From: Scenedesmus sp. PABB004 | Lineage: Eukaryota | Reading direction: 5' to 3' | Assembly: GCA_014905635.1 (NCBI GenBank) | Contig: JABVCE010000039.1 | Coordinates: 186,001-235,151, forward strand | Length of the DNA: 49,151 bases | Part shown: piece after piece, positions 1 to 49,151 of the stretch | Numbering within the stretch: the stretch's first letter is position 1 | Layout of the letters: every line of letters starts with the position of its first letter | The notes under the pieces: model-generated | Told to the model about the DNA's origin: nothing | Databases searched by the model: none | What the model saw: the letters and a program-made list of their open reading frames with translations, nothing else | Made by a program: the position numbers and the translations under genes

Positions 1-134
1 CGCCCGCCTGGTGCTGCTGGGCCGCGCTGTGCCGCGAGGGCGCTCCCCTGCGGCCCTGCGCAGCGGGCGCCGGCGGCCCGGCGCGCGCGCCGCCAGACGG
101 CGACCGCTGCTGCTGCCGCCGCTGCTGCTCGCAG

Positions 135-1351
135 CACCACCTGCTGGTCGGCTACTGCGACGCGCTGCAGTGGACGCTGGAGCACATGGCGGCGGGCCAG
201 CAGCAGCAGCAGAGCGACGATGACGATGCCAGTTCAGAGCCGTGCGTCGACCGCGCGCGCAGCAGCACCAGCCGCAGCGGCAGCAGCGGTCGGGCGGCGC
301 CCAGCGAGTGCCAGGTGGCGCTGCTGGAGCAGCTGGTGCGGCTGCCGTACAGCGCGGCGCCGCCAGGGGCGCTGGCAGGGCACGGCAGCGCCTGCGCGCC
401 CGGCGGCGCCGCGTGCGCGCCCGGCAGCGAATACGAGCCGGGCGCGGCGGCAGACGACCGCGTCGCGCCGCGGCACGACCCGTTTTGCTGGTGGCGGTGG
501 TTGCTGGTGCAGCCGCCTTTTCCAAACATCGACACGCTGACCCTGGAGGGCGCGTGCGCCGCCATGGATGAGGTGCGTGGCTGCCGTGGGGCGTGGCCGG
601 GCGCCGGGTGCCGGCAAGCGCCGCAGCCGCGTCGCCGTGTGCCCGACGGCGGCCGCCGCCGCTGCGTCGCAGGTCGTGCAAGAGCTGGCCCTGAGCCTGG
701 TGCTGCTGGACGGGCCGTGCAGCGGCGAGCTGGCGCCACTGAGCCGCCTCAAGGCCGCGCTTTGCAGGGCCATGTACCTGTTGATGAGCGCAACACTCTC
801 CAAGCGCAACGAGCTCTTGACTGAGCTCTGCCTCACCAACCGCGCGACGGGCGAGCAGGCCACAGAGCACGACCTCGCGCGCTACAAGGCGGTGGTGCTG
901 GGCGTGCGCCTGAGCCGCGACCAGGTCGCCGACATGCTGGCCGGCCTGGCTGCGTTCAACCGCCTGCACGCGCCGCTGCTGGAGCAGGTGCGCCGCCAGC
1001 GGGCGGGCGGCTCTGCCCGCTGTGAGCGCGCCGCCTCTCATCCTCGCGCGCTGCCGCCGCCTGCAGGTGCGCGAGCTGCAGACGCAGCTGGCAGCCGGCG
1101 GCCACGACGGCGCGCGCAGCAGCATGCTGCAGCACCTGGAGCGCACGACGGCGGAGAGCGCCAAGCTCGACCGCCTGGCACTTCTGTCGAGCAAGTGCGG
1201 GCTGCTGCGCGGCATGCTTGGCGTCACCTTGTACGGCGCGCTCACGTGGCGCCAGCTGGCGCGAGTAGCGGTGCTCAGCAGCCCATTCACACCTGCGGCG
1301 CCCGTGCTGGCGCAGGCGGTGGCCGCGTTGGCGCGCGAGGGCGCGCTGTGA
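135..1351 (+). CDS. bZIP/DOG1-like algal protein, copy 1 (5' exon outside window; exons 135-572, 673-987, 1067-1351)
   Basis: Spliced translation HHLLVGYCDALQW...HDPF...NRATGEQATEH...LTWRQLARVAVLSSPF is colinear with the paralog at 15517-17315. Introns 573-672 and 988-1066 are GT..AG. The C-terminal LTxxQxAR motif resembles the TGA/DOG1 region; the family label is inference. Confidence 0.7.
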
Positions 1352-2262
1352 GCTGGCGCCGGCGTGCGCACGGGGGCTCAGGTCGCACCGCTGGCAGCGG
1401 CGCAATTTGTTGTCCTGCATCTGTGTTCTCTGTCGCCACCCTGCTGAGAGCTCAACGAACGACCGCACGCGTGTCCGGCAGCGCAGGAGGGGGGGGGCTC
1501 TTCAGTTCAAACAGGGGTGGGGTGGAGTGGGGTGATTCATTCATTGTGGCTGCGCCTCACAGCTTGGGATTATAACGCGCGCGCACGTGCCTCAAGGCAG
1601 CAGGCACGTCTCACAGCCCAACGGGCTCGGGCGGGCTCGGGCGAGCTGTCAAGGTTGACACCGAACGTGGAGGCTGCACGGCTGGGTGCGGAACGGCAAA
1701 CTGGGGGCAGGTCGCCCGAGAGCGCGGTGCGGGGGCACGCGGGTGGACTCGCACAGCACTGATCAGGTGGCAGTGCCACCGGCATCGCCGGCGCGTGCGC
1801 GGTGCTGTCGTGTGACGCTGGCCGCGGCCGCCGGCAGCTGGCGATGGGGGAGGGGCAGTTTTGCATGCATGTGATGGCGCGGGCAGGTGTGTGACGAGGT
1901 TGCCCGAGGTGCCGAGGCACGCGGCGAGCTCGCGGCGTTGCCGGCGCAGCCCAGCCGCCCGGCGGCAGTGCACACACGTGGAGAGCCGCGGTCGGCGTTC
2001 CAGCGTTGGCCGCTGTCGCGGCAGCGTGCCGGTCCGCGGTGGGCGCGGGCGCAGCGCGGGCGCGGCCGATTCCCGCGCCCGCGCGTACTGCCGTGAGCCG
2101 CCCGCTCGCCCGGCCCCAACACGCAGCGCCGACCAGCCCATTGAGCCCGACGCAGCTCGATCAGGCGCTAGGCGCTCGGCACCAGCCCGTCGCGACGCAG
2201 ACGCGCAGGCAGGCGGGGCGCCCGCGCGCCAGGCCGGCCGGGCGGCCGCCCAGGGCGCCGAC

Positions 2263-5200
2263 ATGGTCGGCCCGGGCCCGCCCGGAGCTGCGACAGCTCT
2301 GTTTTCGGCGCTGGTGGTGGCGCTGGCCTGCTGCGCGGCTTCGCCGGCGGCAGCGGCGGCAGCAGCAGCAGCAGGTGCGCCCGGGCGGGGGCGCGGCTGC
2401 GGCACGGGCGCAAGGGCGCTGCTGCGCACCCACGCCCGCGTCGCACATGGTGTGACACCGCTGGCGCAGGCGGCGGCGACGCGTGCGTGCAGCGCGTGCG
2501 GGGGCAGTCGGCGCTGTACGGCGAGCGGCCGCTGCTGTCGAGCGGCGGCTTCTTCGACCTCAGCAAGGCCGCCGCCAGCGCGGGCCGGCTGGTGGGCCTG
2601 ATCACCTACTACAGCCCCGACACCAAGTGCATCACCGGCGTGAAGCCGGTGTACGCCTCGGGCGGCTCGCAGGCGCTCGGGCTGGAGCTGGGCGTGGCGC
2701 CGACGCTGCTCGCGCTGGGGCCGGGCGAGAGCGTGGCGCGCGTGGAGCTGGGGGTGGACCACAAGTGCGCGCGCGCCGGCGCCGCAGCGGGGCTGAGCGC
2801 ACGCTGCTGGCGCCTGGCGCGCACCAGAGGCGCGGGCGCGCGTGGCTGACCCGGCCGCGCCTGCCGCTGCAGGTGCATCAGCTTTGTCCGCTGGCACACC
2901 AACACCAGCCGCAGCGTCAGCATCGGCTCGCAGTACAACGAGGGCTCCACTTTGGCCGTCGTGGCGCCGCTGCTGCCCAGCTGGGAGCTGCTCTCGTTCC
3001 GCGGCACCCTCGTGCAAGGTGCGGCGGCGCCGGTAGCCGCGGCGGCGGCGTCGGTGGCGGCGTCGCGGCAGCGGCGGCGCGGCTGCTGCGACCCGGCCGC
3101 CCCACGCTGGCCGCCTTTGCGGCCGCCCGCAGGCGCGCTGCAGCAGCTTCAGTTTGTGTGGGGACAGGTGCTCTGCGGCGAGGACGCCCAGGCGGAGGGC
3201 GCGGCAGCCATTCACGCGCCGGCGCCGCCTGCGGCAGCGCCGGCCGCGCCGGCCGCGCTGCCGGAGGGCTGGTGGACCGGCGCAGATGCGCCGTCAGTGG
3301 CGGCAACGACGCCAGCTGCCGAAGCAGCACCCCCAGCACCTCCAGCGACAGCATCGGCGGCCGCCAAGCTGCCAGCTGCGTCGCTGGTCAAGGTGCCGGG
3401 GGTGCCTGCGCTGCCGGCGCTCAAGCTGCCGGCGCTGCCCAAGCTGGCGCCAAGCAAGCCAGCGGCGGCTGCGGCGGCACCCAAACCCGCCCTGCCTCTG
3501 CTCGGGGCCATCGGCGGCGTGGCCCCGGCCGGCGCTGTGCCCGCAGGCGATGCCCCCGCCCCGCAGGCGAAGCCCGCCCAGCCGGGCACGCCCGCCCAGC
3601 CGGAGCCGCCAGCTTTGACTGCGGCACCCGCGGCGGGGCCGCCTGCAGCGGCGGCCCAGCAGCCGCCGGCCCCGGCCTGCGAGGACAGGGCGTCGGGCCC
3701 GGTCACGGCCGTGGGCGTGCTGCGCGGCGGCGCGGCGGTGCTGGACCACACGCCGCTGCTGGCCGACAGCGGCCCGCTGGTTGGGCTGTCCCTGTATTTC
3801 AGCCCCGACCTGGGCTGCGTGCGGGGCGCCAAGGCGGTGCACGGCCGGCCCGGCGCGCCGCCGGCGCCGGGCATGCTGGGCAGCTCGGCGGGCGCGCGCG
3901 AGACGGCTCTGAAGCTGGCGCCGGGCGAGGCCATCACGCGCGTCGAGGCCAAGGCCCGCAAGTGCATCGAGTACGTGCGCCTGACGACGAGCGCGGGGCG
4001 CAGCGTGGCGGCGGGCACGGCCGCGTCGCCCACGCCCACCATCGTCGCAACGCCCACGCGCGGCGCCACGCACCTGGTCGGCCTCATGGGCGCTCAGGAC
4101 CCCGCCGGCAGCGGTGAGCGCCGCGCGGCGACGCAGCGGCACAAGCAGGGGCCCAGCAGTGCGCGGGGCCACAGCGCGCGCGCGCCGCAGCGCGGCCGCT
4201 CACCCCGACCCACCGCCGCTGCTCGCCACCCGGCGCAGACGGGCGCCCGGGGGCGCTGCAGCAGTTGCAGCTGGTGTGGGGCACGGGCACGTGCCAGTAC
4301 GCCAGCGCGCCCCTGCCGCCAGCGCTCGCACCGGCGGCAGCGCAGCAGCAAGCGGCTCCCATGGAGCCTGGAGCGCAGCAGGGTGGCGCCGCGCCGCCCG
4401 AGGAGCAGCCCAGCGCAGGCATGTCGCCGCCGGAGCAGCTGTCCAGCCCTGCGGTTGAGCAGCCCCCCACGCCGCAGCAGCTAGCGCCCGAGCTGCTGCA
4501 GCCGGCCTGGGCTGTCACAGCCTGGAGTCCTGCAGCCGGCCAGAGGGGGCCCAGCGTGCAGGCAGGGGCGCCCGCCTCGGCGGCCGCGGAGCAGCTGCCG
4601 CAGCTGTCGGCTGCTGTCCCTGTGGCGCCGGCCGCGCAGGAGCCCGTGCTGGATGTGCCGGCGCAGCAGCAGGACACAGGCACGCCGGCGCCCGCCAGCC
4701 CTGTGGACGCGCGGGCGGCCGGCGGCGGCGGGGCGGCAGCCGCGCTGGCTGCCCCGCCCGCGGCGGAGCAGCCGCCCGCCGCGCCCGCGGCGGCGCAGGC
4801 CCCGCAGCTGGAGGAGGCCGCGTGGCTGCTGGCGGCAATGCTCGGCGGCGGCGCCGCCGCGCCGGCCAACGCCAGCGGCAGCGCCGCCGGCAACGCCAGC
4901 AGCAGCGCGGTGGACATGTCGGCGCTCATGAACACCATGCTCCCCGGCTCTGCGCCGCCCAGCGTCGCAGCAGCGCCCGCGCTCGGCGCACAGCCGCCCG
5001 CCGCGCCGCCGCCCGGCGCCGCCGGCGGGCTGCTGGCGGGGCTGCTCGCCCCGCTCGGCGTGGCCGGCAACGACAGCAACCTGCGGCTGGCCAGCGCAGA
5101 GCAGCAGCCGGGCGGCGGCGGCCAGGCGGCCGGCAGTGGCCCGCTGGCCGCGCTGGGCGGCCTGCTCGGGGAGCTGCTCGCCGGCGCGCGCGGCGGCAGC

Positions 5201-5797
5201 GGCGACGGCCCGGCCGTGCCGGCGGCGGCGGGCGCCACGGGCGCGCCGCTCGCGGCCGCGGACGCGGGCACCAGCTTGGCCGACAAGTTGAAGCCGGTGC
5301 TGGGCCTGCTGGCGGCGTTGGGCAAGGCGCGGGCGGGCGGCGGCGCCGCGGCGGCGGCGGCTGGCCCCGCGGCCGCGTCGGTCGCGCCCGCGGAGCGCAA
5401 GGTCGTGGTGCGGCCGGAGGAGGAGATCATTGGCGCGCCGGACGACTATGACAACGCGGCGCCGGGCGGCCGCGGCCGCGCAGCGGCACCCGGGCCGCCC
5501 GCGGCCGGCGGCAGCGGCCTGCGGCTCGGCGCTGGCGCCAGGGCGGGCCCCGCCGCCGAGGCGCCAGCCCCTGCTGTCGGGTGGTCGGGCTGGCTGACGC
5601 AGTACCCGCCGTCCGCAGGCCGCGGCGTGCACGCCCCGTCACGCGCTGCGACGGACGACCGCGAGCCCCGGGCCGGCGGCCGGTCGCGCGCGCGCGGCCA
5701 GGACCAGGAGCACGGCGGCGGCGCAGCGCGCCTCCTCGGCCTTGCCGGCCGTGGCGCGGGGCGGCAGCGGCGACTGCTGGGCAGCTGGTGGGCGTGA
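2263..5797 (+). CDS. Secreted protein with two jacalin-like (beta-prism) lectin domains and Pro/Ala-rich linkers; spliced
   Basis: ATG 2263 is followed by a hydrophobic signal (LFSALVVALACCAA); first intron 2375-2469. Two homologous domains: LVGL..Y.SPD..C..G.K.V...L.L.PGE...RVE....KCI..VR..T...RSV..G...GALQQLQ.VWG at about 2490-3170 and 3700-4295. Confidence 0.65.
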
Positions 5798-6065
5798 CGG
5801 GGAGGGCGGGGCGCGCAGGAGGCCCGCGAACCGCCGCTTCCCGCCAAGCCGACGTGACAGCTCCGCCGCCGCAGCTCCGCAGTCCTGCGCAGCTCGCCGG
5901 AGGCTCCCGCGGTCTGTTTATCTAGCGTCGAGCGCAATCAGGCCTGACACGGTCCGCACTCCGGGCAGCTACCGCCTCAGCGCGCGTTGCCGCCCGCGCC
6001 AGCCGCGGCCGCGTCGCACAGCCGAGCATCCTAGTCGCAGCAGAATGAGCCCCTGAGCTCAAGCG

Positions 6066-9000
6066 ATGCGCGGCCTGTGGCCGCAGCGTGCGCGCGGCGG
6101 CGTTGGGCAGCTGCCGTTGCGCGCGCCGCTGCTGCTGGCCCTGCTGGCCCTGGCACGTGCGCAGCCCGACGTCTTGCTGGGGGCTTTCACAGCCGCTGTT
6201 GGCGGTGTGGGCGGCGCTCCGGGGCTCCTGGTGAACACGCCAGGGGGTAGTCGGCCGGTGGGGGATGTGGGGGCGGCCGGCCACGACAGGAGCGGCTCGG
6301 CGCCGCCCTCCCCGCCGACGGCGGCGCTGGTCGGCAGCGCGGCAGCGCTGGAGCTGCAGCTGCTTGCGGGCTCGGTGCTCGCGGCGGAGAGCCTGCCGCC
6401 CGACCTGGACGCACTGACAGAGGCCGACGCCCAGGCGCTCGTCGCGCGCATGAGCGGCGGCGGCGCTGGCGCCAGTGGCGGCAGCGACGGTGCTGGCGCT
6501 CTCGCGGCCGCGGGGCTGGAGCCTGAGCTTGGCGTCGGCACGCTCGGGAGCGCTGCACGCGGTGACGCGCCGGCGATGCAAGGCGCCCCCGCGGCGGCGC
6601 CGGCGGCGGCGGCCAGCGGCGGGGTGGCAGCTTCGGCGAGCGGCGAACCTCAGCCGGCTGCCTACGAGCAGGTGGTGGTCGCCAGCCTGCGCATGCGGCC
6701 GATCAGCGTGGACCAGCTGGCCAAGGCAGCGGGCGGCACCCCGGGCGCCGACGCGTGGCAGGCGCGGCTGCAGGCCGCGCTCGAGGGCGCGGCCGCGAAC
6801 GCCACCCAGATGCAGGCGCAGCACATCACGTCGCGCGTCTCCTGCCTCCTGCGCCTGGTGCGCGGCCAGGCCTGCCACCGCCGGCTGCCGGCGTCGCCCG
6901 GCGGCGGCGCCCGCACGAGCGGCGCCCGACCCCCGCCGCCGCCCTCCTGTCGCAGGCGCTGGAGCTGCAGGCTCCGTCCGAGGCAGACGCGGCGGCTGCG
7001 GCTGCGCGGCTTGCTGACGCAGTCAAGGTCCTGGCGGGCGGCCCCTCGGTGCTGGTGGGCGTGTCCCTGGTGCGGCCGGGCGGCGCGAGTGGCGCCGCGG
7101 CGCCCGGCGCCGGGCTGGGCGCCTCCGCCTGGCTCGGCTCGGTGGCGGGCGCCAGCGGCCCCGCCGCAGCCGTTGCCGACCCACCTGGCGGCGCTGCAAC
7201 GCGGCGCCTGGTGGGAGCAACGTCCGTGGCGCAGCTCGGCGGCGGCGGCGGCCCGCCCGGCGTGCTGGCGCTGCTAAGCATCTATGGCCTCCGCTCCGCC
7301 TCGGAGGCACTCAACGTGACGCGCACGCTGCGCTCGTCGTGCGCCGAGCTGTTCACGCTCGGCCAGGCGGCCAACAGCTCGTGCGTCCGCGCGCTGCTGG
7401 CGAGCTACGACGGGGCGGCTGGCGCGCCGCAGCGCGCGCTGCTGTCGGCGGCGAGCGCCGCGAGCGCGGCGCAGCGCGCACCGCCGCCCCCCTCGCTGCG
7501 TGTGCGGCAGCTGCCCGAGGTCCAGATCATAGTCAGCCAGGCGGTCGGCACCAGCGCGGGCGCCGCGGGCGAGGTGGTGACGCGGCTGCAGGCGTGGCTG
7601 GGCAGCAGCAGCGCGCTGCCGGGCGTGCTCGCGGCCGAGGGCCTCAGCGTGCTCTCGGCCGGCGTGCCCCAGGTGGTCGACCTGTCGGCGCCCGGGCCGA
7701 GCGCCCTCGGCCTGGTGCCTGCACCCGGCGCGCTTGCGCTGCTGCCGGGCAGCCTCGCGCCGAGCGGCTCAAGCCCACGCACGGTCGTGGGCGTCGCCGT
7801 GGCGGCGGCCGTGGCGGTGGTGGCGGTGTGCTCGGCGGCCGTGGCCATCGTCATGGTCCGGCAGCGCGCGCGCGCGGCGGCTGCTGCGGCGGCGCAGGCG
7901 GCCAGCGACGGGCTGCCCAGCAAGGTGCGGCCCGGGCCGGGTGCAGAGCGCTGGGCGTTGTGGCTGAGGATGGCATGGCGCGCCCGAGCAGCAGGGCGGC
8001 TCGTGCCGCTCACTCGCGCGCGCTGCTGCCGCCCGCCCCTCTCGCGCAGCGCCGCAAGGGCGGCGGCCGGGCCAAGTCCAAGCCCGCGTCGCGCTACCTG
8101 CCGACCTGCAGCGTCGCGCCGCCAGAGGCCACCGGCCCCGCACCCGGCCTCCCGTCGCCGCAGGGCGGCGCGGCGTCGCCGGCACGGCCCGCGGCTCCGG
8201 GCCTGGCGGCGCTGTCGCCCGCAGCCTCGGGCACCTTCGGCGCGCAGCCGGCGCGCCTGGCAGCGCTCGGCAGCCCGGCCGCACCGCTGCGTGGCGCGGT
8301 CAGCCCGGGCGCCGCGCTGGTGAGGGGCGACTCCGTGTCCAGCGCGGTCAGGTTTGACCTGGACGCGCGGCAGCGCAGCGACGGCGGCAGCAACAGCAGC
8401 GACGGCGGCAGCGACCGCAGCCGAGGCAGCACCGGCGGCGCCAGCAGCGGAGGGGGGGAGGGCGAGGGCGACGGTGAGGCCGTGCCGCCTCACCTCTCCA
8501 GCAGGACCGGCTCCGGCAGCAGCGCTGGGGCCTGGCTGCGTGGTGCCAGGGACGACAGCGGCCTCAGCCCGCGTGCGGGCCCCCGGCAGCACCCCAGCCT
8601 GCGCCAGCGGGCGGCGTCGCCCGACCACAAAACGGTGGCGGCTGCAGGGGCGAGCTTCAGCCGGGCGGGCGTGCCGGCCGGCCACATGGCGGCCACGCCC
8701 AGGCTGTGGCTGGCTGACGCTCCCGAGCAGGAGCCAGCCAACGGCGCGGCAGTGGCGGTGGCGGCGCCCAGCCCCTCACCCGGCTCTGCTGCCTGCCTGG
8801 GCTTGCTGAGTCTGTCAGGCGGCCTGGGCTGGAGCGCGCCCGCTGGCTCGCTGGCGCACGTGGCTGCCGCTGCGGCCGCCGCCGCTGCCGCCGCTGGCTG
8901 CGCCGCCCGCAGCGGCCTTAGCGAGGCGGGCGAGAGCACGGCTGCGCCTGTGGCGCCATGGGGCAGCGGCGGCATGGACAGGCTGCTGCCGGCGGCTGCG

Positions 9001-9069
9001 TCACCCGGCCAGCGGCGCATGGCCTCGCCGTTTGCGGTGCCGGCCAACTGCCCAGCAGAGCTGGAGTGA
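6066..9069 (+). CDS. Single-pass type I membrane protein, unknown function (exons approx. 6066-6857, 6956-7924, 8050-9069)
   Basis: Signal peptide (PLLLALLALARA), TM helix VVGVAVAAAVAVVAVCSAAVAIVMV followed by basic RQRAR, and a Ser/Pro-rich cytoplasmic tail. Canonical splice sites join three supplied ORFs in frame. Confidence 0.6.
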
Positions 9070-9574
9070 CCTTCAGGTCACAGCTGTGTGGGGGCCTGTG
9101 CAGGGGGCTGTGAAAATCCTGCCCGGGCGCGCTCCGTGGCGGCACGGCGGTGTGAACTGGTCTGGCGGACAATGTGGAAGCGGCGCAGTCTCTGTGGGCT
9201 GCTCGGCACGCGCTGCCGAGCTCTTCGTAACGCCCCGGTCGATCGCGCGCGTCGGGCGGCGAGAGCGAGCGCAGGGCCGGTCAGCGTTACGCCGCGCGTT
9301 ACTGCACAGCCGCCGCACCGCAGCCCAGCCACAGACCGCGCGCCGCCGCGCGCCGGCCGCCGGCGGCCCACAGATGGCGGACCGCCGCTGTGCCGGCGCA
9401 CAGGCAGCCAGGGATTGGGTTCTCTGGAACGATGGCGCCGCTGCTCGGCGCCTCCCTACACGCTGCTCAGCCCGCGCGCTGGCGGGGCTGCAAGGAGGCG
9501 CGCCGCCGGGCGCGCGCCCGCAGCGCCTGCTGCGGCGCGCGCGCCACGGGCGCCGCGTCGTCCGCCGCGCTGCG

Positions 9575-10739
9575 TCAGACGGTCGCGGGGGGCGTGCAGT
9601 TGGTGATCTGCATGAGCCGCGTCATGTTGACCGTGGGCAGCAGCAGCGTGTTGATGTTGTGCACCACGCCGCCGCCGGCCGCCACGTCCATCGGCGCGGT
9701 GAGCGTGCCGTTGATGATGGGCTTCTTGGTCACGCCGTCCACCGCCGCGCTGCTCACCGTCAGCGCGCCCGTGGCGTTGCTGCGCGGCGGGCGGCACGGG
9801 GGGCGGGCGCGCGCGCTCGGCGCGGTGCGCGGCCGGCGGGCGCATGACGCCCCCCTTGGCCCTGCGCCGCGCCGCCCTGCGCCGCGCCGCCGCGCGCCGC
9901 GCCGCCGCGCGCGGCCGCGGGGCTCACAGGTACTTGAAGCGCAGCGGCCAGTTGACGTTGATGTTGGCCTTGGCCGCGGTGTCATACTTCTTGGTCACCA
10001 GCATGCTGGGCTTGGAGTAGATGCCGCGCAGCTGCGCGCGCGCGCGCGCACACAAGCGCGGCTGGGCCGCCGCCGCGCGCCGGCCTGGGCTGCGCGGCCC
10101 CGGCCCGCGCGCCAGCGCCCGGCCCGCGCGCCGGCCCCCGCGCGCGCGCGCCGCGCGCGCACCTCAGTCGACGAGTACACGCCGGGCACGATGTGCTGGC
10201 GCAGGATGGCGTTGATGAGGCAGGTGTTGGCCATGAACTTCTTCATGTCCTCCAGCCGGCTGCCGAGCTTGTACTTGAGCCCCGCCTGGATGAACGCGGC
10301 ATCGGTGGGCACGAGCGCGGTGACCGGCATGCTGCGCGACAGCAGCGCCTTGGTCGCGCCGCTCGCGTCGCCGTCGACGGCGCGCATGATGAGCTTGTGC
10401 GTGGGGTCGGCCTTGAGGACGTCGTAAAAGGTGCGCTCCTGGCCCAGCGCGACTGCGCGGCGGCGCGCGGCGCGAGCGCGGCTCGGCGGCGGCGCGGCGC
10501 GGCGGGCGGCGCGGGCGGCGCGTTGTCGGGCCGGCGCGCCAGCGCGCGGCGCCGCGCTACGGCGCCGTAAACTCGCACGCGACGCCCGCCCGCGCGCTGC
10601 CGTGGCGCGTCGCGTGCAGCAGTTGCGGGCGGAGCTGACCGCGACCTGCGCGCGCAGTACAGCGCCCCGCCGGCGCACCTGTGAGCGCCGCTGCGGCGAC
10701 CAGGCAGGCCATTGCGGTGGAGAGGGTGCAACGCGCCAT
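9575..10739 (-). CDS. Secreted fasciclin (FAS1) domain protein; 4 exons
   Basis: Signal peptide MARCTLSTAMACLVAAAALTVALG. FAS1 motifs: H1 TALVPTDAAF, ILRQHIVPG, H2 VAAGGGVVHNINTLLLP. Stop at 9575-9577. Confidence 0.85.
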
Positions 10740-11518
10740 CGCGACGGCTGCTGCAAGGCCGGCGCGCGCGCAGGGACGCGGTGGAGCGGCGGGAGCTGCG
10801 GGCGGGCGCGCACGGAGCTCGTCCGGCGACGCGTGGGCGCGGAGGGGACGCGTTGAGTGGTGGGAGCTGCGGGCGAGCGCGGGGCCCCGGCGTCGTCCTG
10901 CGAGGCGCTGGCCAGTGCAGCAGTTGCGCCGCCGGCCGGCCGCTCGCCTGCCGCCTGACCGGCGCTGCCCTGTCTGCGTCGCGCGGGGCGCGCTGCACAC
11001 ACACGCAGGCGAGCGTTACGTGGCGCCCGCGTTCTGCGGCGCGCGCGCGCCGCCGGTGCCAGTGCAAGAGTGCCAGTGCGAGAGCGCGCGGCGCCCGGCG
11101 GGCGCGTCTAGGCATACACGTGGTGTGGTCAGGGGTGGGAGGGCTGCAGGCTCAGATCAGGTGGAGAGAAAAGTGGCGCCAGGACGCCCCGCACTGCTTG
11201 CTTGCTGTCTCTACAGTTTGCGTTGTGTGCCGCTGCGTCGGCCGACCCCTTCCCCGCCAGCCTGCTCGGCTGGCTTGCGGCCGCGGCGCCGCCCCCCTGG
11301 GCGGCGCGCGGCTCCCCAACATTTGGACGCGCCGCCGGCGCCGGCGGCGGCGGTGCAGCCGCCGGCGAGCGGCCGAAAAACCTGCGCGCGCCCGCCGCCG
11401 CCGGGCGGCGGGCGGCGGGCCCAAGCAACTCGCTGCACCTGCTGGCGCGCCTCCCGCGTGCACCGCGCCGTGAGGCTCGGCCGCGCCTCGCTGCGCCTCG
11501 CGCGCGCGGGCTGCGCCG

Positions 11519-14849
<3,331 letters not shown>

Positions 14850-15516
14850 GGTGGGACGAGCTCGCTGCGTGCTGCTGGTGGGGTAGGTTCGCGGAGACGG
14901 GCGACGTCGGGACAGGAGGTGTCGCGGGGGCGGTGTGCATAGGCGCGAGCGCTGGTGTGAGCGCGGGGCCACAAAGTGTCACTCTACAACGCGGCGGGGC
15001 GTCGCGTGCGTGCCAACAGTGCGCGCAAAACATGCGGCGCCCCGCCCTTGCCCGTCCCACGCCGGGCAGCAACACGCGCCACGCGGCGGGCAGGCCGTGC
15101 CGCCGCCGCCGCAGCCAGCGGGCGCAGCGCACAGCTGGCGGCGCGCGCCTGGCTGCCGCGCCCGCCCGCCCCGCTCACTTTTTCGGGCGTCCGTGAAACG
15201 CACTGCACCACCATTCGTTGCGGGGGCGCGAGAAAAACCAGGAGCAGTGTTGACTGAAAATCCCAGTGCGCGGTGCGTTTGTCGGTTGGCGTGCCCTCTG
15301 TTGTGCCTGCGCTCGTTCGTGATGGATGCCCCCCCCCCACATCTTTGAACAGTCCTCCACCGGTTGGCCGTTCAATCAACGTGGATCCGCCACCAAATAC
15401 ACCGCAGAGGACCCAAAGCCACCGTGCAACGGTCGTGCACACCCCGCGCGAGCCCAAGCAATGCACAGAACCTTGCGCCATGCTCACGGCCGGTGTGGCG
15501 CCTGGCCAGCAACCGC

Positions 15517-17315
15517 CTAGACCGTGGCCGCGCCCCCGGAGCTGGCCGGGCCCCCGGTGTTGCTGACGTTTGGCGACCACCCCGCGTCCCCGCCCTGCGC
15601 GGCAGACGTGTACGCCGTGGCCTGCCCCGCCTGCTCCTGCGCGGCGCCGGCCGCGGCGACGGCCGCCACAGCCTGCCCCAGGGGGGGCGCGGATGGCAGG
15701 TACGGCGCCACGTGCGCGAAGAGCCGCGCCACCTGGCTCCAGGTGAGGGCGCCATAGAGCATGAAGTGCAGCACGCCGCGCAGCATGTTTGACTTGCGCC
15801 ACAGCGCCGCCACGCGGTCGACCTTGGCGCTGTCCGACGTCGTGCGCTCCAGGTGCTGCAGCATGCTGCTGCGCGCGCTGGTGTCGTCGCCGGCCGCCAG
15901 CTGCGTCTGCAGCTCGCGCACCTGCAGGCGGCGGCAGCGGTGACAGCGCGCGAGGGTGAGAGGGGGCGCGCTCACAGCGCCCGCTGTGAGCAGAGCCGCC
16001 CGCCGGTCCGCTCGCCAGCCCGCCCGCCCGCAGCGCACCTGCTCCAGCAGCGGCGCGTGCAGGCGGTTGAACGCAGCCAGCCCAGCCAGCATGTCGGCGA
16101 CCTGGTCGGGGCTCAGGCGCAGCAGCCGCACGACTGCCATGAAGTGCGCGAGGTTGTGCTCTGTGGCCAGCTCGCCCGTCGCGCGGTTGGTCAGGGCGGC
16201 CTGCATGATCAGGACGGGCCGGCGAGCCAGCCCGAGGCTGAGCATCAGGTTCAGGCCGGTGCACAGCGCGGCCTTGATGCGCGCAACCGGCGGCGGCTGG
16301 CCGGGCGCGGTGCACGCGTAGCCCGCGCCGCCCGCGGCGGCGCCGTCCAGTGCCAGCATGCAGGCGGTCATCTCGCGCTCGACCCCGCCCATGGTGGCGA
16401 GCACCTCCTCAAAGCTCACCGTGTCTGCCTGAGGGAAGCGCGGCTGCGGGCGGCGGGCGGCGCTTCGGCCACACGCGTTGGCCACGCGCTGAGCTGCGCG
16501 CCGTGCCCAGCCGCGGCTGGGTTGGGGCCCCGCCGGCGACCCCGCCGGCCGCCGCACCTGCATGATCGTCCACCGAAACAACAAAAAAGGGTCGTGCCGC
16601 GGCGCGATGCGGTCGTCTGCCGCCGCGTCCGGCGCGTACTCGCTGCCGGGCGCGCACGCGGCGCCGCCGGGCGCGCAGGCGCTGCCGTGCCCTGCCGGCG
16701 CCCCCGGCGGCGCCGTGCTGTACGGCAGCCGCACCAGCTGCTCCAGCAGCGACACCTCGCCCTCGCTGGGGGCGGGCGCCGCACAGCCGCTGCCGCCGCT
16801 GACGCCCCCGCCGCTCCAGGCGCCGCTGCCGCTGCCGCTGCCGTCGCCGCTGCAGCAGCTGCCGCTGCGCGCGAGCTCGAGGCACGACTCCCCGCCGGCG
16901 CTGTCGCCATCGCCGCTCTGCTGCTGCCGTGACGCCGCTATGTACTCCAACGCCCACTGCAGCGCGTCGCAGTAGCCGACCAGCAGGTCGTGCTGCGGGC
17001 GGCGGCGGCAGCAGCGGCAGTGGCGGCAGCGGTCGCCGTCTGGCGGCGCGCGCGCCGGGCTGCTGGCGCCCGCTGCGCAGGGCCGCAGGGGCGCGCCCTC
17101 GCGGCACAGCACGGCCCAGCAGCACCAGGCGGGCGCCCGCTGCCCCGGCGCACCTCATGTCTGCTGGCGGCGTGCTGCTGCTGCGCGACTTGGAGCTGCT
17201 CGAGCTTGCTGGCCAGGTCGCGGGTCAGGCCGTCAATCTCAGCCGTCAGACCCTTGCGCCGGGCGCTTTTCGAGGAGCCAGCACCGGCCCTAACCTTCAC
17301 GCGCCGGCGCGGCAT
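15517..17315 (-). CDS. bZIP/DOG1-like algal protein, copy 2 (introns 16993-17153, 16444-16557, 15922-16038)
   Basis: N-terminus MPRRRVKVRAG..KSARRKGLTAEIDGLTRDLASKLEQLQ (basic region plus Leu heptads); the remainder is homologous to 135-1351 at DNA and protein level. Two introns are in-frame and were inferred from paralog alignment plus splice signals. Confidence 0.7.
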
Positions 17316-17742
17316 GCTCGCCGAGGCCACGGGATGCAGCCCGGCCCCCCACGCCCTGCAGCACGGCGGGTGCGGCCCTAGCGACGCGCCAGACGCTGCA
17401 TGGTGGTCGAATGAGTGACTGGCGGGCGGGCGGGCGTCGACGGCGCGCCACACGGGCGGCGAGAGCCTCGCGGGTTCGCCCCCGCCGCACCCGGCCGGGG
17501 TTCGCCCTCCCCCCCGTCGGTCCGCCCACCGATCGGCCAGAGAGGTATTCTGGCTGGCGGCGGTCGGGCGATCCGCGCCGTGCGCGTCGGTCAGCCGGCG
17601 TCACCGGGGCGGCGCGCGCGCGGCCGCCGCCCGGCCGCGCGCCCGCGCACCGCCGCTGCCTGCAGCCCCCTGCTGCGCCGGGCGCGGGGCACCTGCACAG
17701 CCGCCTCGACTTGCTCCCACCAGCACACGCGCAGGCCGGCGG

Positions 17743-17825
17743 CGCCGCCCGCCCGGCGCCGCCAGGCGCGAGGCTGAAGCCCGCGCCGGCCGCCCGCGCG
17801 GCCAGCAGCTGCTGCGTCAGCCGCG
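17743..17825 (-). repeat. Dispersed copy of the aminotransferase 5' coding (presequence) segment
   Basis: Near-identical to about 14754-14836 (CCGGCGCCGCCAGGCGCGAGGCTGAAGCCCGCGCC.GCCGCCCGCGCGGCCAGCAGCTGCTGCGTCAG). Confidence 0.85.
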
Positions 17826-18468
17826 CGGCTGACGCACGCGACGCGCGCGTCGCGCGGCTGGTGGACGGGAGCTCGCTGCTGCGCGGTCGGGCAGATGCGC
17901 TGCCTTACTTGCCGGCAGGGCCGACTGTCTGCGCACGCGGCACGGGCGAATGCCGCCAGGGCCGCCGCAGCGCGCTGCAGAGGGCGCCACGTGGCCGGGC
18001 GCCACGCACACACACTCCCTCGGCCCCCCGAGCACACGCCGCTCTCGCTCCCACCCGGGCCAGCAGCGTGTTGTGTGTGTACAAGGGGCCTGCCCCGCCG
18101 CGCGCGCGCGTGCGGCGGTGGCCTGCAGCCATGCAGCCGCGCGCGCGCCAGCCAGCCGTGCGCGCGGCGCGGCCCACCACCCATGCTGCGCTGCCTTGCC
18201 CCCGACGCGCAGCCCAAGCCAAGTTCAGCACGCACGCGCACAGATGTACAGCAATTCAAGACACCAGATCAGCACCCTACAGCTTTGCGGCGGCGCGCCG
18301 CGGCTCGCCGGCGGCCTCGACCGAGGCGGCCGGGACGGAGCTCGCGCGCGCGCGCGCACGCGCACCCAGTGGCAGGGAGGCCGGCCAGGCAGCCGGCGAG
18401 CGCAGTCGTCGACAGAGTGCGAGCGTCGGGCGGGCGACGCGGGGAGCCCGCGGCGCTTGGGCGGCCGC

Positions 18469-21381
18469 TCAGACCTTGCCCGCGGGCACGGCGACCGAGT
18501 TGGCGCTGTCCGTCACGGCCACGCCCGGCGGCGGCGCGCCGGCGCTGCCGGCGCGCCCCCAGCCGCGCTGGCTGCGCGACTCGTACGCAAACTTGAGGCT
18601 CGCGCTGTGCAGGCCCTCCGCGCGCTCCGCGGGCGACCACTCGGCGAGGTAGTAGTCCTCCTCCACCACGCCCTCCTTGGCCTTGGCAAAGCACCCGCCC
18701 CTGACGGTGACGCGGCGGGGAAGGGAGAGGGGAGGGGGTGAGAGGTCGCGGGCCGCGGCGTGGGCGCGCGCGGGCGCGCCGCGCGTACGCGGTGCCGCGC
18801 GCTGCGCCTCCGGCCCCGGGCGGTGCCCCCCGCACGCACCACATGGGGAAGTACATTGTGAGGTAGAGTGCCGTGATGGCCATGGTCATGACGCCCATGT
18901 AGAGGAAGCCCTCGGGCACGCTGCGCTGCGTGTAGGCTGCGCGCGGGAGGGAGGAGGGGCGGGGCGGAGAGGCGGGGAGGGAGGGCGCGTGTGAGCGCGT
19001 GTGGGGGCGCGCGGGGCGCGGGGCGGGGCGCGGCGCAGCAGGGGCGCGGTGCGCGGCGCAGTGCACGGGGCGGTGCGGCGGCGGGGCTCACTGAAGAAGA
19101 TGGCCTGCGTGACGGCGCCGCCGACGTTGCCGCCGGAGCCGACAAAGCCCGAGACGAGCCCGGTGGAGCGCTTGCTGATGAAGGGCACGATGCCAAAGCT
19201 CAGGCCGCAGCTCTGCTGGCAGAAGATGCTGAAGATGACGAGGATGGCCATCGTGGCGCCGAGGCTGTGGCTGGTGAGGCCCATGAGGAGGCAGAAGAGG
19301 CCGCCGAGCGTCTGGATGATCCACATCGCCCACAGCCGCCCGCGCATGCCCCAGCGCTTGGCGACGAGGTCGCTGATCCACCCGCCGCTGGGGCGGCTGA
19401 ACAGGTTCATCATGCCTGCGCGCCGCGGGCGGGAGGGCGAGGGGTCAGGGCGAGGGGGGCGTGCGGGCCGAGGGCGGCGCGGCGGCGGCGGCGGCGGCGC
19501 GGCGGCGCCGCGGCGCAGCAGCAGCGGCGCGCACCGAAGATGGCTGCGAGCAGGCCTGCGATGTGGAGGTCGAGGTGGAACTGGTCGTACATGTACTGGG
19601 GCAGCACGTTGTCGACCGTCAGCTCCACGCCAAAGCAGTAGCCGTACGTCAGCGTCATCTGGGGGCGGGCGGGCGAGCGTGTGTGTGTGGGAGGGGGGGG
19701 GATGTGAGGGCGGCGGCGAGCGCGAGCGCGGGGCGCAGCGAGCAGCGGGGCGGCCGGGCGGGCGGCGGCCGGGCGGGGCGCCACGCACCACCCAGGTGCG
19801 GTAGTTGGTGATCGCCGCCTTCCAGGTGCCCCACGCGCTGCCGCGCTTCATCGCGCCGCTGCGGTCGACAGACACAGGCGGGCGGGCGGGGCGGGGCGCG
19901 GCGGCGTCGGCGGCGGGCGCGGGGGCGCCGTTCGCGCGCGCGCGCGCGGGGCCCTCCGCCCAGCGGCCCAGCGCCCCCAGCCAGGCCCCCGCGGCGCGGC
20001 AGCGGCGCACGTCTTCTTGAGCGCGGCGTAGTTGCCGTCGGGCAGGTCCTGGGCGAGGAGCATGGTGCAGATGGTCAGCAGGACCTGGAAGCTCGCGGGG
20101 ACGAAGAACGCCCAGCGCCACGCCTGGAAGCCGGGGCTGCCGCTGTTCTTGATGCCGTCAAACACGAGGGGCATGAGGAAGTGCGTGAACCCGCCGCCCA
20201 TGTTGCCCTGCGGGAGGAGCAAGGGAGGGGGGGGGGGGGTCGGTGAGCCGCGCGCAGGGGGCGCGAGACGGCGCGGGGCCCGCGCGCGCGCGCACGCGCG
20301 GGGGACGGCGCGGCGGAGCAGGGCGCGCGCGCGCGCGCGGCGCGGCGCGGCGGCGCACCCAGCCGGCGGCGAGCGCGTTGGCCGTGCCGACGACCTTGGT
20401 GTTGAACATGCTGGTGCACCAGAACTGGCACGCCACAAACGTGGCGAGCGAGAACCTGCGCGGCGCCGGGCGGGGGCGCGCGTCGGCGCGGCGGCGCGGG
20501 CGGCGCCCGCGCGGCGTGTGTGTCGGCGCGGGCGGCGCGCGCACCCGATGAAGAGGCGGGAGATGATGAAGCCCGCGGCGTTGGTGCAGAGGGCGATGCA
20601 GTAGACGGCGGGCGCGGTGAGGCCGATGCAGAGGCCGATGCCAAAGCGGGGGCCGTACACGTCGACAAAGTTGCCCATCGCCACGCGCGCCGCGATCGCG
20701 CCGCAGACCGCCGCGATGCCGGCGTTGCCGAGGTCGGTCTTGGTGAGGTCGATGTTGTCACGGATGACCGGCAGCAGCGCGGCGGGCGCAAACGTGCTTA
20801 CAAACGCTGCGGGCCGCGGGGGCGGGCGCGGGCGCGGCGGCGGGCCGGTGGGCGCCGGCGCCGGCGTGCGCAGCGGCGCGCGGCTCCGGGCTGCGGCTGG
20901 CTGGGGCTGGCTGGGGCTGGCCCTGGCCCTGGCTGCGCCGCCGCGGCGCGGCGCGCGCCCAGCGGCGGCGGTGGCCCCCTCGCCGCGCCAGGGGCCGCCG
21001 CCGCCGGCGCGCGTGGGCGCCGGGCGCTGCTGCCGCTGCCCGGAGAGGTCGCCTGAGCTGCCCCCGCGCCGGTGCGGCGCTGAGCGGGGCAGGGCGGGCT
21101 CGCCGCGCGCAGCAGGGCGCACCCGCAAAGAACGCGAGCCAGCTGAAGTGGAATGCGGACATGTGGGGGCGGTTGAAGTACCTGGGCGCGGCGGGCGGCG
21201 CGTGAGCCGGGCGCTCGCGGCGCGCGGCGCGCGCGCTCGCAGCCGTCGCGCCGGGTGGGGCGCGGGATGGCGCGCACCAGGGCCGCATGACCGTGGCCTT
21301 GTGCTCCGTGTCCACGGGCAGCGAGAAGGTGGAGAAGTCGTCGGCCATCTTGCCAACGACCTGCTCGGCCGCGACGCCCAT
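18469..21381 (-). CDS. NRT2: High-affinity nitrate transporter (NNP/NRT2 family, MFS); multi-exon
   Basis: [40 protein letters not shown], nitrate signature [61 protein letters not shown]. Confidence 0.96.
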
Positions 21382-21902
21382 GCCTGCGCGCGTGCTGCCG
21401 GCGGGCGGGGGGCGGGCTGCTGCTGCTGCTGCTGCTGCGCTGCGGGGGCGTGGGGCGCGGCGAACACGGGCGCGGCGGCGGCGGGCAGCTCTGGGCGACG
21501 GGTGGGGCGGCGGGGGATCAAGTGCGCGCGGCGCGGGCGGCCGGCCCAGGTGGCCCCATGTGGCCCAGTACAGGGTCCAGGGGCCGGGCCGCGAGCGGCG
21601 CACCCGCGCGCGCCCGCGCGGCAGCGCGTCGCCACGGTGGGCGGTTGGGGTGCGCAAAGAGCGGCGCTGGGCGGCGGCGAGAGGGCCGTGGGAGGCTGCC
21701 GGCGAGGTCAATGGCCGGGTGTCACACCCGAGTGCCCAGCGCCGCCAGCGCCGCGCCGGGCCCGGGGCCGCTGCAGTGAGCGGCAAACTACGCACGCGGT
21801 GCGTTTGAGCCGGCAGCGGCCGCGTGGGCCGGCGCCGGCGTCAGCGCGGGCGCGCGCCGCCGGCGGGACCAGCGCGCGCCGGGTGACTCAGGCGCTCGCT
21901 CG

Positions 21903-22060
21903 TCAAACGCCCTTCAGCAGGAAGGCCAGAGCCAGGGCGGCCTCCTTGACGTCCCCCTCAAACGCACGGTGGCCGCCGGGCACCACGCGCAGCAGCAGGC
22001 GCCGCTGCTCCTCCCCGTCGCCGCCGCCGGCGTGCTGCGGGGCCGCGCCCGTTCGCTCCT

Positions 22061-22094
<34 letters not shown>

Positions 22095-24368
22095 GTACAG
22101 GCGGCGCAGGCGGGCGGTCGCCTTGACCGGATCCGCCAGGGGCACCTCGGCGTCCGCGAGCGCCGCGCGCAGCAGCAACCGCGGCAGGCCGCCCGGCGGC
22201 AGCGCCATCCACCGCCGCGCCGCCGCGGCCTGCTCCGGCGCGCCGCTCAGCAGCTGCTCCAGCAGGTCGTACGGCGCCCACGCGCGCAGGCTGGCAAACA
22301 CCGCCGCGTCCTCGCCCGCCGGCCCCAGCTCCAGCTCACCCTGCCGCTCGTCCAGCAGCAGCCCGAGCGGGTCGAGGCAGGGGACGGTGAGCACCGCGGC
22401 AGCAAACAGGCCCGGCTGCTGCAGCAGCGCCGACGCGGCCAGCCAGCCGCCGGCGGACGCGCCGCGCAGCGCCAGGCCGCCGGGGGCGCACAGGCCGGCC
22501 TGCGGGCGGCGCGGGGGAGGGCGTGCGCACGCGTGCAGCGCCTGGGCTCGCGGCGCCACGCTGGCGGCGCCTGCTCGCACACACGCCCGGCAGCAGCTCG
22601 CCCGCCGCACCTCGTGCAGCCATCGCGCGACGGCGACCAGGTCAGCCACGCCCCTGGGCTTGCCCAGGCCCCTGCCCGCCTCTGCCCACGCGCGGCCCAG
22701 CCAGCCGCCGCCGCGCACGTGCGCCACCGCGAGCAGCCAGCCGGCGTCCAGCAGCTGCAGCGCCTCTGCATCAAACGCAACAGACTCGCGGATGCCGTAG
22801 CTGCCATAGCAGGCCAGCAGCACCCGGGCGCCCCGGGCCGCCGCCGCCGGCTCGCCGGCGCAGCGGCGCGGTGCCGCCCCGGGCGCTGCGGCCGCGGGCA
22901 GCGCCTCGCCGCGCAGCCCCGGCGGCAGGCTCGCGCGCTCCACGTTCAGCGCCAGCGACACCGGCACCCGCACCGTGCTGCCAGCGCTCGGCACCGGCAC
23001 ACCCAGCTGCAGCGTGGCGTAGCGGTGCTGCTCAAAGCCCGGCGGCGACGGCTGCGCCTGCACCAGCCGGAACGCTTGCCCCGGCGCCACCGCCGCCGCC
23101 GCCGCCGCTGCAGGCTGCTGCTGCTGCTGCTCCGCAGCCAGCGCGCGCACGTCCACCGCCAGCGTGCTGCGCGGCCGCACCGGCGAGCTGAGCTCCAGCA
23201 GCAGCTCCCCACGCGCCGGGCACCAGCTGCCGGCGTGCAGCTTGCACGAGGCGTCCGGCAGCGGCAGCTCGCACGCGGCCAGCTCTTGCAGGCGCGGCCG
23301 CTGATCCGAGCCGCCCGGCAGCTGCAGTCGGTACAGCGCCGCTGTGAGCACCTGCCGGCAGGCCGCCAGCGCCGCGGCGGGCGCCTGCGCGCCCTGCTGC
23401 TGCAGGGGGCGCGCCTGCTGCGCGCTGCTCAGGACCAGGAGCTCCGCCGCCAGCGTGGCTCCGCTGCCGCCGCCGCCGTCACCGGCGCCGTCGCTGCCGC
23501 CGTCGGCTTTGGCGCTGGTGCCGCCGTCAGCCGCGGTGTCGCAGACAAAGACCGCCTCGAGCGTGGCGTCCGGCCGCGGCGCGAGCAGCTGCTGCCAGCG
23601 CAGCGGCTGCCGCCCGAGCCGCGCCAGCAGCAGCTGGCCCTGCGGGACGACGGCGCAGGTGCGGCGCAGCAGCAGCCAGCCGCGGTGCTCCACCACCGCC
23701 AGCCGCGCCGTGGGGTCGTCGTCGCCCGCGGCAGCCACCGCTGCGGCGGCGGCCGCCGCCGCCGCTGCCAAGCTTGGCGCGCCGCCTGCGCTGCTGCCGC
23801 TGGCGCTGCCCGGCGCGGGCAAGCCGGCGGCAGCCGCCGCCGCCGCGGCAGCCGCTCCGGTGCTGTCGGGCGAGGCGGCCAGCAGCGCGGCCACGTCGGC
23901 CGCCGGCAGCAGCGGCTGCCACGCGCCTGGCTCGTCCGGCGCCGCCCCGCCGCCGCTGTGCCACAGCACCTGGCGGTCGAGGCCGTCCGCGCCCTGCAGC
24001 CTGATGAGCGCGTGGCCGCCGGCGTCCGCGAGCTCGAGGGCCACGTGGTGGGGGTCAGCGCACACCAGCGTGGGCCTCGCGGCCGCCGCCGCGCCGCCGC
24101 TGCGCACCGCCAGGCAGCGCACCTGCCGGCGGTCGCCCGCGACGTACAGCAGGTGCGCCGCGCGCGGCGCGCCGTCGCGCTCCGCGGGCGGCCCCGCCGC
24201 CCAGGCCAGCGGCCCGTCGACGCCGTCGACCGGCTGCACCACCGCCGCGCCCGTGCGGCAGTCCAGCACCGCCAGGCGGCGGCCGCCGCTGCCGCCGCCA
24301 AACGTGACCGCCAGGAGATCGCCGCACGGCGACGGCGCCAGGCTGTGCGGCCGGCCCCGCAGCGGCGC

Positions 24369-24424
<56 letters not shown>

Positions 24425-25180
24425 GCCGCGCCGCCTCGCTCCACAGCACGACCGCGCCCGCCGGCAGCGCCGCGGCGGCCGGCGCCGCGGCAGGCCAGGC
24501 CGCGCCGGCGGGCGCCGCGCAGTGCAGCAGCAGCGGCCTGGCTGCGGCGTCGGTCCCGCCGCCGCCGGCGCCCAGCGGCGGCGGCGCTGCGCGCACCGAG
24601 AAGAGGCGGCGGCCGCCGACGACGGTGCCCGGCCAGCCAAACTCCCGGCACGGCTGCGGCTGGTCGAGCCACGCGATGCCGCCCAGGCTGTCCGCCCGCA
24701 CGGCGGCGAGGTGCTGCGCCTGCGCCTGGCGCGCCACCTGCGCCTGCTGCCACGCCGCCAGCGCCTGCTGCAGCTCCAGCTGCAGCGCCCGCGTCGCCGC
24801 GAGGCAGCCGATGGTGTGCTGGCCCTCGGCGCGGACGTGCGCGAGCACCTGCGCGGCGCGGCGCGCGTGGGCGCGGCGAGCGTGGGCGCGCCGCACCCGC
24901 GCTCGGCGGCGCGCTGCCCGCCCGCACGCACCAGCGGGTGCGTCGGCGCCAGGCCCGACAGCCAGCCGTACTCGTCGGCACGCCGCTGGCCGTGGGGGTG
25001 CGCGGGCCTCCCGCGCGGCGGCGCCGCCGCCCGCTGCTCCAGCAGCGGCGGCGGCGCAGTGCAGCCCGCCGCCGCCGCACCGCGCCGCCGCCGGGCCGCC
25101 AGCAGCGCGCCAGGCCCGGTGCACGGCCCTGCAGCGCACGGCCGCCGCCCCGGCGCCGCCGCGCAGGCGCGGCGCGGCAT
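21903..25180 (-). CDS. Prolyl oligopeptidase family S9A (oligopeptidase B-like) serine peptidase, Ala-rich insertions
   Basis: N-terminal HGQRRADEYGWL..VLAHVRAEG. Catalytic domain YGSYG, AHVRGGG, GASAGG (nucleophile Ser), VPCLD, DAEVP (Asp), GGH (His). Start at ATG 25180 is tentative. Confidence 0.8.
24371..24423 (+). repeat. (GCC)n microsatellite encoding poly-Gly in the peptidase
   Basis: Perfect CCG run visible in the sequence. Confidence 0.9.
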
Positions 25181-25618
25181 CGCGCGGACCGCGCAGCGCG
25201 GCGCACGCGCCTGCCTGCGGCGCCGCGCCGCGTGCCGCCACCGCGCCGCCGCAGGCGCCGGCCCCCCGATCGACGCCGGTCCCCACCCGCTCCCAGGGCC
25301 GCGCCGGCGCGGCGCGGTGCTGCCGGCAGCAGCAGGAGGCCAGCTTTGCGCCCCGCCGCGCTGGCCGCCCCGGGGCCGTGGCGCGGTGGTGGCAGGGCCG
25401 AACAACGAGTTTTGGCGGCTGCGAGGAGGCCTGGCGATGCGTGTTCACAGGCTGGCGGGGTTTAGGCCTCCCCGGGCCGCCGCGCGCTGCGCGACCCCCC
25501 GGCCGCCCCGCGGCCCCCTCCCTTTGCAGCTGCGTGCCCCCGGCCCGGCTGAGCCCGCGCCGTGCCGTTTCGCGCACCCGCCGGCGGGCGCATCCCTCGC
25601 CATCAGGCGCCGGCCACG

Positions 25619-26091
25619 ATGGGCGGCGAGACGCTGCGCCTCTACGTGCCGGGGCAGATTCTGGGCTACAAGCGCTCCAAGGCCAACCAGCACAACCACA
25701 CGGCGCTCATCAAGGTCGACGGCGTCGTGAGCAAGGGCGAGACGGGCTTCTACCTCGGCAAGCGCATCGCCTACATCTACAAGGCGAGCACTGAGAAGAA
25801 GGGCAGCCTCTACCGCGTGATCTGGGGCAAGTTCACCCGCGCCCACGGCAACGCCGGCGTGCTCAGGTGCGGGGGGCCGCCGCCGAGCCGCCGGCCGCCG
25901 CTGCTGCTGCCGCCGCGGCACGCGCGTGCGCGCCCCGGCCCGCCCCGCCCCGCCCCGCCCCGCCCGGCCCGCGCCTCACCCGCCTGCCCGTGCGGCCGGC
26001 GCGCGCGCGCAGGGCCAAGTTCCGCAAGAACCTGCCCCCGAAGTCGCTGGGCGGCACCGTGCGCGTGATGCTGTACCCCAGCCGCGTGTGA
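25619..26091 (+). CDS. RPL35A: 60S ribosomal protein L35a (eL33); intron 25867-26012
   Basis: [74 protein letters not shown]. Confidence 0.97.
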
Positions 26092-26200
26092 GCCCCCGCG
26101 CGCGCGCGCGCCCGCCCGCGGCGGCCTCGCGCGACGCGGACGCTGCAGCAGCAGCGCACCCGCGGCGCGGGGCCGCAGCCGGCGGCGCGCGCGCCCGCCG

Positions 26201-26205
26201 TGTAA
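26201..26205 (+). promoter_or_regulatory. Chlorophyte TGTAA polyadenylation signal for RPL35A
   Basis: TGTAA 110 nt after the stop codon, in otherwise AT-poor sequence. Confidence 0.6.
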
Positions 26206-26993
26206 CGGAGCGTAGTTGCTGTTGCGGTTGCTCGCCTGCGCGCGCCGCTGCGCGCCGCGGCGCGCCGCCCCGCGCTGGCCGGGACGTCCTCGCAGGGGCC
26301 GGGCAGGCGGCGGCGGCGGCGGCGCTGGAGCCGGCGGCGGCGGCGGGGCGGCGGCCGGCCGGGCGGCGGCTGGCGGCCTCTGCAGCGACGGCGGCCCGCA
26401 GCGGCGTGGGCGCGGCGGCAGCGGGCGGCGGCTGCAGCGGCGTGGAGCGGCGGCATCGGGCGGCGGCTGCAGCGGCAGAGGGGGGCGTCGGCCGCGGCCG
26501 CGCCGGCCACGCGCAGCGGCAGCGGGCGACGGCCAGGAGCGGGCGCAGCTGCACCAGCAAGCAGCCCCCAGCGGCGGCGCCAGCAAGTGGCAGCGGTGGC
26601 GGCGGCAGCGCTTCCCCGAAGCAGCAGCAGCGCCAGCAGTGGGCGGCTGTGCGGCACCGCCGGGCGGCGGCAGTGGCGGCCGCGCGGCAGCGGCGGGGCT
26701 CGCGGCAGCAGCCGGCGGCTCGCGGCTGTGGCGGCGCCGTCCTTGAGCAGTCCTGCCCCAGCCTCCTCCGCCGCCTGCCAGCACCTGAGCCTGAACCGCA
26801 GAGAGCAGCATGTCCAAGTCCCCCTGTCCCTGCGCCACACGGCGCGCACACGCCGCGCCAGCCCGCAGGAGGATTCACCGTCGCTTTTCCCACGCCCCCG
26901 GCCGCCGAGCGCGATCCACCGGCCAGCACACGCGCCGCAGCAGCCCGCCGCAGCCCTTTCCTCGAACTCGCGCGGCCTCTCGCGCCGCGCGTC

Positions 26994-28383
26994 ATGCGGG
27001 CGCTCCGTGCGCCCGCGCCCACGCAGCTGGTGCTGCGGCCGTGGGCGTCTCAGCGCCTGCTGGCGCCCCGCCGGCCCGGCGCGGCGCGTGCTGCGGCAGC
27101 AGCAGCAGCAGTGCCGCCGGCGGCCGCGGCCGGCCGGCCCGGCCGCCGCGCGCTGCGCTGCGCCGCCGCCAAGGTGCGCCCCCCCAAGGGCAGCGGCGGG
27201 CGCCAGGGCGGTCCCGAGCAGCAGCGCAAGGGCTTCGGCAAGGCGCGGCCGGCGAAGCCGGCGGAGCCGTGGGAGGCGGAGCTGCCGCAGACGTACCGCG
27301 TGTACTACAAGCCCGGCTTCAAGCCGCCGCGCTACGTGGGGCCCATACAGCTGAAGACCTTTGACGGTGCGGGGCGCGGGGCGGGCGCGGGCGGGCGGCG
27401 CGATCAAAGGCGTGCGGCGCGGCGCGGCGAGCGCCGCCGCGCCGCCGCGCTGCCGCGCAGACGGCTCGGTGGGCGTGGTGGCGAGCGAGGAGGTGTCGGG
27501 CGCGGAGCTGCTCGCGTGCGCGCCGCCGCTGGCGTGGCAGGCGGGCGCGCTGGGCGCGGCGCCGAGCGTGGAGGACCTGCACGCGCAGCTGCTGGAGGCC
27601 GAGCTCACGCCGGCGCAGCTCAAGGTCCTCAGCTACCTCCCCCGCAGGCCCCTGCCGGGCAGCGGCGGCCCCAGCGGCGGCGGCGGTGCCAGCGGCAGCG
27701 GCCAGCCGGCGGCGGCCGGCGAGCAGGGGCAGGCGGCGCAGCAGGCGCAGCAGCAGGCGCAGCAGCCGGCGCGGGCGGCGCCGCCGGGCGCGCCCGACCC
27801 CAACGCACAGGACGTGCCGCCGAGCTTTGCGCACCTGCTGCCCACGTTCTGGGAGCAGGTCGGGGGCTTTGGCTTTGCCAAGCTCAGCAGCCGACAGCTC
27901 ATGCGCCTGCTGCAGGCGTCCTGCTGGAGCGAGGAGGTGCAGGACCCCGCCGCCAGCCAGGTGCGCCGCGCGCCCGCAGCACCCGCGCTCGCGCCCGCGC
28001 CCGGCCTGCCGCGCAGCGCGCGCCCGGGCCGGGCAGGGCCCGGGCCGTGCGCGGGCGCGTGCTGCGGGGCGGGGCCGACCCGCGCGGCGCCGCCACCTCG
28101 CGTCGCCGCCGCCCGCTGCGCGGCAGGTGCGGCACGAGCGGCCGGTCGGCTTCATCGGCGTGTGGCCGGAGCTCGCGCTGCTGCGGCACAGCTGCGTGCC
28201 CAACGCGAGTGCGGTCGTGGTGGACCGGTACCTGCTGCTGCACGCGACCGAGGACCTGCCGGCGGGCGCAGAGGTCACCTTTAACAAGCTCGGCAGGTGG
28301 GAGCGGCCGACCCCGAGGCGCGGCGCGCGCGCGGCGGCGGAGGGGCGTGCGGTCTTGGGAGGCCCTCGACGCGTGCCGGCGCC

Positions 28384-28427
<44 letters not shown>

Positions 28428-29737
28428 GCAGCGCCGCCGCCGCGCCGCTGGCGGAGCGGCAGGCGGCGCACGAGGAGCTGTTCGGGCGGCCGTGCCGCTG
28501 CGCGCGCTGCGTGCTCGAGGCCGCGCTGACCGAGGAGGCGCGCGCAGCGGTCGCGTCGGTGCATGCGCACGCGGCGGGCGAGTGGCAGGACCGGCTGCAG
28601 GCTGCGCTGGAGGGCGCGCCGGACGCCGACGGCGAGGCGACGGCGGAGCTGCTCTCCGAGCTTCAGGTCGGCGCGTGGCGCGGCGCGGCGCCGCGCCGCG
28701 CGGCGCAGGGCGCGGTCGCTCGCCGCGTGCCGCCGCGGCTGCAACGCCGCCTGCCGCCGCCGCCGGCTCACCCCACGCAGGCCGAGGTGGACAGCGCGCT
28801 GGAGGCGCTGGACGCCGCGCTCGCGCCGGGCGCGCGGCGCCGCGACGACCGGCTGGCGCTCGCGGCGGGCGCGTACGGCGCCTACGACCTGGCGTGGCAG
28901 ATGGAGGAGCTGCTGGCGGAGGAGCCCGACCTCGCCAAGCTCGCGTCCTGCGTCGCGCTGCTGCGGGTGCGGCCGCGCGCGCGCGCGCGCGCGTGCGGCG
29001 GTGCATGGCCACACGCCGGCCGCCTGCCAGACACCCCCCGGCGCGCGCGTGCACCGCCGGCCGCGCGCAGGTGTTTGCGCGCGGCAGCGAGAGCCACGTC
29101 TACAGCGCGCTGCTGCTGGACCAGGCCCACACCGCGCGCGCCGAGGCGCTCACCGCCGAGGCGGGCGGCGGCGTGTCGCGCAAGAGCCTCGCGCGGCAGC
29201 GCCGCCTCACCGCGCGCATCCAGCAGCTGCTCGCGGGCGCCGAGGCGGCGGCGTACGCGTACGCCGAGGCGGTGTCGTGCCGCTACGGCCTGCTGCCGCA
29301 GGACGGCGAGGACGGCCTCGCCCCCCGCCTCGCGCAGGGCCTCGCCCTCTTCTACGCCGGCATGAGCGCGCTCAGCGCGGCGGCCGGCGACGCCGGCGGC
29401 GGCGGGGTGCGTGCGCCGCCTGCGCGCGTGGCGCGCGCCGCCGGCCCGCGCGCGCGCCGCGCGCGCCGCGCGCGCCGCGCCGCGCCGCCGAGCCGCCGCC
29501 GCCGCCGGCGTCCGCGCGGCGCAGGTGCCCGAGCTGACGCGGGAGCTGGAGATCGAGGGCATCCCCGTGACCGTGGTGGACACGGTGGAGGGCGCGGCGT
29601 TTGCGCCTGGCGGCGGCGCGGCCGGCCCCGGCGGCGAGCGGCTGACGGTCGACTGGGTGGAGGCGGGCCCAGAGGACGACAGGCGCCAGCAGCGCGGCGG
29701 CGGGGGCGCGCCGGAGGAGCTGAGCGCGGCGGGGTAG
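26994..29737 (+). CDS. SET-domain protein (SMYD/ATXR-like, degenerate active site), probable organellar transit peptide; multi-exon
   Basis: YVGPIQLK..GVVASEEVSGAELL, GVWPELALLRHSCVPNA, LHATEDLPAGAEVTFNK, post-SET PCRCARC, helical C-terminus. Arg/Ala-rich N-terminus. Confidence 0.75.
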
Positions 29738-29893
29738 GGAGCTTGCTGGTCCTGGAGGCGGCGCTGGAGGCGGCGCAGCGGCCGCGCAGCGGCGGCCGGT
29801 GCCGGCCGAACTCCCTCAACAGCCCGGCCGGCGGCCCAGCAGCTGCCCGGGGAGGCCGCGAGTGCGTGTGCAGCCCCGGCGAGGCCAGCCAGA

Positions 29894-31585
29894 GAAGAAG
29901 GGCGTTACCAGGGGTGAACAAGCGCCTACGGCGCAAACACGGACCCCATCACTTTGGTATAGTCAGTCACTCACGCGCAGCTGCCGCCCGTGGCCACGCT
30001 CACGCCCAAAAGCGTCGCCTGCACACGCTCAGTGCTGTCTCCGCACACGCACCTTGACCGATCGCTCGCTGCTGGGCAGTAGCAGTATTTCAGTGTCGGC
30101 AGCAGCCGGTGACCGCAGGTCGCGCGTGCCCGCGAGCGCGCAACCCGCGCGCGCGGGAGTGCTGGGAGAATGCCACCATCCTCATCGCCGAATAACAACC
30201 AAGCCACTCCCCGCGACGCGGGGAGTGCACCAAGCCAGAAAGGGCTGGCAGGGTGCGAAGAAGGGCGTTACCAGGGGTGAACAAGCGCCTACGGCGCAAA
30301 CACGGACCCCATCACTTTGGTATAGTCAGTCACTCACGCGCAGCTGCCGCCCGTGGCCACGCTCACGCCCAAAAGCGTCGCCTGCACACGCTCAGTGCTG
30401 TCTCCGCACACGCACCTTGACCGATCGCTCGCTGCTGGGCAGTAGCAGTATTTCAGTGTCGGCAGCAGCCGGTGACCGCAGGTCGCGCGTGCCCGCGAGC
30501 GCGCAACCCGCGCGCGCGGGAGTGCTGGGAGAATGCCACCATCCTCATCGCCGAATAACAACCAAGCCACTCCCCGCGACGCGGGGAGTGCACCAAGCCA
30601 GAAAGGGCTGGCAGGGTGCGAAGAAGGGCGTTACCAGGGGTGAACAAGCGCCTACGGCGCAAACACGGACCCCATCACTTTGGTATAGTCAGTCACTCAC
30701 GCGCAGCTGCCGCCCGTGGCCACGCTCACGCCCAAAAGCGTCACCTGCACACACTCAGTGCTGTCTCCGCGCACAGGCTGGCAGGGTGCAAAAGAAGAAG
30801 AAGGGCGTTACCAGGGGTGAACAAGCGCCTACGGCGCAAACACGGACCCCATCACTTTGGTATAGTCAGTCACTCACGCGCAGCTGCCGCCCGTGGCCAC
30901 GCTCACGCCCAAAAGCGTCACCTGCACACACTCAGTGCTGTCTCCGCGCACACACCTTGACCGATCGCTCGCTGCTGGGCAGTAGCAGTATTTCAGTGTC
31001 GGCGGCAGCCGGTGACCGCGGGTCGCGCGTGCCCGCGAGCGCGCAACCCGCGCGCGCGGGAGTGCTGGGAGAATGCCACCATCCTCATCGTCGAATAACA
31101 ACCAAGCCACTCCCCGCGACGCGGGGAGTGCACCAAGCCAGAAAGGGCTGGCCCGTCAGGTCGGGCGTACGGGCAGCGCGGGGCACGTAAGCGGTCGCCG
31201 CAAAGTCGGCCAGCGCCTCCCAAAACGCACTCACTGCCGCCCGCCTGACTATGTCTCGGGCCACGTCAAAGGGCAAGGCACGCTCCCGCACTTGCAGGAA
31301 AATCCAGGCCACGCGCCGGCCGCGTTCGCACGCGTGAATTGCAGCGATGCAGACCATGTCCCAGACCATCTGGGATAGCTGCTCCCGCGGCCGGCACCCC
31401 AGCCAGATGTGCCTGCAGTGCAAGCGCGCGCCGTCCGGCCACCAGTCAAAAGCAGCCAGCTGCTTCTCGATCTCACCCCACACCTCGCCTGCCACCGGGC
31501 ACCGCCAGAAATGGTGCGCCTCGCTCGGGTGCAGCGCGCCGCCCAGTCCGGACGCCTCCGCTGGCTCCGGCGGCTGGCAGGGTGC
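29894..31585 (-). mobile_element. Head-to-tail array of four 5'-truncated L1-like non-LTR retrotransposon copies (A 29894-30242, B 30257-30605, C 30620-30775, D 30790-31571)
   Basis: All copies share one 3' end (minus strand ...CCCCTGGTAACGCCC(TTC)n) and have three different 5' truncation points. Copy D encodes an ORF2 C-terminus (HHFWRCPVA..VW..IWL..VWDMVCIAAI..AVSAFWEALADF..QPFL, stop 31085). The 14-bp GGCTGGCAGGGTGC occurs at 30243, 30606, 30776 and 31572. Confidence 0.88.
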
Positions 31586-31593
31586 GGAGCGAG

Positions 31594-31607
31594 AAAAACA
31601 GCAAAAA
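31594..31607 (-). terminator. RNA polymerase III terminator (two T5 tracts) of tRNA-Tyr
   Basis: AAAAA on + at 31603-31607 and 31594-31598, immediately 3' of the tRNA. Confidence 0.8.
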
Positions 31608-31610
31608 CAG

Positions 31611-31697
31611 TCCTGCCAACCGGATTCGAACCAGTGACCTAGAGATGACAGCTCACACGACTACAGTCTCCCGCTCTACCAACTGAGCTATGGCAGG
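31611..31697 (-). tRNA. trnY-GTA: tRNA-Tyr(GTA) with 14-nt intron (31647-31660)
   Basis: CCTGCCA/TGGCAGG acceptor stem (C1:G72, discriminator A73), D arm GCTC-AGTTGGTA-GAGC, anticodon stem GGAGA/TCTCT with loop CT-GTA-G^A, T arm ACTGG-TTCGAAT-CCGGT. The intron is at the canonical 37/38 position. Confidence 0.97.
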
Positions 31698-31732
31698 TTG
31701 ATATCCCACCAGTGTCCAATGGTTTTTATATA
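31698..31732 (-). promoter_or_regulatory. Plant/algal-type tRNA upstream elements: TATATAAAAA (-35 to -26) and CAA (-3 to -1)
   Basis: + strand TTTTTATATA at 31723-31732 and TTG at 31698-31700. Confidence 0.7.
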
Positions 31733-31869
31733 CAGCAAATGTCAAAGTCACAGATTACGGAAGTACAAACAACAACCCATTTTTCGGGCCGAAATCGCCA
31801 GGCGTACCGATGTGGGACCGGGCCCCGCCGTGTAACCAACGTAACCGTGTAACCAACAACAACATAACA

Positions 31870-33780
31870 CGCAGGTGCCCTGGATCCTGCTCGCTCGCAG
31901 CCACCTCTGGGCGGCGTGCCCCTGGTGGGGCCCGCTGGCGCTGCTGGACTGCGGCCCCGACCAGCGGCCTGTCGGCGATGGCTGGGGCCCGCGCGTGCCG
32001 GCGCCGCCGCCCCCGCTGCGGCGCATGATCGCTGGCCTGGCCGCGCTGGGGCCGGTCATCCAGCTCGAGCCCACCCCTGCGGCTGGGCCCTGGTGCGCCG
32101 ACGTGCCGGTCTTCGGCAACCCTCTGATCCGCGACGTGTACCCCTCGGGGCCGCGCGGCCTGCAGATCAGGCCGGTGCCGGAGGTCGGCGGCCGCCGCGC
32201 AGGCTACGCGCGCACGCTAGTGCGCTCGCTCGGCGACCTCGTGCGTGTGCAGCGCTGGGCGGCTGCCTGGCCGGAGGCGCTGGCCCACGACGCCAACGCG
32301 GAGCGGGCCGAGTGGGCCGACGTCCAGGCGCTGCTGGCTGCGGTGCCTGCGGGGTGGGAGGAGGCGGCGCGCGCTGCGCCCCTGCCGCCGCTGCCTCCGC
32401 GCGGCACGCGCATGATGCCGGCACGCCCGCCAGACCCCGCGGCCCTGTGGGCTGAGGCGGACCTGGTGCCGAGCCTAGGCTGGCGGCTGTACCAAGGGTC
32501 ACGGGCGGTGCCCGTGCTGCTGACCAAGCTCACCGTCAAGCAGGCGACGCTGCTCCAACTCGCCATGCCGGGCGGCGTCGACACGCAGCGGCGCGACAAG
32601 CACGTCGCATTTGCGTGCCTGGCCCTGGGGCTGGCGCCGCCGACGCAGCGCGCGCTGCCCCGGCCGCGGGGCAGCAGCCGGCGGCGGCCCAGCCGGTCCC
32701 GGCGGCGGCCGCGCCGGACCCGGCGGCTGCCGTGGCGGCAGCCGCGGCGGCGGCTCCGCGGCTGCAGCAGCCGCGCTGGCCGGCCTGGACGGGGCCGCCG
32801 TCGACGCCGCGCCTCCCCCGGGAGCTGGCCCTCACCGCGTCGGTCAGGATCGCCCTGCGCAAGCTGTGGCGGCTGCGCTGGGACAACGCGGTGTACTGGC
32901 GGCTCGCGCTCAACGGTCTCGCGACCGCTGAGCGCATGTCCCAGCCCGAGTTTGTCTGCCTCTGCGGCGTCGCCTGCCCCGGCCGCGCGCACCACTACTG
33001 GGAGTGTCCCATCGCGCAGGCAGTGGTGCGAGCCATGCTCGACTCGCTGCCCGCCGAGTGGTGCGCGCGCCCGGCCGATGGCGCGCCACGCCTGCGCCGC
33101 GAGCACGTCTGGCTCATGTTCGCGCCGCCGGCGGCGGCGCGGCGCGCCGGCGCGCGGCGGCTGCATTCGGGCGTGTGGCGCGTGGTGTGCCTGGCCGCGC
33201 TCGCGGCCATGGACACCGGCCGGCGCGCCGCCAACCTCGCGGCCCTCCAGGCCAAGAGGGAGGCGGACGCCCGGACGGCCGCGCATGCCCGGCGTGCTGA
33301 GCGCGCCGCGGCTGCGGGCCAGCGCCTCATCTCCAGCTTGCTGCCCGCTGCGCCTCCCCCCGAGGCGCAGCAGCAGCGACAAGCGGCGGTGGCCGAGCGC
33401 GAGCGCGCGCAGCGGCTGCAGCAGGCCCAGCAAGCGGCGGTGGCGTCGTTCTGGGCCTGGCTGGCAGACTTTGTTGCGTGCCGCGCGGCCCCGCGACAGT
33501 GGTCTGCGCAGGTCCCTGCGCAGCACCCCTTCCTCTGCACCGTGCCGGACGACGCCGACCCACGGGCGGCGCCGCGCATCTGGCTGCAGGCCGGTGCATG
33601 AGGCTCGTTGTGTGTGTGCGGGCGTGTGTGTTTGGTGCTGCCCCGCTGACAGTTCTGTAGGCCGGTGTGTGTGGAGTCCCGGGGCACCGCCGAGATGGGC
33701 GTGCGTGCGACCGGGGTGGGGGGAGAAGGCGGCGTCGGTCGCGGGGGGCGCGCAGTCTCCCGCTCGGTGACACAAGCTTG
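31870..33780 (+). mobile_element. 5'-truncated, frameshifted L1-like retrotransposon (ORF2 C-terminal region with zf-RVT/CCHC knuckle); 3' boundary uncertain
   Basis: GPWCADVPVFGNPLI..LGWRL..LTVKQAT, frameshift near 32650, then LWRLRWDN..YWRLALNG..CLCG..HHYWECPIA..VWL..VWRVVCLAAL..AVASFWAWLADF..HPFL, stop 33601. Homologous at protein level to the minus-strand element; no EN/RT core is present. Confidence 0.82.
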
Positions 33781-33900
33781 TGAGGCCGCGGCGGCGCAGC
33801 GGCGCGCGGCGGAGGGCGGCGCACACCTGCGCGCGCACGTCCGCGCGCGCTGCCGATGGCGCGCGCCGGCCGCGGTGGAGGCCGTGGCGCGCGCGCGGGC

Positions 33901-34535
33901 GCAGACATGTGGGGGCGGTTGAAGTACCTGGGCGCGGCGGGCGGCGCGTGAGCCGGGCGCTCGCGGCGCACGGCGCGCCCGCGCGCCGCCGTCGCGCCGG
34001 GCGGGGCGCGGGATGGCGCGCACCAGGGCCGCATGACCGTGGCCTTGTGCTCCGTGTCCACGGGCAGCGAGAAGGTGGAGAAGTCGTCGGCCATCTTGCC
34101 AACGACCTGCTCGGCCGCGACGCCCATGCCTGCGCGCGCGTGCTGCCGGCGGGCGGGGGGCGGGCTGCTGCTGCTGCTGCTGCTGCTGCGCTGCGGGGGG
34201 CGTGGGGCGCGGCGAACACGGGCGCGGCGGCGGCGGGCAGCTCTGGGCGACGGCTGGGGCGGCGGGGGATCAAGTGCGCGTGGCGCGGGCGGCCGGCCCA
34301 GGTGGCCCCATGTGGCCCAGTACAGGGTCCAGGGGCCGGGCCGCGAGCGGCGCACCCGCGCGCGCCCGCGCGGCAGCGCGTCGCCACGGCAGGAGGCTGG
34401 GTTGCGCAAAGAGCGGCGCTGGGCGGCGGCGAGAGGGCCGTGGGAGGCTGCCGGCGAGGTCAATGGCCGGGTCACACACCCGCGCGCGAATGCCGCGGCG
34501 CCGCCAGCGCCGCGCGGGCCCGGGGCCGCCGCAGC
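33901..34535 (-). pseudogene. Truncated duplicate of the NRT2 5' region (upstream sequence, ATG 34127, first coding exon, intron, part of next exon)
   Basis: Near-identical to about 21155-21776, introns included. Translation [44 protein letters not shown], then homology ends abruptly. Confidence 0.9.
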
Positions 34536-34690
34536 GCGACGCCTGCTGAAACGCCCGACGCACCCGCCCGCCTTCGTGACCGTGCCGCCGTTCGCTCCCC
34601 CGCGACGCTCATTGGCGGCCGTGATCGCCACGCCACACGCCACTCTGAGCCGCGCGATCGCCGCGCTCGCGGCGCCGCTGCCGCTCCCGG

Positions 34691-36106
34691 ATGTGCGCCG
34701 CGCTGCGCGGCTGCTCGCGGGGCCTACGGCGGTGCGCGGCAGCAGCGGCATCGGCAGCCGCTCCTCCTCGCCGTGCGGTGGCCGTGGCGGCGGCAGCGGC
34801 GGCGCGCGGCGCCGGCGGCGCGGCAGCAGCAGCGGCGGACGGCGGCACCGGCATGCAGCCGCTGCGCGGGCACATCCCCGGCTTCCTGGCGCGCGTCGCC
34901 GAGGTCAACAATGGCCTCTCGCAGCTGAGCCTGGGCGAGCTGGTGCCGTTTGAGGTCGACGGGCAGCAGCTGGGCCACGTCAAGCCCGAGTGCGCCCGCC
35001 GCTGCGCCGCAGCACGGCGCCGGCAGCGCAGCGGGCGCGCCCGGCTGCCGTCGCCGCCCGCGCGCCCGCCGCCGACCCGGCCGCCGACCTGCCGCCGCCC
35101 GCCCCCGCGCGCCGCCCCCAGCTTCGTACAGCGGCTGCTGGCGCACCCGGCCGTGTTTGAGCTGCGCGACCGGCCCGCCGGCGGCGCCGCGCTCACGCTC
35201 GCGGCGCGGCTCGCGGGCGTCGACGCGCGCAGCGCCGCGGTCGCGGGCGTGCTGGCGGCGCTGCGCGGGGAGGGCATGTTTGGGGGCTGGCGTGACGAGC
35301 TCTACCCCGTCGCGCCCGCGTTTGGCGCGCCGCCCGCGCTGCTGCTCGAGCGCGCCACGGCGCCGTGGTTTGGCATCCGCGCGTACGGCGTGCACGTTAA
35401 CGGCTACGTGGCCCGCCCCGGCGGGGGCGTGGCGCTCTGGGTCGCGCGGCGCAGCGCGACCAAGCAGACGTGGCCGGGCAAGCTCGACCACATCGTCGCG
35501 GGCGGCCAGGTGCGCCGCCGGCGGGGCGCGGCCTGGCTGGCTCGCCCGCCGCCGCGCCCGCCGCCGCGCGGGCCTGAGCGCCGCCGCGCCGCCCCGCTGC
35601 GGCAGCCGCACGGGCTGAGCTGCGCCGAGAACGTGATCAAGGAGTGCGGCGAGGAGGCGGGGATACCGCCGGCGCTCGCGGCACTCGCCACGCCCGCGGG
35701 GTTTGTGAGCTACGTGAGCCTGAGCGAGGAGGGCCTCAAGCCCGACCTGCTGTTCGTGTACGACCTGCCCCTGCCGCATGACTTTGTGCCCACGCCCGCC
35801 GACGGCGAGGTGCGCGCCGCGGCGCGCACCTCGCCGCGCCCGCGCCGCCGCGCGCGCTGCGCGGGCTGCCAGGCGGCGCGGGCGCGGCCGAGCGCCGCCG
35901 CGTCACGCCGCCGGCGCGTGCAGGTGGAGAGCTTTGAGCTGTGGGACCTGGCGCGCGTCGCGGCGGCGGTCAGCGACGGCGCGCAGTACAAGCCAAACTG
36001 CGGGCTCGTGATCATCGACTTCCTCATCCGCCACGGCGCGCTGACGCCCGAGGAGCCCGGGTACGTCGATCTCGTCGCCGCCCTGCGCGCCGGCGCGCCG
36101 GCGTGA
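34691..36106 (+). CDS. Nudix hydrolase, plant NUDX20/24-like (DUF4743 + Nudix); 4 exons
   Basis: GWRDELYPV, LERA.APWFGIRAYGVHVNGYV, LWVARRS.TKQTWPGKLDH.VAGG, Nudix box GGQPHGLSCAENVIKECGEEAG, PADGEVESF, YKPNC.LVIIDFLIRHG. Confidence 0.92.
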   Translation: MCAALRGCSRGLRRCAAAAASAAAPPRRAVAVAAAAAARGAGGAAAAAADGGTGMQPLRGHIPGFLARVAEVNNGLSQLSLGELVPFEVDGQQLGHVKPECARRCAAARRRQRSGRARLPSPPARPPPTRPPTCRRPPPRAAPSFVQRLLAHPAVFELRDRPAGGAALTLAARLAGVDARSAAVAGVLAALRGEGMFGGWRDELYPVAPAFGAPPALLLERATAPWFGIRAYGVHVNGYVARPGGGVALWVARRSATKQTWPGKLDHIVAGGQVRRRRGAAWLARPPPRPPPRGPERRRAAPLRQPHGLSCAENVIKECGEEAGIPPALAALATPAGFVSYVSLSEEGLKPDLLFVYDLPLPHDFVPTPADGEVRAAARTSPRPRRRARCAGCQAARARPSAAASRRRRVQVESFELWDLARVAAAVSDGAQYKPNCGLVIIDFLIRHGALTPEEPGYVDLVAALRAGAPA

Positions 36107-36468
36107 GGCACGCGCGCAGCGGCCCGCTGACGGCGGCGGCCGTCGGGGCGCACTGCCGGCTGCACCGCCGCCGCCGCGGTAACACCGCCGCGACGCTGGG
36201 CTGCTCTCCCGCTTGATCCCCGATCGCATCGCTGGCACCGCGTCGATCGCGCCAGCGCAGACGGCTTGCCGCGCCGGGAGCAGCATCGCAGGTCGACTGC
36301 GCCTCACCCTCCACCCGCGCTGCCGAGCGCGCGGTCGCGGTCGATCGCTCTCCCGTCACGCGTGGCGGGAGACGCGCCCCCGCGACCAGCAGCTGCCAGG
36401 CCACGCGGGGCGGGCAGGGCGGCCACCTGCTGGCGCGCGCGCCGCCAGGCGCGTAGCGGGCCGGCAGC

Positions 36469-37986
36469 ATGGCGACCCGGTGAGTGCCGCGGCCCCAACG
36501 CCGCCCGGGCGCGCCAGGCGCCGGCGGCGGCCGCGGCGCGGCCCGCGCCGGCGCCGGCGGCCGGTCGCCGCTGCCGCTGTCCATGCGCCGGCGCCGCGGC
36601 GCGCGCCGGCGCCGCGCCGGCGCCGCCGGCCGGGACACGGCCTCGGGCCGGGAGGCAGGCCGGGGGGTGCGCGGCGCGCGCGCTCACGCCGCCGCTGCCG
36701 CGCCGCCGCGCCCGCTTTTGCCGCGCCGCGCGCAGCTGCCAGTTTGAGAACAGCAACGACGTCGGCGTGTTTGCGCAGCTGACCAACGCCTACGCGCTCA
36801 TCGCGCTCGGCGGCGCGGAGAACTTTTACTCCGTGTTTGAGGCCGAGCTGGCCGACCACATCCCGGTCATCAAGACCAGCATCTCGGGTGCGCCGCCGCG
36901 CGGCGCGGTGCTGGCGGCGCCGGCGCGGCGCGGCGTGGCAGGAGCTCGCGTCCACCAGCGCCAGCGCCAGCGCCAGCGCCAGCGCCAGCGCCAGCGCCAG
37001 CAGCCGCAGCTGCTTCGGCGGCCGCGCCCGCCCGCCCGGTGCGCGGGCCGCGCGCCGAAGCCGCGCCTGCCTCACCCTGCGCCGCCGCCGCCAGGCACGC
37101 GCCTGGTCGGTCGCATGACGGTCGGCAACAAGAACGGCCTGCTCGTGCCCAACTCGACGAGCGACCAGGAGCTGCAGCACATCCGCAACTGCCTCCCCGA
37201 CGAGGTCGTCGTGCAGCGCATCGACGAGCGCCTGTCGGCGCTGGGCAACGTGATCGCGTGCAACGACTACGTCGCGCTCATCCACCCAGACATCGACAAG
37301 GAGACGGAGGAGATCGTTCAGGTGCGAGGGAGCGTGGGGTGTGTGTGTTGTGGGCGGGTGTGGGCGGCGTGCGTGCGGGTGTGGGCGGGTGGGTGTGGGG
37401 CGTGTCGGCGTGGGCGGGGACGCATGGCGGAGCACAGGGCGGCGGCAGTCCTGCGGCCGCCGGCCACAGGGCCGCGCCCACCCCGCCCCTCGCCCCGCCT
37501 GCCCCGCCAGGACGTGCTCGGCGTGGACGTGTTCCGCCAGACGGTCGCGGGCAACGTCCTCGTCGGCAGCTACGCCGCGTTCAGCAACCAGGGCGGCCTC
37601 GTGCACCCCAAGACGAGCATAGAGGACCTCGACGAGCTCTCAAGCCTCCTGCAGGCGCGCGCCGCGCCGCGCCGCGCCGCGCCGCGCCGCGCCGCGCGCC
37701 CGCGCCACCGCCGCGATGCGTGCGCGCGCGCTGAGCCCGCCGCCGCGCCGCGCGCCGCGCGCTCCGCGTTGCTGTCCTCCAGGTGCCGCTGGTGGCGGGG
37801 ACGGTCAACCGCGGCAGCGACGTCATCGGCGCGGGGCTGGTGGTCAACGACTGGGCCGCGTTCTGCGGCCTCGACACCACGAGCACCGAGATGAGCGTGC
37901 TGGAGAGCGTGTTCAAGCTCCGCGACGCGCAGCCGGCGGCGATCGTGAACGAGATGCGCGCGAGCCTCATCGACACGATGGTCTGA
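36469..37986 (+). CDS. EIF6: Eukaryotic translation initiation factor 6; 5 exons
   Basis: [88 protein letters not shown]. Confidence 0.97.
36954..37000 (+). repeat. (CAGCGC)n hexanucleotide microsatellite in an eIF6 intron
   Basis: Perfect tandem array visible in the sequence. Confidence 0.9.
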
Positions 37987-38412
37987 CGGGCGGGCGGGCG
38001 CGCGGGGCAGCGCGGCGCGCGGGCTGGGCTGGGGCGGCGCGGGGTTCGGGGCGCGGGCGGCGGCAGGGCGCAAGGTGGGCGTGGTTGTTGCACGCGAAGA
38101 AATGGGGCGCCGTGCGGCTGCATTCACGCGCACGGTAAATGAGCACACAGCCGTTCTTGACGGCGCAGCGATCGCCGCCGCTCAGCGGCCTCGCAGACCA
38201 GCTCGCGCACGCCCACGGCAGCCTGCTTCCTAGTGGCCCCGCTCACCCGAATCACGTGCGGAGTGCGAGCCCGACGCGGCCAGGGCCAGCTCGTTCGGGC
38301 GCCGCGGCGAGCGGCGGCGGGCGGCTGCAGCGCCGCGCTGCTGCCGCGCCGTCCGGCAGCGCGCTCGGCCCAGGCGCGGCCGCGCGGGGCCGCGTGCTGC
38401 CGCGCGCAGCCG

Positions 38413-40180
38413 ATGGCGTCCCCAGCGCGCCGGCTGGCGTCCGCGCCGGCGCTGCGCCGGCGCCTGAGCGCAGCGGCAGGCGGCTGCTGGCTGATGCGCG
38501 AGTTCATCCAGCAGAGCCTCTACCACCCGGTGCGCCCGCCGCCGCCGCCGCTGCCGCCGCCGCCCCACCGCCGCCGCGGCCCCCGCCGAGCAGCGCGCGC
38601 GGCCGCCGCCCCGCGCCGCGGCGGCGCAGGAGCAAGGCTACTTCAGCCGCGCGGCACCGCCGCTGCGGCGGCTGCCGGAGCCGATCAACTTCAACCGCCT
38701 GCTCAACCAGGCGGAGTACAACGCCGTCCTCGCGCGCGCCTACGCGCAGCTGCAGGCGCGCCGCCGGCGCGGGCGCGCTGCGTGGCTTCGCCGCCGCGGG
38801 CCGCCGCGCCGCCCGCGGCCGGCGCAGCGACCCGCGACGACCCGCGGCCCAACCGGCGCCGCGCGCAGGTGGACTGGCTGACGCCCGTGGAGGTGTTTGC
38901 GCCCTGGTACGGCCGCGCGCTGGGGCGCTACATGCTCGAGGCGCGGCGCCACGGCCTCGCCGGCGGCGCGCCGGGCGCGCCGCTCGCGGTCGTGGAGGTC
39001 GGCGGCGGCACGGGCACGCTCGCGGCGAGCGTGCTGGTGCGGCGCGCGCGCGGGGCGGCGCGCTGGCGCGGCACGCCGTGGCGCGCGGGCGGGCCGGTGG
39101 GCGTGCCCACGCCGCGCCGCCCACGCCGCGCCGCCCACGCCACCTGCGCCGCGGCTGCTGCTGCTGCGCTGCGCTGTCGTTTGCAGGACTATGTGGCTGA
39201 GGCCGACCCGGTGACCTACAGCGCGATGAGCTACACAACCATCGAGATCAGCGCCGCCCTCGCCGCCGCGCAGCGCGCGCTCGTCGTCGGCGAGCGCGGC
39301 CACGTGCGGGTGCGGCGGCGGCGCCGGCGGGCGCGGCGGCGGCTGCCGCGCCGCACCCCCGCCCCGGGAGACCCGCAGCGTTACGCACCGCCGCCACCTC
39401 CGCCGCCGGCGCGGCCGCCGCCAGGCGTGGCACTGCGTGCACGGCGACGCGTCGCAGCCGGCGGCGTGGGCGGCGCGCGCGGCGGCGCTGCGCCCGCCGC
39501 ACGGCGCGTCGGGCCACTGCTTTGTGCTGGCGATGGAGGTGCTGGACAACCTGCCGCACGACCGGGTGGTGCGGCCCGACCCGGGCGGTGAGTGGCAGCA
39601 GGTCGCGGTGGTGCGGCAGCCGGCGGACCAGCAGCAGCTGGACGCCGGCGGCGCCGGCGCCGGCGCCCGCGGCGGCAGGCCCAGGCGCGGCGGCAAGGCG
39701 CCGCCGGGCACGCTGGCGCGGGGCGGCGGCTGGGAGGAGGTGCTGCAGCCGGCGCGCGACCCGCTCGTGCGGCGCTGCCTGGACGCGCTGCAGCTTCAGG
39801 GCGCGGGGCGGGCGGGCGGCGGCGGCCGCGGGCGGCGCGGCGGCGCCAAGGCCTGGCTGCAGCGCGCGCTCGGCCTGCCGGCGGGCGACGACGCCGACGG
39901 CGGCGGCGACGTCGCGGACGTGTGGCTGCCGACGCGCTGCCTCGCGCTGCTGGACGCGCTGCACGGCGCGGCGCCGTGCCACACGCTGCTCGCCGCCGAC
40001 TTTGACGCGCTGCCCGACGTCGTGCTGCCCGGGCGGTGCGCGCCGCTCGTGTCGGGCCGCGAGCGCGGGCGGGCCGTGGACCACGCCTCGCCGCTCGTGC
40101 CCTGGGGCAGCGCCGACATATTCTTCCCCACCGACTTTGACGCCCTGGGCGCGCTCTACGCCGCGGCGGCCGCGCATGCG

Positions 40181-40216
<36 letters not shown>

Positions 40217-40405
40217 GCGCGCGTGCGCGCGAGCCACTCGGCGACGGGCGACTTCATGTCGGCGTTTGCCGAGGCGCGGCGCACGCGGCTGCTGAGCGGG
40301 TTCAACCCGCTGCTGCAGGCCTGGCCCAACACGCGCGTGTTCGTCGGCCACGCGGGCCCCGCAGGCGCGGGCCCCGCAGGCGCGGGCGCGCCCGCGGCGG
40401 CGTGA
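38413..40405 (+). CDS. MidA/NDUFAF7-like SAM-dependent methyltransferase, mitochondrial; 5 exons
   Basis: MREFIQQSLYHPEQGYF, WLTPVEVFAPWYG, VEVGGGTGTLA, YTTIEIS, MEVLDNLPHD, DFDALPD, GSADIFFPTDF, GFNPLLQAWPNT. Confidence 0.88.
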
Positions 40406-41197
40406 GGGCGGCGGGGCTCGTGCGCGCAGCGAGGGGGCTCGCGCGCGCGTGTGACACGCCCCCGCCGTGCGGCTCTCCGCCCGGGCTCGCCGATCCGGCT
40501 GCGGCGGCGGCGGCGACTTGCGGGCGCGGACTTGCGGGCGCGCCGTTGACTGGCGGTGCGGCGGCCGTGCGGCGCCGCCACAGCAGAGCCGTCGGCTCAC
40601 GCAGCGAGCGCGTGCAGCAGCTGGCGCGCCCGCACGCGGTGCGCGCACCGCGTGCGGGTGCGCGCGCGGGCCACGCGCGTCCGGTCGGTGCCCGGACTTC
40701 ACGCCTGCATGCGTCCCGCCCCGCCTCGAGCCACCACCAGTGCCTCCCTCTCGGTCTCTCCCACTCCCTGGCGGGCCGTGCGGCTGCCGCACGCAGCGCG
40801 GCCGGTGCCGCGCGAACACCACCACACGCCCCGCGCGCGTGGAGCAGGATGCAGGCGACGTGGCGCCGCAGCGGCGCCACCCGGGCCGGCACGACGGCCC
40901 TGCCCCAGCGCGCGCGCGCCCCTGCGCCGCGGGGCAGCAGCGGCTCGCGCAGCAGCGCGCCCCGCGCGCGGCACGCGCCTCCAGCGGGTGAGCGCGGGGG
41001 CCGCCCGGTCGACGCGCGCGCCCGGGCCAGCCACGGGGGCGGCGCGGATGCCCCGGCGGCGCGCCGCCGCCCGCGCGCGGCCGGCGCTGGCAGCGGCAGC
41101 GGCAGCTCGCGGCGCAGTTGGCGCGGCCCCCCGATTGCCTGCGCGCCGCGCGCAGAGGCCCCTCCTCACCGCCGCCCGCCCGCCCGCGCGCCCGCAG

Positions 41198-42044
41198 GAG
41201 CGCGGCGGCGCTGGACGTGGTCGACAGCGCCGACGCGGCGCTGGCGAGCTACACGCTTGTCCGCCCGGGCGGCAGTGGCAGCGGCAGCAGCAGCAGCGGC
41301 AGCAGCAGCGGCGGGAGCAGCAGCAGCAGGAGGAGCAGCAGCAGGAGCAGCGGCAGCAGCAGCAGCGTGCTGGCGGCGCCGCCGGCGCGGCCGGCCGGCG
41401 CCGGCGCGGCCTGGTCGGGCGCGTGGTTTGAGGCCATGGTCCAGGCGGCGGTGCGGCAGCTCGACGGCGCGCCGTTTGTGCTGCGCGTGACGGCGCGGCC
41501 GAGCCTGCAGCTGTCGCTCGTGCGCGTGCCGCCCGCGGAGCTCGCGCGCGGCTGGGAGCACGTGCACGCGACCTACCTCGCGCCCGGCGAGGCGCGGCCG
41601 CACGACGCGCTCGTGCTGGTGCACCTGGTGCCGTCGGAGGCGCAGCCGTGCGTGGTCAGCAGCGTGCGCGGCCGCGCGTGCGACGCGTGCCCGCACGCCG
41701 AGCCGGGCGCGAGCAGCCCGGAGCTGCTGCACGGCCGCTTCGGCGACTGCTGCTCGGGCGAGGCCGGCGCGGCGCACGCCGCGGCGCACGCCGCGGCTGC
41801 CGCCCAGGCAGCCGGCGCGCCCGGCGGGCGGCGCGGGGGCGGCGAGGTGTCGTTCTTTGGGCTCGTCGTGCAGACCGCGGACGGGCGCGACCCCGGGCAG
41901 GGCTGCTACCTGCTCAAGACGACCGCGGCGACGCACGTCAGCGCGGGGGGCGGCGGGTGCAGCTGCACGCACTACAGCCTTACGCGGCTGTGCCAGGGCC
42001 CCTCGCTCGCGCAGCAGTTCCAGGCGGCCTGGCTCGCCAACTGA
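41198..42044 (+). CDS. Conserved green-lineage protein of unknown function (last exon; start not resolved)
   Basis: WF..VRQLDGAPFVL..FFGLVVQ..GCYLLKTT..CSCTHYSL.R..QF.AAWL resembles an uncharacterised plant family (recalled as At2g27830-like). Acceptor AG at 41196-41197. Confidence 0.7.
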
Positions 42045-42120
42045 GCCGTGTACCGGCGCGCCGCCGCCCGGCGGCGCGCCTTGTATCCCTTGTCTGTCTG
42101 TCTGTCTGTGGAGGACTGGC

Positions 42121-42125
42121 TTACA
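42121..42125 (-). promoter_or_regulatory. Candidate TGTAA polyadenylation signal for the M14 peptidase gene
   Basis: TTACA on +, about 360 nt beyond the stop at 42486. Confidence 0.4.
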
Positions 42126-42485
42126 CGCCGTGGTGTCGGGCGTTTTGGCGGGGGCACGCGCCGCGCAGGTTTCAAGAACAGACGCGCGACGCGCCGAGGA
42201 GGTAGTAGCTAGCTGGAGCGCACTGCTCTGCACACCAGAGCAGCAGGGCCTCGGCCGGGCCCTCTCATCCCCTTTTCGGAGCGCGCTGCGGTCTGAGCCG
42301 CCATGCTGCGAGCGCATGGTGGTGAGCGAGGGAGCGGCGCCAACGAACCGCCAGCCGGATGCTGGCGCAGGCGCGGGTGCAGCGCGTGCGCGGATTTTGA
42401 TCTGCGCGGCGGCCGTACCATTCACGACGAGCTCGAGCGCGGGCGGGGCGCTGCACGGCGGGGCGGTCACACACGTGGGCGGCTC

Positions 42486-44976
42486 TCACGCCTTGGTGTC
42501 GCGCTCCGCGAGCAGCGTCGGCACCGTCGCCAGCAGCGCGGTGACGTGCGCCGCGCCAAACGCCTTGGCGCGCTCGGGGTTCCACCCCGTCACCTCGTTG
42601 GGCGTGCCTGCGGGCGCGAGCGCGCGGGCCCTCGAGAGCGCGGGGCAGCAGCGCCCCCGCCAGGCGCCCGGGGCCGCCGCCCGGCCGCGCCGCGCCGCGC
42701 CCCGCGAGGCGCCCTGGAGCAGCCCGGAGCCCTGCCCCTGCCCCACACCCCGCGGGGGCCTCACCCACGCAGTCTTTGAACGGCATCTCAAGCACCAGGC
42801 TCAGCGTGTTGTGCCGCTGCGCGTTGGCCTTGGACGCGGTGCTGAGGTTGGCCCCGCCCGGCGGCGGCAGCGGGTAGTTGAGCGCGGGGTCGGTCTGGAA
42901 GTCGGGGCTCGCCGCGAGCAGCGCGTCTGCGGCGCGCGGCGCCGGCGGGCGCGCGTTGCTCGCAGCGCGCGCGGCGGCGCTGGTGGGGGCGCGGTGGCGG
43001 CGCCGCGCGCGGCGGCGCTGGCGGGCGCTGGTGGGCGCTGGCGTCGGGCGCAGCGGGGCGCGCACCGAGGAAGGCCGCCTGCAGGCGCTCGAGGCGCGGG
43101 CCCCACGCGGGGACGCCAAACATGGAGCCGCAAAAGTTGGCTGGGATCTCCTCGTCCCCGTGGACATCCAGCAACATGTCCAGCCCCGTGGCGTCGATCG
43201 CGCCGCGCAGCGCGACCACCTCCGGGCTGTAGTCGGCGCGCGGCGCCGCCCACTCGCGGTTGAGGTTGGCGCCCGCGGCGTTGGTGCGCAGGTGGCCCCT
43301 GCCGCCGGCGCGCGCCGCGTGTCGGGCGGCGGCGGCGGCGGCGCGGCGCGCGCGCGCGCGGCCCGCCCCCGGCGCACCGCACGGCGCCGTCGGGGCAGCA
43401 GTTGGGCGCGACAAAGACGACCGCCCGCTCCAGCAGCGCCGCGGCCTCGGCGTCGGGCCGCCCGCCCTCGGCGCCGCCGCCGGCCGCGCTGCGCCCGGTG
43501 AGCCGCTCCAGCAGGCCCTCCGCAAACCAGGAGGCCATGGACTCGCCGGGGTGCTGGCGGCAGATGACCCACAGCACCGCCTTGCCAGCACCGGGCGCGC
43601 CGACCTGGCGCGGGGGGCGGGTCGGCGGGCGGGCGAATGCTCTCAACCAGCACGAGCACGTCCAGGGCGCCGAGCCCGGCGGCGACGCCCCCGCGCCGGC
43701 CGAGGGCGGCGCCGCGGCGGCAGCGGACGGCGACGGCGCGGCCGGGCCGGGGCCGCGCCGGGGGCGGCGGCTCTGCGCCCCGCGCCGCGTGGGGAGACCG
43801 GTGGTAACTCCGGACGCTCGACCCCGGCGCGCCAGCGCGCGCGGCGCGCTCCCGCGCGCGGCAGCGGCCCGATCGCTGCGGCCATGGCGCGCTGCGCAAG
43901 CCGCTGGGGCCTCGCCAGCTGCAGCCGCTGCTTAGGAGTCGCTGGCCGCGGCCCGGGAGCACCGTCGCGGTACGACTGCGGCCCGGGAAGCCGCGCCGGC
44001 GGCGCCGCTGCTGTGACCCCCGCGCGCGGCGCACCTGCAGCGCGTGCAGGTCGCGGCCGTCGAGCGTCTGGCCCAGCACGTGGTGCGTCACGCCCGGCGC
44101 GTGCTGCGTCGGCGCGCGCGGGCGCGGGCGCGCGCGCGGCGTCGGCGCCGCGCTCGTGCCTGCGCCTCGGCGCCCGCCCGCGCGCGCGCCAGGCCGGCGG
44201 CGGCGCGGCGGCGCGGCGGCGCGGCCGCCGCAGCCGCCGCGCCTGCATGCGCATGACGAGCTGCTGCGTGCGCTCCCAGGAGTAGGGAGCAAAGTAGGCG
44301 AAGCGTACGCACGACGCGCTCGGCGTGTGCCGGATGGTCAGCACGCCCGCGTCGGCGTCGTAGCTCGTCCCCGGCACGCGCGTCCAGGTGGTGAGGTCGT
44401 CGCTCACACACGCGCGGTAGCCGGACCAGGCGGACGGGTACGACGCGCCGCCCGCGTTGAGTATGCGCAGCGTGAGCGGCACGCCCGCCGCGCCCGTGAC
44501 GGCAAAGTGAAACCACTGGAAGTGCGCGCGGCCGTCGACCTCCGTGTACGGCTCGCTGGCGGGTGGGTGGGTGGGTGTGTGTGGGGGGGGGGGGGGGCAG
44601 GGCAAGCGCAGCCGTCGGGGCCGCACGCGCCGCCGGGGCAGCGCCGCGCCGCGCTGCGGCCGGCGGTGCGCGCCGCCCACCTGACGATCTCGAGCCGCAC
44701 GTCGCTCGGGTCCGACGCGTCGAGTACCCGGATGTTGCCGGAGTCGAAGGCGGAGGAGATACCAAGCCGCGGCGCCGCGAGGCCGCCCGGCGCCATGCTG
44801 CTGCCGCCCGGCGCCGCTGCCGCCGCTGCTGCCACCACCGCCGATCGCGCGCCCACCGCCGCCCCTCCACCTGAGACTGCTGACCGGCCGTGCGCCGGGC
44901 GCGGCCCGCTAGCGGCAAGGCAGGCTGCGCGGCGCAGCAGCGAGGCGGCGCGCGGCGCGGCGGCGCTGCCGATCAT
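42486..44976 (-). CDS. M14-type cytosolic carboxypeptidase (Nna1/CCP-like, bacterial-type sequence); 7 exons; alternative start 44796
   Basis: [37 protein letters not shown] (Zn), [30 protein letters not shown] (Zn), LEMPFKD (catalytic Glu), GWNPER. Confidence 0.92.
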
Positions 44977-45254
44977 GCGGCGGCGCTGGCTGCGCGGCGC
45001 TGGGCGGGAGGCTGTGCTGGGCGCGGGCGGAGCTGAGGATCAAGACCCGCGCTGCGCGGTCGACACGAGCGATGCAAGTGACGACTGACGTGGACCGACG
45101 CGGCGCCGCACCGCCGCACCCGAGAGAGTCACACGCGGCGCGCGCAGCTGCCTGGCCGCAACAGCTCAGACCCTTCCTCCGGGAGCCCGCCCCCGGCGCG
45201 GCCCCGGCCCCGGCCGCGCCGTCCGCCCGCGCCCCGCCGTCCCCGCCCCGCTGC

Positions 45255-45631
45255 TCACTGCGCGCCCTCGCCGCCGCTGGCGGGCGGCGCCCCGCCCTCC
45301 GCCGCCTCCGCCGCCTCGGCTGCGGGCTCCGCCGCCGGCTGCGCCTCGCCGCCCTCCGCTGCCTGCGCCTCTGGCGCCGGCGCGCCGCCCTCGGCCGGCG
45401 CGGGCTCGCCGCCGCCGGGCTCGCCGCCCGCCTCGGGCGGCGGCGCCGCGGCCGCGGCCGTGGCCGCCGCGGCGGCCATCTGCTCCCGGCTGACCGCGTC
45501 CACCAGGGCCATCATCTCCCCCGGCCCGCCCACGAGCGTCAGCGCCTCGGCCGGCACCTCGTCCCCGACACCGCGGCTGCAGGCGCCGTAGCTCTCGCCC
45601 TTGACCAGCGCCAGCTGTGGCGGAAGGAGGG

Positions 45632-45727
<96 letters not shown>

Positions 45728-48555
45728 CATGCAGGCGGCGGCGCGGGCGGCGGGCAGCGGGCGGCGGGCAGCGGCAGCGGCGGCGGCTCGTCACGCGGGG
45801 CCGCCGGCGCGGAGCACGGCGCGCGGGCGCCGGCCGCGCGCACGGCGCGCCGGCCTGCCCCCCCCCCCCCCTTCTCTGCCCCGCCCCGCCCCCGCCCCGC
45901 GAGCCGTCCCCTGCGTCCCCGCCCCGCGCGCCCGCGCGCGCGCGCCGCACCTGCGTGGGCCGCGCAAGCAGGCGGCTGAACGCGGGCGCGAGCTCGTAGC
46001 AGTTTGCAAAGAGCGCCGCGCGGCCAAACACGTATAGCCCGAGCCGCGCGCGCGACAGCGCGACGACGAGGCGCCGCACGTCGCGCAGGTGCCCCACCGC
46101 GCGCGTGCGCACGAGGGAGAGCAGCACGTAGTCGTTCTGCTGGCCCTGGTACTTGTCGACGGTCGTGATCTGCAGGGGGTGGTGGTGGTGGTGGTGGTGG
46201 TGTGGTGGTGCGGGGTGTGGGTGTGGGTGTGGGTGTGTGGGAGTGGGGGTGTGGGTGGGGGGTCAGAGGCGGCGGCGCGCGGCGCGAGCGCGCCGCGGGC
46301 CGCTGCGCGACCGCCGGCCAGCGGCGCCGTGCGGGCGGCGCCGGGCGCCGGGCGGCGTGGTGCGTGCGGCGCGGCGGCGCGCGCGCGCCTTGTGTGGGCG
46401 GCCGATGAGGGGATGCAGCGCGCAGCGCGCCTCCACGACGTCGCGCAGCAGGTCCTTCTGGCCGTTGTAGGTGGTGAGGATGCTGATCTGCGGGGGGGGG
46501 GGGTAAAGGGTGTTTTGAAGGGCGTGTGTGCAGGGTGTGTGTGCAGGGCGTGTGCGGGGTGCGTGCGCCGGGTATGTGTGCAGGGTGCGGAGGGGGAGGG
46601 AGGCGCGCCGCCGCTCCTCCTGCGTCAACGCGTCCCGCCCACGCGCCTAAACCCTCCGCCACAACCCTACCCTCTGCCCCCCCCCACACACACACACACC
46701 CACCTTGTGCGCGGGGTAGCCCAGGAGGCGCATGAGCGCGTACGCCCCCACCACCGCCTCCGCCTCGCCCAGGTTCTGGTAGTAATACGGCGCCGGGCTG
46801 CTCTCGCCGCGGCCCTCCCAGTCGGGGACGTCCACAAACTGATACTCCAGCGCAAAGCCCGCGTTGGCGGCCAGGAACGCGGGCGACTGCGGACGCGGGC
46901 GCGCGGCGGGGCGGGCGCGCGCGCGGGCGCGGGCGCGGGCGGCGGTGCGTGTGAGGCGGCGTTGGGAGGGCGTTGGCAGGGGCGCGGGCGGCGGTGAGAG
47001 GGGGGGAGGTGCGGGCGCGCGAGCGAGGGGGAGGGGAGGGCAGCGGCGGCGGCGCGTGCGGGTCGCGCGGGCCGCGCGCCTGCGTGACTGCGGGCAGGTC
47101 CTGCAGGCCGCCGTAGCGCCAGTTGTAGAGCGCCGCGATGCTCGGCCGCGCGCGGCCCTGGGGCAGGGGGCGGGGCGGGCAGGGGGGCGGGGGAGGGTTT
47201 TAGGGCGGGCGGTGCGGGGGGGGGGGGGGGGGTGTGAGGGCGGCGGCGCGCTGCCTCCCTCGCCGCCCGCGCCGCCTCCCGCCGCGCGCCCTGCCTCCCC
47301 ACCACGCCCCTCTCCCTCCAACGCCCACCACGCCCACCACCGCACACCCCCCCACCCCCCTCCCACACACGCACACGCACACACGCACCTGCGCGTTGAG
47401 CTCCACGTAGGGCGTGCCCAGGCGTATGAAGCGCGCAAAGAGGCTCTGGTCCAGCCGGGCGTACTTGGCGTACGCCATGTTTTGAACCACCGGCGGCAGC
47501 TGGTGGTGGTCGCCTGCGGGCGCGGGGCAGGGGCGGCGGCGGGGCGGGGCGGGGCGGGGCGGCGCGGGGCGGGGCGGCGCGGCGGTGAGGCGGTGGCGGC
47601 GAGGCGGGGCAGAGGGCGGGGGGCCCCGCGGGGTTCGGCGCCGCCCGCTGGGCCCTGGTCGCCGTCGGGGCGTCAGGGCGGGCGCCGCCGCTGTGTGCGA
47701 GGGTGGTGGTGGGGGTGAGGGGGGGGGGGTGTGGGTGTGAGGGCGTTGGCCCTCACCGATGAGAATGACGCGCTTGAGGCGCGCGAGGCCGTCCTCCTGG
47801 CGCTGCAGGACCATGGGGATGAAGGTCTCCACCTCCAGCACCTGGGGGGTTAGGGGTTGGGGTTTAGGGTTTTAGGGGGGAGCACGGGCGGCGCGTGGGG
47901 GGCAACGGCGGCGGCGGCGCCAGGGCGGGGCCGGGGCGGGGCCGCCCCGCGCGTGCGGGGGCCCCCGTCGACCCTCCTGCCGCTTTCCCCACCCACGCAC
48001 CCCCTCACCCCCCCCCCCCCCCCCCACCTGCGCGGCCTCCTCCATGACGATGTTGTCGTACTTGAGCCCCAGGGCCAGGAACTCGCGCCGCTTCAGCGCC
48101 GCGTGCGTGCACGTCATCGCCACGACCTTGGCCTGCCGCGTGCACAGGTACGACACGCGGTCCGCCTGGCGGCCAGCGCGGGGCAGCGCGCGGGGCAGCA
48201 TGTGTGTGTACGTGTGCGTGTGCATGTGCGTGTGCGCGTGCGTGTGGGTGGGTGGGGAGGGGGGGGGGGGCGTGCGGGCGAGAGCGGAGTGGCAGCAAGC
48301 GCGGCGGCGTGCGGCGGCGCGGCGCGCGTGGTCCTCCTCACCGAGCCCTTGAGCAGCTCGAAGGGCCGCGTCTCCTCGAGCTCCTGGAACACCCGGCGCA
48401 GGTGGCGGAAGCACCCGCGCGCCGCCTCCAGGTCCTGCGCGGTGGCGGCGGCGCCGGCGGCGGCGGCGCGTGTGGGCGTGTGGGCGGCGCGGCCGCGTGT
48501 CAGCGGCGCGGCGGCGCGCGGGGCGCTGCGGGCGCTGCGAGCCCCCCCCCCCCTA

Positions 48556-48613
<58 letters not shown>

Positions 48614-49151
48614 GCCCCCCCCCCTCTCGCCCCCCACACGCAAGCACCCCCCCCACACACACAATATCACCCCACACGCGCGCGCACCTCTGCGTAGCTC
48701 TGCCCCTTGAACACGGGCGCCGGCGCGTCGGCAAAGTACTCGGCAAACGGGAACAGCCGCGCCACGCTGCCCGGGTCGGACACCGCCTCGGCCGTGCCCA
48801 CGGACGCGTTGAACTTCTCCCACCTGCGGCGCGGCGGGCGCGGCGACGCGCGGGCGGGGCGGCAGGCGCGTGAGGGGGCGGCAGGCGCGCGAGGGGCGGC
48901 GCCGCGCAACCCTCGTGCGACCCCTTGCGCGCGGCTCCGCCCCCCGCCGCCTCGGCCCCGTCGAGGCAGGGTTTAGGGTTAAATCAGCAGCCCCCGCGCT
49001 GCCGCCGCGTGCGCGCGTCGCACCGCGAGAGCACGTGCAGCAGCCAGAAGTACCCCCGCCGTCTCACACGTAAACTCCTGCCGCGGCGCGCCCAGCAGCG
49101 CGGCGAGCTTCTCCACCTGCGCCACGCGCAGCGGACGCGGCGGCGGCGGCG
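45255..49151 (-). CDS. AQR: Intron-binding spliceosomal RNA helicase Aquarius (3' portion; gene continues beyond window)
   Basis: [137 protein letters not shown]. Confidence 0.95.
45630..45729 (+). repeat. (GGCA)n / (CCTG)n microsatellite, about 25 units, in the last Aquarius intron
   Basis: Perfect tetranucleotide array just upstream of the acceptor site on the minus strand. Confidence 0.95.
48560..48613 (+). repeat. (CT)n microsatellite in an Aquarius intron
   Basis: Dinucleotide run with one interruption. Confidence 0.9.

Follow-up and report, generated by a model that had tools for sequence, protein, structure and literature searches.

Stacked L1-like LINE copies at one nucleotide behind a tRNA-Tyr gene in the green alga Scenedesmus sp. 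PABB004

Behind a tRNA gene of the green alga Scenedesmus sp. PABB004, four copies of a LINE-like repeat follow one another in a row, each headed by the same 14 letters. The locus raises the question of how a single nucleotide came to receive one insertion after another, and whether the tRNA gene, the surrounding DNA or the resident copies themselves led the element there. This question is addressed here in a window of 49,151 nt, meaning the whole stretch of DNA that was analysed (contig JABVCE010000039.1 of assembly GCA_014905635.1, positions 186,001 to 235,151). Repeated LINE insertion at one nucleotide beside the tRNA gene is real and unusually tidy, and tRNA-gene targeting by this LINE family is an attractive but unproven idea. 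The features of the locus are listed in Table 1.

The G+C content of the window is 77.8%. Its sole Rfam-supported tRNA is a tRNA-Tyr(GTA) gene on the minus strand, on which ARAGORN (also when run with introns allowed) and Rfam concur; together with the trailer sequence, both programs agree with the initial annotation, which had claimed a tRNA-Tyr gene with T5 runs and a 25-nt spacing to the repeats. Runs of T5 or A5 are found nine times in the window, and four of the nine adjoin the tRNA. Among the 30-mers outside the neighbourhood of this gene, only 0.015% have a G+C content of 40% or less.

Read along the tRNA strand, the locus forms the series tRNA-T-D-T-C-T-B-T-A-flank, in which T is the 14-mer GCACCCTGCCAGCC and A to D are the repeat copies. 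The minus strand holds all four exact copies of the 14-mer, where 100 shuffles of the window lead one to expect 0.01, and the copy nearest to the tRNA begins 25 nt past the end of the gene. At this one locus, all four repeats share the strand of the tRNA and turn their 5' ends to it, and blastn finds no further match to the element elsewhere in the window. Copy D, the longest, holds the last 161 codons of ORF2, the stop codon, a 3' UTR of about 280 nt and the tail. Copies B and A align to D over 356 and 357 nt, respectively, at 98.0% identity (blastn). When the copies are anchored at the 3' terminus of the element, A and B are identical across 343 nt and each deviates from D at the same 7 of these 343 sites, and C shows no difference from D over 150 nt; two source variants are thereby present in the array, an A/B type and a C/D type. 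With the 14-mer counted in, A and B are identical units of 363 nt. The tails also vary: D ends in three TTC units followed by T4, B and C in two units, and A in two units and then TCT.

The array has three distinct 5' ends, each of which directly adjoins the 14-mer. The 5' junction of A and B sits in a 7-nt overlap, GCCAGCC, that is common to the 14-mer and the element, i.e., the final 7 nt of the 14-mer equal the internal sequence of the element at the A/B truncation point. Junction microhomology of this kind is a pattern typical of LINE/L1 5' end joining. The marks of TPRT are present in the form of variable 5' truncation, a common 3' end and a flanking duplication, with the exception of copy A, which has no duplication: the 14-mer was looked for on the distal side of this copy in the window sequence and is absent. 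The order of the array, its copies, their shared 3' end with a (TTC)n tail and their differing 5' truncations are as initially described, and sequence and blastn agree on them; the same description was correct as far as it went, but omitted the missing 14-mer beyond copy A. Both the AT-rich terminator with its T-runs and the junction of the first copy are very unusual in a genome of 78% G+C.

Table 1. Features of the tRNA-Tyr locus and the adjoining repeat array, in window coordinates
Feature	Position	Strand	Basis or remark
tRNA-Tyr(GTA) gene, 14-nt intron	31611..31697	-	ARAGORN; Rfam RF00005, 59.7 bits
tRNA trailer, 25 nt, two T5 runs (Pol III terminator-like)	31586..31610	-	
14-mer copy 1, between trailer and copy D	31572..31585	-	exact match
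LINE copy D, 782 nt	30790..31571	-	blastn
Intact C-terminal part of ORF2 in copy D (P0001), with HHFWRCP motif	31088..31570	-	stop at 31085-31087
Two-tier 3' stem-loop immediately before the tail (found in all four copies)	30814..30850	-	conserved
14-mer copy 2	30776..30789	-	exact match
LINE copy C, 156 nt	30620..30775	-	100% to D in overlap (blastn)
14-mer copy 3	30606..30619	-	exact match
LINE copy B, 349 nt, identical to A	30257..30605	-	blastn, 3'-anchored comparison
14-mer copy 4	30243..30256	-	exact match
LINE copy A, about 349 nt, outermost; tail boundary ambiguous within 29891-29899	29891..30242	-	blastn
Distal flank; joined to the tRNA (from 31615) via 28 letters in one X4 contig	29781..29890	.	

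Sequence comparison supports the view that the repeats are 5'-truncated copies of one L1-like LINE, with the sense strand of the element on the strand of the tRNA. On its own, the 161-codon frame of copy D (P0001) has no Pfam match, and it is 50–59% identical to the C-termini of many metagenome and algal proteins. Two full-length relatives of 1421 and 1427 residues (P0011 and P0013), 50–52% identical to the C-terminal part encoded in the window, carry PF03372 (Exo_endo_phos, APE) followed by PF00078 (RVT_1); these APE and RT domains are read in the relatives, the window's own copies being too truncated to show them. The best solved-structure match of the relatives is human L1 ORF2p (E 1.7e-40), collinear over residues 13-863 and spanning the endonuclease and RT, and R2 proteins are far weaker at 1e-12. 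A C-terminal C..C...H....C motif is visible in P0011, P0013 and a third protein, P0021, and zf-RVT scores 18–19 bits in the full-length relatives, under the cut-off of 27.5 bits. P0021, which bears the name 'LINE-1 ORF2 protein [Scenedesmus sp. PABB004]', has 677 residues; it equals the frame of copy D over the first 38 residues of that frame and extends upstream of it into the RT. Since it is identical to the start of this frame and longer, longer copies of the window's element exist, probably in the same genome or one very close to it. The L1-like identity that had been proposed is supported by the relatives with APE and RT and by human L1 ORF2p as the closest solved structure, and the proposed green-algal origin by the Scenedesmus protein. 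A collection of viral contigs contained neither relatives of the element nor exact matches to its 3' end, and a collection of genome contigs yielded one algal contig inside a MAG labelled Synechococcus, with two matches in that MAG.

The 3' end of the element has a conserved architecture. In a window copy and five related copies, a common hairpin is followed by TGTAAC-like bases and then by (TTC)n or (TC)n. The inner helix of the hairpin is paired in 30 of 30 cells, and two of its five pairs are changed on both sides in a compensatory manner; pairings slid along the alignment reached 17–53%, and 2 of 500 shuffles matched the observed covariation score. The outer helix of 5 bp, in which the sequences differ, folds in four of five sequences, the fifth (L001) being mis-cut and not counted. 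A 3' end of this sort belongs to the 'stringent' LINE kind. According to the accessible text of Ohshima 2012 (PMC3472496), most green-algal L1-clade families end in repeats other than poly(A) and at least one such family uses stringent 3' end recognition; (TTC)n is absent from the green-algal L1 tail repeats given there.

The nature of the 14-mer was assessed with Logan contigs from four freshwater metagenome runs of separate studies (X1, X3, X4 and X8), which were compared with positions 29000-32600. Contigs of X1 (1110 nt, with 3 other letters in 776) and X3 cover copy D and continue past 31572, where the sequence encodes the stretch of the Scenedesmus protein that lies ahead of D's frame; from this read-through into the ORF, 31572 is the true 5' truncation point. 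In two other copies, from X3 and X8, the sequence past the tail is unrelated to the 14-mer. As the 14-mer neither heads the longer copies of X1 and X3 nor tails those of X3 and X8, an element-encoded 14-mer is ruled out, in line with the initial annotation. No contig from the four runs covers the array region 30331-30693, as expected for collapsed repeats, and the lack of cover over 29847-30693 in X1, X3 and X8 was not counted as evidence. Contig joints at 29154>29609, 29519>31416 and 31013>31194, with sides of 20–22 letters, were discarded along with the remaining X3 and X8 joints, all of which look like GC-rich cross-matches.

One X4 contig (record 17; 208 nt, depth 5.1) connects the two sides of the locus directly. 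It matches 29781-29890 with 2 other letters and then 31615-31684, within the tRNA, with 1, and the 28 letters in between read GGGAGAAGGGCGAACAAAAAGGCCTCTC on the + strand; element copies in X4 are about 98% identical to those of the window. A related population carries an allele that lacks the array, with the same tRNA-Tyr adjoining the same flank, so that the array is an insertion/deletion polymorphism between the resident tRNA and its neighbour. As an empty site, this allele is not clean: a single T5 run stands in place of the window's two, the tRNA acceptor arm ends in other bases than in the window, the 28-nt trailer does not align with the window trailer, and the 14-mer is absent. An alignment of the X4 trailer with the window trailer plus 14-mer, made by eye (about 64% over 22 nt), was rejected as too weak. 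Exactly where the 3' end of A joins the flank in the window, the X4 allele carries the 9-nt motif CGCCCTTCT, identical to the final 9 bases of the element up to and including the start of its tail; it is either a native trailer that mimics the 3' end of the element or the stump of a deleted array. A simple model of a regenerated target duplication predicts a 14-mer distal to A and another in the empty site. The proposal that the 14-mer is such a duplication holds in that the element does not encode it, but both predicted 14-mers are missing; likewise, the allele lacking the array that had been called for is present, but without the 14-mer and not in clean form.

The wider context was drawn from 13 related loci with a total of 42.5 kb, 11 of them from metagenomes (L001-L011) and two from one MAG (L012 and L014). 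L001 contains two head-to-tail copies of diverged subfamilies with 73–78% identity, and L002 and L003 each have one short 5'-truncated copy directly behind a longer copy; a repeated spacer was not seen in these three stacks. Stacking is a habit of the element family, with no tRNA in view at the stacked relatives, and attraction to resident copies therefore stays a live alternative. ARAGORN gave a credible tRNA in none of 12 related loci (L001-L012), in which the upstream flanks of the element are mostly missing, and Rfam at E <= 1 gave a tRNA in none of the 13, where these flanks are almost never included; the 46 matches obtained at that Rfam threshold are low-complexity noise except for a speF leader in L011. 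A 'tRNA-Ser' with a 110-nt intron, reported by ARAGORN with introns allowed in L011, was dismissed as it lies on a bacterial contig and has no Rfam support. A search for tRNA-derived N-terminal peptides in the ORFs of other copies produced 11 matches from other species at 43–57% identity, none convincing on inspection by eye, and a scan with 3-residue T-arm peptides matched 36 of 178 proteins, which is pure noise. The 3' flanks of A, of B-D and of the X3 and X8 copies have no motif in common, and a strictly sequence-specific endonuclease is accordingly not supported. The flank of the X8 copy, represented by 30 letters of one contig, has 40% G+C and a T5 run at a distance of two bases from the tail.

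The different truncation points, the different tails and the two sequence variants give good support to three or more independent insertions, all of one L1-like LINE family and all at a single nucleotide. We propose, with a probability of roughly 0.5, that the array arose by repeated TPRT into a self-regenerating hotspot that is set by the local DNA in the Pol III terminator region. Under this proposal, at least three TPRT events would have taken place at the same nucleotide, 25 nt behind the tRNA-Tyr gene. In the events that produced C, D and possibly B, a nick in the + strand of the window between 31585 and 31586, and another in the opposite strand 14 nt away, would have duplicated the 14-mer each time; trailer and 14-mer would have stayed together as an intact site on the tRNA side alone. 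Because the 14-mer on the tRNA side is the only one that keeps the original trailer, the array would have grown from the tRNA outward, new copies entering on the tRNA side and older ones being pushed away from it; this direction of growth would fit A and B as the more diverged pair. The first event, which gave rise to A, would have been irregular and without distal duplication. Either the target lost bases, or the 14-mer, half of which is sequence of the element itself, arose at the 5' junction of A and then became the target. For B, the odds are about even between a separate event steered by the 7-nt overlap and a duplicate of A made by unequal exchange.

As to what would select the site, we prefer the local DNA, namely the AT-rich terminator region with its T-runs and the junction of the first copy, and think it a more likely guide than a protein by which the element would be tethered to the Pol III machinery. 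The argument for it is the nucleotide-exact reuse of the site on both strands, which resembles DNA-guided cleavage more than the window-like placement of tethered LINEs. The AT-rich X8 flank with its T5 run favours a terminator-like context as well, a weak hint given that it comes from one contig and 30 letters. Several observations run against this best explanation: the lack of a 14-mer distal to A, an X4 allele that has no 14-mer and deviates in trailer and acceptor arm, the identity of A and B, by which one of the two may be a duplicate, an array without read support, and 3' flanks of the copies that share no motif.

Three other accounts have to be weighed against repeated TPRT into a hotspot of local DNA. 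The element could be a LINE directed to tRNA genes by the Pol III complex, analogous to TRE3 of Dictyostelium; its protein would read the transcription factors bound to the tRNA gene and nick at a set distance downstream, in the tRNA orientation, and the array would be the expected pile-up at one tRNA. That the only Rfam-supported tRNA and the only element copies of the window lie 25 nt apart in the same orientation speaks for such guidance, as do the minimum of three insertions at this one tRNA and the position of the array between the resident tRNA and its neighbour, as seen from the X4 allele; the T5 run of the X8 flank could be another terminator. TRE3 likewise inserts downstream of tRNA genes, 40–150 bp away and in the same orientation, but known tethered LINEs use a window of positions rather than one nucleotide (both from the accessible part of PMC5911963). 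The evidence moreover comes from one locus, and the relatives stack with no visible tRNA (0/13 by Rfam, 0/12 by ARAGORN), an objection weakened by their mostly missing upstream flanks. On balance, direction by the tRNA gene is the main rival of the hotspot account, possible but rather doubtful.

An attraction to resident copies, with the tRNA as a bystander, is the subject of another account, which we consider improbable. The first copy would have entered through the 9-nt trailer match CGCCCTTCT, at which the 3' end of the element RNA could pair with the nicked DNA, and later copies would have targeted the junction of the first, 7 of the 14 bases of the 14-mer being element sequence. The X4 allele has this 9-nt motif precisely at the position of A's junction with the flank, although there it could be what remains of an array since deleted. 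The final 7 nt of the 14-mer match the element at the A/B truncation point, but nothing on the 14-mer side of the later nick matches the element tail, so pairing cannot explain C and D; and while L001 (with its diverged subfamilies), L002 and L003 do contain stacks, these have no repeated spacer. It is more improbable still that one or two insertions were multiplied by unequal crossing-over, replication slippage or an assembly error. Such multiplication could account for the identical 363-nt units of A and B, 14-mer included, and unequal exchange between the shared 3' parts of neighbours could duplicate a unit; the absence of any contig over 30331-30693 in the four runs is also in keeping with it. 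It would have to explain, however, three different 5' ends that abut the 14-mer exactly, different tails and two sequence variants, and deletions would need to stop exactly at the 14-mer every time.

The most far-reaching interpretation is that of a chlorophyte L1-like LINE family which seeks out tRNA genes on their terminator side, inserts in the tRNA orientation and at a nearly fixed distance, and rebuilds its 14-bp target; it is put forward only tentatively and seems to us rather unlikely. If it were true, arrays would grow outward from the tRNA, and the family, convergent with TRE3 of Dictyostelium, would be the first known example outside dictyostelids of a retrotransposon aimed at the downstream side of tRNA genes. 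A tRNA-directed family would also imply that the green lineage came upon the 'safe-harbour' strategy independently, here within a genome that offers AT-rich Pol III flanks only as rare islands. Even on a more modest reading, the locus is a clean example from nature of a LINE that inserts again and again at exactly one nucleotide and whose target is regenerated, and the polymorphic allele without the array is useful for understanding how APE-type LINEs choose and re-use sites.

In the accessible text of a 2018 review, retrotransposon insertion downstream of tRNA genes is described as known only in dictyostelids, and words starting with 'alga' or 'plant' are absent from that text (PMC5911963); words starting with 'alga' are also absent from the accessible text of a 2016 survey of tRNA targeting (PMC5006619). 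The literature covered, with subscription journals and Repbase entries outside its scope, yielded no green-algal LINE described as linked to a tRNA gene. Among known systems, R1-type rDNA-specific LINEs resemble the element in that both strands are cut nucleotide-exactly and the target duplication is constant. For R1, this duplication is 14 bp. The likeness ends at the target, since R1 uses one conserved multicopy site, whereas other copies of the window's element have unrelated flanks.

Zepp of Chlorella forms clusters of copies and nests inside its own copies. Unlike Zepp, the copies of the window follow one another end to end, each with the 14-mer ahead of it. The tail of Zepp is poly(A) (accessible text of PMC3472496). 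A structured 3' end with a non-poly(A) repeat is a trait that the element has in common with green-algal L1-clade LINEs such as L1-1_CR. Kibi and Koshi, fish elements of the Tx1 group specific for (TC)n and (TTC)n, share with it the wider L1/Tx1 group and the TC/TTC 3' ends; their insertion is site-specific and the elements lie inside the microsatellite, as far as the available part of PMC4494074 describes them. The 5' side of every window copy is the 14-mer and not TTC repeats, in contrast to Kibi and Koshi. Targeting of a microsatellite in the manner of Koshi was rejected for this lack of TTC in the 5' flanks, and the repeat acts as a tail, not as a target.

The closest parallel is TRE3 of Dictyostelium, compared here by its features and from the accessible parts of PMC5911963 and PMC5006619. 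An ORF2 with APE, RT and a zinc finger, a putative one in the window's family, is common to both, as are the location downstream of a tRNA gene in its orientation and the repeated insertions at one tRNA. TRE3 inserts across a window of 40–150 bp, ends in oligo(A) and targets many tRNA genes, whereas the copies described here stand 25 nt away with nucleotide precision, end in (TTC)n and lie beside one tRNA gene. The element behaves as a site-reusing APE-type LINE that is TRE3-like in its position and orientation.

In the alga, the tRNA-Tyr(GTA) gene beside which the four LINE copies (A to D) are stacked is immediately preceded on its upstream side by an AT-rich island. This island has a G+C content of about 50%, compared with 78% for the window, and contains most of the window's 30-mers with a G+C content of 40% or less. 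Other clusters of T5/A5 runs and low-GC 30-mers occur in the window at only two sites, neither of which gave an Rfam match at the gathering score. ARAGORN also called a 'tRNA-Arg(GCG)' of 92 nt, which has a G+C content of 81.5% and whose extra arm is long; since Rfam found no tRNA match there, this call is probably a false positive. Within the stacked array, one position carries T in copy D, the copy nearest tRNA-Tyr, and C in copies A and B and in the contigs of all four freshwater metagenome runs; the T is a change private to copy D.

Coordinates of the features in the window and in the metagenomic loci L001 and L002
Feature	Sequence	Position	Strand
AT-rich island	window	31698-31850	
T5/A5 and low-GC cluster	window	15179-15233	
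T5/A5 and low-GC cluster	window	16559-16584	
'tRNA-Arg(GCG)' call	window	41645-41736	+
T in copy D	window	31091	
Segment between stacked LINE copies	L001	1150-1410	
Inverted copy of element sequence 1059-1081	L002	1177-1199	

Among the loci retrieved as relatives of the LINE, L012 is a 5.4-kb contig from a metagenome-assembled genome labelled uncultured Synechococcus, and it codes for a full-length eukaryotic LINE. This element appears to be the same as that of the metagenomic locus L003, because the Rfam noise matches of the two have equal scores at a constant offset of 1392 nt. The contig looks like algal contamination of a cyanobacterial bin. Locus L011 matches the query weakly (23 residues) and contains a bacterial speF leader; it is no relative of the element.

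Stacked copies are also found in L001 and L002. The segment of about 260 nt that separates two copies in L001 begins with a TTGTAACC motif, resembling a LINE 3' end, and has four TTC units at its other end. Possibly this segment represents a third retroposon, a short one whose tail is of the same kind as that of the LINE copies. In L002, 23 nt of element sequence recur in inverted orientation at the 5' junction of the short copy, which is the second of the two. Twin priming in L1 produces inversions, and the L002 junction is similar to these.

Follow-up and report, generated by a model that had tools for sequence, protein, structure and literature searches.

The window analysed here, the whole stretch of 49,151 nt of Scenedesmus sp. 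PABB004 DNA, holds one credible tRNA gene, tRNA-Tyr(GTA), with an L1-like LINE fragment upstream and an array of fragments from a second L1-like family downstream. GC content is ~78% throughout the 49 kb and the DNA is eukaryotic in character. Its long ORFs include an intron-split eIF-6 gene and members of eight other host-gene families, and the nearest named proteins are 'hypothetical protein' entries of Scenedesmus sp. PABB004. We scanned 116 of the 267 stop-to-stop ORFs of at least 120 aa with Pfam, longest first and leaving aside ORFs that overlap the elements described below; ten were assigned to nine host-gene families, and none of the 116 to a transposon family. A tblastn search with 29 LINE proteins found nothing in the 49 kb besides the two L1-like families, in agreement with the original prediction that these are the only transposons present. 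For the genome as a whole, the available text of PMC12571836 gives 39.8 Mb, 7,092 genes, 78.5% GC and 1.31% repeats.

The tRNA gene and its flanking signals are arranged as follows:

31594-31607, minus strand: two T5 runs 3' of the tRNA (31603-31607 and 31594-31598), read as Pol III terminators
31610-31697, minus strand: tRNA-Tyr(GTA) gene with a 14-nt intron at 37/38 (Rfam tRNA, 59.7 bits; canonical cloverleaf by ARAGORN)
31698-31869, minus strand: tRNA upstream spacer, 48% GC, outside the element (base composition; matched by none of the 29 LINE proteins)
31698-31700, minus strand: CAA at tRNA positions -3 to -1, intact by sequence inspection
31723-31732, minus strand: TATATAAAAA, TATA element at tRNA positions -35 to -26, intact by sequence inspection

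With TATA and CAA intact, as had been claimed, tRNA-Tyr looks like a complete and probably working gene. The two T5 runs behind it would act as terminators, given that Pol III termination at T runs is well established. ARAGORN made one further call, tRNA-Arg(gcg) at 41645-41736, which we rejected as a false positive (92 nt, odd structure, no Rfam match); ARAGORN and Rfam together thus support no second tRNA in the 49 kb, as predicted.

Before the insertions, the intergenic stretch around tRNA-Tyr measured ~1.3 kb in this gene-dense window. Inserted array aside, 31570-31870 is the largest patch of the window with at most 55% GC per 100 nt, and four of the window's eight A5/T5 runs fall inside it. 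Contigs from four metagenome runs leave the bin 31698-31854 without cover in any run, which is uninformative either way.

The upstream element

The DNA beyond the tRNA spacer carries the following features, which we refer to as the 'plus family' copy:

31870-31874, no strand: candidate target-site duplication CGCAG, 5' copy (5-mer comparison of junction zones)
31875-33750, plus strand: 5'-truncated, dead L1-like LINE copy (tblastn with 29 long relatives; metagenome contigs)
31875 to ~32659, plus strand: ORF2 region behind the reverse transcriptase (RT), frame A (tblastn of relatives)
~32657-32660, plus strand: 1-nt frameshift inside a C-run (paralogous proteins read through)
between frameshift and Cys/His tail, plus strand: Ala/Pro-rich stretch, part of the element
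32798-33598, plus strand: Cys/His tail, aligning to the C-terminus of full-length relatives
33599-33601, plus strand: stop, followed by the 3' UTR to ~33750 (3' end from metagenome contigs)
33751-33755, no strand: candidate target-site duplication CGCAG, 3' copy (5-mer comparison and contig-based 3' end)

Relatives of at least 800 aa (n=29) match the window by tblastn only at 31860-33595 on the plus strand and at 31088-31567 on the minus strand. In full-length relatives, the residues that match the plus strand lie, in colinear order, in the part of ORF2 that follows the RT and at the C-terminal end, which bears out the claim of an ORF2 C-terminal remnant on this strand. Homology to LINE proteins begins at 31866 in the alignment. 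CGCAG, one of only two 5-mers common to both junction zones, stands at both inferred junctions, and at ~33750 other copies, represented by three metagenome contigs from three runs, diverge and continue with different sequence. We therefore place the element at 31875-33750. The original prediction had given it the range 31698-33780, with a start about 170 nt upstream of the tRNA; the distance holds, measured at 173 nt, whereas the borders do not, 31698-31869 being tRNA spacer. The 5' end of the element faces the 5' end of tRNA-Tyr.

The copy is dead: it begins behind the RT, is frameshifted and has lost 9 nt that other copies carry after 32889 in metagenome contigs. Scenedesmus sp. PABB004 has at least five near-identical paralogous gene models with differing start points, and plus-family copies in the metagenome contigs are ~97% alike. 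Neither a poly(A) tail nor an A run was found at the 3' end (33750); a poly(A) tail is not universal among L1-like LINEs. Among the matches listed from the four metagenome runs, no contig bridges an empty site for this element.

The downstream array

On the other side of the tRNA, the minus strand carries a second family ('minus family'):

30808-31572, minus strand: copy 1, consisting of the ORF2 tail (31572-31088) and the 3' UTR (tblastn; metagenome contigs)
29905-30807, minus strand: three further head-to-tail 3' pieces, 30631-30775, 30268-30605 and 29905-30242 (TRF; junction map)

The 363/177-bp 'tandem repeat' reported by TRF consists of four 3' pieces of the minus-family element, arranged head to tail. 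The four pieces show three different 5' break points, one of them shared by two units, and on the sense strand one and the same 14-mer, GCACCCTGCCAGCC, stands ahead of every further piece. Contigs in three of the four metagenome runs match copy 1 up to exactly 31572 and are unlike it beyond that position, the best of them with 3 differences in 776 nt. Because these contigs run on past 31572, we take this position as a 5' truncation point and conclude that a longer copy, 99.6% alike, exists. No poly(A) tail or A run was found at the 3' end of the array (29905).

An array of this kind could arise by self-targeting, the element inserting into or beside its own older copies, so that only the first arrival would need explaining. 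The head-to-tail order of the four pieces, their three break points and the common 14-mer fit this idea, as do two relatives: locus L066 consists of two head-to-tail copies that are 73-78% alike with a period of 1208, and L065 has a 156-nt 3' tandem repeat. However, the break point shared by two units fits template jumping or later duplication equally well. Self-targeting would account for the downstream array only, leaving the upstream plus-family copy and the tRNA-linked relative L041 described below unexplained. For the array, self-targeting or template jumping is likely, self-targeting taken by itself being less likely than not.

In run X1, a contig of 281 nt at depth 11 connects 29707-29890 with the 3' part of the tRNA (31615-31684) and skips 29891-31614. 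It has 3 differences and 1 gap over 29707-29890 (98% alike) and 1 difference over 31615-31684, and the 28 nt between the two matched parts include a T5 run. Since this contig of a close relative has the tRNA without the array, we conclude that the array is a recent insertion and that the tRNA was present first; the empty site is seen in one contig from one of the four runs, and the relative differs from the window in the last bases of the tRNA and in its trailer. Counting from the tRNA end, the insertion point is at 12-16 nt in the empty site, and the 5' junction in the window at ~38-39 nt.

The tRNA and the downstream copy have the same orientation and are 38 nt apart, as would be expected if the element had brought the tRNA along as a template-switch chimeric retrocopy (like U6-L1 chimeras). 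This origin, or alternatively a reading of the ORF pieces as host-gene exons, is hardly credible. The tRNA keeps its intron, its upstream TATA and CAA and its terminators, while the ORFs are multi-copy, differently truncated in paralogs and frameshifted here. A tRNA-L1 chimera is ruled out by the relative's empty site, which already has the tRNA without the element.

In the empty site, the insertion point directly follows TTTTTGTT, a T run, and its flank CGCCCTTCT repeats a motif near the 3' end of the element that is present at every unit junction. This repeat suggests priming by base pairing. It also raises the question of whether the endonuclease or the priming step might simply prefer a certain sequence or composition, with no recognition of Pol III complexes, given that at 78% GC AT-rich or T-run DNA is nearly confined to tRNA flanks. 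The AT-rich patch at tRNA-Tyr and its share of the A5/T5 runs would agree with such a preference. However, the 3' flanks of three plus-family copies (window, X1 and X2) are neither AT-rich nor T-rich, and the spacer of L041 has 56.5% GC in a contig of 64% GC. We consider a preference of this kind improbable.

Relationship to L1-like retrotransposons

A search of 1.84 billion representatives with the tail peptide (32798-33598, plus strand) gives 727 relatives at E<=0.001, of which 19 reach E<=1e-30. We scanned 14 relatives, 11 long and 3 short, with Pfam. RVT_1 is present in all 11 long relatives (968-1692 aa) and an AP-endonuclease domain (Exo_endo_phos) in 8 of them; no Pfam family was found in the three short relatives, and none reached threshold in three window peptides. 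In one of the 11 long relatives, zf-RVT scored 21 bits against a cut-off of 27.5 at the place where the window peptide aligns, and it stays below threshold in the window peptides. The motif C..C...HH..W.C is invariant in an alignment of 21 sequences; the minus family has Gly in place of the first two Cys. Among solved structures, human LINE-1 ORF2p comes nearest to the full-length relative P0053 (E 1.2e-35 over the RT region).

By the domains of their full-length relatives, the window copies are best classed as an APE-type L1-like non-LTR retrotransposon, the AP-endonuclease and RT domains themselves being absent from the truncated window copy. Three hallmarks of target-primed reverse transcription were found, namely variable 5' truncation, many copies and a candidate 5-bp duplication.

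The original prediction also held that the two families share protein motifs while being diverged, that both are 5'-truncated, and that their 5' ends point toward tRNA-Tyr. The protein tails of the two families are 37% identical over 103 aa (E 2e-10), and tblastn and the tree agree on two diverged families in this arrangement. In a tree of 175 sequences and 90 columns they fall on opposite sides of the midpoint root. The minus family and L041 belong to one 26-leaf clade (support 0.877) and the plus family to a separate 20-leaf clade. Their nearest relatives also differ, being L065, L066 and L067 (46-53%) for the minus family and P0002 and P0004 for the plus family. The different nearest relatives, and the lack of the array at the relative's locus, support two independent insertions at tRNA-Tyr.

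Survey of related loci

We scanned metagenomes for relatives and kept 79 loci (366,672 nt) out of 198 confirmed relatives. ARAGORN and Rfam agree on one tRNA in these 79 loci, the tRNA-Gly(GCC) gene of L041 (694-764, minus strand). A 5'-truncated relative begins at 875-893 on the plus strand of this contig, at most 111-129 nt upstream of tRNA-Gly and 5' end to 5' end with it. The layout is divergent, on opposite strands, and thus the same as that of the plus element and tRNA-Tyr. An equal distance of ~160 nt in the window and L041, which we had considered, was not upheld, as homology in L041 reaches back to 875-893. Orientation is 5' end to 5' end in both upstream cases (window and L041); two cases are too few to exclude chance, which is 0.5 for the second case.

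No 5S, U6 or 7SL RNA was detected in the 79 loci at Rfam gathering thresholds. Permissive Rfam searches for partial tRNAs at the contig ends of 15 loci with a short 5' flank gave none, only sub-threshold isrG and miRNA matches that we took as noise. Rfam identified the 3' end of an LSU rRNA in L070, where the relative lies 1.9 kb from the rRNA end. A viral contig collection yielded 45 pattern matches and 0 relatives, and two MAG contigs with relatives, too few to count, contained 0 tRNAs.

In 44 of the 79 loci the sequence extends 130 nt or more to the 5' side of the ORF2 homology; 43 of these have no tRNA there and one (L041) does. The original prediction of a family-wide use of tRNA niches, as in TRE5/TRE3, thus has one independent replicate, but tRNA-specificity is not a property of the L1-like clade at large. 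In one related family, roughly ten truncated copies (L037, L045-L053 and L069) have a tRNA-free 5' flank of 4.5-10 kb; these copies fall outside both relevant clades. In the plus-family and minus-family clades, no truncated copy other than L041 has a usable 5' flank, so that neither clade offers a further truncated copy that could contradict a tRNA link. The chance that one tRNA placed at random in 212 kb of non-element DNA lies within 130 nt of one of the 44 ORF2 borders is 0.027, or 0.013 with orientation taken into account, a rough estimate, since the ORF2 border of full-length copies is not the element end.

These counts bear on whether chance and purifying selection could explain the locus. 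Insertion would then be near-random, with survivors only in the few tolerant intergenic stretches, one of which, the ~1.3 kb around tRNA-Tyr, collected two. The density of host genes in the window and the shortness of this stretch agree with such a process, as does the lack of a tRNA link in most relatives; the neighbourhood of the LSU rRNA in L070 is likewise a tolerant place, and the window was picked after the fact. Chance would produce a doubly hit tRNA intergenic region in about one in ten genomes, and in about one in a hundred if both hits are within 200 nt, according to a rough estimate for a genome of 40 Mb in which the numbers of transposon fragments (~300) and tRNAs (~80) are guesses. 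On the other hand, L041 repeats the layout on the same side and in the same orientation at the low rough probability given above, and the downstream insertion lies within 12-39 nt of the tRNA end, with two lineages arriving at different times. We regard chance and selection as a serious competing explanation, though less likely than not.

Discussion

The plus element is a dead-on-arrival copy of an L1-like LINE with AP endonuclease, reverse transcriptase and a Cys/His tail, brought into the locus by target-primed reverse transcription. It was 5'-truncated on insertion, landing 173 nt upstream of tRNA-Tyr with the Pol III promoter elements left untouched, and acquired its frameshift and 9-nt deletion afterwards. 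A second, distantly related L1-like lineage inserted later, 12-39 nt behind the tRNA end, as a head-to-tail array. Both insertions spare the Pol III promoter and the terminators. The explanation that we favour for this pair is a genuine insertion preference of some chlorophyte L1-like lineages for the flanks of Pol III-transcribed genes. The cause may be tethering to the TFIIIB/TFIIIC/Pol III complex or the DNA accessibility that this complex creates, and the flanks of Pol III genes may offer harmless landing sites in a compact, repeat-poor genome.

Several observations argue for such targeting. The one credible tRNA of the window has an independent L1-like insertion on either side, in 49 kb where no other transposon was found; the array arrived recently, at a tRNA that was already in place; and L041 provides an independent replicate with the same layout. 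Against it stand the 43 loci without a tRNA and the related family with long tRNA-free flanks, the choice of the window after the fact, the single replicate (n=1), the frequency with which chance alone would hit a tRNA region twice, and the distance of 173 nt, which matches no known fixed-distance targeting. Taken together, we find it plausible that some chlorophyte L1-like lineages truly prefer the flanks of Pol III genes, a serious possibility that we stop short of calling probable. Such a preference would not be clade-wide. It would be either limited to certain lineages or loose, more like that of Ty1 than that of TRE5.

In green algae, Zepp and Zepp-like L1 LINEs (Chlorella, Coccomyxa and Chlamydomonas) form clusters of stacked, 5'-truncated copies by targeted accumulation. 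Their clusters lie at centromeres or telomeres, and the elements terminate in poly(A). We know of no tRNA link of Zepp-like elements. Human LINE-1 ORF2p (PDB 8sxt and others) has the same order of AP endonuclease, RT and Cys-rich C-terminus as the algal relatives. However, human L1 has a poly(A) tail and no preference for Pol III genes, and the algal tails remain below the Pfam threshold for zf-RVT.

A close parallel is TRE5-A (DRE) of Dictyostelium discoideum, like the element here a non-LTR retrotransposon; it has AP endonuclease, RT and a zinc-finger tail, to which the Cys/His tail of the algal elements may correspond. In the available part of PMC3159450, TRE5-A is described as often 5'-deleted and as inserting at ~50 bp on the upstream side of tRNA genes, its 5' end turned toward that of the tRNA; side and orientation are thus the same as at tRNA-Tyr, which counts in favour of targeting. 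The distance differs. TRE5-A is strictly tRNA-associated at ~50 bp, compared with 173 nt here and at most 111-129 nt in L041. Unlike TRE5-A, the element here has no poly(A) tail. The ORF1 of TRE5-A contacts TFIIIB; a comparable contact of the algal elements would be hypothetical.

Insertion downstream of tRNA genes, as in the minus family, is the habit of TRE3 and Skipper-2 of dictyostelids. TRE3 inserts ~100 bp downstream, and in D. discoideum 13% of the tRNA genes have elements on both sides, upstream and downstream, according to the available sections of PMC5006619; tRNA-Tyr carries both as well. In contrast to TRE3 and to Skipper-2, found 7-136 bp downstream, the minus family inserted next to the T run, 12-16 nt past the tRNA end, and forms a head-to-tail array. 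Ty1 of Saccharomyces cerevisiae integrates upstream of tRNA genes, anywhere within up to ~750 bp, in a range determined by nucleosomes and Pol III subunits (PMC5006619). This loose window suits the 173 nt better than a fixed-distance mode, but Ty1 is an LTR element with an integrase, and its integration chemistry differs from that of a LINE. The locus may work like the TRE5, TRE3 or Ty1 systems, and we do not file it as a member of any of them. A defined convergent mode in chlorophyte L1-like LINEs, with insertion either ~110-175 nt upstream, head to head as in TRE5-A, or directly behind the terminator, seems unlikely at present, though worth naming.

The use of tRNA genes as safe harbours has been described for budding yeast and dictyostelid amoebae, compact genomes throughout in the sources as available. 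In the full-text literature outside subscription journals, we found no report of LINEs tied to tRNA genes in green algae or plants. The available portions of the Auxenochlorella paper and of a tRNA-repertoire review contain nothing on transposons aimed at tRNA genes in algae.

If only chance or selection were at work, the locus would hold an ordinary pair of dead LINE copies. As it stands, it is a well-documented dead LINE pair with a suggestive hint, open to testing, that tRNA-gene targeting arose independently a third time. If the targeting is true, these would be the first tRNA-gene-targeting non-LTR retrotransposons of the green lineage, in elements that would still be active, as suggested by the polymorphic insertion and by copies 99.6% alike. 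A third, independent origin in a 40-Mb, repeat-poor green alga of 78% GC would lend weight to genome compaction as the driver of this strategy. The locus would also offer a new system for how an L1-type element reads the Pol III machinery, and it could point to natural safe-harbour sites for transgenes in production microalgae.

Stacked copies in the downstream family

The apparent 363/177-bp tandem repeat behind the tRNA-Tyr gene, at 29905-31585, is a concatemer of 3' pieces of a single LINE joined head-to-tail. An identical 14-mer is found at every junction, accompanied each time by a (TTC)n-like stretch of variable length. The concatemer looks like the outcome of RT template jumping or of repeated re-insertion rather than plain satellite DNA.

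Stacked copies were also found in metagenome loci. L066, which belongs to the lineage nearest the downstream family, carries two 5'-truncated copies arranged head-to-tail with a period of 1208 (L066:203-2199), and L065, another close relative, has a 3' tandem repeat of 156 nt. The two L066 copies are only 73-78% alike, and their arrangement suggests that this lineage habitually stacks its copies.

The tRNA gene and its sequence context

The tRNA gene and its flanks (31570-31870) form the largest patch of the window with at most 55% GC per 100 nt, the rest being ~78% GC; half of the window's A5/T5 runs fall inside this patch. In a close relative, the empty-site contig of run X1 terminates within the tRNA; at the equivalent of 31611-31615 it departs from the window in the final bases of the acceptor 3' strand and in the trailer. 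The tRNA-Tyr of this relative may carry compensating changes or damage.

Two further features concern gene calling in the window:

36131-37891, eIF-6 gene, matched as three separate stretches within one long open frame
41645-41736, tRNA-Arg(gcg) call by ARAGORN, 92 nt, 81.5% GC, aberrant structure

The split eIF-6 match implies introns through which, in such GC-rich DNA, the reading frame stays open, and spurious long ORFs occur in all six frames throughout the window. Since Rfam gave no support for a tRNA at 41645-41736, the tRNA-Arg(gcg) call is probably spurious, a false positive arising from very high GC content.

A relative near rDNA

One metagenome locus places a relative of the element near an rRNA gene:

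L070:26-632 and 2492-2970, element relative and eukaryotic LSU rRNA gene (3' end), in convergent orientation

The two are separated by 1.9 kb, and this relative may have inserted into the rDNA spacer, which would be a further 'safe' site.
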